Shown: positions 1 through 61,108, counted from the first letter of the stretch. The stretch is 61,108 nt of DNA from a virus (IMGVR_UViG_3300031949_000741:1-61108); one strand, 5' to 3'. Made by a program: numbers and translations. The notes: generated from the sequence alone by a model not told the origin.

Positions 1-290
1 GAGAGAGGGGGGAAGGGGAGGGGGGAGGAGGTAAATCTCTCACTCTAGTACTCTAATAGAGTATTATTAGTACTTTCCTGGAGTATTATGCATCTGCTCT
101 TCTACTAAGACATCTCTCTTTGTATTATAGTATATAATATACAAAGCTTTTTCAAGGATCTCTCTCACTCTGAGTAAGTTCCAGAGGTATAAAGTAAACG
201 TTTCATCTCCCAGACCCCCTTTTTAAGGCTCTAGAGGGTATAATCTTTTACTTTCAGTACACATTTTTCTTGTGAGAGGTACTACTTTTC
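1..290. repeat. Repeat- and palindrome-rich non-coding region, possible origin or genome end
   Basis: Purine/G tract at 1-31; direct repeat TCTCTCACTCT at 36-46 and 161-171; inverted repeat CTTTGTAT/ATACAAAG at 118-146; AGAGG(G)TA at about 183, 233 and 275; lies just upstream of a RepL-like gene. Confidence 0.4.
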
Positions 291-294
291 TTCT

Positions 295-302
295 TAACTT
301 TG
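295..302 (+). promoter_or_regulatory. Bacteroidota -7 promoter element TAACTTTG
   Basis: Matches TAnnTTTG, 24 nt before ATG 327. Confidence 0.6.
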
Positions 303-326
303 TACTCAGGTACTAAAACTTTACTT

Positions 327-887
327 ATGTACAACATCTCGCGTAATCCGTTTATCTACAGTGCATCTCCTATCGAGTTGATGGAGATAGGCACCCGTAA
401 CTATGTAGTAAGTGATAACTCTACAACAGGAGTTCCTCCTGATCAGATATCACGTACTTATCTGGCTGACAGAACCAGTAAGACCTGTGTATACTACAAG
501 TCTTATGTGGCGGAGGACTTTATTAATAAGCTCTCTGCTCCCGCCCTTAAGCTCTTTATCTATATTATCTACAAGCTTCCGGATAACCAGGACTGGATAA
601 AGATTAAGATCAAGACTCTTCAGGAACAACTCAATTTCAAGTCTACCCGCACGGTAGCTAAGGCCCTTAAGTGTCTCGTTGATACTTGTGTTATCTGTAA
701 GAAGTCACAGTCTGAATACTGGGTGGACCCTAAGGTTCTCTTTAAAGGTGACAGGGTAAGTTTCTATCTTAAGAACCATCCTGATTGTGTTAAGGTGGTG
801 GCTAAGATACAAGCTAACTCTGTGGTACCTCTCTCAGGTGTGGTTAGGGAACCAGTAGTAGAGTATGCTGCTAGTAAACATTCTTGA
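327..887 (+). CDS. repL: RepL-like winged-helix replication/maintenance protein
   Basis: wHTH-like LQEQLNFKSTRTVAKALKCLV followed by YWVDPKVLFKGDR, typical of the RepL family; ATG 327 preferred over TTG 300, which overlaps the promoter. Confidence 0.65.
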   Translation: MYNISRNPFIYSASPIELMEIGTRNYVVSDNSTTGVPPDQISRTYLADRTSKTCVYYKSYVAEDFINKLSAPALKLFIYIIYKLPDNQDWIKIKIKTLQEQLNFKSTRTVAKALKCLVDTCVICKKSQSEYWVDPKVLFKGDRVSFYLKNHPDCVKVVAKIQANSVVPLSGVVREPVVEYAASKHS

Positions 888-973
888 CTTATGATGGCGA
901 ATAATCTTTACTGTAGTAAAGTCTTTTTACTTTAGAGCGGTTAATCCTTCTGTCACACGAGAGACGTCTCTTT

Positions 974-1000
974 AAAAGATAGAAGCCCCCTTCCGGGGGC
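974..1000 (-). terminator. Intrinsic terminator for the 1037-1429 gene
   Basis: Minus strand GCCCCC-GGAA-GGGGGC followed by TTCTATCTTTT. Confidence 0.75.
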
Positions 1001-1036
1001 CGCTACCACTATGTCTTACTATGTCTGTCAGGAAGC

Positions 1037-1429
1037 TTACTTCGCTGACTCGTCCAGAGGCTTCTCCTCTGCAACCGGAGCTGCAGCAACAGAGATACCT
1101 TTGAACATTGATCCGAGGATCATGTCAGCACCGCGGGATGCCAAAGCATCTCCCAGCTTTCCGCTGAACTGGTCTGCCAAAGAGGCAACTGCACGGATGT
1201 CGCTGGTGTCGGCGTACACACGTCCCGAGTTCTTTGCTACTGCAAGAGTAGCGTTCTTACCCGCAAAACGGGTAGTGAACCACAGGGGATTTCCCTGTTC
1301 GTCCTCACGGGCGTTGTCGCCCTGAGCTTTCTTGAACTCTTCGAGTTGCTCGGGAGTTCCGCTTACAGCATACTTGAACACAGGGTTCCCGTTTTTGCTG
1401 ATGTAGCTTCCTAAATACTTGCCTTTCAT
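1037..1429 (-). CDS. Hypothetical protein, probably a highly expressed early gene
   Basis: 130-aa ORF with strong codon bias, an upstream motif copy (1517-1526) and a downstream terminator. Confidence 0.8.
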   Translation of the reverse strand: MKGKYLGSYISKNGNPVFKYAVSGTPEQLEEFKKAQGDNAREDEQGNPLWFTTRFAGKNATLAVAKNSGRVYADTSDIRAVASLADQFSGKLGDALASRGADMILGSMFKGISVAAAPVAEEKPLDESAK

Positions 1430-1516
1430 AGCTCGTGTTTTTAGATTGGTTAAACATTGGTGAATTGGTGCAGCTCTCTAGGCCCTAGAAGCCATATTGG
1501 ATCTGCGTACTCCCAG

Positions 1517-1526
1517 TCAGGGGTTG
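1517..1526 (-). promoter_or_regulatory. CAACCCCTGA motif, putative phage early promoter
   Basis: One of 5-7 similar copies upstream of leftward units. Confidence 0.55.
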
Positions 1527-1546
1527 TTGGGAGTGTGTTGTTGGGA

Positions 1547-1576
1547 GAATAAGAGAGGAAGTAAGGACTACTCCCC
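1547..1576 (-). terminator. Putative terminator
   Basis: Minus strand GGGGAGTA-GTCCT-TACTTCCT then CTCTTATTCT, just after the stop at 1582. Confidence 0.5.
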
Positions 1577-1581
1577 AAGTG

Positions 1582-1773
1582 TTAGTTGAGGTGATAGTCC
1601 TTAATAATCAGTCTTTCAGGTATAGTGAGGATCTCTACCTTACGTATTCCTTTGAGGAATCCAGGACTTCCGTCCTTACACATAAGATAGAACCCGTAGA
1701 CCTCATTCTTGTCCGGGAAGAGGTCACAGAGCATGTGTCCCTCACAGCAGTATATCAAGGCTATAGTTCTCAT
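1582..1773 (-). CDS. Small hypothetical protein (63 aa)
   Basis: ATGA overlap with the upstream ORF; followed by a terminator. Confidence 0.65.
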   Translation of the reverse strand: MRTIALIYCCEGHMLCDLFPDKNEVYGFYLMCKDGSPGFLKGIRKVEILTIPERLIIKDYHLN

Positions 1774-1940
1774 AGAGACCTCCCCTTTACCTTGTTACGG
1801 AAGTTTATGTCAACCTCATTCTGATGCATCATGTGTACTAACATGATCCTCATAGTCTGACGGTACATAGATGAGCGCACGTCTACCTCCCGGCGGAGAG
1901 TGAGGTGGGCTACATTAAACATGTAGATGAATGTTCTCAT
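1770..1940 (-). CDS. Small hypothetical protein (56 aa, MRTFIYMFNVAHL...), not in the ORF track
   Basis: ACCGCC-ATG start context; TGA overlaps the ATG of the next gene. Confidence 0.6.
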   Translation of the reverse strand: MRTFIYMFNVAHLTLRREVDVRSSMYRQTMRIMLVHMMHQNEVDINFRNKVKGRSL

Positions 1941-1979
1941 GGCGGTGCATATTAGATGATTATGATATATACGTGGTTG

Positions 1980-2012
1980 AAGAATAGACCCCCGCCTTCC
2001 GGAGAGGGTCTA
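1980..2012 (-). terminator. Intrinsic terminator
   Basis: Minus strand TAGACCCTCTCC-GGAA-GGCGGGGGTCTA then TTCTT. Confidence 0.65.
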
Positions 2013-2027
2013 AGACCGCACTGTCTC

Positions 2028-2075
2028 CTACTTGCTAGCAGGGAACCAGTACTCATAGAGAGCTAAGTCATACAT
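2028..2075 (-). CDS. Possible 15-aa micropeptide MYDLALYEYWFPASK
   Basis: Same ACCGCC-ATG context as starts at 1940 and 3025; fills the gap before the terminator. Confidence 0.35.
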   Translation of the reverse strand: MYDLALYEYWFPASK

Positions 2076-2329
2076 GGCGGTTTGGGTTTAAGCTTGGCAA
2101 CAGCCTTGATCTTGTCAAGGACGTGCTTATTGTACTGGTTGATAATCCCGTAGAACAGGTAGTAACCCTTCTTGGTTACATGTACCTTGATCTCGGGATA
2201 TCTCTTGAGCTCAGTTAGCTGCATCACTTTCTTCCCCGTTTCGGACTTGTACCGATACTTGAAGTGATAGTAGCTGCCAAACTGTACCTCACCGTACTTA
2301 AGGTTCATAAGTTGTTCTAGCGGGCTCAT
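2063..2329 (-). CDS. Small basic, Tyr/Lys-rich hypothetical protein (88 aa)
   Basis: CCTACTACC-ATG start; coupled to the upstream ORF by ATGA. Confidence 0.7.
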   Translation of the reverse strand: MSPLEQLMNLKYGEVQFGSYYHFKYRYKSETGKKVMQLTELKRYPEIKVHVTKKGYYLFYGIINQYNKHVLDKIKAVAKLKPKPPCMT

Positions 2330-2454
2330 GGTAGTAGGAATAAGTTATTACCTTGAATATGTCTGGTTAGCAGGATTCTTACAGTCTCACAGTTAGACTG
2401 CTTCCAGTTATCGTGACTAAGGACGTGCTTGCAGATGGATAGAAAGGTCTTCAT
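2326..2454 (-). CDS. Small hypothetical protein (42 aa, MKTFLSICKHVLSHDNW...), not in the ORF track
   Basis: Identical CCTACTACC-ATG context; ATGA overlap with 2329; follows the motif at 2478-2487. Confidence 0.55.
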   Translation of the reverse strand: MKTFLSICKHVLSHDNWKQSNCETVRILLTRHIQGNNLFLLP

Positions 2455-2477
2455 GGTAGTAGGTATTTAAGTGGATG

Positions 2478-2487
2478 TCAGGGGTTG
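2478..2487 (-). promoter_or_regulatory. CAACCCCTGA motif, putative phage early promoter
   Basis: Exact copy of 1517-1526, just downstream of a terminator. Confidence 0.55.
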
Positions 2488-2496
2488 GTGATGTGA

Positions 2497-2519
2497 TTAA
2501 AGGGAGCCGTAGCTCCCTT
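2497..2519 (-). terminator. Intrinsic terminator
   Basis: Minus strand AAGGGAGC-TACG-GCTCCCTT then TAA, directly after the stop at 2524. Confidence 0.65.
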
Positions 2520-2523
2520 ATAG

Positions 2524-2817
2524 TTAAGACAGAGACTCCATAGCCTCTGCAGGTTCAGGCTTGTAGCTCTGAATAAGGTTCACACTCTTGTGGAAGGATA
2601 TCTCATTCTCCAGTATGGATATAACTTCTTCCAGATTGTGTGCTCCCTCAAGGTCTGCTATGATATTAGCCTTGATTGTCCTGAAGTCTACATTAGGAAG
2701 CAGGGATGCCAGACGTTTTAGTGTAGGTAGATGAACTATGGCGAGCTCACCTTCGATCTTTGGTACCAGGACTACGGCCTCTTGTCCGTCTCCCAGCTTA
2801 ACAATTTCTCTTTTCAT
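2524..2817 (-). CDS. Hypothetical protein (97 aa, MKREIVKLGDG...)
   Basis: CTACC-ATG at 2817 preferred over the GTG at 2910, which lies in hairpins. Confidence 0.7.
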   Translation of the reverse strand: MKREIVKLGDGQEAVVLVPKIEGELAIVHLPTLKRLASLLPNVDFRTIKANIIADLEGAHNLEEVISILENEISFHKSVNLIQSYKPEPAEAMESLS

Positions 2818-2944
2818 GGTAGATGTTATTAATGTAGTTAATGTACTGGTTAATAACCCATAGGCCACAGGGAGAACTAGTCTCCCCACAGCTACAGGTG
2901 TACCTACCACAGTGATATCCGCTGTGGTGGTTTGAGGGTCTCTG

Positions 2945-3025
2945 TCACGATACAGTCAGTGCGACCGCAGCAATGAAGGTGAACCAGAGTATGGCCAGCT
3001 TCGTAGGTGATAATGTTGTTCTCAT
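2945..3025 (-). CDS. Possible 26-aa membrane peptide MRTTLSPTKLAILWFTFIAAVALTVS
   Basis: ACCGCC-ATG context; single hydrophobic helix; follows motif TAACCCCTTA at 3063-3072. Confidence 0.5.
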   Translation of the reverse strand: MRTTLSPTKLAILWFTFIAAVALTVS

Positions 3026-3062
3026 GGCGGTTAGGGTTTATAACGTTAAACTTTAAGTGAAT

Positions 3063-3072
3063 TAAGGGGTTA
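3063..3072 (-). promoter_or_regulatory. TAACCCCTTA motif variant
   Basis: One mismatch to CAACCCCTNA; upstream of the 3025 ORF. Confidence 0.4.
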
Positions 3073-3164
3073 GTGAAAGCCTGCATCCTATCTCATGGCC
3101 TTTCATGCAGCACTTGCAGAAGGCGCACCGTAGGTCATACAGGCTTGGGAGGTGTGTAAGATCT

Positions 3165-3374
3165 TTACATACGGACCATACTTGAGAATGGATAGAGCCG
3201 GAAGCGCTCGTTCTCAACAGAGTCCATGAATACACCCGGCTCCTGCTCCTCAAGAACCTTCACAGGAACCCGGGAGATAGGATGGTGTACTCTGGCCACT
3301 CGTTTCTTAGTGGTCTCATTGCGACGGATATGCACTACGTGTGCCAGCCCGTCAAGGATAAGTTTTACTATCAT
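3165..3374 (-). CDS. Small hypothetical protein (69 aa)
   Basis: Starts 25 nt after motif CAACCCCTCA (3400-3409). Confidence 0.6.
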   Translation of the reverse strand: MIVKLILDGLAHVVHIRRNETTKKRVARVHHPISRVPVKVLEEQEPGVFMDSVENERFRLYPFSSMVRM

Positions 3375-3399
3375 GTGGTATGTATTAATTTACTAAGGA

Positions 3400-3409
3400 T
3401 GAGGGGTTG
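3400..3409 (-). promoter_or_regulatory. CAACCCCTCA motif
   Basis: Copy of the repeated motif. Confidence 0.55.
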
Positions 3410-3714
3410 ACAACTCAGCAGGAATCGAGGCTGGGATGACCCGAAGGCCTCGTAGTACCAAGGCCCCGAGACTCTACTGCTCAGTGTTTATAGTGCTTAC
3501 TCGCTTATCCTACGCTTTGGGCACACTCCTACCCCGACAGGATCTTGGGCACTGATTTATACTCCGGAGTGGAGAGTTAAAGATATATAGATACACTACG
3601 AAGTGACCGAACTTTCCCCTATCGTCTATTCTCTGAAGTGGCTAGTGCCTGTATTCAGTAAACAGTAGGCTTTACGGAGTGAACGCTTGTGTATCTATAT
3701 ATCTTTAGGTGTAG
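3410..3714 (-). ncRNA. Putative structured ncRNA cassette
   Basis: Bounded by motif copies; no ATG seen on the minus strand; perfect 19-bp inverted repeat (3578-3596/3689-3707) and a cUUCGg-containing junction (3417-3481). Confidence 0.45.
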
Positions 3715-3724
3715 TAAGGGGTTG
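3715..3724 (-). promoter_or_regulatory. CAACCCCTTA motif
   Basis: Copy of the repeated motif, 7 nt upstream of the 19-bp stem. Confidence 0.55.
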
Positions 3725-3920
3725 ACTCGTGGAAGGCTGAGAGCTTACCGGTCTCCGGAATTTGCGTCTGTAGACAAGCCTTATTTCTCTAGTGTGTTGA
3801 TAGATAGTGATCACCGAAACCCTCCATTCTTGGAAGGCTAAGAGAGGCCCTTATATAGACATAGTATCTCACTTCCCTTGCACCCATCATCACCTCCCGT
3901 GCCCCTGCTGACTCTATAAT

Positions 3921-4000
3921 CATCTCAGCCAGGTGAAGCATCTGCAGAACAGAGTAGTGCAAAGCCACTTCAGAACAGAGATGTTTCCTGGCTGTGGATG
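3921..4000. repeat. Long imperfect hairpin with an internal direct repeat
   Basis: CAGCCAGG/CCTGGCTG, AAGCATCT/AGATGTTT, AGTG/CACT; CAGAACAGAG at 3945-3954 and 3971-3980. Confidence 0.65.
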
Positions 4001-4186
4001 TTTTAAGAAGGATGACGTATTGATCCTAAGATAGTTGCCTGAGATGACCGGGGGTAGGGGGTATGATTTGAAACCAGTGGGGGGTTGAAGAGGAGATCTA
4101 ACATGTGTTCTACTCCCATAAAAATTTACCCCTACCTATTATAAGTGAGCTATATACCCCTACCTTTACAGACTAACCTTTTCACC

Positions 4187-5038
4187 ATGAGTTACAAAAG
4201 ACTATGCGGTATATATCTCATAAGAAATATCAGGAATGGTAAGGTCTATATAGGTTCCTCTCTCCACATGAAGAATAGGTGGAGAGATCATCGTTATGAC
4301 CTTAAGAGAAATAATCATGATAGTCTACACCTACAGGCTTCCTGGAATAAGTACGGGAGAGATAACTTCGAGTTCTCTATAGTGGAGCTCTGTCCGGAGG
4401 ACAGTCTTCTCGATAAGGAATCCTACTGGATAAAGTTACATAACTCTATAGATTCATCCTGCGGATACAACGGGATAATGCCAGGGGATTATCATAAGTC
4501 TAGACCGGATATCCTTATGAAACAGAGTAAGCCTATAAAGATTGTCGTATGTATAAATAAGATCACGGGACTTACAGAGGAGGGATACCGCCCACATTTA
4601 TCTAGAGAACTGTCTATTCCCTGCCAGAAGATTACAGACTGCTGTAAGTATTGGAAGAAGAAGATAGGTCCGGGTCTTAAGAAGAGTATCAGAGGTTATA
4701 TCTTCGTCTATAAAGAGGACTATGAACCTGAGTTTGACTATATTAACCACAATATAAGAGGTAAGAATCATCTATGGAGAACTATCCTGCCTAAGAAGAC
4801 TCATTCCTTTAGGAAGAATCCAGAGGATATAATACCCCACTCCCAGAGAAATTATAAGAGAACTCCTATCTTGGCTACTCATATCCAGAGCGGCACAGAG
4901 ACTTCCTTTACCAGTATACAGGATTGTATAAGGAAATTAAAGCTAGCATCTAGAAAAGTCAGGGAGATACTCAATCACAAACCCTGGAGAACCCATCATG
5001 GATATACTTTCAAAGTAAAATCTACTTCCCTCCTCTAA
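4187..5038 (+). CDS. GIY-YIG homing endonuclease with NUMOD1-like DNA-binding domains
   Basis: CGIYLIRNIRNGKVYIGSS, RW..H, conserved Glu and GYN; C-terminal FTSIQDCIRKL...HGYTFK. Confidence 0.9.
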   Translation: MSYKRLCGIYLIRNIRNGKVYIGSSLHMKNRWRDHRYDLKRNNHDSLHLQASWNKYGRDNFEFSIVELCPEDSLLDKESYWIKLHNSIDSSCGYNGIMPGDYHKSRPDILMKQSKPIKIVVCINKITGLTEEGYRPHLSRELSIPCQKITDCCKYWKKKIGPGLKKSIRGYIFVYKEDYEPEFDYINHNIRGKNHLWRTILPKKTHSFRKNPEDIIPHSQRNYKRTPILATHIQSGTETSFTSIQDCIRKLKLASRKVREILNHKPWRTHHGYTFKVKSTSLL

Positions 5039-5088
5039 GCGTGACATCTCACGCAAGTCTCCCGGAATCTTTATATCTTTGCTCTACT

Positions 5089-5337
5089 ATGATCCCTGAT
5101 GATATAACCCTCTCTGAGTTCTTAGGACTCTCCAGAGCTACCAAGCAACCTGATGACAGGTGGGAAGTAAGCTTTCCGATCTCCAGGGGAAAGCAGGAGT
5201 GCTACGTAACAGACTGTCCGGGATACACAGAATTTGATGCCAAGGAAGATGCCTTTAATCTTGTACTGGCTGTAATAGCTGGACAGAAGAGCTCTCGGGC
5301 GAGAGTTCGGGATCTTTCTGTAGCACACCCGGTCTAA
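5089..5337 (+). CDS. Small hypothetical protein (MIPDDITLSEF...)
   Basis: ACT-ATG start directly after TATCTTTG (5074-5081); 3' end overlaps the convergent AAA gene. Confidence 0.55.
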   Translation: MIPDDITLSEFLGLSRATKQPDDRWEVSFPISRGKQECYVTDCPGYTEFDAKEDAFNLVLAVIAGQKSSRARVRDLSVAHPV

Positions 5338-6493
5338 GACTCATAAGTATCTTCTGAACATCGGCCGTACTCCTGACCTTCTTACAGAACATCCTCATAA
5401 AGTCTTCCAGACCCTCACTGCCATAAAAGGATCTGTACATCCCCTCGGCCTGATCCTCATCACACCAGGTCATCTCAAGTCTGAAGTCCACCCGGCCAGG
5501 TCTGATCAGTGCAGGATCGAGCTTCTCCACATGATTAGTAGTCATAAATAAGAGAGTACCCTCAGGAGAACCTATCCCATCTATTCCGTTGATGAAAGCC
5601 TTAAAGGATACAGAGTCAGCTCCGGTTCTCTCGCGACCATCAAACATTCCGTCTATATCCTCAAAGAGAACAGCAGACCTCCGGGGAACCCTGCTGAGCA
5701 TAGCTACAAACTGTACTTCCGTCATCTTACTACTCATATTCAGGATATACACATTCATCTTATACTTCCCGGCTATAGCCTTAATGATGCTCGTCTTCCC
5801 TGTCCCGGGAGGTCCATAGAACAAGTACCCCCTCCTGTAGGGAATACCATGATTCACATACCAGTCCTCAGACCTGATAAAGTTATCCACGTCGTCTATA
5901 AGCATCTGCTTACTCTTGTCTTTCATAAATACAGTCCCAATAGGCCGGTCTCTCTGCTCACTGATTCTTATCCACTCACCATATGTATTATGAGAGTATA
6001 TCATAGTCATATTTACCTCAAGAGATCTGGAATAGGTTATAGCCTCCTCTATCATCTCCTTAGCCAGATCTTTTCTTCTGGTAAACATAGTTATGGTATA
6101 GTCTTCGTAGAGCTCGAAGGTAGTAGACTTATCCATCTCCTTACGTCCACGACCGATTATGCAGAACACACCCTTATATCTGAAGTAGTGGTTCCCGGGA
6201 CCGGGTGAGAATACAGGTCCCTGTTCTTCACAGGTACTACCTTCTTTTGTCGGGAAACCTCTTCCACTACTTACTGTCATAAGTCTGCTCTTCTTGCCAT
6301 AATCTATAGACCCTAACCATCTTGTAAATATCTTAAAGAGTTCATCCGTTCCCTGGATATCCATAGTGGTAATAAGCCGTTTACGGATCTCGCTCCATAA
6401 CAGAGGGACACCTCTATATACAAGTGTGCTTGCTGCAGCTATGAGAGCAAGTATAATTCCACCCTGCACCAGGGGGTCTGAAGTAAATAGCAT
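5255..6493 (-). CDS. BCS1-like membrane-anchored AAA+ ATPase
   Basis: N-terminal TM helix; BCS1_N-like FSPGPGNHYFRYKG; IPYRRGYLFYGPPGTGKTS (Walker A); VLFEDID (Walker B); MTTNHVEKLDPALIRPGRVD. Confidence 0.88.
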   Translation of the reverse strand: MLFTSDPLVQGGIILALIAAASTLVYRGVPLLWSEIRKRLITTMDIQGTDELFKIFTRWLGSIDYGKKSRLMTVSSGRGFPTKEGSTCEEQGPVFSPGPGNHYFRYKGVFCIIGRGRKEMDKSTTFELYEDYTITMFTRRKDLAKEMIEEAITYSRSLEVNMTMIYSHNTYGEWIRISEQRDRPIGTVFMKDKSKQMLIDDVDNFIRSEDWYVNHGIPYRRGYLFYGPPGTGKTSIIKAIAGKYKMNVYILNMSSKMTEVQFVAMLSRVPRRSAVLFEDIDGMFDGRERTGADSVSFKAFINGIDGIGSPEGTLLFMTTNHVEKLDPALIRPGRVDFRLEMTWCDEDQAEGMYRSFYGSEGLEDFMRMFCKKVRSTADVQKILMSLRPGVLQKDPELSPESSSVQLLQPVQD

Positions 6494-6514
6494 AGTGAAG
6501 TTGTTGGTTAACTG

Positions 6515-6542
6515 TAAAGGTAAAAGTTTATTATTATCTTTG
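6515..6542. promoter_or_regulatory. Divergent host-type promoters
   Basis: TATCTTTG (+, 6535-6542) for the glycan operon; variant TACCTTTA (-, 6515-6522) for the AAA gene. Confidence 0.55.
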
Positions 6543-6566
6543 TCCCGTCTAACCAACATTTTCGTC

Positions 6567-7265
6567 ATGAAGTTCTCCCTGGCTATTACCCACTACAACC
6601 GGTATGATATGCTCCTCCGGTCCTTCGAACAGGTCGTAGATGACCCGCGTATCAGTGAGGTCATTATATCAGACGATACCTCTACAGATAACTCATGGGA
6701 CAGGCTCAGGGAGACTTTCGGGAATAATCCCAAAATATACCTGCACAGGAACCAGACCAACATAGGAATGTCCTTAAATAAAGCTAAGGCAGTATCCTCA
6801 TGTATCAAGGGTCGCGTGATCCTGCTCGATAGTGATAACATCATAGATGCCTCTTACCTGGATGCAGCAGAAGCGGTCCTGAAAGTACCTTATGATAATA
6901 CAGTTATTTTCTGCCCGGAGTTTGCCCGTCCCAACTTTGACTACAGATTCTGGTCAGGCCGGACAATAGACATCTCCAACATTAAGACGTTTCTGGAGAA
7001 TCCTATGGGAGAGTGCCAGCTTAATACATGTAACTACATAGTAGACCGGGACAGGTATCTCAAGATCTACCAGTATGATCCTTTAATCAAAGAGACGGAC
7101 ACGGCACACTTCGCCCATCTCTGGCTTAAGTCAGGAGGATCCTTCTATATAGTACCTGATATGCAGTATGAACACACCGTGCACTCCGGCTCAGGCTGGC
7201 TGCAGAATGCTACCTATAATACGCAGAAGTCAAAGGAGCTCATCTACATGATCCGGAATCTCTGA
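6567..7265 (+). CDS. Glycosyltransferase family 2 (GT-A)
   Basis: LAITHYNR, IISDDTSTD, NIG..NK and LLDSD (DxD) motifs. Confidence 0.85.
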   Translation: MKFSLAITHYNRYDMLLRSFEQVVDDPRISEVIISDDTSTDNSWDRLRETFGNNPKIYLHRNQTNIGMSLNKAKAVSSCIKGRVILLDSDNIIDASYLDAAEAVLKVPYDNTVIFCPEFARPNFDYRFWSGRTIDISNIKTFLENPMGECQLNTCNYIVDRDRYLKIYQYDPLIKETDTAHFAHLWLKSGGSFYIVPDMQYEHTVHSGSGWLQNATYNTQKSKELIYMIRNL

Positions 7266-7268
7266 TCT

Positions 7269-8045
7269 ATGATGGTAACCTGCCGACTCTACGGCCGCAT
7301 GGCTAACCAGATGTTGCAGATAGCAGCTACTGTAGGATATGCCCGCAGGTATAATCTCCCCTACCATATCCCTGCTACTACTATTAATCCTAATACCTGG
7401 CCCCCAAGATTCACACATCTCACTAACAATAATTATGACGCTAAGCTTCCTACTATAGTCTTAAGAGAGACTACTCATGCCTACCAGGAGATGAAGTTTG
7501 ATCTTACCTGGAGCAATCTTAATATAGTCATAGATGGATACAGGCAGTCCCTCAAGTACTTTGAGCACTGTCTTGCCGAGGTCCGCAGAGCTTTTCCCTT
7601 CACTTACTCCTTCAATAAGAATACAGTAGGCCTGCATGTAAGAATCGGGGACTATAAGCTGTATCCCGATCATCATCCCGTTATTGCGGATATCTATATA
7701 AGCAGGGCCCTTAGTCTTATGCAGAGAAAAGGGCTTACGGATATTCATGTATTCAGTGACTCTATAGAGGAGTGTACCACCAGAATTAATCAGCAGATAT
7801 ATCCCGGATTCACCTTCACATATTCAGACCCCCGGTCAACTGACAGGTACGACTTTCAGTCTCTACTGAGTTGTGAGCACTTCATCATAAGCAACTCCAC
7901 ATTCTCTCTTATGGCCGCTATTCTCTCAGAGAGTCCCGGTAAGATAGTAATCAGTCCTTCAAAAGATAAATGGTTCGGACCATCAAACAGACACCTCGAT
8001 ACCTCAGATCTCATACCCACCGACTTTATACAAATAGACTACTAA
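7269..8045 (+). CDS. GT11 family, alpha-1,2-fucosyltransferase-like
   Basis: GRMANQMLQ, GYRQS, GLHVRIGDY (HxRxxD) and ISNSTFS. Confidence 0.9.
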   Translation: MMVTCRLYGRMANQMLQIAATVGYARRYNLPYHIPATTINPNTWPPRFTHLTNNNYDAKLPTIVLRETTHAYQEMKFDLTWSNLNIVIDGYRQSLKYFEHCLAEVRRAFPFTYSFNKNTVGLHVRIGDYKLYPDHHPVIADIYISRALSLMQRKGLTDIHVFSDSIEECTTRINQQIYPGFTFTYSDPRSTDRYDFQSLLSCEHFIISNSTFSLMAAILSESPGKIVISPSKDKWFGPSNRHLDTSDLIPTDFIQIDY

Positions 8046-8048
8046 ACT

Positions 8049-8678
8049 ATGGATAGACTAACATTACTGGAGGGACTGGCTAAAGTTCACCACACAGATA
8101 AGCTGGAGCACGGTTACCTGGAACATTATGCATCAGTACTCCCCAAACAGTGCAGCTCTCTTCTTGAGATAGGAGCTGCTAAAGGCTACTCCTTACTTAT
8201 GTGGAATGACTTCTATGGAATGGATAATGTGGATATACACTGTCTTGACCTTTTCATAAACCCGGAGTTTGTTAACGCACGCTGGTGCCGTAATCACAAC
8301 TTTGTCCCCCATACCGGAGACCAGTCAGATCTCAGGGTACTCTCCAGAATACATGATCAGTTTAACGTGATTATAGATGATGGATCTCACAACTCTTATG
8401 ATCAGCTCTTATCTTTCAAGCACCTCTTCCTTAATAATCTTCTCTCAGGAGGTCTTTATGTGATAGAAGACTGTCACTGTTGTAAGGATCCTTTCTACTG
8501 GAACAAAGGGATAACCTCTTTTGAAGAGACAGCACTTCACCTTATAAAGGAGTTTATAGTAACACATAGAATAACTCACTGGCTCTTCAATGAGGGAGAA
8601 GCTGAGGTATTCGAGTCTGTTATAGATAAGGCGGAAGTACTTTGCAATGATAAGATGATATGTATATGGAAGAAGTAA
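8049..8678 (+). CDS. SAM-dependent (sugar O-)methyltransferase
   Basis: TDK..HGY...Y, LLEIG, IIDDGSH and GGLYVIED motifs. Confidence 0.85.
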   Translation: MDRLTLLEGLAKVHHTDKLEHGYLEHYASVLPKQCSSLLEIGAAKGYSLLMWNDFYGMDNVDIHCLDLFINPEFVNARWCRNHNFVPHTGDQSDLRVLSRIHDQFNVIIDDGSHNSYDQLLSFKHLFLNNLLSGGLYVIEDCHCCKDPFYWNKGITSFEETALHLIKEFIVTHRITHWLFNEGEAEVFESVIDKAEVLCNDKMICIWKK

Positions 8679-9352
8679 GTACTATCCTTGTAGCATATCC
8701 TAAGAGCGGGAGTACCTGGCTAAAGTTTCTGCTGTGTAACCTGTTAAGACCGGATACAGAGCATGACTTTACCACAACTACCCGGCTTATACCATGTCTG
8801 GGTACCCCCGAGATGGAGAACAGTAAAAGATTTCTCCTTCTCAGATCTCACTTGTACACAAACTACCTGGAGCAGGACCATAAAGTTATTTATCTGCACA
8901 GGCACCCGGCAGACGTTCTTGTATCCTTCTACTTTCACAATAAGAAGTTCTATGACTACAAGGGAGATCTCACAACCTTTCTTAGGGATATGGAATATGG
9001 GAGGGAGTGGAGCGAGTACATGATATACTGGTTATCACAGAGAGGCACTAACCTTCTGGAGATATCCTATAGAGAACTCGAATTCGATACCAGTATCCAG
9101 CTCGAGAGAATAGCTCTCTTTATGGGCAAAGACTATTGTGCAGACAAAATAAACAGGGCGGTATCTAATAGCAATATGACTCGTATGAAGACACTGGAAT
9201 CTACTAAAGGATTAGGTCTTGACTCAGATACATCTATAAGATTTGTCAGGGAAGGAGGAGACAGAAGCCGTCACCTGATCTCCAGAGCAGACTATGAACA
9301 GATATTAAGGTATAACCATAACACACTAAAACTTGCAGGATATGTTAATTAA
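8660..9352 (+). CDS. PAPS-dependent sulfotransferase
   Basis: YPKSGSTWL (5'-PSB loop) and RHPADVLVSFY (3'-PB motif). Confidence 0.9.
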   Translation: MYMEEVSTILVAYPKSGSTWLKFLLCNLLRPDTEHDFTTTTRLIPCLGTPEMENSKRFLLLRSHLYTNYLEQDHKVIYLHRHPADVLVSFYFHNKKFYDYKGDLTTFLRDMEYGREWSEYMIYWLSQRGTNLLEISYRELEFDTSIQLERIALFMGKDYCADKINRAVSNSNMTRMKTLESTKGLGLDSDTSIRFVREGGDRSRHLISRADYEQILRYNHNTLKLAGYVN

Positions 9353-9962
9353 CCTGATGCAGCTAAAGAAGAGACACCAGCTAGATATACGAGGAGTTAT
9401 ACATATAGGTGCCCACCACGGACAGGAGTATAGCGACTATAAACTCTGCGGTATACATAATATCGTCTTTATAGAACCTTCCCCTGAAGCTTTCAAAGTT
9501 CTCTCAGCAAAGATGACCACTAAGTCGGAAGTCAGACTCTTTAATGTGGCATGCGGATCCTCCTACCAGGAAGCAACTATGTTTACTGAGACAGCTAATC
9601 AGGGACAGAGCAACTCACTACTCAGACCCGAGAAACATACTCTCTACTACCCTACCATAGAATTTAAAGGAACCCAGACCGTAGAAGTAACCCCTCTTGA
9701 CTCTATACTTCTGGACAAGCCATTATACAATATGATGAATATAGATGTTCAGGGTTATGAACTCGAAGTACTCAGAGGCTCGGAAGGAACCCTCCCTGGC
9801 ATAGATTATCTATACCTAGAGGTGAATATCTCAGAGTTGTATGAGGGATGTGCAAAGCTCAGTGAGATTGATAATTTCCTGAGTGACTTTATAAGACTGG
9901 ATACCCTCTTTACAGGAGAAGGATGGGGAGATGCATTTTACATAAGGAGGAGCTTACTATGA
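9342..9962 (+). CDS. FkbM family methyltransferase
   Basis: VIHIGAHHG, FIEP, SNSLL and IDVQGYELEVL. Confidence 0.9.
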   Translation: MLINLMQLKKRHQLDIRGVIHIGAHHGQEYSDYKLCGIHNIVFIEPSPEAFKVLSAKMTTKSEVRLFNVACGSSYQEATMFTETANQGQSNSLLRPEKHTLYYPTIEFKGTQTVEVTPLDSILLDKPLYNMMNIDVQGYELEVLRGSEGTLPGIDYLYLEVNISELYEGCAKLSEIDNFLSDFIRLDTLFTGEGWGDAFYIRRSLL

Positions 9963-10810
9963 TCAGAGTACCCGAAGAGTTCCGGCAAAGACACCCTTTC
10001 CCCTATCCTCCGGATAACAAGATTATTTTTGAGGAGTGGCTCTATAACATGCTGGCAATTTCTCCCAGGAAAGCTACCCCGAGAGTTTATCTACCTATAT
10101 TCTGGACAGCTTATCTTGTCAGGGCTGATTTCGGAAAGCACAAAGGTAAACTTGGTAAGCTGCAGACTTATGTAAATTCACTGAGTCCTAATATTAAGTA
10201 CTGGACAGTAGTACAATATGATGATGGCCCGGTGGTAGACATGTCCCATCTTGACTGCAAGTTCTTTGCTATGTCCGGTCCTAAGATAGACTATCCACTT
10301 CCTCTTATAGGTAGACCTCATACTGTAGAAGTACAGCAGGAACACCGGCCTTATCTCTTCAATTTCATAGGTAGAGTAACACATCCTCTGCGTAAAGAAC
10401 TTATGGAGACTCTGTCTAATCAATCCGACGGGTATATATCTACCAAGGATCATAATATTCAGCAGTACTGTGATATTCTTTCAAAGTCTGTCTTCACTTT
10501 ATGTCCCCGAGGATACGGACAGACCTCTTTCAGAATATCCGAGGCACTGCAGTACGGGTCTATCCCGGTCTATATCTCTGATGACTTCATCATTCCTTAT
10601 AACCACAACTTCTGCGACTATGGCCTAACCTTTTCTCCTGGTGATCTTCAGGAAGTTCTAAACACCCTCAGAGACTTTCCCAGAGATACTATAAAGAATA
10701 TCCAGTCCCGGATACCCTCTATCTACTATTCACTATTTACCTATGAAGGATGTTCAGTAAGGATCTTAAAAGAGCTGCATGATGAAGGCCTCGATAATAG
10801 TACCATATAG
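9959..10810 (+). CDS. Exostosin family (GT47) glycosyltransferase
   Basis: FNFIG...HPLR and SVFTLCPRGYGQTSFRISEALQYGSIPVYISD; ATGA-coupled to the previous gene. Confidence 0.85.
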   Translation: MIRVPEEFRQRHPFPYPPDNKIIFEEWLYNMLAISPRKATPRVYLPIFWTAYLVRADFGKHKGKLGKLQTYVNSLSPNIKYWTVVQYDDGPVVDMSHLDCKFFAMSGPKIDYPLPLIGRPHTVEVQQEHRPYLFNFIGRVTHPLRKELMETLSNQSDGYISTKDHNIQQYCDILSKSVFTLCPRGYGQTSFRISEALQYGSIPVYISDDFIIPYNHNFCDYGLTFSPGDLQEVLNTLRDFPRDTIKNIQSRIPSIYYSLFTYEGCSVRILKELHDEGLDNSTI

Positions 10811-11423
10811 AAACAGGGAGAGCCATCTCTTGAAGTTCATACCTGCTATCTCAGATTACCTGTCAAAAGCTAACATTTCCTATGAGATTATAGTAGTCCG
10901 GCAGCTCGGAGATAAGCCTTTTAACAGAGCCCTGCTACTAAATATAGGTTATAAGCACTCTTCGGGAGACTATCTCGTTTTTCATGATGTGGACATGCTC
11001 CCTCTGGAAGCAGACTATTCTCCTCCTAAAGAACCTACTCACATTGCTACAAAGTGCAGTCAGTTTCATAACAAGATGCCATACCCCGACTACTTCGGAG
11101 GAGTACTCCTGATCCCGAAGCAGGACTTCGTAGGAGTTAATGGTTACTCTAATAACTATTGGGGATGGGGCGGGGAAGATGACGACTTCAAAGAGAGATG
11201 TACTCTAAGAGGACTTACTATAACAAGAAGACAGTGTACCTTCGAAAGTTTACCTCATCCCCGCTCTATAAACAGTAAGCTTCACAAAGATAACTGTACA
11301 TTACTTAACAAGCTGAGAAACAAAGAGATAGCTCCTGAGGAAGACGGTCTTACCACTCTTCCCACCCTAGTCACTATCATAACCCAGAAAAAAGAGTATA
11401 TGCTTGTGAGTACTCAAGTATAA
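10779..11423 (+). CDS. GT7 family, beta-1,4-galactosyltransferase-like
   Basis: IIVPYRNR..HL, FNRALLLNIG, FHDVDMLP, YFGGV and NGYSNNYWGWGGEDDD. Confidence 0.92.
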   Translation: MMKASIIVPYRNRESHLLKFIPAISDYLSKANISYEIIVVRQLGDKPFNRALLLNIGYKHSSGDYLVFHDVDMLPLEADYSPPKEPTHIATKCSQFHNKMPYPDYFGGVLLIPKQDFVGVNGYSNNYWGWGGEDDDFKERCTLRGLTITRRQCTFESLPHPRSINSKLHKDNCTLLNKLRNKEIAPEEDGLTTLPTLVTIITQKKEYMLVSTQV

Positions 11424-11434
11424 GAACTTTATAT

Positions 11435-11472
11435 TACTTTTGCAAGTGCGGTGACCAGCACCCGGTCACCGC
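11435..11472 (+). promoter_or_regulatory. Host-type promoter TACTTTTG with a 5' leader hairpin
   Basis: TAnnTTTG at 11435-11442, then perfect stem GCGGTGACC/GGTCACCGC at 11448-11472. Confidence 0.6.
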
Positions 11473-11492
11473 TTAACATAACCTACCAGAAC

Positions 11493-13097
11493 ATGGGACT
11501 AGAGACAGGTAACAATCAAGGAGGAAAGAACTCTAACTTTAACTGGCAACTAAGAGTACTACAGCTACTAGGATCTATATCCGCCGGAGTACAAGATGAT
11601 GATGCCATAGCTGCCGTTGCAGCAGAAGATACAGTGACAGGACTTACATATGCCTTTATTACAGTCAGGGACCCAGGAACAGGTGTAGTAACCTTTCTCT
11701 ATTTTGACGGAGACGGTAATCCCTTCACTCCTATAAATCCTATGAGGATTGTTCCTACCTCGGGAGTACCTGCTTATGCAGAGGACTCTCCCCATAGCAG
11801 CGGGGATCTCGGTCTACAGATCCTTGCAGTCAGAGAAGATGCCCTCAGTCCTCTGACTAATGCAAATAATGACTACTCTTACTTTAAAGTCAATGTAAAC
11901 GGAGAGCTCTATATTATTGATGAGACAGCCAGGGCCACTCTGGCAGGTATTCTCGTAGATACGGGCTCTATAGATGCCCACTCGGCAAATATCGAAGCTT
12001 CACTAGCCAACATAGAGCTGGATATAGATACCTTGGAAGGAACTGCCTATCTCGAGAGTAGCTCAGGACTTATCGGAAGTAAAGGCACCTTTATTCTGGC
12101 CAGGAGAAATGATAATCTTACAAGCACCTTTGCGGACGCAGACGGAGAATGGTGTGGAATTGCCACAGATGAATTCGGGAGAGTCTTCGTAGATGATCTC
12201 GATACACAGGCCCTCATCCAGACTCTTATAGATAATGATGCCAACGGGACTCAGTATATGCAGGTCGTTGACGACCAGTTTCGCTACCCTATAGGTTCTT
12301 CCTTAACCACTACCCTTCTCGACGGAGACCTTGCTACCATAGATACTCTGGCTGAGGCTATAGCCACAGACCCTACAGCCAACGCAGGAGACGCTAGTGT
12401 TAAGTATTCACTAACTTTTATGAGCCGGTGGAACCTGAGATTGATGCAGGGACTTCACTCTTATTTCAGAGCGGAAGATTCAGCGTCTTCAACAGGTGAC
12501 ACGGGGCTTGGTATGCTGGCCATTCAGCGGGCTGTTCCTGCCGATACCGCCGCAGACTTAGATTATTCATTCCTTCAGATGTCAGGGGGAAGGTTATGGA
12601 CTTCCACTATTGTTGAGGCATCAGAGAATCATATAGGAGCTGTCGGAGGAAATTCAGGATATGTGGAGTTAACTCTCTCTCTCGATACCAGCATATATGC
12701 CACAGGTGACGTTCTCTTCGATACACAGGAAATAACAGCAGCCTTACGTCTTGCCGGAGTAACCGGAATTATTCATTCTATCTGTCTGGTAGATGAAGAC
12801 GCTCAGGCCCAGGCTATCGATCTTATTTTCCTGCGCACCAATGTGTCGATAGGGACAGAGAATTCGCCAGTTACTATCACCGATGCTAACTCCCGTGAAA
12901 TCCTCGGGGTAGTTCAGATCACGACTTCAGATTATGTTGATATGGTCAATAGCCAGTTTGCAATGAAGTCGAACCTAGGTATTGGCGTAAAGGGAGATGC
13001 CCTCGATGACATCTTTGTAGCCGGAGTTTTAAGAAGCGGAACACCTACATATACTGCAAGTGGAATAACCCTTAAAGTTTTCGTCCTGCAGGATTAG
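11493..13097 (+). CDS. Acidic repeat-containing protein, probable virion fibre or decoration
   Basis: Three copies of a roughly 48-aa repeat (AED....GD.G...LA.R); located before Gly-rich and esterase genes. Confidence 0.55.
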   Translation: MGLETGNNQGGKNSNFNWQLRVLQLLGSISAGVQDDDAIAAVAAEDTVTGLTYAFITVRDPGTGVVTFLYFDGDGNPFTPINPMRIVPTSGVPAYAEDSPHSSGDLGLQILAVREDALSPLTNANNDYSYFKVNVNGELYIIDETARATLAGILVDTGSIDAHSANIEASLANIELDIDTLEGTAYLESSSGLIGSKGTFILARRNDNLTSTFADADGEWCGIATDEFGRVFVDDLDTQALIQTLIDNDANGTQYMQVVDDQFRYPIGSSLTTTLLDGDLATIDTLAEAIATDPTANAGDASVKYSLTFMSRWNLRLMQGLHSYFRAEDSASSTGDTGLGMLAIQRAVPADTAADLDYSFLQMSGGRLWTSTIVEASENHIGAVGGNSGYVELTLSLDTSIYATGDVLFDTQEITAALRLAGVTGIIHSICLVDEDAQAQAIDLIFLRTNVSIGTENSPVTITDANSREILGVVQITTSDYVDMVNSQFAMKSNLGIGVKGDALDDIFVAGVLRSGTPTYTASGITLKVFVLQD

Positions 13098-13420
13098 TGA
13101 ACCCTGCTTTATATAGGAGGTTATATTCAGCGATATTAAGTCAGATGAGCAGTGAGATAACATATGTCGTAAATGGTGCAGCAGCAGGGGATTTTTTAGT
13201 CCCGGGAATAAGGACAGATCAGGCATTAGCTAAGGTCTTTTATTTAAGGGAGGTGCAAACAGGAGCGACTATACTTGGTATAAATGTCCTAACGACCTCT
13301 TCACTGAATGTCTCCGCCGATATAAAAAGTGAATTTACGGTGGCAGCAAGTGGAGTTATAAACAATACTGGCGGTACAAACACTATCGGCGGGATTTTAA
13401 TAGTAATCTGGAACAGCTAA
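13097..13420 (+). CDS. Hypothetical beta-rich protein
   Basis: GTG start overlapping the previous stop; in operon. Confidence 0.55.
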   Translation: MNPALYRRLYSAILSQMSSEITYVVNGAAAGDFLVPGIRTDQALAKVFYLREVQTGATILGINVLTTSSLNVSADIKSEFTVAASGVINNTGGTNTIGGILIVIWNS

Positions 13421-13423
13421 GCT

Positions 13424-14452
13424 ATGCCGAATATTTTATTAATAAGAAAATTACTATCTATGAGTTGTACTCCTATAAATCAACTACTTACGGCAGAGCT
13501 TATTGCTGAGTTAACTGACGCTCAGGTTCAGGCTATTTATGAAGGAAGGGCCACGGTGAATGTCGTTGAAATCACAGCGGACACAACTTACAATAAACCT
13601 GCGAATCTTCTATATGCTCTTGTTGCCTGTATTGGCGCTGGTGGTGGTGGTGCTGCTGGCAGACAAGGACTTATTAATACCACCCGTTGTGGTGGTGGCG
13701 GTGGTGCTTCCGGCTCAATTGTAAGACGCTCGTTATCCAACTTAGATATACCCGCGTCTGTTGCTGTCACAATAGGATTAGGGGGCGCCGGCGGGGCGGC
13801 GGTAACTGCCGGAAGTACAAATGGAAATCCGGGCGCAGAAGGAGGGGACACTACCTTCGGAGCGTTATTAATAGCTCCGGGAGGAAATGGAGGAAATGGC
13901 GGAACGACAGCGGCAAGCGTAACAGGTGGCGCAGTTAAAGCATTAACGGACGGACTTCCCGATGTCTTTCCACTATATCTAACCGCATCAACTGGTGGTA
14001 GCGGTAACAGTACTAACGGCGCATCGGGGGGAGCCTCTGGTATGTTTGCAGCATTAGGAAATAGCGCTCCGGGTGGTGGCGGATTAACCAGCGCAAATGC
14101 ACAAGGCAATGGGGGAGCAGGGTCAAGACTTTATGATAAAGACGGTGTTCTTTCAACATCAGCGGCAGCAGGAATAGCTCCCGGCGGTGACGGTGGAGTG
14201 GGAACAGACAACGTATCATTGCAGATATTAGACCAGTTTCCATTTACACCTTCAGTTTGGAACACGAAAGGGCTTGGTTCTTCCGGTGGCGGTGGCGCAG
14301 GTCATGCAACAGACGCCGGTGGCGATGGTGGAAATGGCGGGTTATATGGCGGCCCCGGTGGTGGCGGTGGAGCAGGATTAGATTTATTTGCTTCAGGAAA
14401 AGGTGGCGACGGTGCTGATGGATTATGTATAATTGTTGAAGTTATCGTATGA
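13424..14452 (+). CDS. Glycine-rich tail fibre-like protein
   Basis: IGAGGGG...GGGG.SG, VTIG.GG.GG, G..GGDTTFG and GGDGADGLCII pattern of phage Gly-rich domains. Confidence 0.75.
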   Translation: MPNILLIRKLLSMSCTPINQLLTAELIAELTDAQVQAIYEGRATVNVVEITADTTYNKPANLLYALVACIGAGGGGAAGRQGLINTTRCGGGGGASGSIVRRSLSNLDIPASVAVTIGLGGAGGAAVTAGSTNGNPGAEGGDTTFGALLIAPGGNGGNGGTTAASVTGGAVKALTDGLPDVFPLYLTASTGGSGNSTNGASGGASGMFAALGNSAPGGGGLTSANAQGNGGAGSRLYDKDGVLSTSAAAGIAPGGDGGVGTDNVSLQILDQFPFTPSVWNTKGLGSSGGGGAGHATDAGGDGGNGGLYGGPGGGGGAGLDLFASGKGGDGADGLCIIVEVIV

Positions 14453-15216
14453 ATGTGAAGGCAACTTTTCCATACTCACCAAATGATCCAAAAAGGAGCA
14501 ATATCCTTGTTGTGGGCATGGGAGGACAGTCGAATATGGACAAGTTTGCGGATTCACTACAGTCACAATATAGCGGACATCGCGGGGACATTAGGATATG
14601 GGATGGGGACAAGTTCGCAGCATTAACTACTTCAAATAATTCTTACCCCAATGCACCAGCAGGTAAACATGCGGGGGAGTTTGCAAGATTGTATAAGCTG
14701 GCAGATCTGACAAGCAGAACAGTATTCGGAGTTAAACACGCCGTAGGCTCTACTTCAATGAAGGATAACTGGCAGGTAGGACAGGCTACTTACGAGGCAC
14801 ACTGTGATACTATCACAGATGCTTTAGCGGCCGCGCCACAGGACTATGACTTTAATTACTTATGGTGTCAGGGGGAAGGGGACGCAAGTGTTCAGACAGA
14901 CGCTGATGCCTACGGCGCAAGATATTTAACCCAGATTAATGATTTCTGTACCCGATTCTCCCCCAAGGTATATGTGTGCATTTTAACTCAAAGTGATTTA
15001 GGCGCAGGGTATGATTATGCGACGACAGTTCATGCGGCGCAAATATCTGCTATTGCCTCGGCAGTAATATCTAACCCTGATACAAAGTTCGTTACCGTAG
15101 ATGTTGACGATATAAACACCGGCTCTCTCCACAGGGACTCCGATGGGTATAAGACAGAAGGGGAAAGAGGAGCTAATGCTCTTGACCTTTTAGTGAGTGG
15201 GGGGGGGGGAGGCTAA
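14449..15216 (+). CDS. SGNH/SASA-type carbohydrate O-acetylesterase
   Basis: GQSNM, WCQGEGDA and a late His (SLH). Confidence 0.8.
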   Translation: MNVKATFPYSPNDPKRSNILVVGMGGQSNMDKFADSLQSQYSGHRGDIRIWDGDKFAALTTSNNSYPNAPAGKHAGEFARLYKLADLTSRTVFGVKHAVGSTSMKDNWQVGQATYEAHCDTITDALAAAPQDYDFNYLWCQGEGDASVQTDADAYGARYLTQINDFCTRFSPKVYVCILTQSDLGAGYDYATTVHAAQISAIASAVISNPDTKFVTVDVDDINTGSLHRDSDGYKTEGERGANALDLLVSGGGGG

Positions 15217-15268
15217 GTCAAAGTTCTTCCGGTCACATAAACGTAAATTATTCTAAACTTCGTCTGTC

Positions 15269-15661
15269 ATGATACTACTCGATTCTACTAACATATCAGA
15301 TCTCATCTTCACAGGTAAAGATCTTATCTATATACTGACATTTGTAGTCTCCGGTCTCCTTGCATGGTTTAAGATGCAGAGTGACAAGGACAAGCATGCC
15401 TCCCGGATACAATCTCTGGAGAACTCCCTGATTCACATCGAGGATCTTCATAAGGAGAAGCTCGCTGACATCAGAAAGGAGCTAACTGAAAAAGAGGTCG
15501 TCCTTCACAGAAGGCTCGATAAGACGCAGGAAGATATGAGATCTCACGCCAATAAGACAGACCTGGAGTTTAAGAACCTCTCTGAGAAGATGGGGGGAAT
15601 GGCTACAGATATCAGTGAGATGAAAGGAATGCTCAAGACCCTTGTGGATAAGAGACATTAG
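15269..15661 (+). CDS. Membrane-anchored coiled-coil protein, possible holin
   Basis: One TM helix (LIYILTFVVSGLLAWF) plus heptad region, near the endolysin. Confidence 0.5.
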   Translation: MILLDSTNISDLIFTGKDLIYILTFVVSGLLAWFKMQSDKDKHASRIQSLENSLIHIEDLHKEKLADIRKELTEKEVVLHRRLDKTQEDMRSHANKTDLEFKNLSEKMGGMATDISEMKGMLKTLVDKRH

Positions 15662-15694
15662 TAGTACATTTGCAGCTAACCAACACTAAACTAT

Positions 15695-15883
15695 ATGATG
15701 AATCTTATTACACACTTAAGCAGTCTTGATAGCTACCTGGGATCTCTTAGTCTTAACAGGCAGGAACACACCAAAGTTATGCACCTGACAACCGCACTCC
15801 GTACGGCTATTCTGGAAGAAATACAAAAGCAGGCATCTGAGACAAAGAAACCAGATCTTCCACTACAAGTACAAAACTCCTAA
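15695..15883 (+). CDS. Small hypothetical protein
   Basis: Follows TACATTTG (15665-15672) and a TAACCAAC leader. Confidence 0.6.
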   Translation: MMNLITHLSSLDSYLGSLSLNRQEHTKVMHLTTALRTAILEEIQKQASETKKPDLPLQVQNS

Positions 15884-15904
15884 CTAACTATAAATAACCT
15901 ACTT

Positions 15905-16165
15905 ATGGCCGTCTACGAACAACTTAAGTCTACCCTTCTTGCAGTATGTGCGTCAGGGGTACCCACAGACATCACTGAGTTTTATGCCCAGCTCTCTGCA
16001 AAGTCAGACACCTGGGGTAAAGCATATATCCGGACAAGCACTGCTAAGTCCTCTCTACTGAGAGCCTCCAATGACTTCCGGATGAGAGCCTTTCCCATGA
16101 ATACCCAGACCTTCGCAGAGTTTACAGACTTCCAGACATATGCTCTGACTATCTGTACTCCTTAA
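15905..16165 (+). CDS. Hypothetical protein (86 aa)
   Basis: A-rich leader; followed by hairpin AGGGGCAGGG/CTCTGCCCCT at 16206-16233. Confidence 0.65.
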   Translation: MAVYEQLKSTLLAVCASGVPTDITEFYAQLSAKSDTWGKAYIRTSTAKSSLLRASNDFRMRAFPMNTQTFAEFTDFQTYALTICTP

Positions 16166-16323
16166 GATATCAGGATAGCGCCTCGTTTTTCTTATTCAAG
16201 GTGCCAGGGGCAGGGTTCTACCTCTCTGCCCCTAAACTTTAACTCCTCCTAAAATAAATGTGCAGAGTTTAAACTTTGTGTGTACATTTGTGTCTATATT
16301 TGCCTTCATATAACCAACCAACT

Positions 16324-16560
16324 ATGGCAGAAGAGAAGATGACACCTGAACAGGCAGAGGAAGCTAAGGTGAAGATGACCCGGTTCTATAAGGAACAGAT
16401 GGAGTATCTTACTACCCGCAAAGAATATGAAGAGACACTAGCTGAAATCGAGGAGGCTAAGATCAGGGCACTCAAGGCTAAGCTAGAATACATCACCATT
16501 CATAAAAATATGAAGGGGCCTGAGGAAGTACCAACTACTAATCAACCAACCAATTCATGA
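16324..16560 (+). CDS. Small coiled-coil protein
   Basis: ATG 16324 after TACATTTG (16283-16290); ATGA-coupled to the endolysin. Confidence 0.7.
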   Translation: MAEEKMTPEQAEEAKVKMTRFYKEQMEYLTTRKEYEETLAEIEEAKIRALKAKLEYITIHKNMKGPEEVPTTNQPTNS

Positions 16561-17549
16561 TATTAAAGAAAGGAGACAAGGGTTCTTCTGTAGCTAAACT
16601 CAGGAGCTTGCTTAATCTTACTTCAGGAAATCTCTTTGACCAGGAGACCGAAGTAGCTGTAAGAATATACCAGAAGTCTAAAGGCCTGTCAGCAGACGGT
16701 ATAATAGGTACTATCACGGCAACATCACTCGGGTTTAATCCTGAGGGATATCTATCTACAGATATATCTACGAGCTCATCACAGATCCGCCCCGCAAATC
16801 CCGGGCAGGATCTCAGCTTTTATGATACTCATTCCGGGTTACGCATCTACAAGAGCTATCTGGATAAAGATGAATACATCAGTGGAACATCCCCTAAACA
16901 GTGGCTGGCTCTTCACCACACGGCAGGAGGCCATGATCCCCACACAGTTATCAGGCAGTGGAATGATGATACCCGTGGTCGCATAGCCACACAGTTTGTT
17001 ATAGGAGGTATATCTACCACTAATGGCAGCGACATGCAGGATGGCAGGATTGTAGAATGCTTCCCTGACAAGGACTGGGCATATCACCTTGGAGAAAACG
17101 GAAGCTCTCATCTCCATCCCGAATCTGTAGCACTGGAGATTTGTAACTGGGGGTATCTTACTAAAGGAGGATACACCAGGAAACAACAATGGATAGCTAA
17201 AGACCCGGACAGATTCTATAACTATACAGGAGGTATTATTCCAGATAGTATGATATGTGATCTCACTTTCAAGTTCAAGGGTCATCAGTATTATCATCTC
17301 TATACAGATAAGCAGCTGGAGAGTCTTATCAGGCTTTCCAAAGAGATAGCCTCCCGCCACCCTAAGATAGATCTCAAAGCTGGTCTACATCAGTGGATAA
17401 GTTCCCAGAGCCCTAATGATGCCTTCGAGTTCAAAAAAGAAGCATATAATGGCACATCAAAGGGAGTATTCTCCCACAGTAATATCCGTGCAGATAAGAC
17501 AGATCTTTCACCGCAACCTAAACTCATACAAGCATTACAGAGTCTGTAA
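16557..17549 (+). CDS. Endolysin: peptidoglycan-binding domain plus type 2 N-acetylmuramoyl-L-alanine amidase
   Basis: LKKGDKG..V..L...YQ...GL.ADGIIG..T; ALHHTAG, WAYHLG, VALEICN and FSHSNIRADKTD. Confidence 0.9.
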   Translation: MILKKGDKGSSVAKLRSLLNLTSGNLFDQETEVAVRIYQKSKGLSADGIIGTITATSLGFNPEGYLSTDISTSSSQIRPANPGQDLSFYDTHSGLRIYKSYLDKDEYISGTSPKQWLALHHTAGGHDPHTVIRQWNDDTRGRIATQFVIGGISTTNGSDMQDGRIVECFPDKDWAYHLGENGSSHLHPESVALEICNWGYLTKGGYTRKQQWIAKDPDRFYNYTGGIIPDSMICDLTFKFKGHQYYHLYTDKQLESLIRLSKEIASRHPKIDLKAGLHQWISSQSPNDAFEFKKEAYNGTSKGVFSHSNIRADKTDLSPQPKLIQALQSL

Positions 17550-17550
17550 T

Positions 17551-17916
17551 ATGGCCATAGTTAACTTAGTAGATAAAAGAGTAAAGATGGATAAGTGGCA
17601 GATAGTAAAGTTTCAGCTACTTACTCACTGCTATATTAACCATATAGAACTAACTCCGTCTGAGTTAGACTCTTTAACTCTCTTAGGTTTACTTGGGGAG
17701 TGCAAGACTGCTACATTCTGTGAGGAAGCTGTAGATAAAGGTATTTTCGGTAATCCTCAGGCTGCCCGTAACTGCCTTATGAGAATAAGCAGAAAGACAG
17801 AACTCCTGAAGAAGACAGAAGGTTATAACTCTACGGTCAATATTCACCCTGTAGTAAAAGTACAGGCCAGTGGTAATATTATGCTGGACTTCAAATTCTT
17901 TAGTCTTGGTTCCTAA
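17551..17916 (+). CDS. Hypothetical protein, possibly winged-helix DNA-binding
   Basis: LTPSELDSLTLL...GNPQAARNCLMRI helix-turn-helix-like pattern. Confidence 0.55.
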   Translation: MAIVNLVDKRVKMDKWQIVKFQLLTHCYINHIELTPSELDSLTLLGLLGECKTATFCEEAVDKGIFGNPQAARNCLMRISRKTELLKKTEGYNSTVNIHPVVKVQASGNIMLDFKFFSLGS

Positions 17917-18316
17917 GAAGGCTAAAGAATTTATTAAACCTACTGCTACCAGGATGTATGCCTCTGAGCAGATGGTCAAAGATATAGTGGACTTCTTCTG
18001 GAAGGAACTTCACGACAGTGTTCGGGAGATGAAGAGTCACCGGATATTCATGAGTAACTTTGGCACCTTTGCTATCCGGCCAAACAAGGCACAGGAATTC
18101 AAGGAGAGAATGGAGAAGATAATAGCAGGTAGTAACCCTGACACAATGCAGAAGCACGCTATTCTTGAAGAGAACAAAGAGAGACTACGACTTGTAAATA
18201 ACCTATTGGCCATGGTTGAGGAAGATCTGGTTAAGCGGACAGAGATAAAGACTATAAGGAATGACCGGTATATTAGAGATATGGAAGAAAAGAGGAAAGA
18301 TTCTGGAGGGAATTAA
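17906..18316 (+). CDS. HU/IHF-like DNA-binding protein
   Basis: Helix-helix then RIFMSNFGTFAIR; TTG start inferred. Confidence 0.7.
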   Translation: MVPKKAKEFIKPTATRMYASEQMVKDIVDFFWKELHDSVREMKSHRIFMSNFGTFAIRPNKAQEFKERMEKIIAGSNPDTMQKHAILEENKERLRLVNNLLAMVEEDLVKRTEIKTIRNDRYIRDMEEKRKDSGGN

Positions 18317-18584
18317 GAACTCTGTCTTCACTAAGCAGCATGTAGAGGAGATAGCTCTTAAGAGAAAGGCTATCTGCGACTCATGCCCAAACCTTGACAC
18401 AGCAGGAGACACCTGTTTTATACCAGGTTCACAGCCTTGTTGCTCCCTATGCGGATGTAAGCTCTCCTTTAAACAGAGAGCCTTATCTGACAGGTGTGAT
18501 GAGGGACGGTGGGATTCCATCCTTTCAGATCAGGAGGAGGAGGCGCTTAATACAGCCCTTAACATAAAAGAGGAGGACCTATGA
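18261..18584 (+). CDS. Cys-rich, probably zinc-binding protein
   Basis: R..ICDSCP...CSLCGC.L..K.R....C...RW. Confidence 0.7.
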   Translation: MTGILEIWKKRGKILEGIKNSVFTKQHVEEIALKRKAICDSCPNLDTAGDTCFIPGSQPCCSLCGCKLSFKQRALSDRCDEGRWDSILSDQEEEALNTALNIKEEDL

Positions 18585-19417
18585 GTGTATACTTTAAAGA
18601 GGAAGATCACTCTTATCACAGTACGGATACACAGGAGAATATCCGGTGGACAGGAGTTACTACTCTTATCTCACAGTTTAAGCAGTCTTTTGATCCGGTT
18701 CTCTCTTCCGAGAAGGCATCAAAGAACCCTAAGTCTAAGTGGTTCGGACTTAGTCCCGAGAATATAAGAGGCCATTGGAAGGCAGAGACCCTCCGGTCTA
18801 TAGAGTTGGGGAAATGGTACCACTCCCAGAGAGAGAAAGATATCACAGATCTCGATACTCTTCGCAGAGATGGTATAGATCTACCAATCATAAGACCCCT
18901 GCTGCAGGATGGTATTAAGATAGCCCCTGACCAGAATCTTACCAATGGAGTCTACCCGGAGCACTTTGTTTACCTTAAGTCAGCAGGTATATGTGGACAG
19001 GCAGACAGAGTAGAAGTATTTTCAAGGATGGTTAACGTGCATGACTATAAGACTAATAAAGAGCTCAAGACCCAGGGATATAAAGGTTGGGACGGGATCA
19101 CCCAGAAGATGATTTCTCCATTCTCTCACTTAGAGGACTGCCATCTTCTGCACTATACTCTCCAATTAAGTATCTATCTTTATATTATACTTAAGCACAA
19201 CCCGACTCTTTTACCAGGCAGACTTACCATAGACCATATCATTTTTGAGACCGCAGGAAAGGACCCCTTCGGAAATCCAGTGACCAAGAGAGATTATAAT
19301 GGAGACCCTATAGTCAAGAGGGTTATACCCTATGAGGTATCCTATATGCGCTCAGAGGTAACCCTGATGATTCAGTGGCTGCAGGATAACAGAGATAAAC
19401 TAAAAACCAAAATATGA
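18581..19417 (+). CDS. PD-(D/E)XK (Cas4/RecB-like) nuclease
   Basis: GQADRV, HDYKTNK and YTLQLSIY motifs. Confidence 0.85.
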   Translation: MSVYFKEEDHSYHSTDTQENIRWTGVTTLISQFKQSFDPVLSSEKASKNPKSKWFGLSPENIRGHWKAETLRSIELGKWYHSQREKDITDLDTLRRDGIDLPIIRPLLQDGIKIAPDQNLTNGVYPEHFVYLKSAGICGQADRVEVFSRMVNVHDYKTNKELKTQGYKGWDGITQKMISPFSHLEDCHLLHYTLQLSIYLYIILKHNPTLLPGRLTIDHIIFETAGKDPFGNPVTKRDYNGDPIVKRVIPYEVSYMRSEVTLMIQWLQDNRDKLKTKI

Positions 19418-19704
19418 TAAAGAATAAGCACAAAGTACCTCTTAAACTCTGGAGAAGCTTTAGAGATTACAAGTCCAAGAAGGCCTACAACAAGATAATG
19501 GACCTGATGTTACATAACCAGTGGATGTTTATGCATCCTAAGAGTAAACTCTTAAGTAAGACTTACTGGGAGACAGTTTCCCATAACTCAGCATGCAATG
19601 CAGCTTGGTTGGCAGCAGAGATACCTCTGCCTCAAACAGGAGACGAGATAATAGATATCAACCCCTACACCGGCAGAAAAGTCAGAAGCAACATAGTTAA
19701 GTAA
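19414..19704 (+). CDS. Hypothetical basic protein
   Basis: Overlaps both neighbours in the operon. Confidence 0.65.
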   Translation: MIKNKHKVPLKLWRSFRDYKSKKAYNKIMDLMLHNQWMFMHPKSKLLSKTYWETVSHNSACNAAWLAAEIPLPQTGDEIIDINPYTGRKVRSNIVK

Positions 19705-20222
19705 TGATAGTACGGATCTTTGATATATCAGATGGTAAAGTAGTTCCCTCTGAGCACTGTTATGCTGTAGGAGCACTTAAGTCGGTTATGGATAAGTTTC
19801 CCGATAACTTCCTGCAGGTCTACCAATATGTCTTCTATATGACATGCCCTAACCCGGAGCTTAATCCCTTTGCCAATATAGCCGAGGATGACAAGGAATC
19901 TATGGTTATAAGAGAGATAGGTATCAACTTCTCTCTCGACGATTCCACCATAACCACAGCTCTCGAGTTTTGCTCTCAGGTATATGATACCCCCACATCC
20001 AGGGCATATAGAGCCATCAAGATTATGCTGGATAACCTTTCCACCTATATGTCAGAAACTAAATTCACTCACGGAAGAGACGGGAGTATAGGAGGACTTA
20101 TCAGAGCAGGGAAAGACTTTGATGATATACGTAAATCCTATAAAGGGATATACAGTGACTTTATGGATGAGCAGAAGAGCCGGGTCAGAGGAGGCAGCGA
20201 GCTGGCCTATGACCAGAAGTAA
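19704..20222 (+). CDS. Conserved protein, putative terminase small subunit
   Basis: Helical 172-aa protein directly upstream of terL. Confidence 0.55.
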   Translation: MIVRIFDISDGKVVPSEHCYAVGALKSVMDKFPDNFLQVYQYVFYMTCPNPELNPFANIAEDDKESMVIREIGINFSLDDSTITTALEFCSQVYDTPTSRAYRAIKIMLDNLSTYMSETKFTHGRDGSIGGLIRAGKDFDDIRKSYKGIYSDFMDEQKSRVRGGSELAYDQK

Positions 20223-20224
20223 AG

Positions 20225-22435
20225 ATGAACTTTGAACTCTATAAGCAGATACCTACCTGGGAAAACGGAGTCTGGACCTATACACAGTTCCATACTCTTG
20301 AAGATCTCAGGAAGTATCTTATACCTTTGTTTAAGGAGCCGGGAAAGTATAAGTTCAATGAGATCTCCCACGAGTTTAACCGGGAAGCCAGATCCTGGAG
20401 GCAGAATAAATATTATTCTCTTGCTCCCAAAGGTACTAAGGATTATCTCACCTACTGGGATTCTCAGAAAGAGAGATGCCGGAAAGGAGCTATCTTTAAA
20501 GAAGGTAAGACTACATGGTACATCCCCCGGGATTACTATATGTGGCTAAACTATCTTCCCATTAAGGATAAGGAACAGGGTAAGTATGACTTTGCCCAGG
20601 TCAGGGATGCACAGTATCACCTGGCTCTCTACGAAATTCTGGCAGAGATACACTACAGACACTCCATTATTCTCAAGAAAAGACAAATCGCGTCGAGTTA
20701 CTTCCACTGTGCCAAGCTTCTCAACCAGATATGGTTTGAGGAGGGACCTGTCCTCAAGATAGGAGCCTCCCTTAAGGACTACATTAATGAGAAGGGCAGC
20801 TGGAAGTTTCTTAATGAGTATAAGGACTTCCTTAACAGACATACCGCCTGGATCAGAGGTATGGATCCCGGCAAGCCCATGAACTGGCAACAGAAAGATA
20901 AACTACTTGTTAACAGACGGTGGGTGGAATCCGGACTAAAGGGAGTGATCCAAGGCTTCTCTTTTGAATCAAGCGCTACTAGTGGAGTAGGAGGAGAGAC
21001 TACTTACTTCTTTCATGAAGAGGCAGGAATCGCACCGAAGATGGATGAGACATTCGAGTACCTCAGACCAGCCATGCAGTCCGGCGCAATAACTACCGGT
21101 ATGTTTATAGCTGCAGGGTCTGTAGGAGACCTTGACCAGTGTAACCCTCTTAAAGAGATGGTTCTTAACCCGGAGGCTAATGATATCTACTCTGTAGAGA
21201 CAGATCTCCTTGATGACAAAGGAACAAGAGGAGTCACCAGCCTGTTTATTCCGGAGCAGTGGTCCATGCCCCCATGTATAGATAAATACGGAAACTCCAA
21301 GATAGCAGAGTCCCTGAAGATTATAGAAGATCTAAGGTCTAAGTGGAAGAAAGAGCTCACACCCGAGAAATACCGTCTCCGTATATCTCAGCACCCCACC
21401 AATATATACGAGGCCTTTGCATACAGGAATGAGTCAAAGTTCTCAATGCATCTCATAGCAGCACAGGAGAAACGTATATCCGAGAAGGAATATCCATGCG
21501 AATACCTAGACATGGAGAGAGACTCAGACGGTAAGATAGATCCCCGCCCTTCCAAACGTCTTCCGATAAAAGAGTTTCCTATAAGAAAAGCGGAGGAGGA
21601 TAAAAGAGCATGTCTTGTGGTATGGGAGAGACCCCTTAAGGATGCTCCTTGGGGAACGTACTATGGATCTATAGATCCTGTTGGTGAAGGGAGGACAACT
21701 ACATCAGAATCACTATGTTGCATATATATATATAAGAATCCTCTTGAGGTGACCCGTATAGATAGTGCTACTAAGGAAACCAAAACCCATATTGAGAGAG
21801 ATAAAATAGTAGCTTCCTGGTGCGGACGCTATGATGACCTTACCAAGACTCACGAAATGCTCGAGAAGATTATCGAGTGGTATAATGCGTGGACCATCAT
21901 AGAGAATAATATCTCCCAGTTCCTCCAGTACATGATCTCCCGCAGGAAGCAGAAGTACCTTGTCACTAAAGACCAGATACTCTTTCTCAAAGATCTGGGA
22001 GCTAACACTAATGTCTACCAGGAATACGGCTGGCGTAATGTAGGAACCCTCTTTAAATCTCACCTTCTAAGTTATGGAGTGGAGTATCTCAAGGAGGAAC
22101 TTGATCACGAGACCAGCTCCACAGGAGAAATTATGAAGACTATCTATGGGGTAGAGAGAATTCCCGACCCTATGTTACTTGAGGAAATGAAACAGTACCA
22201 GGACGGACTCAACGTAGACCGTCTTGTAACCTACTGTGCCCTTATAGCTTTTGCCAAGGTGCAACAGGCTAACAGAGGTTACCGTAAACTTACCGAGTAT
22301 ACTTCGTCGAAGCCTTCCGAAAAGTCCGTAGATTTGCGTAAGTCCACGAATCTTCCCTTCAGGCACGTAGGTAGAAATATGCCAACTACCACCTCCGGAA
22401 GATCTGTGAGAAAACCGTTTAAGAACTTAAGATAG
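20225..22435 (+). CDS. terL: Terminase large subunit (crAss-like)
   Basis: ILKKRQIASS (Walker A region), FFHEEAG (Walker B), nuclease GSIDPVGEG and NVDRLV. Confidence 0.92.
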   Translation: MNFELYKQIPTWENGVWTYTQFHTLEDLRKYLIPLFKEPGKYKFNEISHEFNREARSWRQNKYYSLAPKGTKDYLTYWDSQKERCRKGAIFKEGKTTWYIPRDYYMWLNYLPIKDKEQGKYDFAQVRDAQYHLALYEILAEIHYRHSIILKKRQIASSYFHCAKLLNQIWFEEGPVLKIGASLKDYINEKGSWKFLNEYKDFLNRHTAWIRGMDPGKPMNWQQKDKLLVNRRWVESGLKGVIQGFSFESSATSGVGGETTYFFHEEAGIAPKMDETFEYLRPAMQSGAITTGMFIAAGSVGDLDQCNPLKEMVLNPEANDIYSVETDLLDDKGTRGVTSLFIPEQWSMPPCIDKYGNSKIAESLKIIEDLRSKWKKELTPEKYRLRISQHPTNIYEAFAYRNESKFSMHLIAAQEKRISEKEYPCEYLDMERDSDGKIDPRPSKRLPIKEFPIRKAEEDKRACLVVWERPLKDAPWGTYYGSIDPVGEGRTTTSESLCCIYIYKNPLEVTRIDSATKETKTHIERDKIVASWCGRYDDLTKTHEMLEKIIEWYNAWTIIENNISQFLQYMISRRKQKYLVTKDQILFLKDLGANTNVYQEYGWRNVGTLFKSHLLSYGVEYLKEELDHETSSTGEIMKTIYGVERIPDPMLLEEMKQYQDGLNVDRLVTYCALIAFAKVQQANRGYRKLTEYTSSKPSEKSVDLRKSTNLPFRHVGRNMPTTTSGRSVRKPFKNLR

Positions 22436-22439
22436 AGCT

Positions 22440-25202
22440 ATGAGAGTTTTAAATGCTATGGATCTCAAAGCTGGAGCTAAAGCAGAGCGTTCCCGCCTCG
22501 GAACTATCACCCAACCCCTCCAGTTCCTACCCAGAGAAGAGAAGGATGATGAATGGCTTGCATGGAATGCAGATTGGCTCGAGTTCAACGGACTCAAGCA
22601 AATCCGTCGTAATGCCCGCAGACTCCTAAAGAACTATAAGCTGGCTAATGGTATTATAGACCGGTCAGACTATATAGTTGAGGAGGATAACGACTATAAA
22701 GATATGGTAGATATCCTTGCTAAGGATGAGCCCTCCGCCCTGGAACTTAAGTTCTATCCTATAGTCCCCAACATTATAAATGTTCTCACCAGTGAGTTCG
22801 CCAAACGTAATGCCAAGGTAACCTTCTATGCTGTAGATGACTTTTCCTATAATGAGATGCTGGAAAGCAAGAGAGAGATGGTAGAGAAAACCCTGCTGGC
22901 AGATGCACAGATGAAACTTCTCAGCAAGATGATAGAGATGGGACTGGATCCCGACAGCCCCGAAGCTCAGCAGCAGATGTCCCCCGAGAATCTAAAGACA
23001 CTTCCCGAAATACAGGAGTTCTTCAAGAAAGACTACAGGGGTATAGCAGAGCAGTGGGCAGCCCACCAGCACCGTGATGACATCGAACGATTCAAGATGG
23101 ATGAGCTGGAGGAACGGGGTTTCCGGGACAGCCTTGTAACAGACAGAGAATTCTGGCACTTCCGCATGATGGAAGATGACTATGATATCGAACTCTGGAA
23201 TCCGGTAACTACCTTCTATCATAAATCTCCGTATGTCAGGTATACCTCCCAAGGAACTTATGCCGGGAATATAGAACTTATGACTGTGGCCGATACTCTT
23301 AACAGACTCGGCCCGATAATGACTCAGGAGCAAAGAGAATCCCTCGAGGCGGTAATGCCAGCACATGCTGCAGGATACACTATGCAAGGATACCAGAATG
23401 ATGGATCTTACTATGATGCTACACGATCCCATAAGTGGAACACAAATCCTCCGTCTCTTGCCTACAGACAGTTTACATCTATGAGAGACGGTCTCTCTAG
23501 TGATGGAGGAGATATCATCAGCTGGATTATGGGAGAGTCAGAGGACTACACAGGATTCAGTAATGCAGATCTCCTGAGAGTCTCTACTATGTACTGGAAG
23601 ACCCAAAGAAAAGTAGGCTGGCTTACCAAAATAGATGACCAGGGACAGGTACATGAAGAGATTGTGATAGATGAGTCCTACAGAGTAACAGATAAGCCTA
23701 TCTATGACACTACCTTTATGAAGAACAAGACCACTGAGAATCTTCTCTTTGGAGAACATATTGAGTGGATATGGGTAAATGAAACATGGGGATTAACAAA
23801 GGTAGGACCTAACAGACCTACATATCTGGGTATGGAAAGTAACGATAATCTTAGTCCTATGTACTTAGGTATAACCTCCAATAAACCCGGTCCTCTCAGG
23901 TTTCAGTTCAAGGGAGATCACAGTGTCTATGGATGCAAGATACCTGTAGAAGGAGCTGTCTTTTCAGACAGGAATTCCAGATCCACCTCACTCGTAGACA
24001 GGACTAAGCCTTTCCAGGTAGGGTACAACATGGTCAATAACCAGATAGCTGATATACTTATAGATGAACTGGGGACAGTTGTAATGCTTGATCAGAATGC
24101 TCTCCCGAAACACTCACTCGGAGAAGACTGGGGAAAGAATTCCTATGCTAATGCCTATGTAGCTATGAAGGATTTCCAGATACTACCTCTTGATACTTCT
24201 ATTACTAATACGGAGAACCCACTTCACTTTCAGCATTTCCAGACTCTCAACCTTGAGCAAACACAGAGATTCCTCTCCAGGATAAATCTTGCTAACTACT
24301 TTAAGCAGCAAGCCTTCGAAGCTATAGGTATTACACCTCAGAGACTAGGTCAGCAAATAGGACAGACCAACACAGCTCAGGGAGTAGAGCAGGCAGTAGC
24401 CGGTTCTTATGCCCAGACTGAGATGTACTTTATACAACACTCAGATTATCTCATGCCCCGGGTACATCAGATGAGAACAGATCTTGCACAGTTCTACCAG
24501 GCAACTAAGCCCTCCCTCAGACTTCAGTATACTACTTCTGCAGATGAGAGAATATACTTTGAGATGAATGGTAAGGATCTTCTTACTACTGATATTAACG
24601 TCTACTGTACTACTAAGGCTAATCACCGTGCAGTTATAGAGAAGATGAAGGATCTCGCCTTGGGAAATAATACCTCCGGAGCTACTATATATGACCTCGG
24701 AAATATCATGCAGGCAGACTCCCTCTCTCAACTAAGCCAGACTCTTAAGACCATAGAAGAGAAAGCAACAACCCGTAATCAGGAAGCTATGCAGTCTGCA
24801 GAACGTGTAAAACAGATGGAGGTAGAAGGTCGTATCAGGGAGAAGCAGATTGAACTTGACGTAGAAGAAAGGGAGAGTGAGAAGGATCGTCGTAAGGACA
24901 TCCTTGTAGCGGAAATACGTGCCGCAGGATATGGAGCTATGCAGGATATCAACCAGAATGCCATAAGTGACTTCCAGGATGTGCTCTCAGATATAAGAAC
25001 TACCGAGCAGTATAAAGATCAGATGACTCTGGAGACTACTAAGTTAAGTGATAAAAGACTTGATAATTCAGAGAAGATTAAGATCCAGAGAGACAAGATA
25101 GCCCTGGAGAAAGAGAAGGCTACTATAGCCCTGCAGATAGCCAGAGAAAATAAGAACAAGTACGACACTCCAAACCCAAAAAGTAGAAAGGGGAAGAAGT
25201 GA
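22440..25202 (+). CDS. Portal protein
   Basis: 920 aa after terL; FYPIVPNIINVL..E..KR, GITPQRLG and a long C-terminal coiled coil as in crAss-like portals. Confidence 0.88.
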   Translation: MRVLNAMDLKAGAKAERSRLGTITQPLQFLPREEKDDEWLAWNADWLEFNGLKQIRRNARRLLKNYKLANGIIDRSDYIVEEDNDYKDMVDILAKDEPSALELKFYPIVPNIINVLTSEFAKRNAKVTFYAVDDFSYNEMLESKREMVEKTLLADAQMKLLSKMIEMGLDPDSPEAQQQMSPENLKTLPEIQEFFKKDYRGIAEQWAAHQHRDDIERFKMDELEERGFRDSLVTDREFWHFRMMEDDYDIELWNPVTTFYHKSPYVRYTSQGTYAGNIELMTVADTLNRLGPIMTQEQRESLEAVMPAHAAGYTMQGYQNDGSYYDATRSHKWNTNPPSLAYRQFTSMRDGLSSDGGDIISWIMGESEDYTGFSNADLLRVSTMYWKTQRKVGWLTKIDDQGQVHEEIVIDESYRVTDKPIYDTTFMKNKTTENLLFGEHIEWIWVNETWGLTKVGPNRPTYLGMESNDNLSPMYLGITSNKPGPLRFQFKGDHSVYGCKIPVEGAVFSDRNSRSTSLVDRTKPFQVGYNMVNNQIADILIDELGTVVMLDQNALPKHSLGEDWGKNSYANAYVAMKDFQILPLDTSITNTENPLHFQHFQTLNLEQTQRFLSRINLANYFKQQAFEAIGITPQRLGQQIGQTNTAQGVEQAVAGSYAQTEMYFIQHSDYLMPRVHQMRTDLAQFYQATKPSLRLQYTTSADERIYFEMNGKDLLTTDINVYCTTKANHRAVIEKMKDLALGNNTSGATIYDLGNIMQADSLSQLSQTLKTIEEKATTRNQEAMQSAERVKQMEVEGRIREKQIELDVEERESEKDRRKDILVAEIRAAGYGAMQDINQNAISDFQDVLSDIRTTEQYKDQMTLETTKLSDKRLDNSEKIKIQRDKIALEKEKATIALQIARENKNKYDTPNPKSRKGKK

Positions 25203-25313
25203 TAGCTATAAGATGCACTAAAAGTTATGGTTTAGACCCCATAACTTCAACTCCTACGGGTTTAGTCCTTAACTTTGCTTATACACTATGAGACTAATAA
25301 TAAACCAACCATA

Positions 25314-26561
25314 ATGTCTACACCACAACAACCAGCCAGTGCCACCACTGTAACCCAGGTGGAAGTGGAGGACCTCACTCAGATACTCTCTATGCCGGGA
25401 GCTGAGAATGTAATGGTCCCCTCTAACGGTAAACCAGGATTCTTTCAGACAAAGAAGGTGGATCCTGTGAAGTTCCTTGACACTCCAGATGATCCGGATC
25501 CCACCGATCCGCCAGTAGAGGATCCTCCTCCAACTGACTCGGATCCTATTGATCCGCTATTAGCTGATCCCAACCCTCTGGACCCTCCTGTAGATCCTGC
25601 ATCAGCAAATCCTATAGTACCTAAAGCCGGTCGCAAGAGTGGACTGGTAGAGCTGTTTTCTACAGCTATAGAAAAGGGAGTTCTTGTAGGGTTCGAGGAA
25701 GATAAATCCCTGGATAAGTATACAGTAAATGACTTTCAGGAACTTCTCGAAGCTAATATCAAGCATAAGGAGGAGTCACTCCAAAAGCAGCTACAGAAGG
25801 ACTTCTTCAACAGCCTGCCTGAGGAAGTAAGAATACCTTATCAGTATGCACGTAACGGGGGAGACGACTTTAAGGGTCTCTACAGAGCACTTTCACAAGT
25901 GGAAGAGTCAATAGACCTTAATCCTGATAACGAGTCTCACCAGGAACTTATAGTCCGTAACTATCTCCAGGCTACCAAGTTTGGTACAGATGATGAGATT
26001 ACGGAAGAGATAACAAGCTGGAAAGACCGTGGAGATCTTCCTGCCAAGGCTAAGAAATTCAAGCCGAAGCTGGATAATATGACCCAACAAATCGTAGCAG
26101 CTAAGTTAGAGAGACAGAATCAGATGAGACAGCAACAAGTAGATGCCGCCAACGATTATACCGACAGTGTTTATGAAACACTTAAGCCCGGAGATCTCAA
26201 CGGTATCAAGCTGGATAAGAGAGTACAGAACACCCTCTATGCAGGTCTGACACAGCCTAATTATCCTTCTATTACAGGAAAGATGACTAACCTGTTCGGA
26301 CATCTCATAGAGAAGTATCAGTTTGTAGAGCCTAATCATGCCCTCATAGCTGAGGCCCTATGGTTACTCTCAAACCCTGAAGATTACCGGAAGAAAATTA
26401 TGGAGCAGGGCTCCAAGAAGACAGTGCAGAACACAGTCCGTACTCTTAAGACAGAGCAGACCAGAAGTCTTAATGGGGGAACGGTAGATGACGATCCGGA
26501 TGATATCTCCAGAAAGAAGGGTCTAAAACGTAACCAGGACACCTTCTTCAAGAGAGACTAG
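25314..26561 (+). CDS. Putative scaffold protein
   Basis: Between portal and capsid; Asp/Pro-rich N-terminal region then helical; promoter TAACTTTG at 25270-25277. Confidence 0.65.
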   Translation: MSTPQQPASATTVTQVEVEDLTQILSMPGAENVMVPSNGKPGFFQTKKVDPVKFLDTPDDPDPTDPPVEDPPPTDSDPIDPLLADPNPLDPPVDPASANPIVPKAGRKSGLVELFSTAIEKGVLVGFEEDKSLDKYTVNDFQELLEANIKHKEESLQKQLQKDFFNSLPEEVRIPYQYARNGGDDFKGLYRALSQVEESIDLNPDNESHQELIVRNYLQATKFGTDDEITEEITSWKDRGDLPAKAKKFKPKLDNMTQQIVAAKLERQNQMRQQQVDAANDYTDSVYETLKPGDLNGIKLDKRVQNTLYAGLTQPNYPSITGKMTNLFGHLIEKYQFVEPNHALIAEALWLLSNPEDYRKKIMEQGSKKTVQNTVRTLKTEQTRSLNGGTVDDDPDDISRKKGLKRNQDTFFKRD

Positions 26562-27206
26562 ATGAGCACTGAAGGAACATATTACGTATACAGACACATC
26601 CGACCCGATAAGAACCAAGTGTTCTATATAGGTATAGGGTCTGAGAAGTACGGAAGAGCTAAGGAGACTAGGAAGAGAAGTAAGTGGTGGAATCATATAG
26701 TACAGAAGAATGAGGGGCAGTATAGAATAGATATTATACTAAGAGGACTGAGTAGAAATCTAGCTGTTGAAAAGGAGAGAGAATTTATAGCTCTCTACGG
26801 ACGAAGATCTCATGGAGAAGGAACCTTGGTAAATTTTCAAGATTCCGATGATAGGAGACTAGGTTATAAGATGACAGAGAGCAACAAGAAAAAGCTGTCC
26901 GAGATAATGAAGGGGAACACTTATGGTAAAGGTTTTAAGTGGTCTCAAGAGAAGAAGGAACACTTCTCTAAGATAAGAACCGGAGCAAGTACTGCCCTAA
27001 AAGGTAGAAGTTGGTCCGAGGAGATAAAGAGAAAGATGAGTCTAGGACACTTAGGTAACCCCTCTCACAGAGGGAAAGTATGGATAAATAATGGAACTAA
27101 TAGTACCTTAGTATATAAAGATGAAGAGATACCAGCGGGATGGAGAAGAGGACGACAAGGAGGCTGGTTCTTCACGAGAAGTAAAACAATAAGTAGTAAC
27201 ACCTAA
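26562..27206 (+). CDS. Free-standing GIY-YIG homing endonuclease with NUMOD3-like repeats
   Basis: YYVYRH...FYIGIG...R; MTESNKKKLSE, WSQEKKEHFSK, WSEEIKRKMSL; WINNG...GWRRGR. Confidence 0.88.
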   Translation: MSTEGTYYVYRHIRPDKNQVFYIGIGSEKYGRAKETRKRSKWWNHIVQKNEGQYRIDIILRGLSRNLAVEKEREFIALYGRRSHGEGTLVNFQDSDDRRLGYKMTESNKKKLSEIMKGNTYGKGFKWSQEKKEHFSKIRTGASTALKGRSWSEEIKRKMSLGHLGNPSHRGKVWINNGTNSTLVYKDEEIPAGWRRGRQGGWFFTRSKTISSNT

Positions 27207-27218
27207 AAACACATAAAT

Positions 27219-28841
27219 ATGACTCCTGTATTAAACAACGGTATCTTCCTGAGAGACACGGCCTATAACGCCAGTTCTCATGTAGACTCCTATCACCTGG
27301 TGAACATGTTAAAGAGTGCAGAACCTATGGATCTTGGACCAGTTGATATCTGGGCAATGACCCAGAAGGTCGAGATGCCACTCTACCAGATGTCCAGCTT
27401 CGGTGGAAAGAACGTAATCATGGTTGATAATGCCCGTGGTGAGTATAAGTGGCAGACTCCTGTATCTCAGGATCTTCCTTATATCATCGAGGACATCGAA
27501 CCTGGCAATGTCCAGAAAGGCCTTGATGGTACCCTCTTTAAGATGAAGATTAACAAGCGCGAGTTCGGTCATGGTGACATAATCACTTATGACAAGTTCA
27601 ACGGAGCTGAGATCTATGTAACAGCAGATGATATCCTCCCTATGGGTGACGGCTTCATCTATACCTGTCAGCTTGTTAACAACGACAACTACAAGTATCT
27701 GGATAATAAGTATCTGGCTAATGGCACGAAGTTCTTCCGCAAAGGCTCCGCACGCGGAGAATACGGTGAGCGCTTCTCTGACATTCGTACAGGTGCAGGC
27801 TTCCGTGAATTCTACAACTTTGTAGGAGGAGCAGAGGCACATGTCCACTATAGCATCTCTACCCGTGCCGACCTTCAGATTAAGGGAGGAATGCGGGCAG
27901 ACGGAACTATTCCTGTAGTTGAAATCTGGCGTAACTTCGACAAATCTCTTGACCCAGCAATCACTTCGCTTTCAGACATGGCAAGTAAGATGGGTAAAGA
28001 CTACCTTAAACGGGCTATGTCTAACGGGACACTCTCCCGTAGCTTTCTGACTACTCTGGAGGCAGCACACCTTACTAAGATCTCAACAGATATCGAGACA
28101 TATCTAATGTGGGGACATGGCGGACGTGTCAAGCAGGATGGACCGGATGATATTCGTCTATCAGTAGGTCTCTGGAAGCAACTTGACAACTCCTTTAAGA
28201 GAGTCTATAACAAGAGTAGCTTCAGTCTTGAACTCTTCCGTGCAGAACTTTATAACTTCTACGCAGGACGTGTTGAGTTTCAGGGACCAGATCCTAAGCG
28301 CCAGATTATAGTGCAAACGGGTATGGGCGGAATGCGTCTCGTGAACGAGGCCATCAAGCGGGAAGCTGCTAACTCAGGACTGATTATTCAGGCTGCGGCT
28401 GACGGAGGTATTGGTGCAATCACCGGCAGAGGTATGAACCTCAACTTCGGGTTTGCTTATACCAGCTATGTCATCCCGTTCCTGGCTAATGTCCAGTTCG
28501 TGCTGAACCCTGCCTTTGACAACCTGCATACTAATGATATAGAGAACCCTATCATTGACGGGAACCCTCTGAGCTCTTACAGCTTTATCATCTTTGATGT
28601 TACGGATAACACTAATGATAACATCTATCTGCTGAAGCTCTCCTGGGATAACCAGTTGAAGTGGTGGTACCAGAATGGTACTATGGACTACATGGGCCGT
28701 ACACAAGGCTTTCAGTCATCCGGACAGTTTAACGGCTATCGGGTATATATGAGCCAGACTTTCCCTGCGATTTGGGTTAAAGACAGCTCTAAGGTTCTGA
28801 AGATCGTTATGCGTAATCCTGTAACCGGATTTGCCCTATAG
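27219..28841 (+). CDS. Major capsid protein (crAss-like)
   Basis: 540 aa with strong codon bias, synteny, DIETYLMWG.GG and a strong downstream terminator. Confidence 0.88.
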   Translation: MTPVLNNGIFLRDTAYNASSHVDSYHLVNMLKSAEPMDLGPVDIWAMTQKVEMPLYQMSSFGGKNVIMVDNARGEYKWQTPVSQDLPYIIEDIEPGNVQKGLDGTLFKMKINKREFGHGDIITYDKFNGAEIYVTADDILPMGDGFIYTCQLVNNDNYKYLDNKYLANGTKFFRKGSARGEYGERFSDIRTGAGFREFYNFVGGAEAHVHYSISTRADLQIKGGMRADGTIPVVEIWRNFDKSLDPAITSLSDMASKMGKDYLKRAMSNGTLSRSFLTTLEAAHLTKISTDIETYLMWGHGGRVKQDGPDDIRLSVGLWKQLDNSFKRVYNKSSFSLELFRAELYNFYAGRVEFQGPDPKRQIIVQTGMGGMRLVNEAIKREAANSGLIIQAAADGGIGAITGRGMNLNFGFAYTSYVIPFLANVQFVLNPAFDNLHTNDIENPIIDGNPLSSYSFIIFDVTDNTNDNIYLLKLSWDNQLKWWYQNGTMDYMGRTQGFQSSGQFNGYRVYMSQTFPAIWVKDSSKVLKIVMRNPVTGFAL

Positions 28842-28858
28842 AGTTATGTAAAGATACA

Positions 28859-28889
28859 GGAGCTGATGTCAAAGTCAGCTCCCTTTCTT
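28859..28889 (+). terminator. Terminator after the major capsid gene
   Basis: GGAGCTGAT-GTCAAA-GTCAGCTCC then CTTTCTT. Confidence 0.75.
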
Positions 28890-28968
28890 GTGGTAAGCGT
28901 ACTATCCTCCTGTAGGATAAGGAGCCCGCAGCTCTTCACGAGAACACTAACCAACAACAACCAATGTT

Positions 28969-29979
28969 ATGAGCATAACAATCGTAGAGAAGCATCCTGG
29001 CAACAAGGAGAGAGTATTGGCCGTCCGCCCTTACTTTGATGACGCAGTTACTAATATGGGACTCGAGAAGTACGGAATGGTACTTTTCCCAGGAGTCTAT
29101 CACGAAGAGCCACTGGCTTGTATAGATCATAATGGTATCAAAAGGTATGTCACAGGTCTGAACGAATTCGCTCCTGATGTCAAAGTTCTTCCCGAGACTG
29201 AAAAGAAGGCTAAAATAGGAGAGATACGTAAGACTATAGCTATTCTCGAGAAGGATCTCGCAGCTAATGTTATAGATGTGAAGGATGATGACTTCTGGAA
29301 CAAGGTAAAGCTTCTAAGACCAGACAACTCAGAGTTCTGGGATAAGATTAAGATTCGATGTGGTAATGAACCCACCTTCCTGGATCCTAAGGAGCCGTAC
29401 GACATGATCCGGATTATAGCAGTGCGCAACGGAGGATTCTCCATGATCTCCAAGAGTTATGAAGAAGCCCGAACCCGTCCCGTTGCCCCAAAGTTTTATC
29501 TCGATGAAGCTCATCACACAGCAAGTGCCAAGACAGAGTACAAGAAGATAAAGAACAAAGCTATCTCTACTCTTGACCGCCTCTTCTCTGAAGATATGAA
29601 TAAGCTCTTCTATATCTGTAAGGTAGTAGATGCTAACAGTGTGCAGTATATCAAGTCTACCCCCCACGACATCCTTTATGATAACATGGACAGATATATC
29701 AACGGAGAGGGTATAGAGAAGAACATGAGACGTGCTGCCTTGACGTTTACAGAGACAGCATCCATGGATATGGAGACCCTCAAGATCAAGTCCATTATTA
29801 AAGATGCAGCCTATTACAAGCTTATCTCTCTTCGGGGAGACGGGTTTATGTATCATACAGATACCAGCACTCTCTTAGGTAGGAATGTCCCTGATGTTAT
29901 AGAGTTTCTGAGGAACCCTATCAACGACAGTATTTTCATGAGCTTGCTTAAGAAGATGGACAAAGAGTGGAACCGGTAA
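28969..29979 (+). CDS. Conserved crAss-like head-module protein
   Basis: 336-aa ORF directly after the capsid gene, as in the crAss-like gene order. Confidence 0.7.
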   Translation: MSITIVEKHPGNKERVLAVRPYFDDAVTNMGLEKYGMVLFPGVYHEEPLACIDHNGIKRYVTGLNEFAPDVKVLPETEKKAKIGEIRKTIAILEKDLAANVIDVKDDDFWNKVKLLRPDNSEFWDKIKIRCGNEPTFLDPKEPYDMIRIIAVRNGGFSMISKSYEEARTRPVAPKFYLDEAHHTASAKTEYKKIKNKAISTLDRLFSEDMNKLFYICKVVDANSVQYIKSTPHDILYDNMDRYINGEGIEKNMRRAALTFTETASMDMETLKIKSIIKDAAYYKLISLRGDGFMYHTDTSTLLGRNVPDVIEFLRNPINDSIFMSLLKKMDKEWNR

Positions 29980-30028
29980 CCTAAGATCTATGGGGAGGCA
30001 GCTCTCTTAAAAAAGGAAAGTAAATAGC

Positions 30029-30730
30029 GTGAATAACACTACTCTCAGACTTAAAATCATGCAGCGGCTCAACAAGATCGCCAGTGATGATTATGACAAT
30101 ATAGAATGCTGGCAGATAGTTGAGGCATTTAATAAAGGTCAGGTAGGATGGTGCCGTAGACAACTTCATGGCTTAAATATTGTCCGTGAAGGAGACGAGC
30201 AGTCTACCAGCAGAATAGATGATTTGCAGATTCTCCTGCTGGATCTCCCTTTGATAATGACTAACAAGAAACTTTACTTTGAGGCTCCTATACCTCCGGA
30301 CTACTTCCGGTGGAAGAGAGTCTCTGCCTATGCCACAGATAAATGCTGTGACACTCCCCGACGCATGAAGATATTTCAGGTAGAGGAAGGCAACATAGAT
30401 GACATTCTCAGAGATGTAAATAAGAGACCAAGCTTCGAGTGGGCAGAGACCATCTCCACTCTAAAGAACAATAAGGTACTTATATATACTGACGAAAAGT
30501 TCTCTATAAGCAGCTCCACCCTTGTCTATTACCGGCAACCCCGGAGAATAGAGATACAGGGATGCTCTAACCCCTATACTAACCAGATAAGTCCTGTCGA
30601 TATAGAGGCGGAGTTCAAGGATGATATAGTAGAAGTAATGATAGATGAGGCAGCCATGGTTCTGGCAGGAGATATAGAGTCAATGAACCAGAAAGCCCGT
30701 GAAGAACAGGCTGTGGAGCAGAACAACTAA
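30029..30730 (+). CDS. Putative head-tail adaptor/ring protein
   Basis: LNK..S...D......FNK.Q, LVYYRQP and VMIDEAA pattern; synteny. Confidence 0.65.
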   Translation: MNNTTLRLKIMQRLNKIASDDYDNIECWQIVEAFNKGQVGWCRRQLHGLNIVREGDEQSTSRIDDLQILLLDLPLIMTNKKLYFEAPIPPDYFRWKRVSAYATDKCCDTPRRMKIFQVEEGNIDDILRDVNKRPSFEWAETISTLKNNKVLIYTDEKFSISSSTLVYYRQPRRIEIQGCSNPYTNQISPVDIEAEFKDDIVEVMIDEAAMVLAGDIESMNQKAREEQAVEQNN

Positions 30731-30814
30731 CTTTTTTATGCAGGAGCAGCACCATGTATGACAAGAACTTCGTAATATTGCACTAATGTTTATATAACTT
30801 AACCTAAAACAACT

Positions 30815-32122
30815 ATGGCTTACTTTAACCATGCCTTCAACAAGGTGTTCGTGGGAACCCACGATACCCAGGCAGCTGTCCCGGCAGTATCATCCGGAGT
30901 GGACGAGGGCTTCTTAACAAGCTCGGGCGTACACAGTGTTAACCTTATCACTACCGCAGCTCCCTATGCCCTCGGCTTAGGAACCTTCGGTTTCTTTGAC
31001 ACAGATACCAGTCTCTCTGTTAATGCAGCTTCGGCTGTGGTAACAAGTGGACAACCTCTTATCCTTGCTAGCACAGCGCTCTACACTAATGATAAGATCG
31101 GACCGTTCCATGGAGGCTACCAGGAATCCACCAAGTCAAAGATGATTAACCCTAAGTACATCCGCTCTTTCTATAGAGTAGATCCATGTACCCCTCAGAA
31201 TCAGATAGTGCATATTGGTAATACCAATTACACATCTACCCTGAGTCCCGCAGATCCAACATGCTGCTTCACCTTTCTGTGTAACCAGACCTACTACCTG
31301 CGTATCGACATCAAAGGTTCACCGGCACTACGCTTACTGAATCATCAGTCATACCATACCGTAGACTTTTACACAGGATGTTGCCCTGATCCTACACCAG
31401 ATCCGGTGGACTCTACCCTGGTAATGATCGGATGGGCTAACCAGATTATCAGTACACCTTATCTAAAGGATTTTGTAACCCCTATCGTATTTGACGAGAC
31501 CGGTGCTGCATGGTATCCTCCAGGAACAACTGGTGGAGTAGATACATGGGATAACTATGTATCCGCAGGTCACATAGCAGATGCATGTGCAGGAATGCGC
31601 CTCCAGGGAGCTTATGTAGATACCCGTTTCGGAGACTGCTCATTTGAGGTTACAGACTTCTTTGAGAAAGAGCCAGTGGCTATCTATGCATCTTTAGTAG
31701 ACTATACAGGAGACCCTTGTGTATTCGAAGGTATATGTGTTATAACAGAGTGTCCTTCCCGTCAGGGTGCAGGATTCGGAGAAACCGTTCTCCGTGATCT
31801 GGTCCTGTCAGAAAGCTACATGCAGAACATCTTCCGTGATACTAACATGCGTATCCGTGAGATTACTCAGGGGGACGACTTGTTTACTGCTATCAGCCGG
31901 ACAGCTATGTACTACAGGTACTTTATACTTCACTCAGTACCTCGTTTCAACAATCCTACAGGAGTCTTTGACAACGAGCAGTACCTACTGGAGATTATAA
32001 CAGATGCTCCGAGTGCCTCTTTTGAGACCTTTATGGATACATGGATCACATCTTGTGGATGTAACCAGACAGAGCTTGAAGTTCACGACTGTGAGAGCTG
32101 CACACCTGTACCTATTCCTTAA
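30815..32122 (+). CDS. Abundant virion protein, putative auxiliary capsid protein
   Basis: Own promoter variant TAATATTG (30773) and terminator; biased codons; Cys-rich. Confidence 0.6.
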   Translation: MAYFNHAFNKVFVGTHDTQAAVPAVSSGVDEGFLTSSGVHSVNLITTAAPYALGLGTFGFFDTDTSLSVNAASAVVTSGQPLILASTALYTNDKIGPFHGGYQESTKSKMINPKYIRSFYRVDPCTPQNQIVHIGNTNYTSTLSPADPTCCFTFLCNQTYYLRIDIKGSPALRLLNHQSYHTVDFYTGCCPDPTPDPVDSTLVMIGWANQIISTPYLKDFVTPIVFDETGAAWYPPGTTGGVDTWDNYVSAGHIADACAGMRLQGAYVDTRFGDCSFEVTDFFEKEPVAIYASLVDYTGDPCVFEGICVITECPSRQGAGFGETVLRDLVLSESYMQNIFRDTNMRIREITQGDDLFTAISRTAMYYRYFILHSVPRFNNPTGVFDNEQYLLEIITDAPSASFETFMDTWITSCGCNQTELEVHDCESCTPVPIP

Positions 32123-32144
32123 ACCTAACACGAAAACATACCAG

Positions 32145-32190
32145 GAGGAGAGAAGACTAACACTTAAGTCTCCTCTCCTCTTTTGTGTTT
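32145..32190 (+). terminator. Intrinsic terminator
   Basis: GAGGAGAG-A-AGACT / AGTCT-C-CTCTCCTC then TTTTGTGTTT. Confidence 0.8.
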
Positions 32191-32206
32191 AAAACCATTA
32201 TAGAAT

Positions 32207-32758
32207 ATGGCAAGGCATGTCCTGAGCCTGGAGGCTCCAGATACCAGAAACAAGTGTATCCTGAGGATAGAGGATACCAGTATCTATAGTCCGGATCTTC
32301 CGGTTACATGCCCTATTCTCCAGATAACCGTACCAGGATTCAACCTCCCGGTAACTATCACAGATATTACTCAGGGCTTTAACCTTAATCTCACAGCCTG
32401 TGATCTTGATTTACAGACACAGAACTGCGGGACATCTTTCTCTAATCTTCCCGATGGTATATACATCATCAGATACAGCATAGCCCCTAATGACTATGTA
32501 CATGTAGAGTATAATCACCTAAGAGTGACATGTGCACTCGAGAAGATAGCAGAGATACTGTGTGCTCTGGATATAGCAGCCTGCGAACCCTCCTTTAAAA
32601 TTAAGGAGAAGCTCAAGGAGTTAAATCTTATAGAGATGATGATCAAGGCCGCTAAGGCTTCTGTAGAGTACTGTCATAACCCTAAGAAGGGTATGGACAT
32701 CTATAGATATGCCCTAAAGAGACTAGATAAGTTATCATGTAACATTTGTGCAAAATAA
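32207..32758 (+). CDS. Virion structural protein (Ig-like plus helical; possible tail hub)
   Basis: DTSIY, LQITVPGF and LPDGIYIIRYS; Cys-rich. Confidence 0.6.
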   Translation: MARHVLSLEAPDTRNKCILRIEDTSIYSPDLPVTCPILQITVPGFNLPVTITDITQGFNLNLTACDLDLQTQNCGTSFSNLPDGIYIIRYSIAPNDYVHVEYNHLRVTCALEKIAEILCALDIAACEPSFKIKEKLKELNLIEMMIKAAKASVEYCHNPKKGMDIYRYALKRLDKLSCNICAK

Positions 32759-32773
32759 CCAACATTATATATT

Positions 32774-32959
32774 ATGGCACAGACATGTCCCAGCTGTGGA
32801 GCTAAGATAACCTGTGGATGCCAGCGCAGAACTACCGCTGATGGAAGATCAGCATGTTCCAAGTGTGTATCCAAACCTGTACCAGTAAAGAAACCAGGAG
32901 CTAACATAACCCCTGTGATAAACAACATAAAAGTAGAGATGGCACTGGATGCTTCCTAG
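32774..32959 (+). CDS. Small Cys-rich protein
   Basis: CPSCG...CGC........CSKC. Confidence 0.7.
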   Translation: MAQTCPSCGAKITCGCQRRTTADGRSACSKCVSKPVPVKKPGANITPVINNIKVEMALDAS

Positions 32960-34648
32960 ATGGCAACAAGAACCTATAGCTGTGGATCAAACGGGGTTGT
33001 CAAGAGACTCGATAACCTTGCGGGAGCATGGGTTAATGTCTCTACTCCCTCTACCAACAGGCTTAATGATATAAAGACCGACCCCACTAACACGGATAAG
33101 GTCTTTACAGTAGGTATGAACAGTACTATACTGGTATCATCTAACGCAGGGGCTAGCTGGGCATCTCCCGGAGGTAATTTTGGAATACTCACCATCAACT
33201 TTTGGGAAGTATGGCCTCAGGACACCAACATCATTTACGCTGTAGGTACAGATGGTACCGTAGTCAAGAGTATTGACGGAGGACTCAACTTTAATCTTGC
33301 TCCCACATTTGCCACCCCTACAGGACTAAGCTCTCCCGGAAATGCTTTCTCGGTACATTTTATAAGTGCTACTATAGGCGTAGCTTCTTTCCAGCAGTAT
33401 GTTCTTAAGACTATAGATGGAGGAACAACATGGGTAGTACTCAATGGAGGAGCCTTGTTACCAGATTCATCTCCTATAGTGGGGATACATCTCTCGTCTG
33501 ATGAGCAGACTATAGTCGCTGTGGGCGGAGGGGATATACATAGAAGTATTAATGGTGGTACCAGTTTTACACAGGTACAGAATTTTCCAGATAGGGAAGG
33601 TCTCCACCTTACATGGGTCAGCGATACCAGACTCTGGGCTACAGCAAGAGGAACCGAAAGACTCCGATCAATAGATGCAGGAGCTACGTGGACAATTCTT
33701 TCACCTTATGTGATACAGGGAGCCCCCGTATTTGCTGCACACTTCTATGCCCCTACTCAGGGATTCTTTTCACTTAATAACTCTCTTCTTGACACCAATG
33801 ATGCAGGACTCACAGGATCTCCTACAGATAACTATGGCCCGGCAGCATCTATAATGGCAGTATGGACTGCTACAGATCCTCCTGTGTGTTATGTTCTCAC
33901 AGATTGTAATGGAACAGAGACGGATATAATAACATCCCAGGATCTGAGCGCCTATGTAGGACAGACAGTGACTATCCAGGGATCCGATACCTGCTGGACA
34001 GTAAGCTCTATTCAGAGTGGTATATGTAAGAACGCCGGAGTAGTAATTATAGATGTACTTCAGGACTGCTCAGAGTGTAACTCTCCATGTTTTCTTCTAG
34101 AGGATTGCACAGCTCAGTTACCAGATATAATCACCTCTGTAGATCTCTCACTGTATGTGGGAATGATCATAAAGATATTAGGATGCGGAGATACCTGCTG
34201 GATGGTATCTCAGACTACTAACTGTACTCTGACTACACCGGTAACTATTACACTACCTGCCTTTGAGGATTGCACCGAGTGCCTTCCCGAGACAGCTTCT
34301 CCATCTCCCCTTGCGGTAAAGCCACGGGAGTCAGAACCAGGATATATCACCCCAGGTTGTCCACCAGAATATACTGAGAAGGTAAACTGTAATTTTGCAG
34401 ATCAGATATGGAAACTCGTCCTGAGTCTCAGGTATGGTATAGAAGCCTGCTGTGAGGAAGACCTCCAGAAATGGACTATAAAAAAGTCTCTGCTAGACCT
34501 GGACGCCATAAAGGATCCGGATATATGTGCGACTATTATTGCAGATCCCTGCTGTCCACCATGTGATGTATCGGCTACACTTACTATCTTTGTCACCAGA
34601 AGCTGTATGCCCGTAGAGAATGTTAATGCAGTACTAACACTTGTATAA
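32960..34648 (+). CDS. BNR/Asp-box beta-propeller plus Cys-rich repeats, fibre or receptor-binding protein
   Basis: SSNAGASW, SIDGGLNF, TIDGGTTW, SINGGTSF, SIDAGATW; two C..L.DC...DLS.YVG...CW.VS repeats. Confidence 0.75.
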   Translation: MATRTYSCGSNGVVKRLDNLAGAWVNVSTPSTNRLNDIKTDPTNTDKVFTVGMNSTILVSSNAGASWASPGGNFGILTINFWEVWPQDTNIIYAVGTDGTVVKSIDGGLNFNLAPTFATPTGLSSPGNAFSVHFISATIGVASFQQYVLKTIDGGTTWVVLNGGALLPDSSPIVGIHLSSDEQTIVAVGGGDIHRSINGGTSFTQVQNFPDREGLHLTWVSDTRLWATARGTERLRSIDAGATWTILSPYVIQGAPVFAAHFYAPTQGFFSLNNSLLDTNDAGLTGSPTDNYGPAASIMAVWTATDPPVCYVLTDCNGTETDIITSQDLSAYVGQTVTIQGSDTCWTVSSIQSGICKNAGVVIIDVLQDCSECNSPCFLLEDCTAQLPDIITSVDLSLYVGMIIKILGCGDTCWMVSQTTNCTLTTPVTITLPAFEDCTECLPETASPSPLAVKPRESEPGYITPGCPPEYTEKVNCNFADQIWKLVLSLRYGIEACCEEDLQKWTIKKSLLDLDAIKDPDICATIIADPCCPPCDVSATLTIFVTRSCMPVENVNAVLTLV

Positions 34649-34654
34649 AGCACT

Positions 34655-36151
34655 ATGAAGCCACTAGAACTCAATAAGGAATCATGTGATCCCATATCTT
34701 CAAACTGTGTGACATGGGGAGGACCCAGTCTCCCATGTATAGATCTCTGTAAAGGAGACACTATCACAGATGTAGTATATAAGTTGGCCGTAGAGCTTTG
34801 TGAGCTTAAAGACCTTCTTGATCTTGATAACTATGATATTACATGCCTGAGTCTACCCTGTCCCTCCCCCAAAGACTTCAGTGAGCTCATACAGATACTT
34901 ATAAACAGAATATGTGCACTGGAGGACTGTTGTGACCAACAAGTTCAGGCTGCTGCAGAAGGATGTCCGGACTGTGTAGTAAATATAGCTGAGTGCTTCT
35001 GGTTCACAAATGAGGTAGGAGACATTGTTACTACTATGCAGCTTGATGATTATGTTATAGCTATAGGTAACAGGATATGTAGTCAGTCCACTCAACTGGG
35101 AGGTAATCAGACTACTCTCGAGAATCATGAGGAGCGGATAACAACTCTTGAGGAAGAACCTGAGCCGTCGTTCGTACTACCCACTATGAATCCTGTCTGT
35201 GTAATGACAGGTAGTAACATACCTATTGACGAAGTTCTGATAGAACTCGAGAGACAATTCTGTGAATTAAGAGGTGCTACAGGAGAACCTACAGATATTT
35301 ATATAGCTATAAGTAATCAGTGTGCAGGTCTTGATGATGCTGAAAAGCTAGGTCCCGGAGGAGGAAATATGTCCTCTATTCCAGGCTGGAAGACTACAGT
35401 ACAGAATATCTCTGACTCATTTACTAACATGTGGCTTACTATATGTGATATCAGAGCTGCTGTACAGAATATTAAGATTAACTGTTGTCCTACAGGATGT
35501 GATGGAGTTACCGTGAATCTCCAAGCATCTATGTCGAGCCCCACAACACTAGTTCTCTATTTCACAGGCACCATCCCTGCAGGTTTTCAGCAGTGTGACC
35601 CTTCGGGTACACAAGTTACTGTTATGGATACTCTCGGAGGAAGTATAGTCACTACTATCAACCTCTTTGCTGTAATCAATGATCCGGGAGGATTCCCTAT
35701 TGATATCAGCGGAACTCCTCTGAACAGCTCTTCTGACTTTACTATTACCAGTATCATATGTCTGGAGAACCTCTCCGAAGGTACAGAGTGTCAGTTCCAG
35801 CTTACAGCTACAGTCATTAACACATTCACCTGTCCTAATGTGAGCTACAGCTCTACACAGACAGAGATATCATATGACATTACCCACATAGCAAGTGGTA
35901 CAGTGACATATACAGTAGAGGTTTACAATAACGCAGGAACAGTACTTATAGCCAGCCAGGCTACTACAGTTAGCTCTCCTCAGACTATACTGGGAACATT
36001 CACAGGGCTTGCTTCAAGCACTGCCTACAAGGTAAGAGTAAGAGCTACAGTAGGAACCAAGACTACCAACTGCCCGTTCACTCCTGTAACTACTCTCTCA
36101 GAAGCATGTAACCCCCCTACCAATGTAACAGCAGAACTTAATATACCATAA
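34655..36151 (+). CDS. Cys-rich fibre protein with coiled coil and FN3-like domain
   Basis: Heptad LENHEERITTLEE; FTGLASSTAYKVRVRA. Confidence 0.7.
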   Translation: MKPLELNKESCDPISSNCVTWGGPSLPCIDLCKGDTITDVVYKLAVELCELKDLLDLDNYDITCLSLPCPSPKDFSELIQILINRICALEDCCDQQVQAAAEGCPDCVVNIAECFWFTNEVGDIVTTMQLDDYVIAIGNRICSQSTQLGGNQTTLENHEERITTLEEEPEPSFVLPTMNPVCVMTGSNIPIDEVLIELERQFCELRGATGEPTDIYIAISNQCAGLDDAEKLGPGGGNMSSIPGWKTTVQNISDSFTNMWLTICDIRAAVQNIKINCCPTGCDGVTVNLQASMSSPTTLVLYFTGTIPAGFQQCDPSGTQVTVMDTLGGSIVTTINLFAVINDPGGFPIDISGTPLNSSSDFTITSIICLENLSEGTECQFQLTATVINTFTCPNVSYSSTQTEISYDITHIASGTVTYTVEVYNNAGTVLIASQATTVSSPQTILGTFTGLASSTAYKVRVRATVGTKTTNCPFTPVTTLSEACNPPTNVTAELNIP

Positions 36152-36153
36152 CT

Positions 36154-36696
36154 ATGAGCTGTAAGAAATGTGGAAGTAATAAGGACAAGTGCGGATGCAG
36201 GGACCAGGCGTTAACTACTCCCGTGTTGCCCCCGTGTGATCCCAACGCACCGGTATGTCCCGTCAAAGAACCTTGCCCTGAGATATTTGACAGTAAATGT
36301 ATTACCTATCAGGGAGATCCTATAGCGGACTACGGAATTAATCCGGGAGACAGACTTGAAGAGATTATACAGAAGCTGCTTCTTCTCACTGCAGGAACAG
36401 GGTGTGTCCTTGAGTCGAACACTTGCCAGAGTATATTAAACCTGCATACTTTAGCAAAGACTACTACCACTATTACAATAGCCTGGGACGCGTCTCCCAA
36501 TGCTACATCTTATACTACGGAGTACAAGCTGGCTTCTGCCGGATCTTTTACTCTTAATACTTCAGTAATCCCTCCTGTAGTACAGGATACTATTGGAGGA
36601 CTTATACCCGATACAGACTACCACATAAGAGTGAACACTATCTGCTCTGTAGGTAACTGCTACTCCCTGACAATATTAGTAAGGACTAACGCATAA
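36154..36696 (+). CDS. Cys-rich protein with FN3-like domain
   Basis: ITIAW...ATSY..EYK...IGGLIPDTDYHIRVNTIC. Confidence 0.75.
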   Translation: MSCKKCGSNKDKCGCRDQALTTPVLPPCDPNAPVCPVKEPCPEIFDSKCITYQGDPIADYGINPGDRLEEIIQKLLLLTAGTGCVLESNTCQSILNLHTLAKTTTTITIAWDASPNATSYTTEYKLASAGSFTLNTSVIPPVVQDTIGGLIPDTDYHIRVNTICSVGNCYSLTILVRTNA

Positions 36697-36716
36697 TGAT
36701 ATAAAAAAGAGATACT

Positions 36717-37619
36717 ATGGCACCACAACCAGCTACGATAACAGTAACTTTCACAGCTAACTATACAGGTCTGCATAGAGTATGCTGGCGGATAGGCTCC
36801 TCAGGAGCTTATGACTGTACTACTACTGTGGGATGTACCTCAGGAAGCACATGTACTGTAGATATTACAGTAAGTGTGGATAATGAGACATGTCCTATAG
36901 TAACCTTCGAAGGTTATGTCCAGCCAACATGTGAGCTGGAGTCTTCTACTAATAATAGGGTACCCTTCTCAGTGGACTTTGATCCTGATCCGTCTTGCAA
37001 GAGATATACAGTAACATGTAATAATGCCCCTGTGGTATCTATTACTGTAACGGACGGAGGTTCCGGATACTCACCAGGAAGCCCCCCTGCCGTGGTTATT
37101 ACTGGCGGAGGAGGCTCAGGAGCTACAGCAACAGCTACTGTTGTGGGAGATGCGATAACATCAATAGCAGTTGACACACAGGGCTCGGGTTATACATCAA
37201 CTCCTACAGTAACTATAGATCCACCTAGTCCCGGAATACAAGCTACGGCTACAGCAGTACTGGGAACATGCCCTGAGTTTGAAGCACCAGATTGTGACGG
37301 ATCCTCTACAGGAGTATTTATTCCAGGTAACGAGCTTCAGCCAGGGGAATCTGTTACTGTGTGTAAGGCCGGAGCACCACCTGCACCACTCCCTTCACGC
37401 TGGGATACGGTTGAAAGCGGAGCTTGTCTTTGTGACTGTGAGAGTGTAACTATAGAGAATACAGGCGGCACTACACTAGACTTGTGGTATCAGCTTTGCG
37501 GAGGAGAAGCCGTCCAGTCAACGCTGGGAGCAGGACTTGACATAACATTATGTATAGTTACCGGATCTCTGATTACACAGAACTCTACAGTCACTATAGT
37601 AGTCAACGGTGCCTGCTAA
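36717..37619 (+). CDS. Thr/Gly/Cys-rich virion protein
   Basis: ITVTDGGSGYS...GGGGSGATATA...IAVDTQGSGYT repeats, typical of phage structural proteins. Confidence 0.7.
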   Translation: MAPQPATITVTFTANYTGLHRVCWRIGSSGAYDCTTTVGCTSGSTCTVDITVSVDNETCPIVTFEGYVQPTCELESSTNNRVPFSVDFDPDPSCKRYTVTCNNAPVVSITVTDGGSGYSPGSPPAVVITGGGGSGATATATVVGDAITSIAVDTQGSGYTSTPTVTIDPPSPGIQATATAVLGTCPEFEAPDCDGSSTGVFIPGNELQPGESVTVCKAGAPPAPLPSRWDTVESGACLCDCESVTIENTGGTTLDLWYQLCGGEAVQSTLGAGLDITLCIVTGSLITQNSTVTIVVNGAC

Positions 37620-37659
37620 GACACAGAGTTACGATTAGTTGGTTATCGTGACTTTACCA

Positions 37660-37698
37660 AGGGAGGTCTCAGGCTCATACCAGAGACCTCCTTCTTTT
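37660..37698 (+). terminator. Intrinsic terminator ending the fibre operon
   Basis: AGGGAGGTCTC / GAGACCTCCTT then CTTTT. Confidence 0.75.
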
Positions 37699-37763
37699 AC
37701 CAACTAAACACGACAGATGTAAACCTTAAAAGTTTAACTTTACATTCTGTAAGACCTTAAAGT

Positions 37764-38390
37764 ATGAGTGAGCTGGACAAACCTAGGGAATACCGTAAGA
37801 CAGACCTGAGGGGACCACGGTACCGGAAAAAGACCCTGCATGTAATTACTCATACTACTGCTAAGAGATTTCTTAGTCTTCATCCTGAGTATAAGGGAGT
37901 ATCTATGTATAGGGTAGAGGCTATCATAAGATACTACAACGGTCTCCTGTGGCAGGAAGTAGTTAAGAGCCGGGATGGAGTAGAGTTTCCTGCAAGTATG
38001 GGAAGATCTCATATAGTAGCATATCTCCCTCACAGTAAGAGACTACTTCTATATAATTATGACCACAAGAAGAGTGAGAAGTATAATATTCTTGCCACTC
38101 ATAAGAATTTTAACTCTGACAGCTTTATAGCTAAAATAGTGTATAGTAATTATCACGTTAAGTATAAAGTTAAGAACAGGGAGCTTTGGAGTTTCAAAGG
38201 TACGAGACCTTTTACCAGAGCCGCCTCTCAGGAGTTTCGCAGATGCTGGAAGAAATATGTAATGGTAGATACTACCCTTAAGATAGAGTATGCAAGAAAG
38301 CTTAAAGATCTGAGATATCAGATTTACAAGGAGAGAAAGACACAGGAGTTACCAGAGGCATATGATGAATTTAATATGAAGGAGTCATGA
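37764..38390 (+). CDS. Basic protein with a divergent HU/IHF-like fold
   Basis: Helix-helix then DGVEFPASMG..HI; sits before ring genes as in crAss-like phages. Confidence 0.55.
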   Translation: MSELDKPREYRKTDLRGPRYRKKTLHVITHTTAKRFLSLHPEYKGVSMYRVEAIIRYYNGLLWQEVVKSRDGVEFPASMGRSHIVAYLPHSKRLLLYNYDHKKSEKYNILATHKNFNSDSFIAKIVYSNYHVKYKVKNRELWSFKGTRPFTRAASQEFRRCWKKYVMVDTTLKIEYARKLKDLRYQIYKERKTQELPEAYDEFNMKES

Positions 38391-39058
38391 CTACCATAGG
38401 AGAAACCATATCAAGAATAAGAGGAGGACTAAAAGCTGTAAAGGAAGATGCCTTCGTTACCGATAGGTATCTCTATAGTGTAGCCCTCAAGTATGCCAAG
38501 ATGGTTATACGTAGAACAGATAATGAGAATAAGCTTATGAGATACTCCAGCTTATTTAAACCTATCCCCTGTATGGATCTGATAGAGGTAGACAAAATAG
38601 AGGCCTGTTGCATAGGGGTTCCCTCTAACTGTACTATTATGAGAACAAAGGAAAGAATCATAGGTATCATGGAAGGAGCTCTCGGGCCTATATTCCGTAC
38701 AGTGAGTTCACTCGATGGTTCTCAGGAAGCTTATAAGACACAACCTGCAACTTATGTATCCATGACCCGTACTACCACTTTTCGATTTAATAAGAATAAG
38801 TACTACTGGTTCCTGGACGGATATCTCTACTTTCCTAATCTGGAGTGGGATGCTGTGAGACTGGAGGTAATGCCCGAGACAGATATATCATGTCTTATCT
38901 GCTCAGAGGAAGAACAGTGTATTCCTATACAGGAGCAGTCTACACACGTTCCCGATTATCTCTTTGCTGAGATAGAGAGTATGGTGCTTAAGGAAATACT
39001 CACCAGTGTAAATATACCTCAGGATGGTCCTGACGATAAGCAAAACCAAATACGCTAG
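38387..39058 (+). CDS. Tail ring/tubular protein
   Basis: Synteny; YYWFLDGYLYF. Confidence 0.6.
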   Translation: MTTIGETISRIRGGLKAVKEDAFVTDRYLYSVALKYAKMVIRRTDNENKLMRYSSLFKPIPCMDLIEVDKIEACCIGVPSNCTIMRTKERIIGIMEGALGPIFRTVSSLDGSQEAYKTQPATYVSMTRTTTFRFNKNKYYWFLDGYLYFPNLEWDAVRLEVMPETDISCLICSEEEQCIPIQEQSTHVPDYLFAEIESMVLKEILTSVNIPQDGPDDKQNQIR

Positions 39059-39060
39059 AG

Positions 39061-40038
39061 ATGTCTAAGTATACACTACAATACAGAACCTTTGATCAGC
39101 TGCTCAACGATGTCAGAGTAGATCTTCAGAATGTCGCCTTGGAGCAGATGATCGAGCCGCAGCAGCTTATCAAGGTTGTCCGTAGAGTTAGCTATGATCT
39201 GGGTCTAAAGATATTTATGACTAAGGAAGCCGTCTTAGAAGTCGAGAGATTTAAAGTGAGACTCCCGGACGATTTCTATGTACTAAACTTTGCACTTATA
39301 TGCGGGCAGTTTACAGTCACCGTCCCTCTTAGTCAGGGAACACATATTGAAGAGAGAAAGATCGGACCCACATATCAGTGTCAGCCTGCTACTATCGATA
39401 CCTGCACAGATCCTGTAGTAAATACACCTTGTGATCCATGTACTCCTGTGGATCCGTGTATAGATCCCTGTGCCAACGCACAACCCTGTCAGCCATGCCA
39501 GACTCCTAAGGTCTGTCTCAACTGTAAGGGAGAGTGCTTTGAACTTGTACAGATAATCAAGACCCAGACCCGTACCTTTAGAGAGCTCTTTCCTTTAAGA
39601 ATTATAGATAACCCTGTAACAGTAGATTGTGACTGTCCTAATACCAGATGGCACTGTAGAGATGAAGCATGGATAAAAGACGGGTGGCTTTTCACTAACT
39701 TCGAGTGCGGGAATGTTTACATTAATTATCAGGGTAATCTGCAGGATGATGACGGAAACCTTCTGGCTCCGGATCACCCTCTGCTCAATGAATATTATGA
39801 GTATGCGACCAAGGAGAGAATCTTTGAGAATATGTGGTTCAATGACGAGGACGTAGCCAGAAAGCTGGAGCTTACACAGGCTAAATTGAAGATGGCAAGG
39901 AATAATGCTTTATCCATGGTCAACACTCCTGACTTCTCAGAGATGCGTAAGGTATGGGAAAAGAACCGCAAGGCTCAGTACTCTAAGTACTTCCAGATGT
40001 TTGCCAGTTATGGACCTATACACTCCCGTTACAGATAA
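39061..40038 (+). CDS. Tail ring/tubular protein with a Cys/Pro-rich insert
   Basis: VRLPDDF, WLFTNFECG.VYINY.G...DDDG....PD; directly before the muzzle gene. Confidence 0.65.
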   Translation: MSKYTLQYRTFDQLLNDVRVDLQNVALEQMIEPQQLIKVVRRVSYDLGLKIFMTKEAVLEVERFKVRLPDDFYVLNFALICGQFTVTVPLSQGTHIEERKIGPTYQCQPATIDTCTDPVVNTPCDPCTPVDPCIDPCANAQPCQPCQTPKVCLNCKGECFELVQIIKTQTRTFRELFPLRIIDNPVTVDCDCPNTRWHCRDEAWIKDGWLFTNFECGNVYINYQGNLQDDDGNLLAPDHPLLNEYYEYATKERIFENMWFNDEDVARKLELTQAKLKMARNNALSMVNTPDFSEMRKVWEKNRKAQYSKYFQMFASYGPIHSRYR

Positions 40039-43000
40039 TGGCCCAGCAGAGCCAAAATACCAGTAGTGCTACCTTTCGTACATCCAGCCAGAGTCTGGTA
40101 GAAGATACGAAGGGATTCTACCTGCCTCCTAACGCATGGATCCATGCCCGTAATGCCATCAATAATTCTGTTACAGGAGATCTTGGTAGCATAGGTAACG
40201 AACCCTCCAACCTCATATGTAATAATGCTCCCTATACTATCATAGGAACCATTCACCTCTACTCAGACCGGTGGGCTATATTTTCTACAGACGACACTAG
40301 CTCAGAGATAGGAATATTCCGGGAGAGTACCTGTGACTATGATACAGTAGTAAACGATCCCTGTCTCAACTTTAACAGATCTAACCTGATAAAGGGTATA
40401 GCTAAGGAGAACTTCGACTGTACCTGGCAGGTATACTGGTCCGACTCTCATAGGAACCCCGATAGATCTATGAATCTGGATAATCCTCCCTTTAAGGAGA
40501 ACTGTGTCACTGTAGATGACTGTCTTATTTGTACCCCTACTACAGATCTTGACTGTGATCAGATAAGACTCGCGAGATTTATAAAGGCACCATGCCTGAG
40601 AGTACAAAAGGGAGCTTCAGGAGGCACTTTACCTAACGGCTCTTACTATGCCATGTTGGGATATACTATCAACCAGCAGAGAATATCCGACTACTTCTTT
40701 CCCTCTAATGTTCAGCCCCTCTTCGAGCATAGCAATGTAGCAGGATCTATAGATATCTTCATAGATGACATAGATACCCGCTTTGACGAGTTTGAGCTGA
40801 TAGTAGTCTCTACTGTGAACCAACAGGCAGTGGCCAGAAGAATAGGTATATATAGCACCAGGCAGTCCCAGATTACTATTGATAATATAAGTAACGAGCT
40901 ACCTTCTGTTCCTATAGAGCAGATCCCTATAAGTAATCCGATATTTGATTCATCGGAGGCTATCTATGAGAACGGTGACTATGCCATAAGAGTAGGCCCC
41001 CGAACCAAGCTGGACTTTAACTATCAGCCTCTGGCCAACCAGATTATTACTAAGTGGACTTCTGTGGAGTATCCATCAGATTATTACCGTAAGGGTGGTA
41101 GTAACGCCGGGTATCTCAGGGACGAGCAATATCCTTTCTTTATAAGGTGGATATATGATACAGGAGATAAGTCAGCATCATATCATATTCCCGGCAGAGC
41201 AAGTGTACCTTCAGATCTCACTATTGTAGCTGGTGCAGATGCAGCTATTGAGATAGATGAGGGTATTACTCCTTTCAACTGGAGAGTAAGGAATACAGCT
41301 ACTATTACATCTCTTGCTCCGGTAACTCTACCCGACGGCGGTCTTCAGATAGCAGAAGGTCTTATGGGATACTGGGAATCCACAGAGATATATCCGGACG
41401 ACACCCCACAGATATGGGGTAACTTATGCGGTAAGCCTATCAGGCATCATAAGTTCCCCGACAATGCTCTACATCCTAATGTGAACCACTTTAGTTCCGG
41501 AGGCAATACTATCCGGGTTATGGGAGTAAAGTTCGAGAATATACAGGTTCCTGTAGATAACTCCTCTAATCCTATAACAAGTATAGTAGGTTATGAGATT
41601 CTCCGTGGCTCCAGAGAGGGTAATAAGACTGTTGTAGCCAAGGGTATTATTAATAACACAGCTTTATATGATATAGAAGGAGGAGTAACCTCCCGCCAAG
41701 GTCTCTATCCTAACTATCCCTATAATGATCTGAACCCTGATAAATTCATCTCTACTACAGAGACTAACTTCCTAGCTCTGGGATGTTCTGTGAATAACTA
41801 TAACCCTAATCCCAACTTCTCACGTCAGATATTCACCTTTCACTCTCCCGATACGCAGTTTAAGAATCCCTTTCTCTCCTCCAAAGAGCTGAAGATATAT
41901 GGAGAGTTCAATGGTACCGTAGAAGGCCAGTTTGTAGAACCCGACAAGCACCCACGTCATAAGCTTATCACAGACCTGACATTCTATGTCTCTCTGATAG
42001 CAGGAGTAGGAATAGCTATGCTGGCTATGAACGGCATGAGAAGAACTACACGATTAGGCCCTAGAATGATGAAGCAAAGTGGGCAATGGACATTTGCAGG
42101 ACCGGCCGGAGTAGGTTTTGGTGCACAACCTATAGACTTTGGAGTTTCGGGAATAGGTGCTATGGTAGGATGGAACGCGGCCTATGGTGGTATTACAAAT
42201 GCCTTTTATGACACAGGTGCAGTACTACTAAGTAATCTTGTCGGAGCCACTTCAGATCCTTACTATACAGCACTAGGAGGAGCAGGACTTCCTCTCAATG
42301 CAGCACTTGGTATGCTTGGTTATACTACTAACGTGGAGCAGGATGATGGTAAACATTCCAGTGTACCAGCAGTACTTAGATTCTTCCAGGCGATTCCTAC
42401 ATTCACTTACTATACATCAGAGGGCACAGAGAACGTTCTCCGCATTATACGCAATCTTATACCCTACAGACAATATGCACTCCAGTACGAGTCACATTGC
42501 CTCTATGGCACTTTCCTGAATCCTCAAGTCAACAACAACCGTAGACTTATAGACCAGTCTATCTACCTGGATCCACAGATACAGGACTTCGGAGGATCCA
42601 GCAGAGTAAATAATCTCTATAGAGGACGATGTGTAACACTAGAGACGACTTTTCCCGTATCAGACCCCCTTACTACCGATAACACAAGACAGAGAGTAGG
42701 AGACCTTCCAGGTAATGTAGATCATGATAATCCACTGGAACCCTTCAATACTACTTCAAGCTGTCATTATTCTGCACTGAAGCAAAGAATGCGCAATCAG
42801 TATGGACAGTTAGATGGAATCAGGGAGGTCCCGGTCTCGACCTGTGTAACTGACAAGATCCAGACCACTTCACCAGTACTCTTTAACGGAGACACATATG
42901 TAACCCGTTATACAGAGAAGAACACCATGTTCTTCTTCTATGACTGGATGAATGGTCAGCCGGACGGATTCGAGTTCGACTATCTACTCAGGAAGATGAT

Positions 43001-44840
43001 CCCTCATCCTGCATACTGGATGAATACTACAGAGTTCGATGTAACAGAGTTTCTCCAGTCAATAGTGGCTAATATACTTAATCCGGGAGCTTGGGTTACA
43101 CCTAGTGACAGACACGTTCTTGACAGGGCAAACTGTCCCGTATCATTTGGAGTAAAGAGGGCATATATGTACCTCTTCAACTCAGGAGTGAGAGACTTCT
43201 TTGTGGAATCTGAGATTAATACAGACCTTAGAGACTGGGGAGAACCCGAAGCCGAGAGACATTATGATTCATATAACCATACAGATCTTAGACAGATGTT
43301 TGCTATGGATGTTATCAAGTCAGGTAACTTCTTTAAGTATGACATCTCACTGAGTATTTCCAGGCTCTTTAATAACTTTATATCCTGGGGTAATGTTCAG
43401 CCCCGGGACTATGATCCTCTCATAGCACAGACCTGCTTCTCCGACTATCCCTTCAGACTTATCTATAGCCTGCAGCAGAATAAGGAGCTTAAGGAGGATA
43501 ACTGGTATATTTACCTGCCTAATAACTATAAGGACTTCAAGAGCAGGACTATTGTTATAAAACCCATAGGTAAGAACGGAGCCATCATCTTCTTTGAGAA
43601 CGAGAGTCCGATACAGTTTATGGGAGTAGATGTTCTCCAGACTGATCTCGGAACTAAGGTCACTTTAGGTGACGGAGGACTCTTTAGTCAGGCTCTCCAG
43701 AATCTTATTAATGTAGATGAGCCTATAGAGTATGGAAGCTGTCAGAGCAGGCTCAGTGTAATAAATACTCCTGTAGGACTCTTCTGGATTAGTCAGAACC
43801 AAGGTAAGATATTCCGGCTTAGAGGGGAGACACCTGAGGAGCTTACTCTCTCAGACTTAAAGTGGTGGTTTGCTACTTACTTACCATACTTCCTGTTGCA
43901 GGACTTTCCCGACTTTAAGCTTGTAGACAATCCTGTCATAGGTATAGGTTGCCAGTCTGTTTATGATAACGAGAACAACCTGGTCTACTTCTGCAAGCGT
44001 GACTTCAGACTCAAAGAGGAGTTTAAGGGACAAGTAGTCTATGTAGACAATGATGACTTCCTGGTAAACGGACTAGTACGTATAAAGCTCGGAGATCCCC
44101 TCTACTTTGACAGTGCATCATGGACCATTAGCTTTGACCCAAAGGCTAATAAGGGACAGGGAGACTGGATATCCTGGCATGACTGGCATCCCAACCTGAC
44201 TATGCCAAGCAAGACAACATTCCTAACTATACTTGACCGGGGTATATGGCGGCATAATATACTCTGTGATAGTTACTGTAAGTTCTATGGAGTAGACTAT
44301 CCCTTCGAAGTAGAGTGGGAAGCTCCTACAGGACCGGCAGTTAATACTCTTAGAAATGTGGAGTATTATCTTGAAGTATACCGATATGGGGAGAATTGTC
44401 ATGATCGGTTCCATGTACTCGACACTAACTTTGACGAGGCTACTGTATATAATACAGAGCAGTGCTCTGGTCTTCTCCGGCTTAACCTGAGTCCTAAGAA
44501 TGATGTAACTCTGCTTACTCAATATCCCGTCATCAACCCTGCATCCATAGATATACTCTTCTCCAAGGAGGAGCAGAAGTATCGCTTCAACCAGTTTTGG
44601 GATATTACAGATGACAGGGGAGAGTTCAATCTGGCAGCACAAAGACTCATATGGAATACTGCACCTAATGGTTATGTGCGCATACTAAACCCGAATAACC
44701 TTAACTACAACAAGCAGGAGTTCCAGAGGAAGAAGTTCCGGCACTACACTAACTCAGTGCTTCTGAGAAAGAGAATAAGTGGCAACAATAAGTTCCTCTT
44801 TATGATTATAAGTAACAAGAACCTGTTATCAGTACGATGA
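40038..44840 (+). CDS. Tail stabilisation/muzzle protein
   Basis: 1600-aa beta-rich protein; ARNAIN....G...NE.SN, GYLRDE.Y.F.I.W and WISWHDW; synteny. Confidence 0.75.
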   Translation: MAQQSQNTSSATFRTSSQSLVEDTKGFYLPPNAWIHARNAINNSVTGDLGSIGNEPSNLICNNAPYTIIGTIHLYSDRWAIFSTDDTSSEIGIFRESTCDYDTVVNDPCLNFNRSNLIKGIAKENFDCTWQVYWSDSHRNPDRSMNLDNPPFKENCVTVDDCLICTPTTDLDCDQIRLARFIKAPCLRVQKGASGGTLPNGSYYAMLGYTINQQRISDYFFPSNVQPLFEHSNVAGSIDIFIDDIDTRFDEFELIVVSTVNQQAVARRIGIYSTRQSQITIDNISNELPSVPIEQIPISNPIFDSSEAIYENGDYAIRVGPRTKLDFNYQPLANQIITKWTSVEYPSDYYRKGGSNAGYLRDEQYPFFIRWIYDTGDKSASYHIPGRASVPSDLTIVAGADAAIEIDEGITPFNWRVRNTATITSLAPVTLPDGGLQIAEGLMGYWESTEIYPDDTPQIWGNLCGKPIRHHKFPDNALHPNVNHFSSGGNTIRVMGVKFENIQVPVDNSSNPITSIVGYEILRGSREGNKTVVAKGIINNTALYDIEGGVTSRQGLYPNYPYNDLNPDKFISTTETNFLALGCSVNNYNPNPNFSRQIFTFHSPDTQFKNPFLSSKELKIYGEFNGTVEGQFVEPDKHPRHKLITDLTFYVSLIAGVGIAMLAMNGMRRTTRLGPRMMKQSGQWTFAGPAGVGFGAQPIDFGVSGIGAMVGWNAAYGGITNAFYDTGAVLLSNLVGATSDPYYTALGGAGLPLNAALGMLGYTTNVEQDDGKHSSVPAVLRFFQAIPTFTYYTSEGTENVLRIIRNLIPYRQYALQYESHCLYGTFLNPQVNNNRRLIDQSIYLDPQIQDFGGSSRVNNLYRGRCVTLETTFPVSDPLTTDNTRQRVGDLPGNVDHDNPLEPFNTTSSCHYSALKQRMRNQYGQLDGIREVPVSTCVTDKIQTTSPVLFNGDTYVTRYTEKNTMFFFYDWMNGQPDGFEFDYLLRKMIPHPAYWMNTTEFDVTEFLQSIVANILNPGAWVTPSDRHVLDRANCPVSFGVKRAYMYLFNSGVRDFFVESEINTDLRDWGEPEAERHYDSYNHTDLRQMFAMDVIKSGNFFKYDISLSISRLFNNFISWGNVQPRDYDPLIAQTCFSDYPFRLIYSLQQNKELKEDNWYIYLPNNYKDFKSRTIVIKPIGKNGAIIFFENESPIQFMGVDVLQTDLGTKVTLGDGGLFSQALQNLINVDEPIEYGSCQSRLSVINTPVGLFWISQNQGKIFRLRGETPEELTLSDLKWWFATYLPYFLLQDFPDFKLVDNPVIGIGCQSVYDNENNLVYFCKRDFRLKEEFKGQVVYVDNDDFLVNGLVRIKLGDPLYFDSASWTISFDPKANKGQGDWISWHDWHPNLTMPSKTTFLTILDRGIWRHNILCDSYCKFYGVDYPFEVEWEAPTGPAVNTLRNVEYYLEVYRYGENCHDRFHVLDTNFDEATVYNTEQCSGLLRLNLSPKNDVTLLTQYPVINPASIDILFSKEEQKYRFNQFWDITDDRGEFNLAAQRLIWNTAPNGYVRILNPNNLNYNKQEFQRKKFRHYTNSVLLRKRISGNNKFLFMIISNKNLLSVR

Positions 44841-47017
44841 GAAAGCTCAGAGGTAAAATATCAACCACAGGTTACAGAAGTAACTCCAGGGACAAGTCTA
44901 ACGACTTTAATCTTATTCCTGGAAACTCCATCTCCATGAGAGGAGTAGAAAAACCACTCATGATGATACCTCTGGCATTTGATAAAGACTTATCTTTGGG
45001 AAATCCTGCAGTGGGCTACCCGGGAGAGAACTATCTCTTTCCTAACCACGATGCTGTACTGGAGGTACCTATTATGGCAAAAGGAGGACCTACACCGGAA
45101 AAAGCCAGAGAGATCCTGGAACATGGATCTATAGCGGGTCGTCCCCTCACAGAAAAGCAGAGACGATTCTTCGGATATATAGCTGCACAGAACATGCAGT
45201 ATGGAGGAGATACTACACAGGACTTTATACCATACCTCGATCCTTCTTCTAACAAGGCCTTCTTTCATGAGGGAGGACAGATGCCCCGATATAACCACTA
45301 TTACTTTCCCTACTATAACATACAGATCCCCGCACATAAGTACGGACTAAAGAACAAGCCTATGAAGAAGATGAAGAACCCCTTCGGACCAAGATATCAT
45401 GGATACCAGTATGGAGGAGTACCAGAAGGATATCATATGATGCCAGATGGTACACTTATGCGTAATGACCAGATGTACAAACATGGAGGTAATACCAGGA
45501 TGGCTCCTTTTCACAATGTATCCCAGCAGAAGTATGATGCAATGATGGAGAACATGCCATGTTATGATTGTGGAGGCCCTATATCATATGCTCATGGAGG
45601 AGCCGCTGAAGAACATCAACCGGGAACCCAGGCAGCTATGTTGGCAGCCCAAGGTATACTTCCCTATAACTTCTCACCAGAGTGGCTAAACTATGTAGCA
45701 CCTTCAAATGACAGGTCTACCCCGATGTTTCAGCCTAAGCAGATGATGCCAAAGGTATTTACCCCACAACCAGTACCGATACCTTATAACACTTCCGACC
45801 CTAACAAGACCTTTCGTACAGTAAGAGTTAAGTTTAACACAGGAGGAGCGTACAGTGATATGAGCCAGATTATGGATGAAGATATCCCTGAGATGAAGAG
45901 TGGAGGTAAGTGGATCCAGAAAGCAGCAGCTTCTATGAAGCGCAGAGGTACAGAAGGAGCGTTCACAGCTTATTGTGGAGGGAAGGTCACAGAAGAGTGC
46001 ATACGTAGAGGACTCAACTCCCCGGATCCTAAAATAAGAAGGAGAGCAGGCTTTGCCAAAGCGATGCGCACAGTAGCCCGCAAGCAGATGGGCGGAGATA
46101 CCCAAGGTAATGTAGACTACTTCCAGGAGGGAGATTACATAGATAACAAGAACAATAACTTCCTTAACTCTCTAGCTAGTAATGCTATGACTAACATGGC
46201 AGATCAGGAGGCTGATATGATGGCTAATGCTTTCCAACAAGGTGCCTTCCAGTATGGAGGAAATCCTATGTCCTATACTAATGATCAGGATATGCACCAG
46301 GATTACCTGGAGAGATTCAGACCTAATAACCAGGATCTGATGAACAAGTTCCAACAGATACCTGCTGTGCAGTATCAGGGAGGAGGACCGTGGATTATAC
46401 CACATAATCCTGCAGTTACAGGTATTACCAACAATCCGTGGAGTACTTCTCTTGACTGGGAAGGTCCCGGATCAATGCTGAATGTAGAGACTAATTATCC
46501 ACAGGCTCCTGCCACAAGTGCATACGATTACGGCACAGAAGTACCTATACAACCCTCTACCGACGCTTATACCTGGCAGACAGGTAATGAGAATCCGTTT
46601 TCTACTATGAAAACTACTATGGATCTACAAGGTAAGTTAGCTACCAGTGGTAACGTGCCTGCAGGAACAGTCAAAGGTAGAACCCAGATAGGTAAGTATG
46701 CAAACCCCTTTCTGGCAGATGCTATTCTTGCAGGAACCAGCATGATAGGAAATGTCCTTGAGCAGGGAGAACGTAGAAGGAAGGATAAGAACTTCCGCAA
46801 GCGTATGAATGCTGATGCTATCTTTACCCCTAATGAATACGGTAACTCCGGACAAAGAGGCGACTACGACCCTAACTCAGGTATGTTCCGTCCTGATGAT
46901 ATGGTACCTGTGCAGTTCCGTGGTAGAAGTTATAAGAAGGGTGGAGAGTACACATTATCTAACTCTGAGATACAGATGATAATGGCTCACGGAGGAGAGA
47001 TTGAGTTTCTAGATTAA
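44837..47017 (+). CDS. Virion cargo protein with repeated (M/F/Y)xxGG motifs
   Basis: Low-complexity, Met/Gln/Gly-rich; follows the muzzle gene. Confidence 0.65.
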   Translation: MRKLRGKISTTGYRSNSRDKSNDFNLIPGNSISMRGVEKPLMMIPLAFDKDLSLGNPAVGYPGENYLFPNHDAVLEVPIMAKGGPTPEKAREILEHGSIAGRPLTEKQRRFFGYIAAQNMQYGGDTTQDFIPYLDPSSNKAFFHEGGQMPRYNHYYFPYYNIQIPAHKYGLKNKPMKKMKNPFGPRYHGYQYGGVPEGYHMMPDGTLMRNDQMYKHGGNTRMAPFHNVSQQKYDAMMENMPCYDCGGPISYAHGGAAEEHQPGTQAAMLAAQGILPYNFSPEWLNYVAPSNDRSTPMFQPKQMMPKVFTPQPVPIPYNTSDPNKTFRTVRVKFNTGGAYSDMSQIMDEDIPEMKSGGKWIQKAAASMKRRGTEGAFTAYCGGKVTEECIRRGLNSPDPKIRRRAGFAKAMRTVARKQMGGDTQGNVDYFQEGDYIDNKNNNFLNSLASNAMTNMADQEADMMANAFQQGAFQYGGNPMSYTNDQDMHQDYLERFRPNNQDLMNKFQQIPAVQYQGGGPWIIPHNPAVTGITNNPWSTSLDWEGPGSMLNVETNYPQAPATSAYDYGTEVPIQPSTDAYTWQTGNENPFSTMKTTMDLQGKLATSGNVPAGTVKGRTQIGKYANPFLADAILAGTSMIGNVLEQGERRRKDKNFRKRMNADAIFTPNEYGNSGQRGDYDPNSGMFRPDDMVPVQFRGRSYKKGGEYTLSNSEIQMIMAHGGEIEFLD

Positions 47018-47022
47018 GAACT

Positions 47023-49476
47023 ATGAGAAAAGTAAGGATAAAATCACTACCATACGCTCAGGGAGGAGACTCCCCTCAGGATGATACTATAAGCACCCGT
47101 AGATATATCAAACCAGCACCACGGGACAAGAGCTCTCTTGAAGCTGAAAAGGGAGAAGTCGTAATTACTGATATCAATAAAGACGGTATCACAGAAAGCT
47201 TCCTCGTAGGTGGACAGAGACACTCTAACGGAGGTACCCCACTCTCTCTACCGGACAACTCTTTTATATTCTCCAGGGATAAGAAGTTAAAGATAAAAGA
47301 TGAGGGGATCCTCACGGAGTTCGGGAAGAAGCCTCTTAAGAAAGGTTATACACCGGCAGACCTGGCTAAGAAGTATGATCTGGCTAAGTACAGGAGAGTA
47401 TTCTCTGATCCTGACTCAGATGATATTCAGAGGAATACTGCCAAAATAATGATAGAGAACTACAACATGAAACTCGCTAAGCTAGCCTTAGCCCAAGAGT
47501 CCATGAAGGGTTTTCCACAAGATATACCTGCTATAGCACTACCCTACCTGGCAGTTAATAATATTGATCCCTCAGAGCTCATATCGGGTAAGAAAAGACC
47601 TCAAGCCGGTCAGGGAAATATGTATCAGCAAGGCGGAGAATCTATGATAACACCTCTCACTCCTATGGAAACAGAGGAAGCACCTATATCCATTAACCCG
47701 TTTCACACACAGATATATGTTCCTAATCAGTCAGCTACTACCAGTAAGCAGACATACACTAAGTCAGCACTACCCGAAGGAGCAGTAGTGAAGGACTACT
47801 CATCTTCAGATCTTAAGACAGGAGATTATATAAAAACCCCTGAGGGTAAATACAGAAAAGTAGTAGGCTTTAAGACTAATCTCACAGGATCCAGGTCAGG
47901 CCCTGAAGGCTATCATGAGTTCTATGGTTCCAACGTTGAGGATGATGTAAAGAAGGCTAACTCAGTACTGGAAAGACTCTCGGAGAAACCAGGATCAGGA
48001 ATTACTTATAACAAACGCACAGGTAAATATGACATAACAGGTGCTGCCAAGAAGAATCTTCCTCTTAGTGATCAGGTGCTCTTAACAAGGGTATCCAGTT
48101 ATAATGAGGCTACTGCTGAAGGAAAGACTCTGGGGGCTTCTAAATACGGATTTAAGGTAGGCAGTCAGAACTATCAGGGTACTAAGCTGGGTTTTGTAGG
48201 ATGGGTAACTCCCGAGCTTGTGGAATATCAGTACTGGAGTGCCAACAATCCGGGAAAAGATGTGAAGGAGTTTGAGTCACTTCCACAGGAGCAGAAGCTG
48301 GATAACCGCAGGAAGTATCTTTCCTACCTGGGGTATGATCCTAATAGCAGGGAACTTGTTGATAAGATAGACAAACCCGAGGACCTCTATACCCCACAGT
48401 TTGTGGGATCCAGTAAAGAACGTAGAGAAGGAACCTTAGTAGACAGAGTACAGAAGACCTTCCCTAAGGAGATGTTCCGCCCTATACATGAAGATGACTA
48501 TGTATTCGGCACAGAGCATGCTGACTTCTATAAGTTTAGTAAGCAGGCAGAATTCCAGGATGTAAAAGAGTCTCCGGCCGACATGGTGTGGATATGCCAA
48601 GATGGTAATGTATCATCTATACCTAAGAGTCAAGCCTCAGGAACAAGCTATATGAGCAAGGCCGCTGCTATTGCAGCATGCCAGGGACCTATAGCCGCCC
48701 AGAAGGCAGCACCTCCCTCAGAGTGGTGGGCACAGGATATAATTAAGTCAGCAGGAGCCTTCTCAGATCTCAACAGAGTAAAGAAGTATACTCCTTGGGC
48801 AGCTCCCTTTGAACCCGAGCTTGGAGAACCTACATTCTATGACCCCACAAGAGAACTGGCAGCTAATGCTGAGCAGACTAATATAGGAGCTCAGGCAGCC
48901 AGTACTTTTGCGGGACCCCAGTCATTCAATGCCCGCTTTAAGCAAATGCAGGGACAGAGTGCTAAGAATGCTGCAGATATCATGGCCAGGTACAATAATC
49001 TAAATGTCGGAGTAGCTAACCAGTTTGCTATGCAGAATGCCATGAGTATGAGTGAGGCTAACAAGATCAACCGTGACATCTCACAGGATCAGTATGATAA
49101 GATGACCATAGCCAACCAGCAGTTTGATAATGCTAAAGCTATGGCCCGTCAGAACCTCCGGCAGTCTTACATAGATGCTGTAACCAACAGAGCTAATGCA
49201 CAGGTGCTCAATACTCTCTACCCTCAGTATAACATCTCTCCGATAACAGGAGGTATGATGCGCTTTACTAAAGGGAGACCTCTTGCTCCTACAACACCTC
49301 AGCAGAAGGATGTTATGCAGTTAGCCAGTGATTACATGAGGACTAATCCCGGCTTTCAGCCTCAGCAATACTTTGATGCAGCTAAGCTGGCAGCAGGAGT
49401 GCAGACCCCAGGGTATGGTTATATGCCAGATCCCAACTTCCTGCAGTCCTATCAGAATACAATACCGGGAGAATAA
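47023..49476 (+). CDS. Virion cargo/ejection protein
   Basis: LEAEKGEV...GQRHSNGG.......FIFS N-terminus and Ala/Asn/Gln-rich helical C-terminus. Confidence 0.65.
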   Translation: MRKVRIKSLPYAQGGDSPQDDTISTRRYIKPAPRDKSSLEAEKGEVVITDINKDGITESFLVGGQRHSNGGTPLSLPDNSFIFSRDKKLKIKDEGILTEFGKKPLKKGYTPADLAKKYDLAKYRRVFSDPDSDDIQRNTAKIMIENYNMKLAKLALAQESMKGFPQDIPAIALPYLAVNNIDPSELISGKKRPQAGQGNMYQQGGESMITPLTPMETEEAPISINPFHTQIYVPNQSATTSKQTYTKSALPEGAVVKDYSSSDLKTGDYIKTPEGKYRKVVGFKTNLTGSRSGPEGYHEFYGSNVEDDVKKANSVLERLSEKPGSGITYNKRTGKYDITGAAKKNLPLSDQVLLTRVSSYNEATAEGKTLGASKYGFKVGSQNYQGTKLGFVGWVTPELVEYQYWSANNPGKDVKEFESLPQEQKLDNRRKYLSYLGYDPNSRELVDKIDKPEDLYTPQFVGSSKERREGTLVDRVQKTFPKEMFRPIHEDDYVFGTEHADFYKFSKQAEFQDVKESPADMVWICQDGNVSSIPKSQASGTSYMSKAAAIAACQGPIAAQKAAPPSEWWAQDIIKSAGAFSDLNRVKKYTPWAAPFEPELGEPTFYDPTRELAANAEQTNIGAQAASTFAGPQSFNARFKQMQGQSAKNAADIMARYNNLNVGVANQFAMQNAMSMSEANKINRDISQDQYDKMTIANQQFDNAKAMARQNLRQSYIDAVTNRANAQVLNTLYPQYNISPITGGMMRFTKGRPLAPTTPQQKDVMQLASDYMRTNPGFQPQQYFDAAKLAAGVQTPGYGYMPDPNFLQSYQNTIPGE

Positions 49477-49543
49477 ACCGATGAAGTTTAAACAGTACAG
49501 ATATATATATTTTGAGTACATTTGAATACTCTATCAGGCTTAC

Positions 49544-50320
49544 ATGAAAACATTACCACTTACAAAAGGACTAGTTGCTCTGGTTGATGATGATGACTAC
49601 TACTGGTTAAGTCAGTGGAATTGGTTTGTGTCAGGGAAGGAAAGATTACACTACGCTAGTAGGAGTAAGAAAAAGACACCGATGAGGTCAGGAATTAAGT
49701 ACGAAACTCTGCTACACAGAATAGTAATGAGATGTACTGATCCGGGACTAGTCGTAGATCACATAGATCACAACACCCTGAACTGTCAGAAGCATAACCT
49801 TAGAATATGTACGAAGGCTGAGAACAATAGGAATCTTAGTCCCAGATCTAATACTGTGTCTAAATACCTAGGAGTAACTTATTGCACAGATAAGCACCGG
49901 AAATTAAGGTGGAAAGCTCAAGTAGCGTATAATGGAGAAAGAGTATTTGGCAAGAGGTTTATGACCGAGGAGGAAGCAGCCAGAGCTTACGATGTAGCTG
50001 CACTTTACTACTTTAAAGAATTTGCTAACCTCAACTTTAAGAATGATATCGACAGACCCCATCTAGATGAAATACTAAGCGTTAGACATCCACAGACAAT
50101 GTCAGAGGAACATAAGAAGATGTTAGCTCAATCGAGAGCTCACATAGACTTTACTAAGTTGCATAGGGATAAAAGAGGTAAAAGAGTAGTTAACTCTATA
50201 ACAGGAGAAGTGTATACATCTTTAGCAGAAGCAGCTGAAATTCTAGGCACAACCAAATCGATGCTGAGTTCTAGACTTTTGGGTAAGAGACCAAACCGGA
50301 CTAACCTCATATACTTATAG
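49544..50320 (+). CDS. HNH homing endonuclease with AP2 and NUMOD1-like domains
   Basis: ALVDDDD, LHR, VDHIDHNTLNCQKHNLR.CT..EN; SKYLGV...W.AQ...EEEAARAYD.AA...F..FA.LNF; YTSLAEAAE. Confidence 0.92.
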   Translation: MKTLPLTKGLVALVDDDDYYWLSQWNWFVSGKERLHYASRSKKKTPMRSGIKYETLLHRIVMRCTDPGLVVDHIDHNTLNCQKHNLRICTKAENNRNLSPRSNTVSKYLGVTYCTDKHRKLRWKAQVAYNGERVFGKRFMTEEEAARAYDVAALYYFKEFANLNFKNDIDRPHLDEILSVRHPQTMSEEHKKMLAQSRAHIDFTKLHRDKRGKRVVNSITGEVYTSLAEAAEILGTTKSMLSSRLLGKRPNRTNLIYL

Positions 50321-50321
50321 C

Positions 50322-53285
50322 ATGGCTACATATCTCCCTGGTTTGACGGAGTTTATACCTCAAATTCGGCCCTTTTCCCCCGATCTGAACTTCTATGCTA
50401 ATGCCCTACAGACCAAGCAGTCTCAGTATGATGCGGCACACAAGGAGCTAAGTAGTGTCTATGGTAGTCTCCTGAGTTCTCCTATGCTAAGAGAGTCAAA
50501 TATTAACCGCAGAGATGAGTTCTTCAAGGTTATAGATACAGACCTTAAGAAGATAGCAGGAATGGACTTATCCCTTCCGGAGAATATAAACACAGCCATG
50601 AATCTCTTCAGACCCTTCTACGAGGATCAAAACATGGTTAAGGACATGATATGGACTAAGAACTACCAGAAGGAACTTCAGAGAGGAGAGAACTTCCGGT
50701 CCTGTGTTGATCCTAATAAGTGTGGAGGACAGTACTGGGAAGGTGGGATAAGAGCCCTTAATTATAAGGCAGACGAGTTCCGGAAAGTCTCTGACCAGGA
50801 GGCTCTGAGCTTTGGGAATACAAGATTTACACCCTTTGTTAATGTTACTGAAAAAGCTATGAAGGCTGCTAAGGAAGCAGGCTTCAATGTAAAGGTAGAT
50901 CAGCTCAAGGGAGGATATATAGTAACTACTAAGAATGGTCAGCTTCTGGAAGCTCCCCTGCAGTCTTTCTTCACAAGTCTCTTTGGATCCGACCAGGCTG
51001 TCATGGATATGTTCAAGACCCAGGCCTATCTCAACCGGAAGGACTTCGTAGCATCTAATCAGTATAACTTTGGAAGTGAGACTGCAGCAGAGGAAGCTTA
51101 TGTACAGTCCTTCATGAACCAGGCAGTTCCTACACAACAGACAGAACATAAAGAAGTATCTGATACACATGACTCACTTCTTACCCGGAAGCAGGCTCTC
51201 GATATCAAGATATCACAGGAGGGAGTACTTCTAAATAGCCAGGATCACAGGGAGTATCTGGATCTTCAGAGTCAGCTGGAAGCTGCAGGAGCCACTAAAG
51301 AGTTTTATGATCAGGGATCCTACTTACTTAAGTCTACAAGTAACAACACAGATATAAGTGCTATGCGCGACAGCATAGATGGTATGGTAGCACTCTCACT
51401 CTTCTCGGGAGAGATGAAGAATGCTGCACAGACCTTTGCTTACAGGGACTACGAGAAGACTATGAGACCTGATGCATTTGCACTAGCTAGTCATTCCTCA
51501 AAGCTTTCTCTGAACAACTCTCTTACTCTTAAGCAGGCAGATTATGAGTACTGGATGAAGAAGGAAGATTACAAGCAAAATGTAGAGGACATCAAGCGTA
51601 GAGGAGGCTCTGAGTTTAATCTTATGGATCCTCTCTTTAATATTATAGGAACGGCTACTCCTGAGCAAGAGCAGGAACAGGCTTTATCAGTTAACCAGGC
51701 CTTCAGAAACCGTCTGACAGGAGAGAGGGCTGATAGTAAGCAGAGATTTCTCATGGAGATGGCTACATCTATGGCTGATGCTTATTCAACCGCATCTGCT
51801 TCTGAGCAAAAACTTATCTTATCATCCCTGGATACGATTCTCAAAGGAACAGGTCTTGATTCAAGACAGGTAGTAAGTGGAGATATGATAGCTCTTCTTA
51901 ACAACATACCCCGCTCCAGTCGCAGCAACAGAGTAGATGTCAACACTATCTATGAAAGAGCCCTGTCTGTATCAGATCCGAATAACTCTACATGGGCCGT
52001 TAATAAGTTCTGGTCAGAGTCTTTCTGGAACCAGACCACAGACATGAGGTCGGACGTAACTAATGCTGATAAGGTACTTAGTACCTTCAACAGCTTTTAC
52101 AAGATGAATGCTGATAATGCCATTACTGAGATGCGCAAATCACAGTATTATGGAGGAGATGCTAAAGATCTGGGGATGCTCACTTATCTGACAGACAGAC
52201 ACGGAAAGCTCATGGATAAAGAGGAGTTTGCCCGTAGAGCTGCGGATAACATGCATCAGGACTTCAGACCTGGTAAGAAAGTTCTGGGTGATATCTACAT
52301 AGATGTAAAGGAGGGAGAAATCCCCGTATCAGAGAACCCTGCCCATAGGGCAGCTAGAACTGAGGGTTACAGAACATCACGTGAAGCTGCTTACCAATAT
52401 GCTCTGGATCATTACGACGAGTACAAGGAAAACTATCAAGCTGCTTACAAAGTTGCAGGAAGGCCTTTCAACGGCACAGCTGCTTTGGGAAATGCAGGAG
52501 GAGGAGCTGCTACAGCGGCACATGGGGGTAAGGTAGATCCTTATATGTACTCCTCAGATAATTACCTGAGAGTTAACAGCTTTCTAAAGAATTATCAGAA
52601 TGTCTCCGGAGCAGAGGGAGTACAGGTGAGATTCTCAGATGATAAAGGAGTACCTATACCGGATGTAGTAGAGGAGCTCTCAGAGAAGGCTTCAAGTATA
52701 GTTAACCAGCTTATATCAGATCAGTCTAAGTCATATAAGGAGACCGACAAAGGCAGACCTACCTACAGATTTATGTACCAGAACATAGTAGATAATGACC
52801 AAAATAAGACAGCACTTACTATATACCCTGATCAACAGTGGCTGGATAAGTACAAAGGTTCCAAAGCGAGTCCAGGGCTCACCTGGGGTATGGATGTCAG
52901 TAAGGGCCTCACTATAGTTCTGCCTGCTGACCAGGCTAATAATGAGATGCGTCAGTTCTCCGACTTTGACGGATACGACTTCATGTTGGAGCAGATGGGT
53001 AAGATGGATATCACTGAATACTCTGATAAGGCAGGAGCTGTGAGTATAGTCAACAAAGGAGGTTCCTACTACGCTACAGGAAATATTAAAGAGTACGATC
53101 CCCAAACAGGACAACTCATATCCAGACCTCTCAACATGCCTATTGGAGGAGCCTTTGATGCGAGTTCTGCATACAGACAGATTCAGTCTATGCTCTCTGA
53201 CCAATACCAAGCTAATCTCCAGGCAGAAGCAGTCCTTAAACAACTCTATGGAGTAAAGGATCCAGCGAAGTTAAATCCTCAGTAA
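50322..53285 (+). CDS. Large virion cargo/ejection protein
   Basis: 987-aa helical protein in the cargo block. Confidence 0.6.
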   Translation: MATYLPGLTEFIPQIRPFSPDLNFYANALQTKQSQYDAAHKELSSVYGSLLSSPMLRESNINRRDEFFKVIDTDLKKIAGMDLSLPENINTAMNLFRPFYEDQNMVKDMIWTKNYQKELQRGENFRSCVDPNKCGGQYWEGGIRALNYKADEFRKVSDQEALSFGNTRFTPFVNVTEKAMKAAKEAGFNVKVDQLKGGYIVTTKNGQLLEAPLQSFFTSLFGSDQAVMDMFKTQAYLNRKDFVASNQYNFGSETAAEEAYVQSFMNQAVPTQQTEHKEVSDTHDSLLTRKQALDIKISQEGVLLNSQDHREYLDLQSQLEAAGATKEFYDQGSYLLKSTSNNTDISAMRDSIDGMVALSLFSGEMKNAAQTFAYRDYEKTMRPDAFALASHSSKLSLNNSLTLKQADYEYWMKKEDYKQNVEDIKRRGGSEFNLMDPLFNIIGTATPEQEQEQALSVNQAFRNRLTGERADSKQRFLMEMATSMADAYSTASASEQKLILSSLDTILKGTGLDSRQVVSGDMIALLNNIPRSSRSNRVDVNTIYERALSVSDPNNSTWAVNKFWSESFWNQTTDMRSDVTNADKVLSTFNSFYKMNADNAITEMRKSQYYGGDAKDLGMLTYLTDRHGKLMDKEEFARRAADNMHQDFRPGKKVLGDIYIDVKEGEIPVSENPAHRAARTEGYRTSREAAYQYALDHYDEYKENYQAAYKVAGRPFNGTAALGNAGGGAATAAHGGKVDPYMYSSDNYLRVNSFLKNYQNVSGAEGVQVRFSDDKGVPIPDVVEELSEKASSIVNQLISDQSKSYKETDKGRPTYRFMYQNIVDNDQNKTALTIYPDQQWLDKYKGSKASPGLTWGMDVSKGLTIVLPADQANNEMRQFSDFDGYDFMLEQMGKMDITEYSDKAGAVSIVNKGGSYYATGNIKEYDPQTGQLISRPLNMPIGGAFDASSAYRQIQSMLSDQYQANLQAEAVLKQLYGVKDPAKLNPQ

Positions 53286-53286
53286 T

Positions 53287-56200
53287 ATGGCCGGAGAGAA
53301 GAACCAGTACCTCAACTCCGGTGTAGTTCCCTCTGAGCCCTTTAAGGGTACAGAAGTGGACGTCAACCTCTTTCCTGTTACAAGTAGGTTTAACATCCCT
53401 ATAACTGATCCTGTACCTACCGGTAGTAATCCTAATAGCGGAACTTTTAATCCCTTAGTACAAAGCCAGCAGAATGCTCAAAAGTTAAGAGGGAGCATCC
53501 AGAACCTCTCAGCTCTGGCTCCCGACCCGATGAAGTATGGTAAGATCTTCTCCTATGGAGCAGACTATTCCCATCAGAACTTCGAGAGATATTATCAGCA
53601 TCCTAAGTTCGACAAGTTAGGATTCTCTCCATGGAGAGATAACGAGTCTGTCTATAATACCAACTCCAGCTGGATAAGTGATATGGCCCGGGCTATGGGA
53701 CAGTTTCCAAGTCTCGTGGCTACGGGATTCAAGAGTGCTATATCTTCCTGGGGAGATATACTCACTGGTCAGCCTACCCGACCTGATCTTAAATCAGCAC
53801 AGGAGTTTGACAAAGTTATGTCTGTAGGTATGTCTACACGTGGAGGCGTAGGAGGATTTACTACTAACCTCTTTCTGAACTCCGGGTATACTTTCGGTAT
53901 AATGGGAGAGCTCATTACAGAAGAACTACTAATGACAGCCCTGGCACCTGTAACAGGAGGATCAAGCCTCGTAGCAGGAGGAGCACGGGCAACCAGCGCC
54001 TTTAGTAAGTTAGGTCACTTCACTCAGGGTATTAAGGGAACATGGCAAGCCTTCAAGGGTATACAGGAAGCAGGAGCTGCAAGACAGTTCTGGGAAGCAT
54101 CCAAATCTCTAGGTAAGGCTGTGATGCCTTTTGATCGTACAGGAGCTTATCTCTCAGGACTAGCTAAAGCTGATAACCTTCTGGATTACGCCAGGAGAAA
54201 CTCAGCCTTTGGATCTTTCTACAGAGACGTACGTGATATCAACTTTGCACTGGCTGAAGGTAAGCTCGAAGGAGGAATGGTACAGCTCGAGACTGACCGG
54301 ACACTTACAGAAGAGTTCTATAAGAAGAACGGCAGAATGCCTAATGATAAGGAAGCACAGGCTATAGCAGAGACTTCTCATAGTGCAGCATATGCTACTA
54401 CCATAGCTAATCTCCCGACTATATACTACACCAACAGGATAACCTTCGACGCTCTGTTCAGAGGCTTTCAACCTCTAGGTAAGATATCAGATGATATAGT
54501 AGATGCTGCGGGTAACAAGATCAGGTTTAGTAAGAGAGCTGCGGCAGATGCCAAAGATCCCTTTTCGGTAGTAGACAGATCTCTAAGAACCACTATTACT
54601 ACTGCACCCAGAATATTCAGCAAGTCCGGAATGAACTACTTCCGTGCAAATCTCGCAGAAGGTCTTCAGGAGACTTCACAGGAAGTTATCTCAGGAGCCG
54701 CAAAAGACTATTACACCAACCTGTATAGAGATCCCTCCAAGAGCGGAGCAGATCATATTATGGCCTCTGTGTATTCTAATATGGGTAAGCAGTTCAGTGC
54801 CCAGGGCTTCGACACATTTGCTTCAGGATTCCTCATGGGAGGACTCGTCCAACCCATAACCCGTCTGCCTAAGTGGGCAACCGTGAGTTATAGCAAGTAC
54901 TTTAAACCTGATCAGTATAATGAGTACAAAAAGAAGAAGGCAGAGTACACCGGTAACCTGGTAACTACTCTGAATAGTCTCTATAAGGACCCGCTTAAAT
55001 ACTTCGCCCCTGATATAGTTAACCTGGCTACACAAGCTAATAATGCAAAAGCTTCACAGGAAGCTATGGAGAGAGGGGATCAGAAGTCCTTCCAGGATCT
55101 GAAGGATGCTTCAGTATATCAACATATCTACACTGCACTGAGAACAGGTACCTATGACGTATTTCTGGACAGACTCCGTGGAGTTAGAGAGATGGACCCG
55201 GAGACTCTTAAAGAAGCATTTCAGATAGAGGATCCCGAGAAAGTATCTTCGACTATAGATCAGGTAGTGAGCCGTGCTGAGGGAATAAAGAACCGGTATA
55301 ATCTTCTCAAGACTAAGTTCCCAAATCCCTTCGATCCTAAGAGGTACAAGGGAGGTACTCCTGAGTATAATAGTGAAGCTATATCCTGGTCAGCTTTTGA
55401 GACTGCCCGGAATAATGCAGTCTTTATGGGACACTCCTTTGACAGGACAGTAGAGAGAATGAAGTCTATCACAGAGGATCTTATCTCTAACAAACCTCTG
55501 GAGAAAGTTTCTTCTACGGACTTTGGAATGATGCTTGATCCCGGTGGACTTTTAACAGAGCTTTCAACTCTTGAGCAAGAGATTAAAGCCTTTAAAGACT
55601 CTACTACTGCTGAGGGTAAAAAGCTTCTTAAGGATAAGCAGAAGAAGTTATCAAGTCTCTCAGCTTTTGCAGAAGCTCTGGATCACTATAGAAGTACCCT
55701 GACCAACGAAGAAATACTTAAGCAACTAAAGAAGGAAGATCTTCCCGAGAGTATCTCTCCTGAGTTTCTCAGAGAAGAACAGGTTAAAGATCAGGAGGAA
55801 GCTCTCAGGAAGCTAGACAAGGCTTACAAGACGCACCTTAATTATCTGGCTAAGGTTAGTGACAGTTTTAAGTTTAACGAAAAGATAGATGACTCTTTTG
55901 TTAAGCTCAGGGACTTCTATGAGCTTAACCAGGATGCACATAACCTTTCGGAGGCGGTCAATCTCTTACATGATCCTAAAGGCTTCTCAGAGCATGTTAG
56001 CAGGACTACAGAGTGGATGAGACAGATGTACGACAACAAGGAGGAGACTATACTTAAAGGCCAGGAGGAAATGAATAAGGTAAGGGAGACCAACGCTCTT
56101 ATCAACCGGCTTATGGATAAGGGGATAGTCTTTGATGCGGAGTCCCTTGAGCAGTACCAGAAGTCAGGAGTTATGCCTGAGGAGTTCTATGATACTGTAA

Positions 56201-57420
56201 ACAGGATCCCTGTTATGAGAGGCACTGATAAGTATGAAGAAGTAGCGGACATCATAAAAGATCATGAGAAGGCTGTATCAGAAGAGCCTATTAAAGAGGA
56301 GACTCCTGAGGATATCACTCCTGCAGAAGAACCCGAAGAAACTATTGTTACTCCTGAAGAAGAGGAAGAAGAGCTACTCCGCCTGAAACCCCGGGACACC
56401 TCTAAGATGCCTACAGATCTTTTGCAGAGACTCAAAGAAGCTCATACAGTAGAGTCTGTCAGACGTGAGAGGGAAGGAGATCCTTCTATAGGCTTTGAGT
56501 CATGGGTCAAAGTTTCTGTCAAAGCAGGACAGATCATTGAAGATTATGAGAGACGAAAAGCTAAGATCACACCCAAGCCCGAAGCTGTAGCTACTGAGGA
56601 GATTCCCAGACCCCCTGTTGCCCCGGAAGCACCAGAGGTGCTAATGACAGTACCTATAACCTCTCTTGTTCCTACAGAGCCGGAGCAGGAGAAAGATCTT
56701 TCCCTGGTGGAAGATATTACAGAGGCTATCCTTAAGGGAGAAACCATACCTCCCATAAAAGTCAGAAAAGCCGGTGACAAGTATGAGATTATAGATGGTC
56801 ACCATCGTTATCTTGCATATCAGCAGGCTCAGGTAGATAATGTTCCTGTAAGAATCCTTTTACCTGAGGAACTTACACAGTATACTAAAGTACATCGTCT
56901 GCTAGAGAAGGCCAGGACTCAGAAAGACCTGGATGATGTAGAGAACAAACTTGCAGAGATGATTAGTACAGGAGAAGTAGATATACCTGCTTCAGAGCTT
57001 GACCAGATGCTTACACAGGCCAGGAATCAGCTCGTGAGGAACATCACTATAAAAGATATTAAGAAAGGAGATATTCTCCTGCTTAAGGATCCCTCTATGA
57101 GGAAAGTTAAAGTAACTTCGCGTAGTAATACAGAGATACAAGTCCGGAGACTGGGACAAGAGACAGGAGCAGTACGCATCATACCTGCAGACAAGATTAA
57201 GGAGCAGGTAGAACTTAAATACGAACCAGGTATGAAGCCAGAACTTATTAGTAAGCCTCCAACTGCTCAAGAGACGGAGATAGCCAGACAGAATATGGAA
57301 CTTCAGAAGAAGTCTGAGGGGGATGTCGAAAGAACCAAGAGAATACTGGATGAGAACAAGAACCGCTCCCAGAAGGACATAGATGATGAATTTGATAACA
57401 GTCTTGGATGTAAGAAATGA
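53287..57420 (+). CDS. Large virion cargo protein with hydrophobic segments and a ParB/Srx-like domain
   Basis: AEGLQE and GFLMGG segments; PPIKV......YEIIDGHHRY.A......VPV near 56640-56860. Confidence 0.7.
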   Translation: MAGEKNQYLNSGVVPSEPFKGTEVDVNLFPVTSRFNIPITDPVPTGSNPNSGTFNPLVQSQQNAQKLRGSIQNLSALAPDPMKYGKIFSYGADYSHQNFERYYQHPKFDKLGFSPWRDNESVYNTNSSWISDMARAMGQFPSLVATGFKSAISSWGDILTGQPTRPDLKSAQEFDKVMSVGMSTRGGVGGFTTNLFLNSGYTFGIMGELITEELLMTALAPVTGGSSLVAGGARATSAFSKLGHFTQGIKGTWQAFKGIQEAGAARQFWEASKSLGKAVMPFDRTGAYLSGLAKADNLLDYARRNSAFGSFYRDVRDINFALAEGKLEGGMVQLETDRTLTEEFYKKNGRMPNDKEAQAIAETSHSAAYATTIANLPTIYYTNRITFDALFRGFQPLGKISDDIVDAAGNKIRFSKRAAADAKDPFSVVDRSLRTTITTAPRIFSKSGMNYFRANLAEGLQETSQEVISGAAKDYYTNLYRDPSKSGADHIMASVYSNMGKQFSAQGFDTFASGFLMGGLVQPITRLPKWATVSYSKYFKPDQYNEYKKKKAEYTGNLVTTLNSLYKDPLKYFAPDIVNLATQANNAKASQEAMERGDQKSFQDLKDASVYQHIYTALRTGTYDVFLDRLRGVREMDPETLKEAFQIEDPEKVSSTIDQVVSRAEGIKNRYNLLKTKFPNPFDPKRYKGGTPEYNSEAISWSAFETARNNAVFMGHSFDRTVERMKSITEDLISNKPLEKVSSTDFGMMLDPGGLLTELSTLEQEIKAFKDSTTAEGKKLLKDKQKKLSSLSAFAEALDHYRSTLTNEEILKQLKKEDLPESISPEFLREEQVKDQEEALRKLDKAYKTHLNYLAKVSDSFKFNEKIDDSFVKLRDFYELNQDAHNLSEAVNLLHDPKGFSEHVSRTTEWMRQMYDNKEETILKGQEEMNKVRETNALINRLMDKGIVFDAESLEQYQKSGVMPEEFYDTVNRIPVMRGTDKYEEVADIIKDHEKAVSEEPIKEETPEDITPAEEPEETIVTPEEEEEELLRLKPRDTSKMPTDLLQRLKEAHTVESVRREREGDPSIGFESWVKVSVKAGQIIEDYERRKAKITPKPEAVATEEIPRPPVAPEAPEVLMTVPITSLVPTEPEQEKDLSLVEDITEAILKGETIPPIKVRKAGDKYEIIDGHHRYLAYQQAQVDNVPVRILLPEELTQYTKVHRLLEKARTQKDLDDVENKLAEMISTGEVDIPASELDQMLTQARNQLVRNITIKDIKKGDILLLKDPSMRKVKVTSRSNTEIQVRRLGQETGAVRIIPADKIKEQVELKYEPGMKPELISKPPTAQETEIARQNMELQKKSEGDVERTKRILDENKNRSQKDIDDEFDNSLGCKK

Positions 57421-60400
57421 ACTGTACATTAACACAGGAACAGCTCGATAGTCACCTTAAGAAGGTAGACGGGGATCTCAGGACAATTCTGAAGTCTGGC
57501 ACCCCTTTTGACTTGCCTTCTTATATCAGATCTATATATGACAGGGTACTTTCCAAGAGTAATGATAAGGCTCTTGCGCAAACCTATGCCCAGCTCGTGC
57601 CTGAGAACATACAGAGAGTTATATCCTTTAATCCAGAGGTTCGTAAGCACGTAACCAAGACTACAGATATGAACCGGTTCTACCAGGTAATATCTGACTT
57701 CGAGAACTTCCAAAATGTAGAAGACTTCCTGGGTATAGGAGAGGGGATAGAGGAAGATGTGAAAGATGCTGCAGCAAGTGAGAATGAGAACTCACTTAAT
57801 CCTGTGCAGGAACCAGAGCTGACTCCTCATGAACTCACAAAGTCAGTTGAGACTACCAGTACATGGAAAGCTAAGCCCTCCTCGGGACTTACTACAACAG
57901 GACAGGAAGCTTTATATATAAACGGTAAACGTACTGATATAGCAGACCCCGACAAGGCCTTTCACTACAACATAGCCAGATCTATATTCAGAGCTCTTCA
58001 AACATCAGGTAAGGAAGACGGACAAGAGATAACTTATAGTAATCGCAGAGGCTTCCGACTCACAGCTATGTCATCTACCCAGATACCTTTTGATAATCTC
58101 TACAAGGGCCTGCAGGAATTTCTGGATAAGGGTGGGGAAGAAGCAAGAATAGCACATGAAAGAGGTGTATCTCTAGTCATAACAGATGTCTATGGCTTTC
58201 CTTATTACTTTAACGACAAGGGAGAGATCACAGGTTCAGATGAAGGAAAGATAGCTCATCTCGCTATGAGAGTACCTCTATTAGAGAACGATAGGTATAG
58301 TCTCAGGAAACAGAATATACAGTCTGTGGAAGAGATAGCCGCTAATCTTGGTATATCTGTAGAAGAAGCAGATAATCTCACCCAGAAGGAGTTCAGACAA
58401 CTTTATGCTATAAGAGAGTATATACTTGGCAACCCTGGGAACAACAAGGTTATAATGGATATAACCGGAGGAAGCTACGGGACTATCTCTAATGACTTCT
58501 CCAGGGATGGCAAACTTGTATCTACTCCCTTAAATACCCTCGATCTGAAGGGTAAGTCCTTTACTATCTATACATCTAAGGGTACAGAAGGAGAAACTGT
58601 AGGAGCTAACTATGTAAAGATAGAAGGGTTAGACAAGAGTCTTCAGGTAGACCGTCCCTTGGTAGGTAAAGACATGGCAGATAAACTCTCCTCCCTGCTT
58701 CTAGACGATCTTCATACTATAGATCCTATCTCGGGTGACCGTAGAAAGCTAACAGCACTTGAGAGAAAGAACATATTCAAGGCTTATGCACTTTCCTGGA
58801 AAGGTAAGCTGGATGTGATTCCCTCTGATACCTATAAGGAGCTTATCATAAGACTCAACACAGAGAAGTTAGATCTTTCAACTCCCCAGAAGATATCCGA
58901 AGCTAAGAAGCTGATATCAGACTACCTCTCCAGTCAGTTTATTAATATAGACTCCAATAGTCTCAGAACAGGCTATACTCACTTTGATATAGCAGGAGAT
59001 ATAATCAGGACCGAGAACCGCAACTACAGAGACTATCTCAAGAGCATCATCAGTGTCTTTGCACAGCCTAATGAGAAGAACCAGGTAGTGCAGCTTAATG
59101 CTTATCTCTCATTCAGAGTACCTGTAGAAGAACTTGATAAGATAGAGCCTTCCCGTAAGGAAGAGCTCGTACTACCCGACAAACCTGAGGTAGATGCAAC
59201 TATCACCCCGGAGACTCCCTCAGATAAACCTGTTACAGGTAAGTCAGCCAAGGACCGGTTTAAGGAACTCAGAAAGTCTAACCTCATGACTAATGATGCT
59301 ACGCCTGAGCAGATAGAAGCTGCTAAAAGATGGTATGAGTCAGGTCCCCTTTCGAAGCATCTCCCCTTCCAGGAAATGTTCAACATAGTGAACTCAGATG
59401 CTTTTGCCACCTGGACAACTAACGGCATCACTCTGTATAAGGGAGCTAATTATACAGATCTCTACCATGAGGCCTGGCACGGCTTCTCCCAGATGTACCT
59501 CACAAGAGATCAGAAGAAGAACTTATATAATGAAGTGAGGAAGATTAAGGGAAAGCTGACTACCCTCTCCGGTATGCAGGTGCCTTTCTCACTAGCCTCA
59601 GACTTCCAGATAGAGGAATATCTCGCAGAAGACTTTCGCAAATACGTACTATCAGATGGACGAACTCTACTTACCAACAGACCTACCAGAAATAACATAT
59701 TCCAGAGAATATGGGAGTTTATCAGATCTCTATTTTCCAGAGTGGGCACAAACGATGTCCTCACCCAGCAGCTGTCAGTATCAGGTATCCGTGAGCTGTA
59801 TGATAAACTTTGGTTTGGTAACATCAACGAGTACAGACCTGCTCTCAGCAACGTACAGTTTGGAGTCCTCAACAAAGGAGTAGAGAGACTTAAGGAAGAG
59901 GAGGGACAGCCACTGGACAAAGAGTATTCCCGGCAGCTGGTGAACACTATGGATTCTCTTATATCAGGTCTCATAGATGCCTCTAATCTCGAGACAGGAT
60001 CCTATCGGTTCACTTCTATGTTATTTCGTAACCCGGAAGGCCTTAGAATAGCCTATGACTACGTATTGAATGATCCTGATACAGGACTTCTGAAATTACG
60101 GGAGAAGGCTCGTCTGAAGATAACAGAGGCAGTTAATGATCTTGAGAGACAAAGAGCACAAGCCAGCCTGAATACACTTGATTTCGCTATCTTCAACTTT
60201 GGAGATGTTGATCTTGCAATCTCAGGAAGACTTACCAAGGGACTCATAGCTTATCATCTAACCAAGAGTAAGTACCTTGCCCCAGGCTTAAGAGAACTGG
60301 ATTTACAGGAAGAACAAGGAACCGATATAGAGGCCTTTGATAAAGGACTCAAGGGACATGACCGTAATGGCAATGAGCTTTCCATAAAGCAGCTGGCAAG

Positions 60401-61108
60401 TAAGGAGTCTCTGTATCTCATAAGAGGCCTGCACAAGGTTAAGAATAACCATCCTGTACTGGACAGATTTGGTGTACCTGAGCTTACTGACTTTAAGCAG
60501 GTCTTCGAAAGACTTACCAAGACCCTTACAGGTAGCTTAGATATGCAGGATATGTATAGCAGACTTGTGAAGGAGTCTAAGTCCATGCCAGAGATATCCC
60601 AGTTACTTACTAAGCTAGGAGCTCCTGTTAACTTTAAGGACTTCTCATCATATGATATGTGGAGAAAGTTCTACAGGGACTTCAGTAAGGTAGAGATACC
60701 ACTTATACAGGTAAATATAAATAAGTCCACCCGTGATGATAAGGGAGTAGACTATGAGACTGGTAAGGAGGTATATACTCTGACTATAGGTAACGTAGCA
60801 GCTAATATCAGACAGGTCCCAAGAAGGTTCCACCAAGAGTTCAGCACTACATTTGATAGTCTGTATATCTCCCGGGATTTCAGAGGAGCCCCCTCTGTTA
60901 ATGTTCCCAAGGTTCTTGAAGACTTCAGGAATATCAAAGGTAGGGAGCTGGAGTTTCTCAGAGCCGTAGGTTTCTATCTGGCAGATACTCCGGAGATAAG
61001 GGAAGCACTCAACGAGGGTAAGATCAATACTTACTTTCTCAAGAGAAAGCTACAGATATTACACAGTAAAGGAGTGAGCATAACTAATCCTTACAAACAG
61101 ATAGCGGA
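57417..61108 (+). CDS. Giant virion protein, 3' end outside the window; zincin domain, probably the virion RNA polymerase polyprotein
   Basis: ATGA overlap at 57417 (MNCTLTQEQL...); frame open to the window end; in-frame LYHEAWHGF (HEAWH at 59466-59480) and IEEYLAEDF. Confidence 0.75.
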   Translation, partial: MNCTLTQEQLDSHLKKVDGDLRTILKSGTPFDLPSYIRSIYDRVLSKSNDKALAQTYAQLVPENIQRVISFNPEVRKHVTKTTDMNRFYQVISDFENFQNVEDFLGIGEGIEEDVKDAAASENENSLNPVQEPELTPHELTKSVETTSTWKAKPSSGLTTTGQEALYINGKRTDIADPDKAFHYNIARSIFRALQTSGKEDGQEITYSNRRGFRLTAMSSTQIPFDNLYKGLQEFLDKGGEEARIAHERGVSLVITDVYGFPYYFNDKGEITGSDEGKIAHLAMRVPLLENDRYSLRKQNIQSVEEIAANLGISVEEADNLTQKEFRQLYAIREYILGNPGNNKVIMDITGGSYGTISNDFSRDGKLVSTPLNTLDLKGKSFTIYTSKGTEGETVGANYVKIEGLDKSLQVDRPLVGKDMADKLSSLLLDDLHTIDPISGDRRKLTALERKNIFKAYALSWKGKLDVIPSDTYKELIIRLNTEKLDLSTPQKISEAKKLISDYLSSQFINIDSNSLRTGYTHFDIAGDIIRTENRNYRDYLKSIISVFAQPNEKNQVVQLNAYLSFRVPVEELDKIEPSRKEELVLPDKPEVDATITPETPSDKPVTGKSAKDRFKELRKSNLMTNDATPEQIEAAKRWYESGPLSKHLPFQEMFNIVNSDAFATWTTNGITLYKGANYTDLYHEAWHGFSQMYLTRDQKKNLYNEVRKIKGKLTTLSGMQVPFSLASDFQIEEYLAEDFRKYVLSDGRTLLTNRPTRNNIFQRIWEFIRSLFSRVGTNDVLTQQLSVSGIRELYDKLWFGNINEYRPALSNVQFGVLNKGVERLKEEEGQPLDKEYSRQLVNTMDSLISGLIDASNLETGSYRFTSMLFRNPEGLRIAYDYVLNDPDTGLLKLREKARLKITEAVNDLERQRAQASLNTLDFAIFNFGDVDLAISGRLTKGLIAYHLTKSKYLAPGLRELDLQEEQGTDIEAFDKGLKGHDRNGNELSIKQLASKESLYLIRGLHKVKNNHPVLDRFGVPELTDFKQVFERLTKTLTGSLDMQDMYSRLVKESKSMPEISQLLTKLGAPVNFKDFSSYDMWRKFYRDFSKVEIPLIQVNINKSTRDDKGVDYETGKEVYTLTIGNVAANIRQVPRRFHQEFSTTFDSLYISRDFRGAPSVNVPKVLEDFRNIKGRELEFLRAVGFYLADTPEIREALNEGKINTYFLKRKLQILHSKGVSITNPYKQIA

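Follow-up and report, generated by a model that had tools for sequence, protein, structure and literature searches.

Few phages are known to be as abundant as the crAss-like ones. In phage T7, the early operon has tandem host sigma-70 promoters (A1-A3) about 125 nt apart, and the RNase III sites are imperfect two-part stems. The polycistronic transcripts of T7 are described as being processed by RNase III (PMC6938266). In T4-type phages, promoter-early stem-loop (PeSL) cassettes have been reported, in which a repeated promoter and stem-loops lie between small, non-essential ORFan genes; the early region is described as hyperplastic, and the repeats could mediate gain and loss of cassettes (PMC2839356). 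For phi14:2, a crAss-like Cellulophaga phage, a preprint reports two early intergenic lncRNAs, one between g004 and g005 and one between g005 and g006 (bioRxiv 10.1101/2020.03.07.982082). According to the same preprint, these lncRNAs are stronger than most genes, are on from the earliest time point, persist, and have no known function, and no motif shared by the early transcripts was found upstream of them (bioRxiv 10.1101/2020.03.07.982082). The current record of phi14:2 contains no CDS between 2904 and 4602. Our literature search for ncRNAs of crAss-like phages after phi14:2 returned only this preprint.

We analysed a window of 61,108 nt, which is a complete virus record in IMG/VR with an estimated completeness of about 51%. 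Judged from its sequence, the window is about half the genome of a soil crAss-like phage. Matches to crAss-type PHROG families were obtained for the terminase, the portal and the major head protein. Cultured and gut crAss-like phages have terminases about 25% identical to that of the window, whereas identity is 58-65% at 80 environmental IMG/VR loci, several of which are found on contigs of 115-124 kb. The only sequencing run containing the window DNA was one DNA run of a soil metagenome, its probable source. From about 6.4 kb on, the genes point rightward, the long ORFs among them being open when read with translation table 11, whereas small ORFan genes at 1037-3374 point leftward. The DFDxD polymerase motif was absent from the six largest ORFs of this half-genome. 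The stretch of interest, 3375-4144, forms the head of the leftward arm, and its right-hand neighbour is a GIY-YIG gene pointing rightward; its two gene-free units, A and B, are listed with the other features in Table 1. A group I intron hosting the GIY-YIG gene was rejected as a candidate, with neither Rfam support nor an interrupted gene.

Two further observations concern the neighbouring genes. Host-like carbohydrate-modification genes (GT2, GT11 and GT47-type glycosyltransferases, a methyltransferase and a sulfotransferase by Pfam) occupy 6366-10810 on the plus strand. This block is an unusual accessory set for a crAss-like phage and had no tblastn match in the fetched portions of four related genomes. 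A BCS1/FtsH-like AAA+ ATPase is encoded at 5255-6568 on the minus strand; its closest phage relatives are found in jumbo phages and in Caulobacter/Brevundimonas phages at 28-31% identity, and no relative was detected in IMG/VR or in five related crAss-like records.

Table 1. Features at the head of the leftward arm (positions counted from the first letter of the window).
Feature	Position	Strand	Basis or score
Gene for a 69-aa protein of no known family, the first credible one in the leftward arm	3165..3374	-	Coding score +2.0, strong frame contrast; passes simple gene call
Motif copy in front of the first protein gene; TAAA 14 nt before the ATG at 3374	3389..3408	-	Motif scan
Unit B tail, two modest hairpins (3481-3555, 3417-3481)	3410..3577	-	z -0.85 as a whole
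"Clamped" module, 130 nt: perfect 19-bp inverted repeat (3578-3596 / 3689-3707) around 92 nt	3578..3707	-	MFE, inverted-repeat scan
Three-copy element, copy 1, inside the clamp interior, inverted relative to copies 2 and 3	3625..3643	-	Repeat search
Motif copy, exact AACCCCT-N9-TAAA, head of unit B	3704..3723	-	Motif scan
Unit A, gene-free, about 340 nt	3724..4068	-	Fold z +0.47, no excess structure as a whole
Doubtful 50-codon ORF in unit A	3789..3941	-	Coding score -0.9 bits/100 nt (computed on 3789-3929), in the spurious range
Three-copy element, copy 2, inside the 3921-4000 hairpin	3936..3954	+	Repeat search
Three-copy element, copy 3, inside the 3921-4000 hairpin	3962..3980	+	Repeat search
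Motif copy, degenerate (AACCCCC-N9-CAAA), weakest of five, head of unit A	4067..4086	-	Regex scan, sequence
GIY-YIG homing endonuclease gene	4187..5038	+	PHROG homing endonuclease families, E 1.9e-24

The stretch 3375-4144 is the largest in the window without a credible ORF, spanning 770 nt as compared with 326 nt for the next. By a simple acceptance rule, credible ORFs cover 94.4% of the window, so that the genome is otherwise as tightly packed with genes as the original prediction had described it. We scored coding potential with a three-periodic Markov model trained on the 32 long rightward genes of the window. Credible leftward ORFs scored between +2 and +10 bits/100 nt, whereas all stop-to-stop frames in the gap scored within the distribution of spurious ORFs (mean -5.8, sd 4.6, 95th percentile 1.7). 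The same prediction had allowed one unit nothing more than a doubtful 50-codon ORF and had noted that the other, at 3410-3714, lacks a minus-strand ATG. Both statements agree with our results. The 50-codon ORF scored in the spurious range, and a search against 5.8 billion proteins returned as its sole match the 50-aa call of the window itself. No ATG was found on the minus strand in 3410-3722, where 2.76 were expected (P 0.033); however, ATG-free runs of up to 722 nt occur on the minus strand elsewhere in the window, so that the depletion in unit B is only mildly unusual. The non-coding nature of the gap is thus well supported.

The arrangement resembles that reported for phi14:2: in each of the two crAss-like phages, a pair of neighbouring gene-free stretches lies among the small genes of the early arm and has the direction of those genes. 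However, the gaps share no sequence similarity, and a blastn comparison (word size 7) of the gap with phi14:2 1-9000 returned only chance matches of 10-21 nt. The phi14:2 gap is about 1.7 kb long, very AT-rich and without a long perfect helix. The units of the window are headed by a clear motif, whereas none was found in common upstream of the phi14:2 early transcripts. Moreover, the phi14:2 RNAs were seen to be expressed, according to the preprint, whereas those of the window are putative.

The promoter-like motif has the form AACCCC(T/C)-N9/10-(T/C)(T/A)AA. A relaxed regex found seven sites in the window, five of them on the minus strand and all within 2486-4086 (at 4086, 3723, 3408, 3071 and 2486); the two on the plus strand lie elsewhere and are unrelated. 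With up to one mismatch, AACCCCT-N9-TAAA had nine matches in the window against 1.33 expected, a number that none of 100 shuffles reached. The copies at 3408, 3071 and 2486 are located 11-26 nt upstream of the ATGs of small genes, and those at 3723 and 4086 head the gene-free units B and A, respectively. That both units start at motif copies, placed at 3715 and 4078 in the original prediction, was therefore confirmed, the copies spanning 3704-3723 and about 4067-4086. No sigma-70-like site coincided with the motif copies, the motif was absent from five related records, and to our knowledge it does not resemble the Bacteroidota promoter consensus. One-mismatch copies also lie directly upstream of three rightward genes, at 15875, 19660 and 27198; the third of these encodes the major head protein. 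Because the motif thus precedes rightward genes as well, the label "early" is only something we infer, and the suggestion of an RNA effector made immediately on infection finds no support.

On the plus strand, ACCCCTACCT occurs twice (4128 and 4156), 30-60 nt upstream of the ATG of the homing endonuclease. A similar sequence, ACCCCCTACC, is found on the minus strand at 4050-4062, just downstream of the 4086 motif. Since related C-run signals are present on both strands, the gap may be a divergent promoter region.

Leftward non-coding transcription of the gap is plausible, because the gap is non-coding and is headed by motif copies that stand elsewhere before small genes. In the reading that we favour over its rivals, though at no better than even odds, the gap is a transcribed non-coding leader or a set of early-RNA cassettes with one processing or stability hairpin. 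The gap would then be the non-coding head of a putatively early leftward ORFan arm, in which the extra motif copies at 4086 and 3723 stand in tandem with the 3408 copy of the first gene, and leftward transcription would most likely produce RNA that encodes no protein. We infer such transcription, along with its direction, its timing and any processing. Two arrangements could be envisaged: two cassettes of about 300-360 nt each, or nested long leaders of the gene at 3374-3165 arising from tandem promoters at 4086, 3723 and 3408. Tandem promoters with nested leaders are possible, because no terminator-like site was detected in 3410-4086. Against the leader or cassette reading, the 4086 copy is degenerate and the motif is unlike a sigma-70 promoter, the one-mismatch copies before rightward genes leave the timing unfixed, and the searches described below found no homologue of the gap DNA.

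The PeSL cassettes, as they are described for T4-type phages, would be the nearest well-studied analogy for such repeated promoter units. Like PeSLs, the leftward arm shows a repeated promoter-like signal dispersed among ORFan genes, with five minus-strand copies in 2486-4086. Unlike the PeSL promoters, which are described as sigma-70-like and accompanied by stem-loops proven to be terminators, the window motif is not sigma-70-like and its two upstream units are without terminator-like sites; furthermore, their cargo is non-coding.

Alternatively, the units could be promoter-bounded early cassettes of the kind involved in PeSL-type shuffling, with protein cargo that has decayed or been deleted, or they could encode a micro-protein such as the 50-aa ORF, without any function at the RNA level. 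The leftward arm does consist of promoter-plus-cargo units, some closed by terminator-like hairpins (2005-1989, 1576-1556 and 1001-984), and its cargo is unconserved: when its small minus-strand ORFs (1037-3374) were used as queries, only one of nine matched any of four relatives (G001-G004). Tiny genes are present in the arm, for instance the 26-codon ORF after the 3071 motif copy, and the segment 3789-3929 shows some frame contrast (-0.9 versus -25.3 and -11.5). In addition, most of the gap folds like random sequence, as described below. On the other hand, tblastx of the gap against 1.14 Mb of relatives gave no similarity, the 50-codon ORF has no homologue, unit B is devoid of any sense-strand ATG, and a perfect 19-bp helix together with a three-copy element would not be expected in decaying sequence. 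We consider decayed cassettes or a micro-gene distinctly unlikely.

The 26-codon ORF (2945-3025, minus strand) is hydrophobic, and its 18-nt leader (3023-3040) recurs at 94% identity (2073-2090) before a 15-codon ORF at about 2075. Leftward-arm genes can be tiny, so micro-ORFs are not dismissible on length alone. As for the larger proteins of the arm, a peptide scan of IMG/VR found no relative of the 69-aa protein, and a 130-aa leftward protein was found on three metagenome contigs of 1.0-1.6 kb at 49-58% identity, the gap lying beyond their reach.

The original prediction was of a large, densely structured RNA packed with stems, and this mostly fails. Folded as a whole, the 668 nt had a z of -1.61 for the minus strand and of -1.38 for the plus strand, and for each strand 2 of 20 shuffles did equally well. 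In a scan of the first 15 kb, segments of 120 nt were ordinary except for one at z -2.3. For unit A, 98 of 150 shuffles reached an MFE as good as that of the minus strand, and the plus strand had z -1.08. The tail of unit B was likewise unremarkable in 150 shuffles. Unit B as a whole had z -3.88 with none of 150 shuffles as good, but its significance was due solely to the 19-bp inverted repeat. The stems named earlier do fold; when cut out post hoc, the smaller ones had z between -0.7 and -3.4, including 3921-4000 (-2.6 minus, -3.3 plus), 3815-3842 (-3.4 minus), 3417-3481 (-2.16 minus versus -0.14 plus) and 3481-3555 (-1.55). Unit A, and unit B minus the one perfect hairpin, nevertheless fold no better than dinucleotide-shuffled controls, an outcome that the original prediction itself had named as speaking against it. 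Most of an RNA made from the gap would thus be no more structured than random sequence.

The gap shares with GOLLD and ROOL that it is phage-borne, non-coding and several hundred nucleotides long. Unlike them, it has no Rfam match and no excess folding energy. Rfam 15, which includes GOLLD, ROOL, group I intron, tRNA and freshwater-1 models, gave no match at the gathering threshold in the whole window. At E values up to 10, only two chance-level matches appeared in 2900-5400: SNORD74, with 16.6 bits where the threshold is 41, and part of KCNQ1OT1, the latter outside the region. The suggested kinship with GOLLD or ROOL accordingly did not hold at either stringency. ARAGORN detected no tRNA in the window. 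Searches with the gap DNA were equally empty: blastn against 50,697 phage records returned nothing usable, and no homologue was found in five related records. When 1.14 Mb of related loci were searched with blastn, tblastx and nhmmer, only 18-19-mers came up, and the two of their loci that were inspected suggest chance matches.

The one structure standing out is the clamped module, with an MFE of -44.7 kcal/mol on the minus strand (z -6.74, 0 of 200 shuffles) and -44.1 kcal/mol on the plus strand (z -6.43). No perfect local inverted repeat as long as its helix occurs elsewhere in the window or in the 1.14 Mb of window plus relatives. It is entirely Watson-Crick, without G-U pairs, and equally stable on both strands; the arms are 111 bp apart from centre to centre, and the interior alone had z -0.54. 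The helix starts at 3707, the T of TAAA in the 3723 motif. With up to three mismatches, the helix sequence was absent from five related records. An exact 18-mer of the helix had six matches in IMG/VR, all single-copy; the two that were inspected look like chance, one of them lying in apparently coding sequence.

In the leader or cassette reading, the 5' end of the RNA would be paired by a helix beginning at the TAAA, and in read-through transcripts this helix would be an RNase III-type processing or stability site. The perfect 19 bp could supply a dsRNA stem of roughly two turns, as in T7-type processing hairpins, provided that both arms are transcribed, which would depend on the start and on read-through from 4086. 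A start about 7 nt past the TAAA would place only part of the 5' arm in a transcript from 3723, which speaks against this reading. The T7 early leader is the nearest analogy for a processing hairpin: both regions are non-coding, with tandem promoters (here putative) before the first gene and a dsRNA leader hairpin potentially cut by RNase III. The two differ in that the motif copies of the window are spaced by 315-363 nt and that its helix is a perfect 19 bp enclosing 92 nt.

A second repeat links the two units. A 17-nt element had three matches in the window, all within the gap, against 0.17 expected, and none of 100 shuffles reached three. Copies 2 and 3 form a direct repeat with 26-nt spacing, and copy 1 is complementary to 3963-3981 at 16 of 19 bases, a value that 2 of 300 shuffles attained. 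For the direct pair, also 16/19, 13 of 300 did so, and none of the 300 attained the inverted and direct matches jointly. The element thus ties the hairpin of unit A to the clamp interior of unit B, where RNA-RNA pairing or binding of a regulator would be possible. Units A and B are not paralogues; their local alignment scored 17 against a shuffle mean of 17.8, and they are similar only via this 17-19-nt element. An unrestricted duplexfold of the two units was discarded, as it gave a meaningless full-length duplex (z -0.13), and the repeat statistics were used instead.

A perfect helix of equal stability on both strands fits a DNA-level element as well as it fits an RNA, which is a further point against the leader or cassette reading. 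The gap could be a control region at the point of divergence, in which the 19-bp arms and the 17-nt element bind a regulator or a replication initiator and act as an operator, in looping, or as an origin. Besides the perfect, strand-symmetric helix without G-U pairs, one arm overlaps the promoter motif, the 17-nt element occurs in both orientations, the gap lies at the strand switch with the divergent copies of ACCCCTACCT on the plus strand, and the cumulative GC skew turns near 4.9 kb. However, the skew turn coincides with the change in gene strand and is therefore not independent. The repeats number only three and do not form an iteron array, and apart from the clamp arm there is no AT-rich block for unwinding. 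Moreover, no replication initiator or repressor gene was recognised next to the gap among the PHROG and Pfam matches, and a comparable clamp in a relative is markedly more stable as sense RNA. We regard a DNA-level control region, too, as distinctly unlikely.

That relative, G002, encodes a 36%-identical homologue of the 130-aa leftward-arm protein. The equivalent arm is headed by a C-rich motif of its own, TGCCCCCGKC, present in four copies against 0.14 expected, and at one copy the downstream element reads much like that of the window. The arm contains gene-free gaps of 450-1200 nt and two perfect clamps, one of 16 bp around 236 nt and one of 14 bp around 128 nt, each within a gene-free gap; for one of these clamp modules, the sense strand has a stability advantage of 10 kcal/mol. 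A gene-free arm segment closed by a long perfect helix is thus present both in the window (3578-3707) and in G002. In the same relative, a terminator-like hairpin (11-bp stem, then TTTT) was observed about 125 nt after the first motif copy (locus L094, 6262-6425, plus strand) and only 25 nt before the ATG of the first gene. This stretch has the appearance of either a short RNA or a leader of the attenuator type.

The gaps of other relatives, phages of about 115-125 kb, yielded, in the stretches fetched upstream of the terminase gene, five tRNA-family matches and one freshwater-1 RNA. Four of the five tRNA-family matches are 99-130 nt long and were missed by ARAGORN. The long matches (Rfam tRNA, 34-44 bits) are found in L098 12079-13694, L037 362-472 and L095 7280-7409, and further copies of a common T-arm/acceptor repeat occur in the relatives that carry them. 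They could represent tRNAs that carry inserts or introns, or else tRNA-like RNAs. A full-length freshwater-1 motif (RF02979; 78.4 bits, E 3e-16) is present at L095 8033-8094 on the plus strand, adjoining a long tRNA in the gene-free gap of a 115-kb crAss-like relative. We had also considered these large gaps as arrays of promoter-led units, an idea that was rejected because their common 30-nt repeat belongs to long tRNA-like genes, of which it forms the T-arm and acceptor end. The gap of the window is likewise protein-free, and is itself without a tRNA or freshwater-1 (RF02979) match. Because protein-free, RNA-rich gaps recur in the fetched stretches of relatives, the prior that the window gap is transcribed becomes higher.

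These findings bear on a more specific possibility, namely that the gap encodes one or two discrete structured ncRNAs that act in trans during early infection, for example as a decoy against defence systems or as a regulator, with the clamp as the functional core. Gene-free units led by a promoter-like motif, the exceptional 19-bp helix and the complementarity between units A and B via the three-copy element would fit such RNAs, as would the apparently minus-strand-specific stability of 3417-3481 and 3815-3842, which arises through G-U pairs. The lncRNAs reported for phi14:2 offer a precedent, and clamps and RNA genes occur in the gaps of relatives. However, folding is at shuffle level outside the single helix, no Rfam family is matched, no terminators set discrete ends, and no conservation was found in the collections searched. 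We consider trans-acting RNAs unlikely. In its boldest form, the idea would be that two promoter-driven early RNAs form a two-part decoy or regulator device of an undescribed class in environmental crAss-like phages, a 130-nt RNA having its ends locked by the 19-bp helix and its interior pairing with the duplicated element of the neighbouring RNA; this proposal, too, appears doubtful to us.

Set beside the gaps of its relatives, the window gap is one more unconserved example, which matters less as a discovery in its own right than as a further case of a recurring pattern. With its clear arm-specific promoter-like motif, where phi14:2 yielded no early promoter motif, and with its motif-led gene-free units, this soil relative offers compact candidates for studying both how the crAss-like early programme is started and what early lncRNAs like those of phi14:2 do: the signal of 20 nt and the clamped module of 130 nt.
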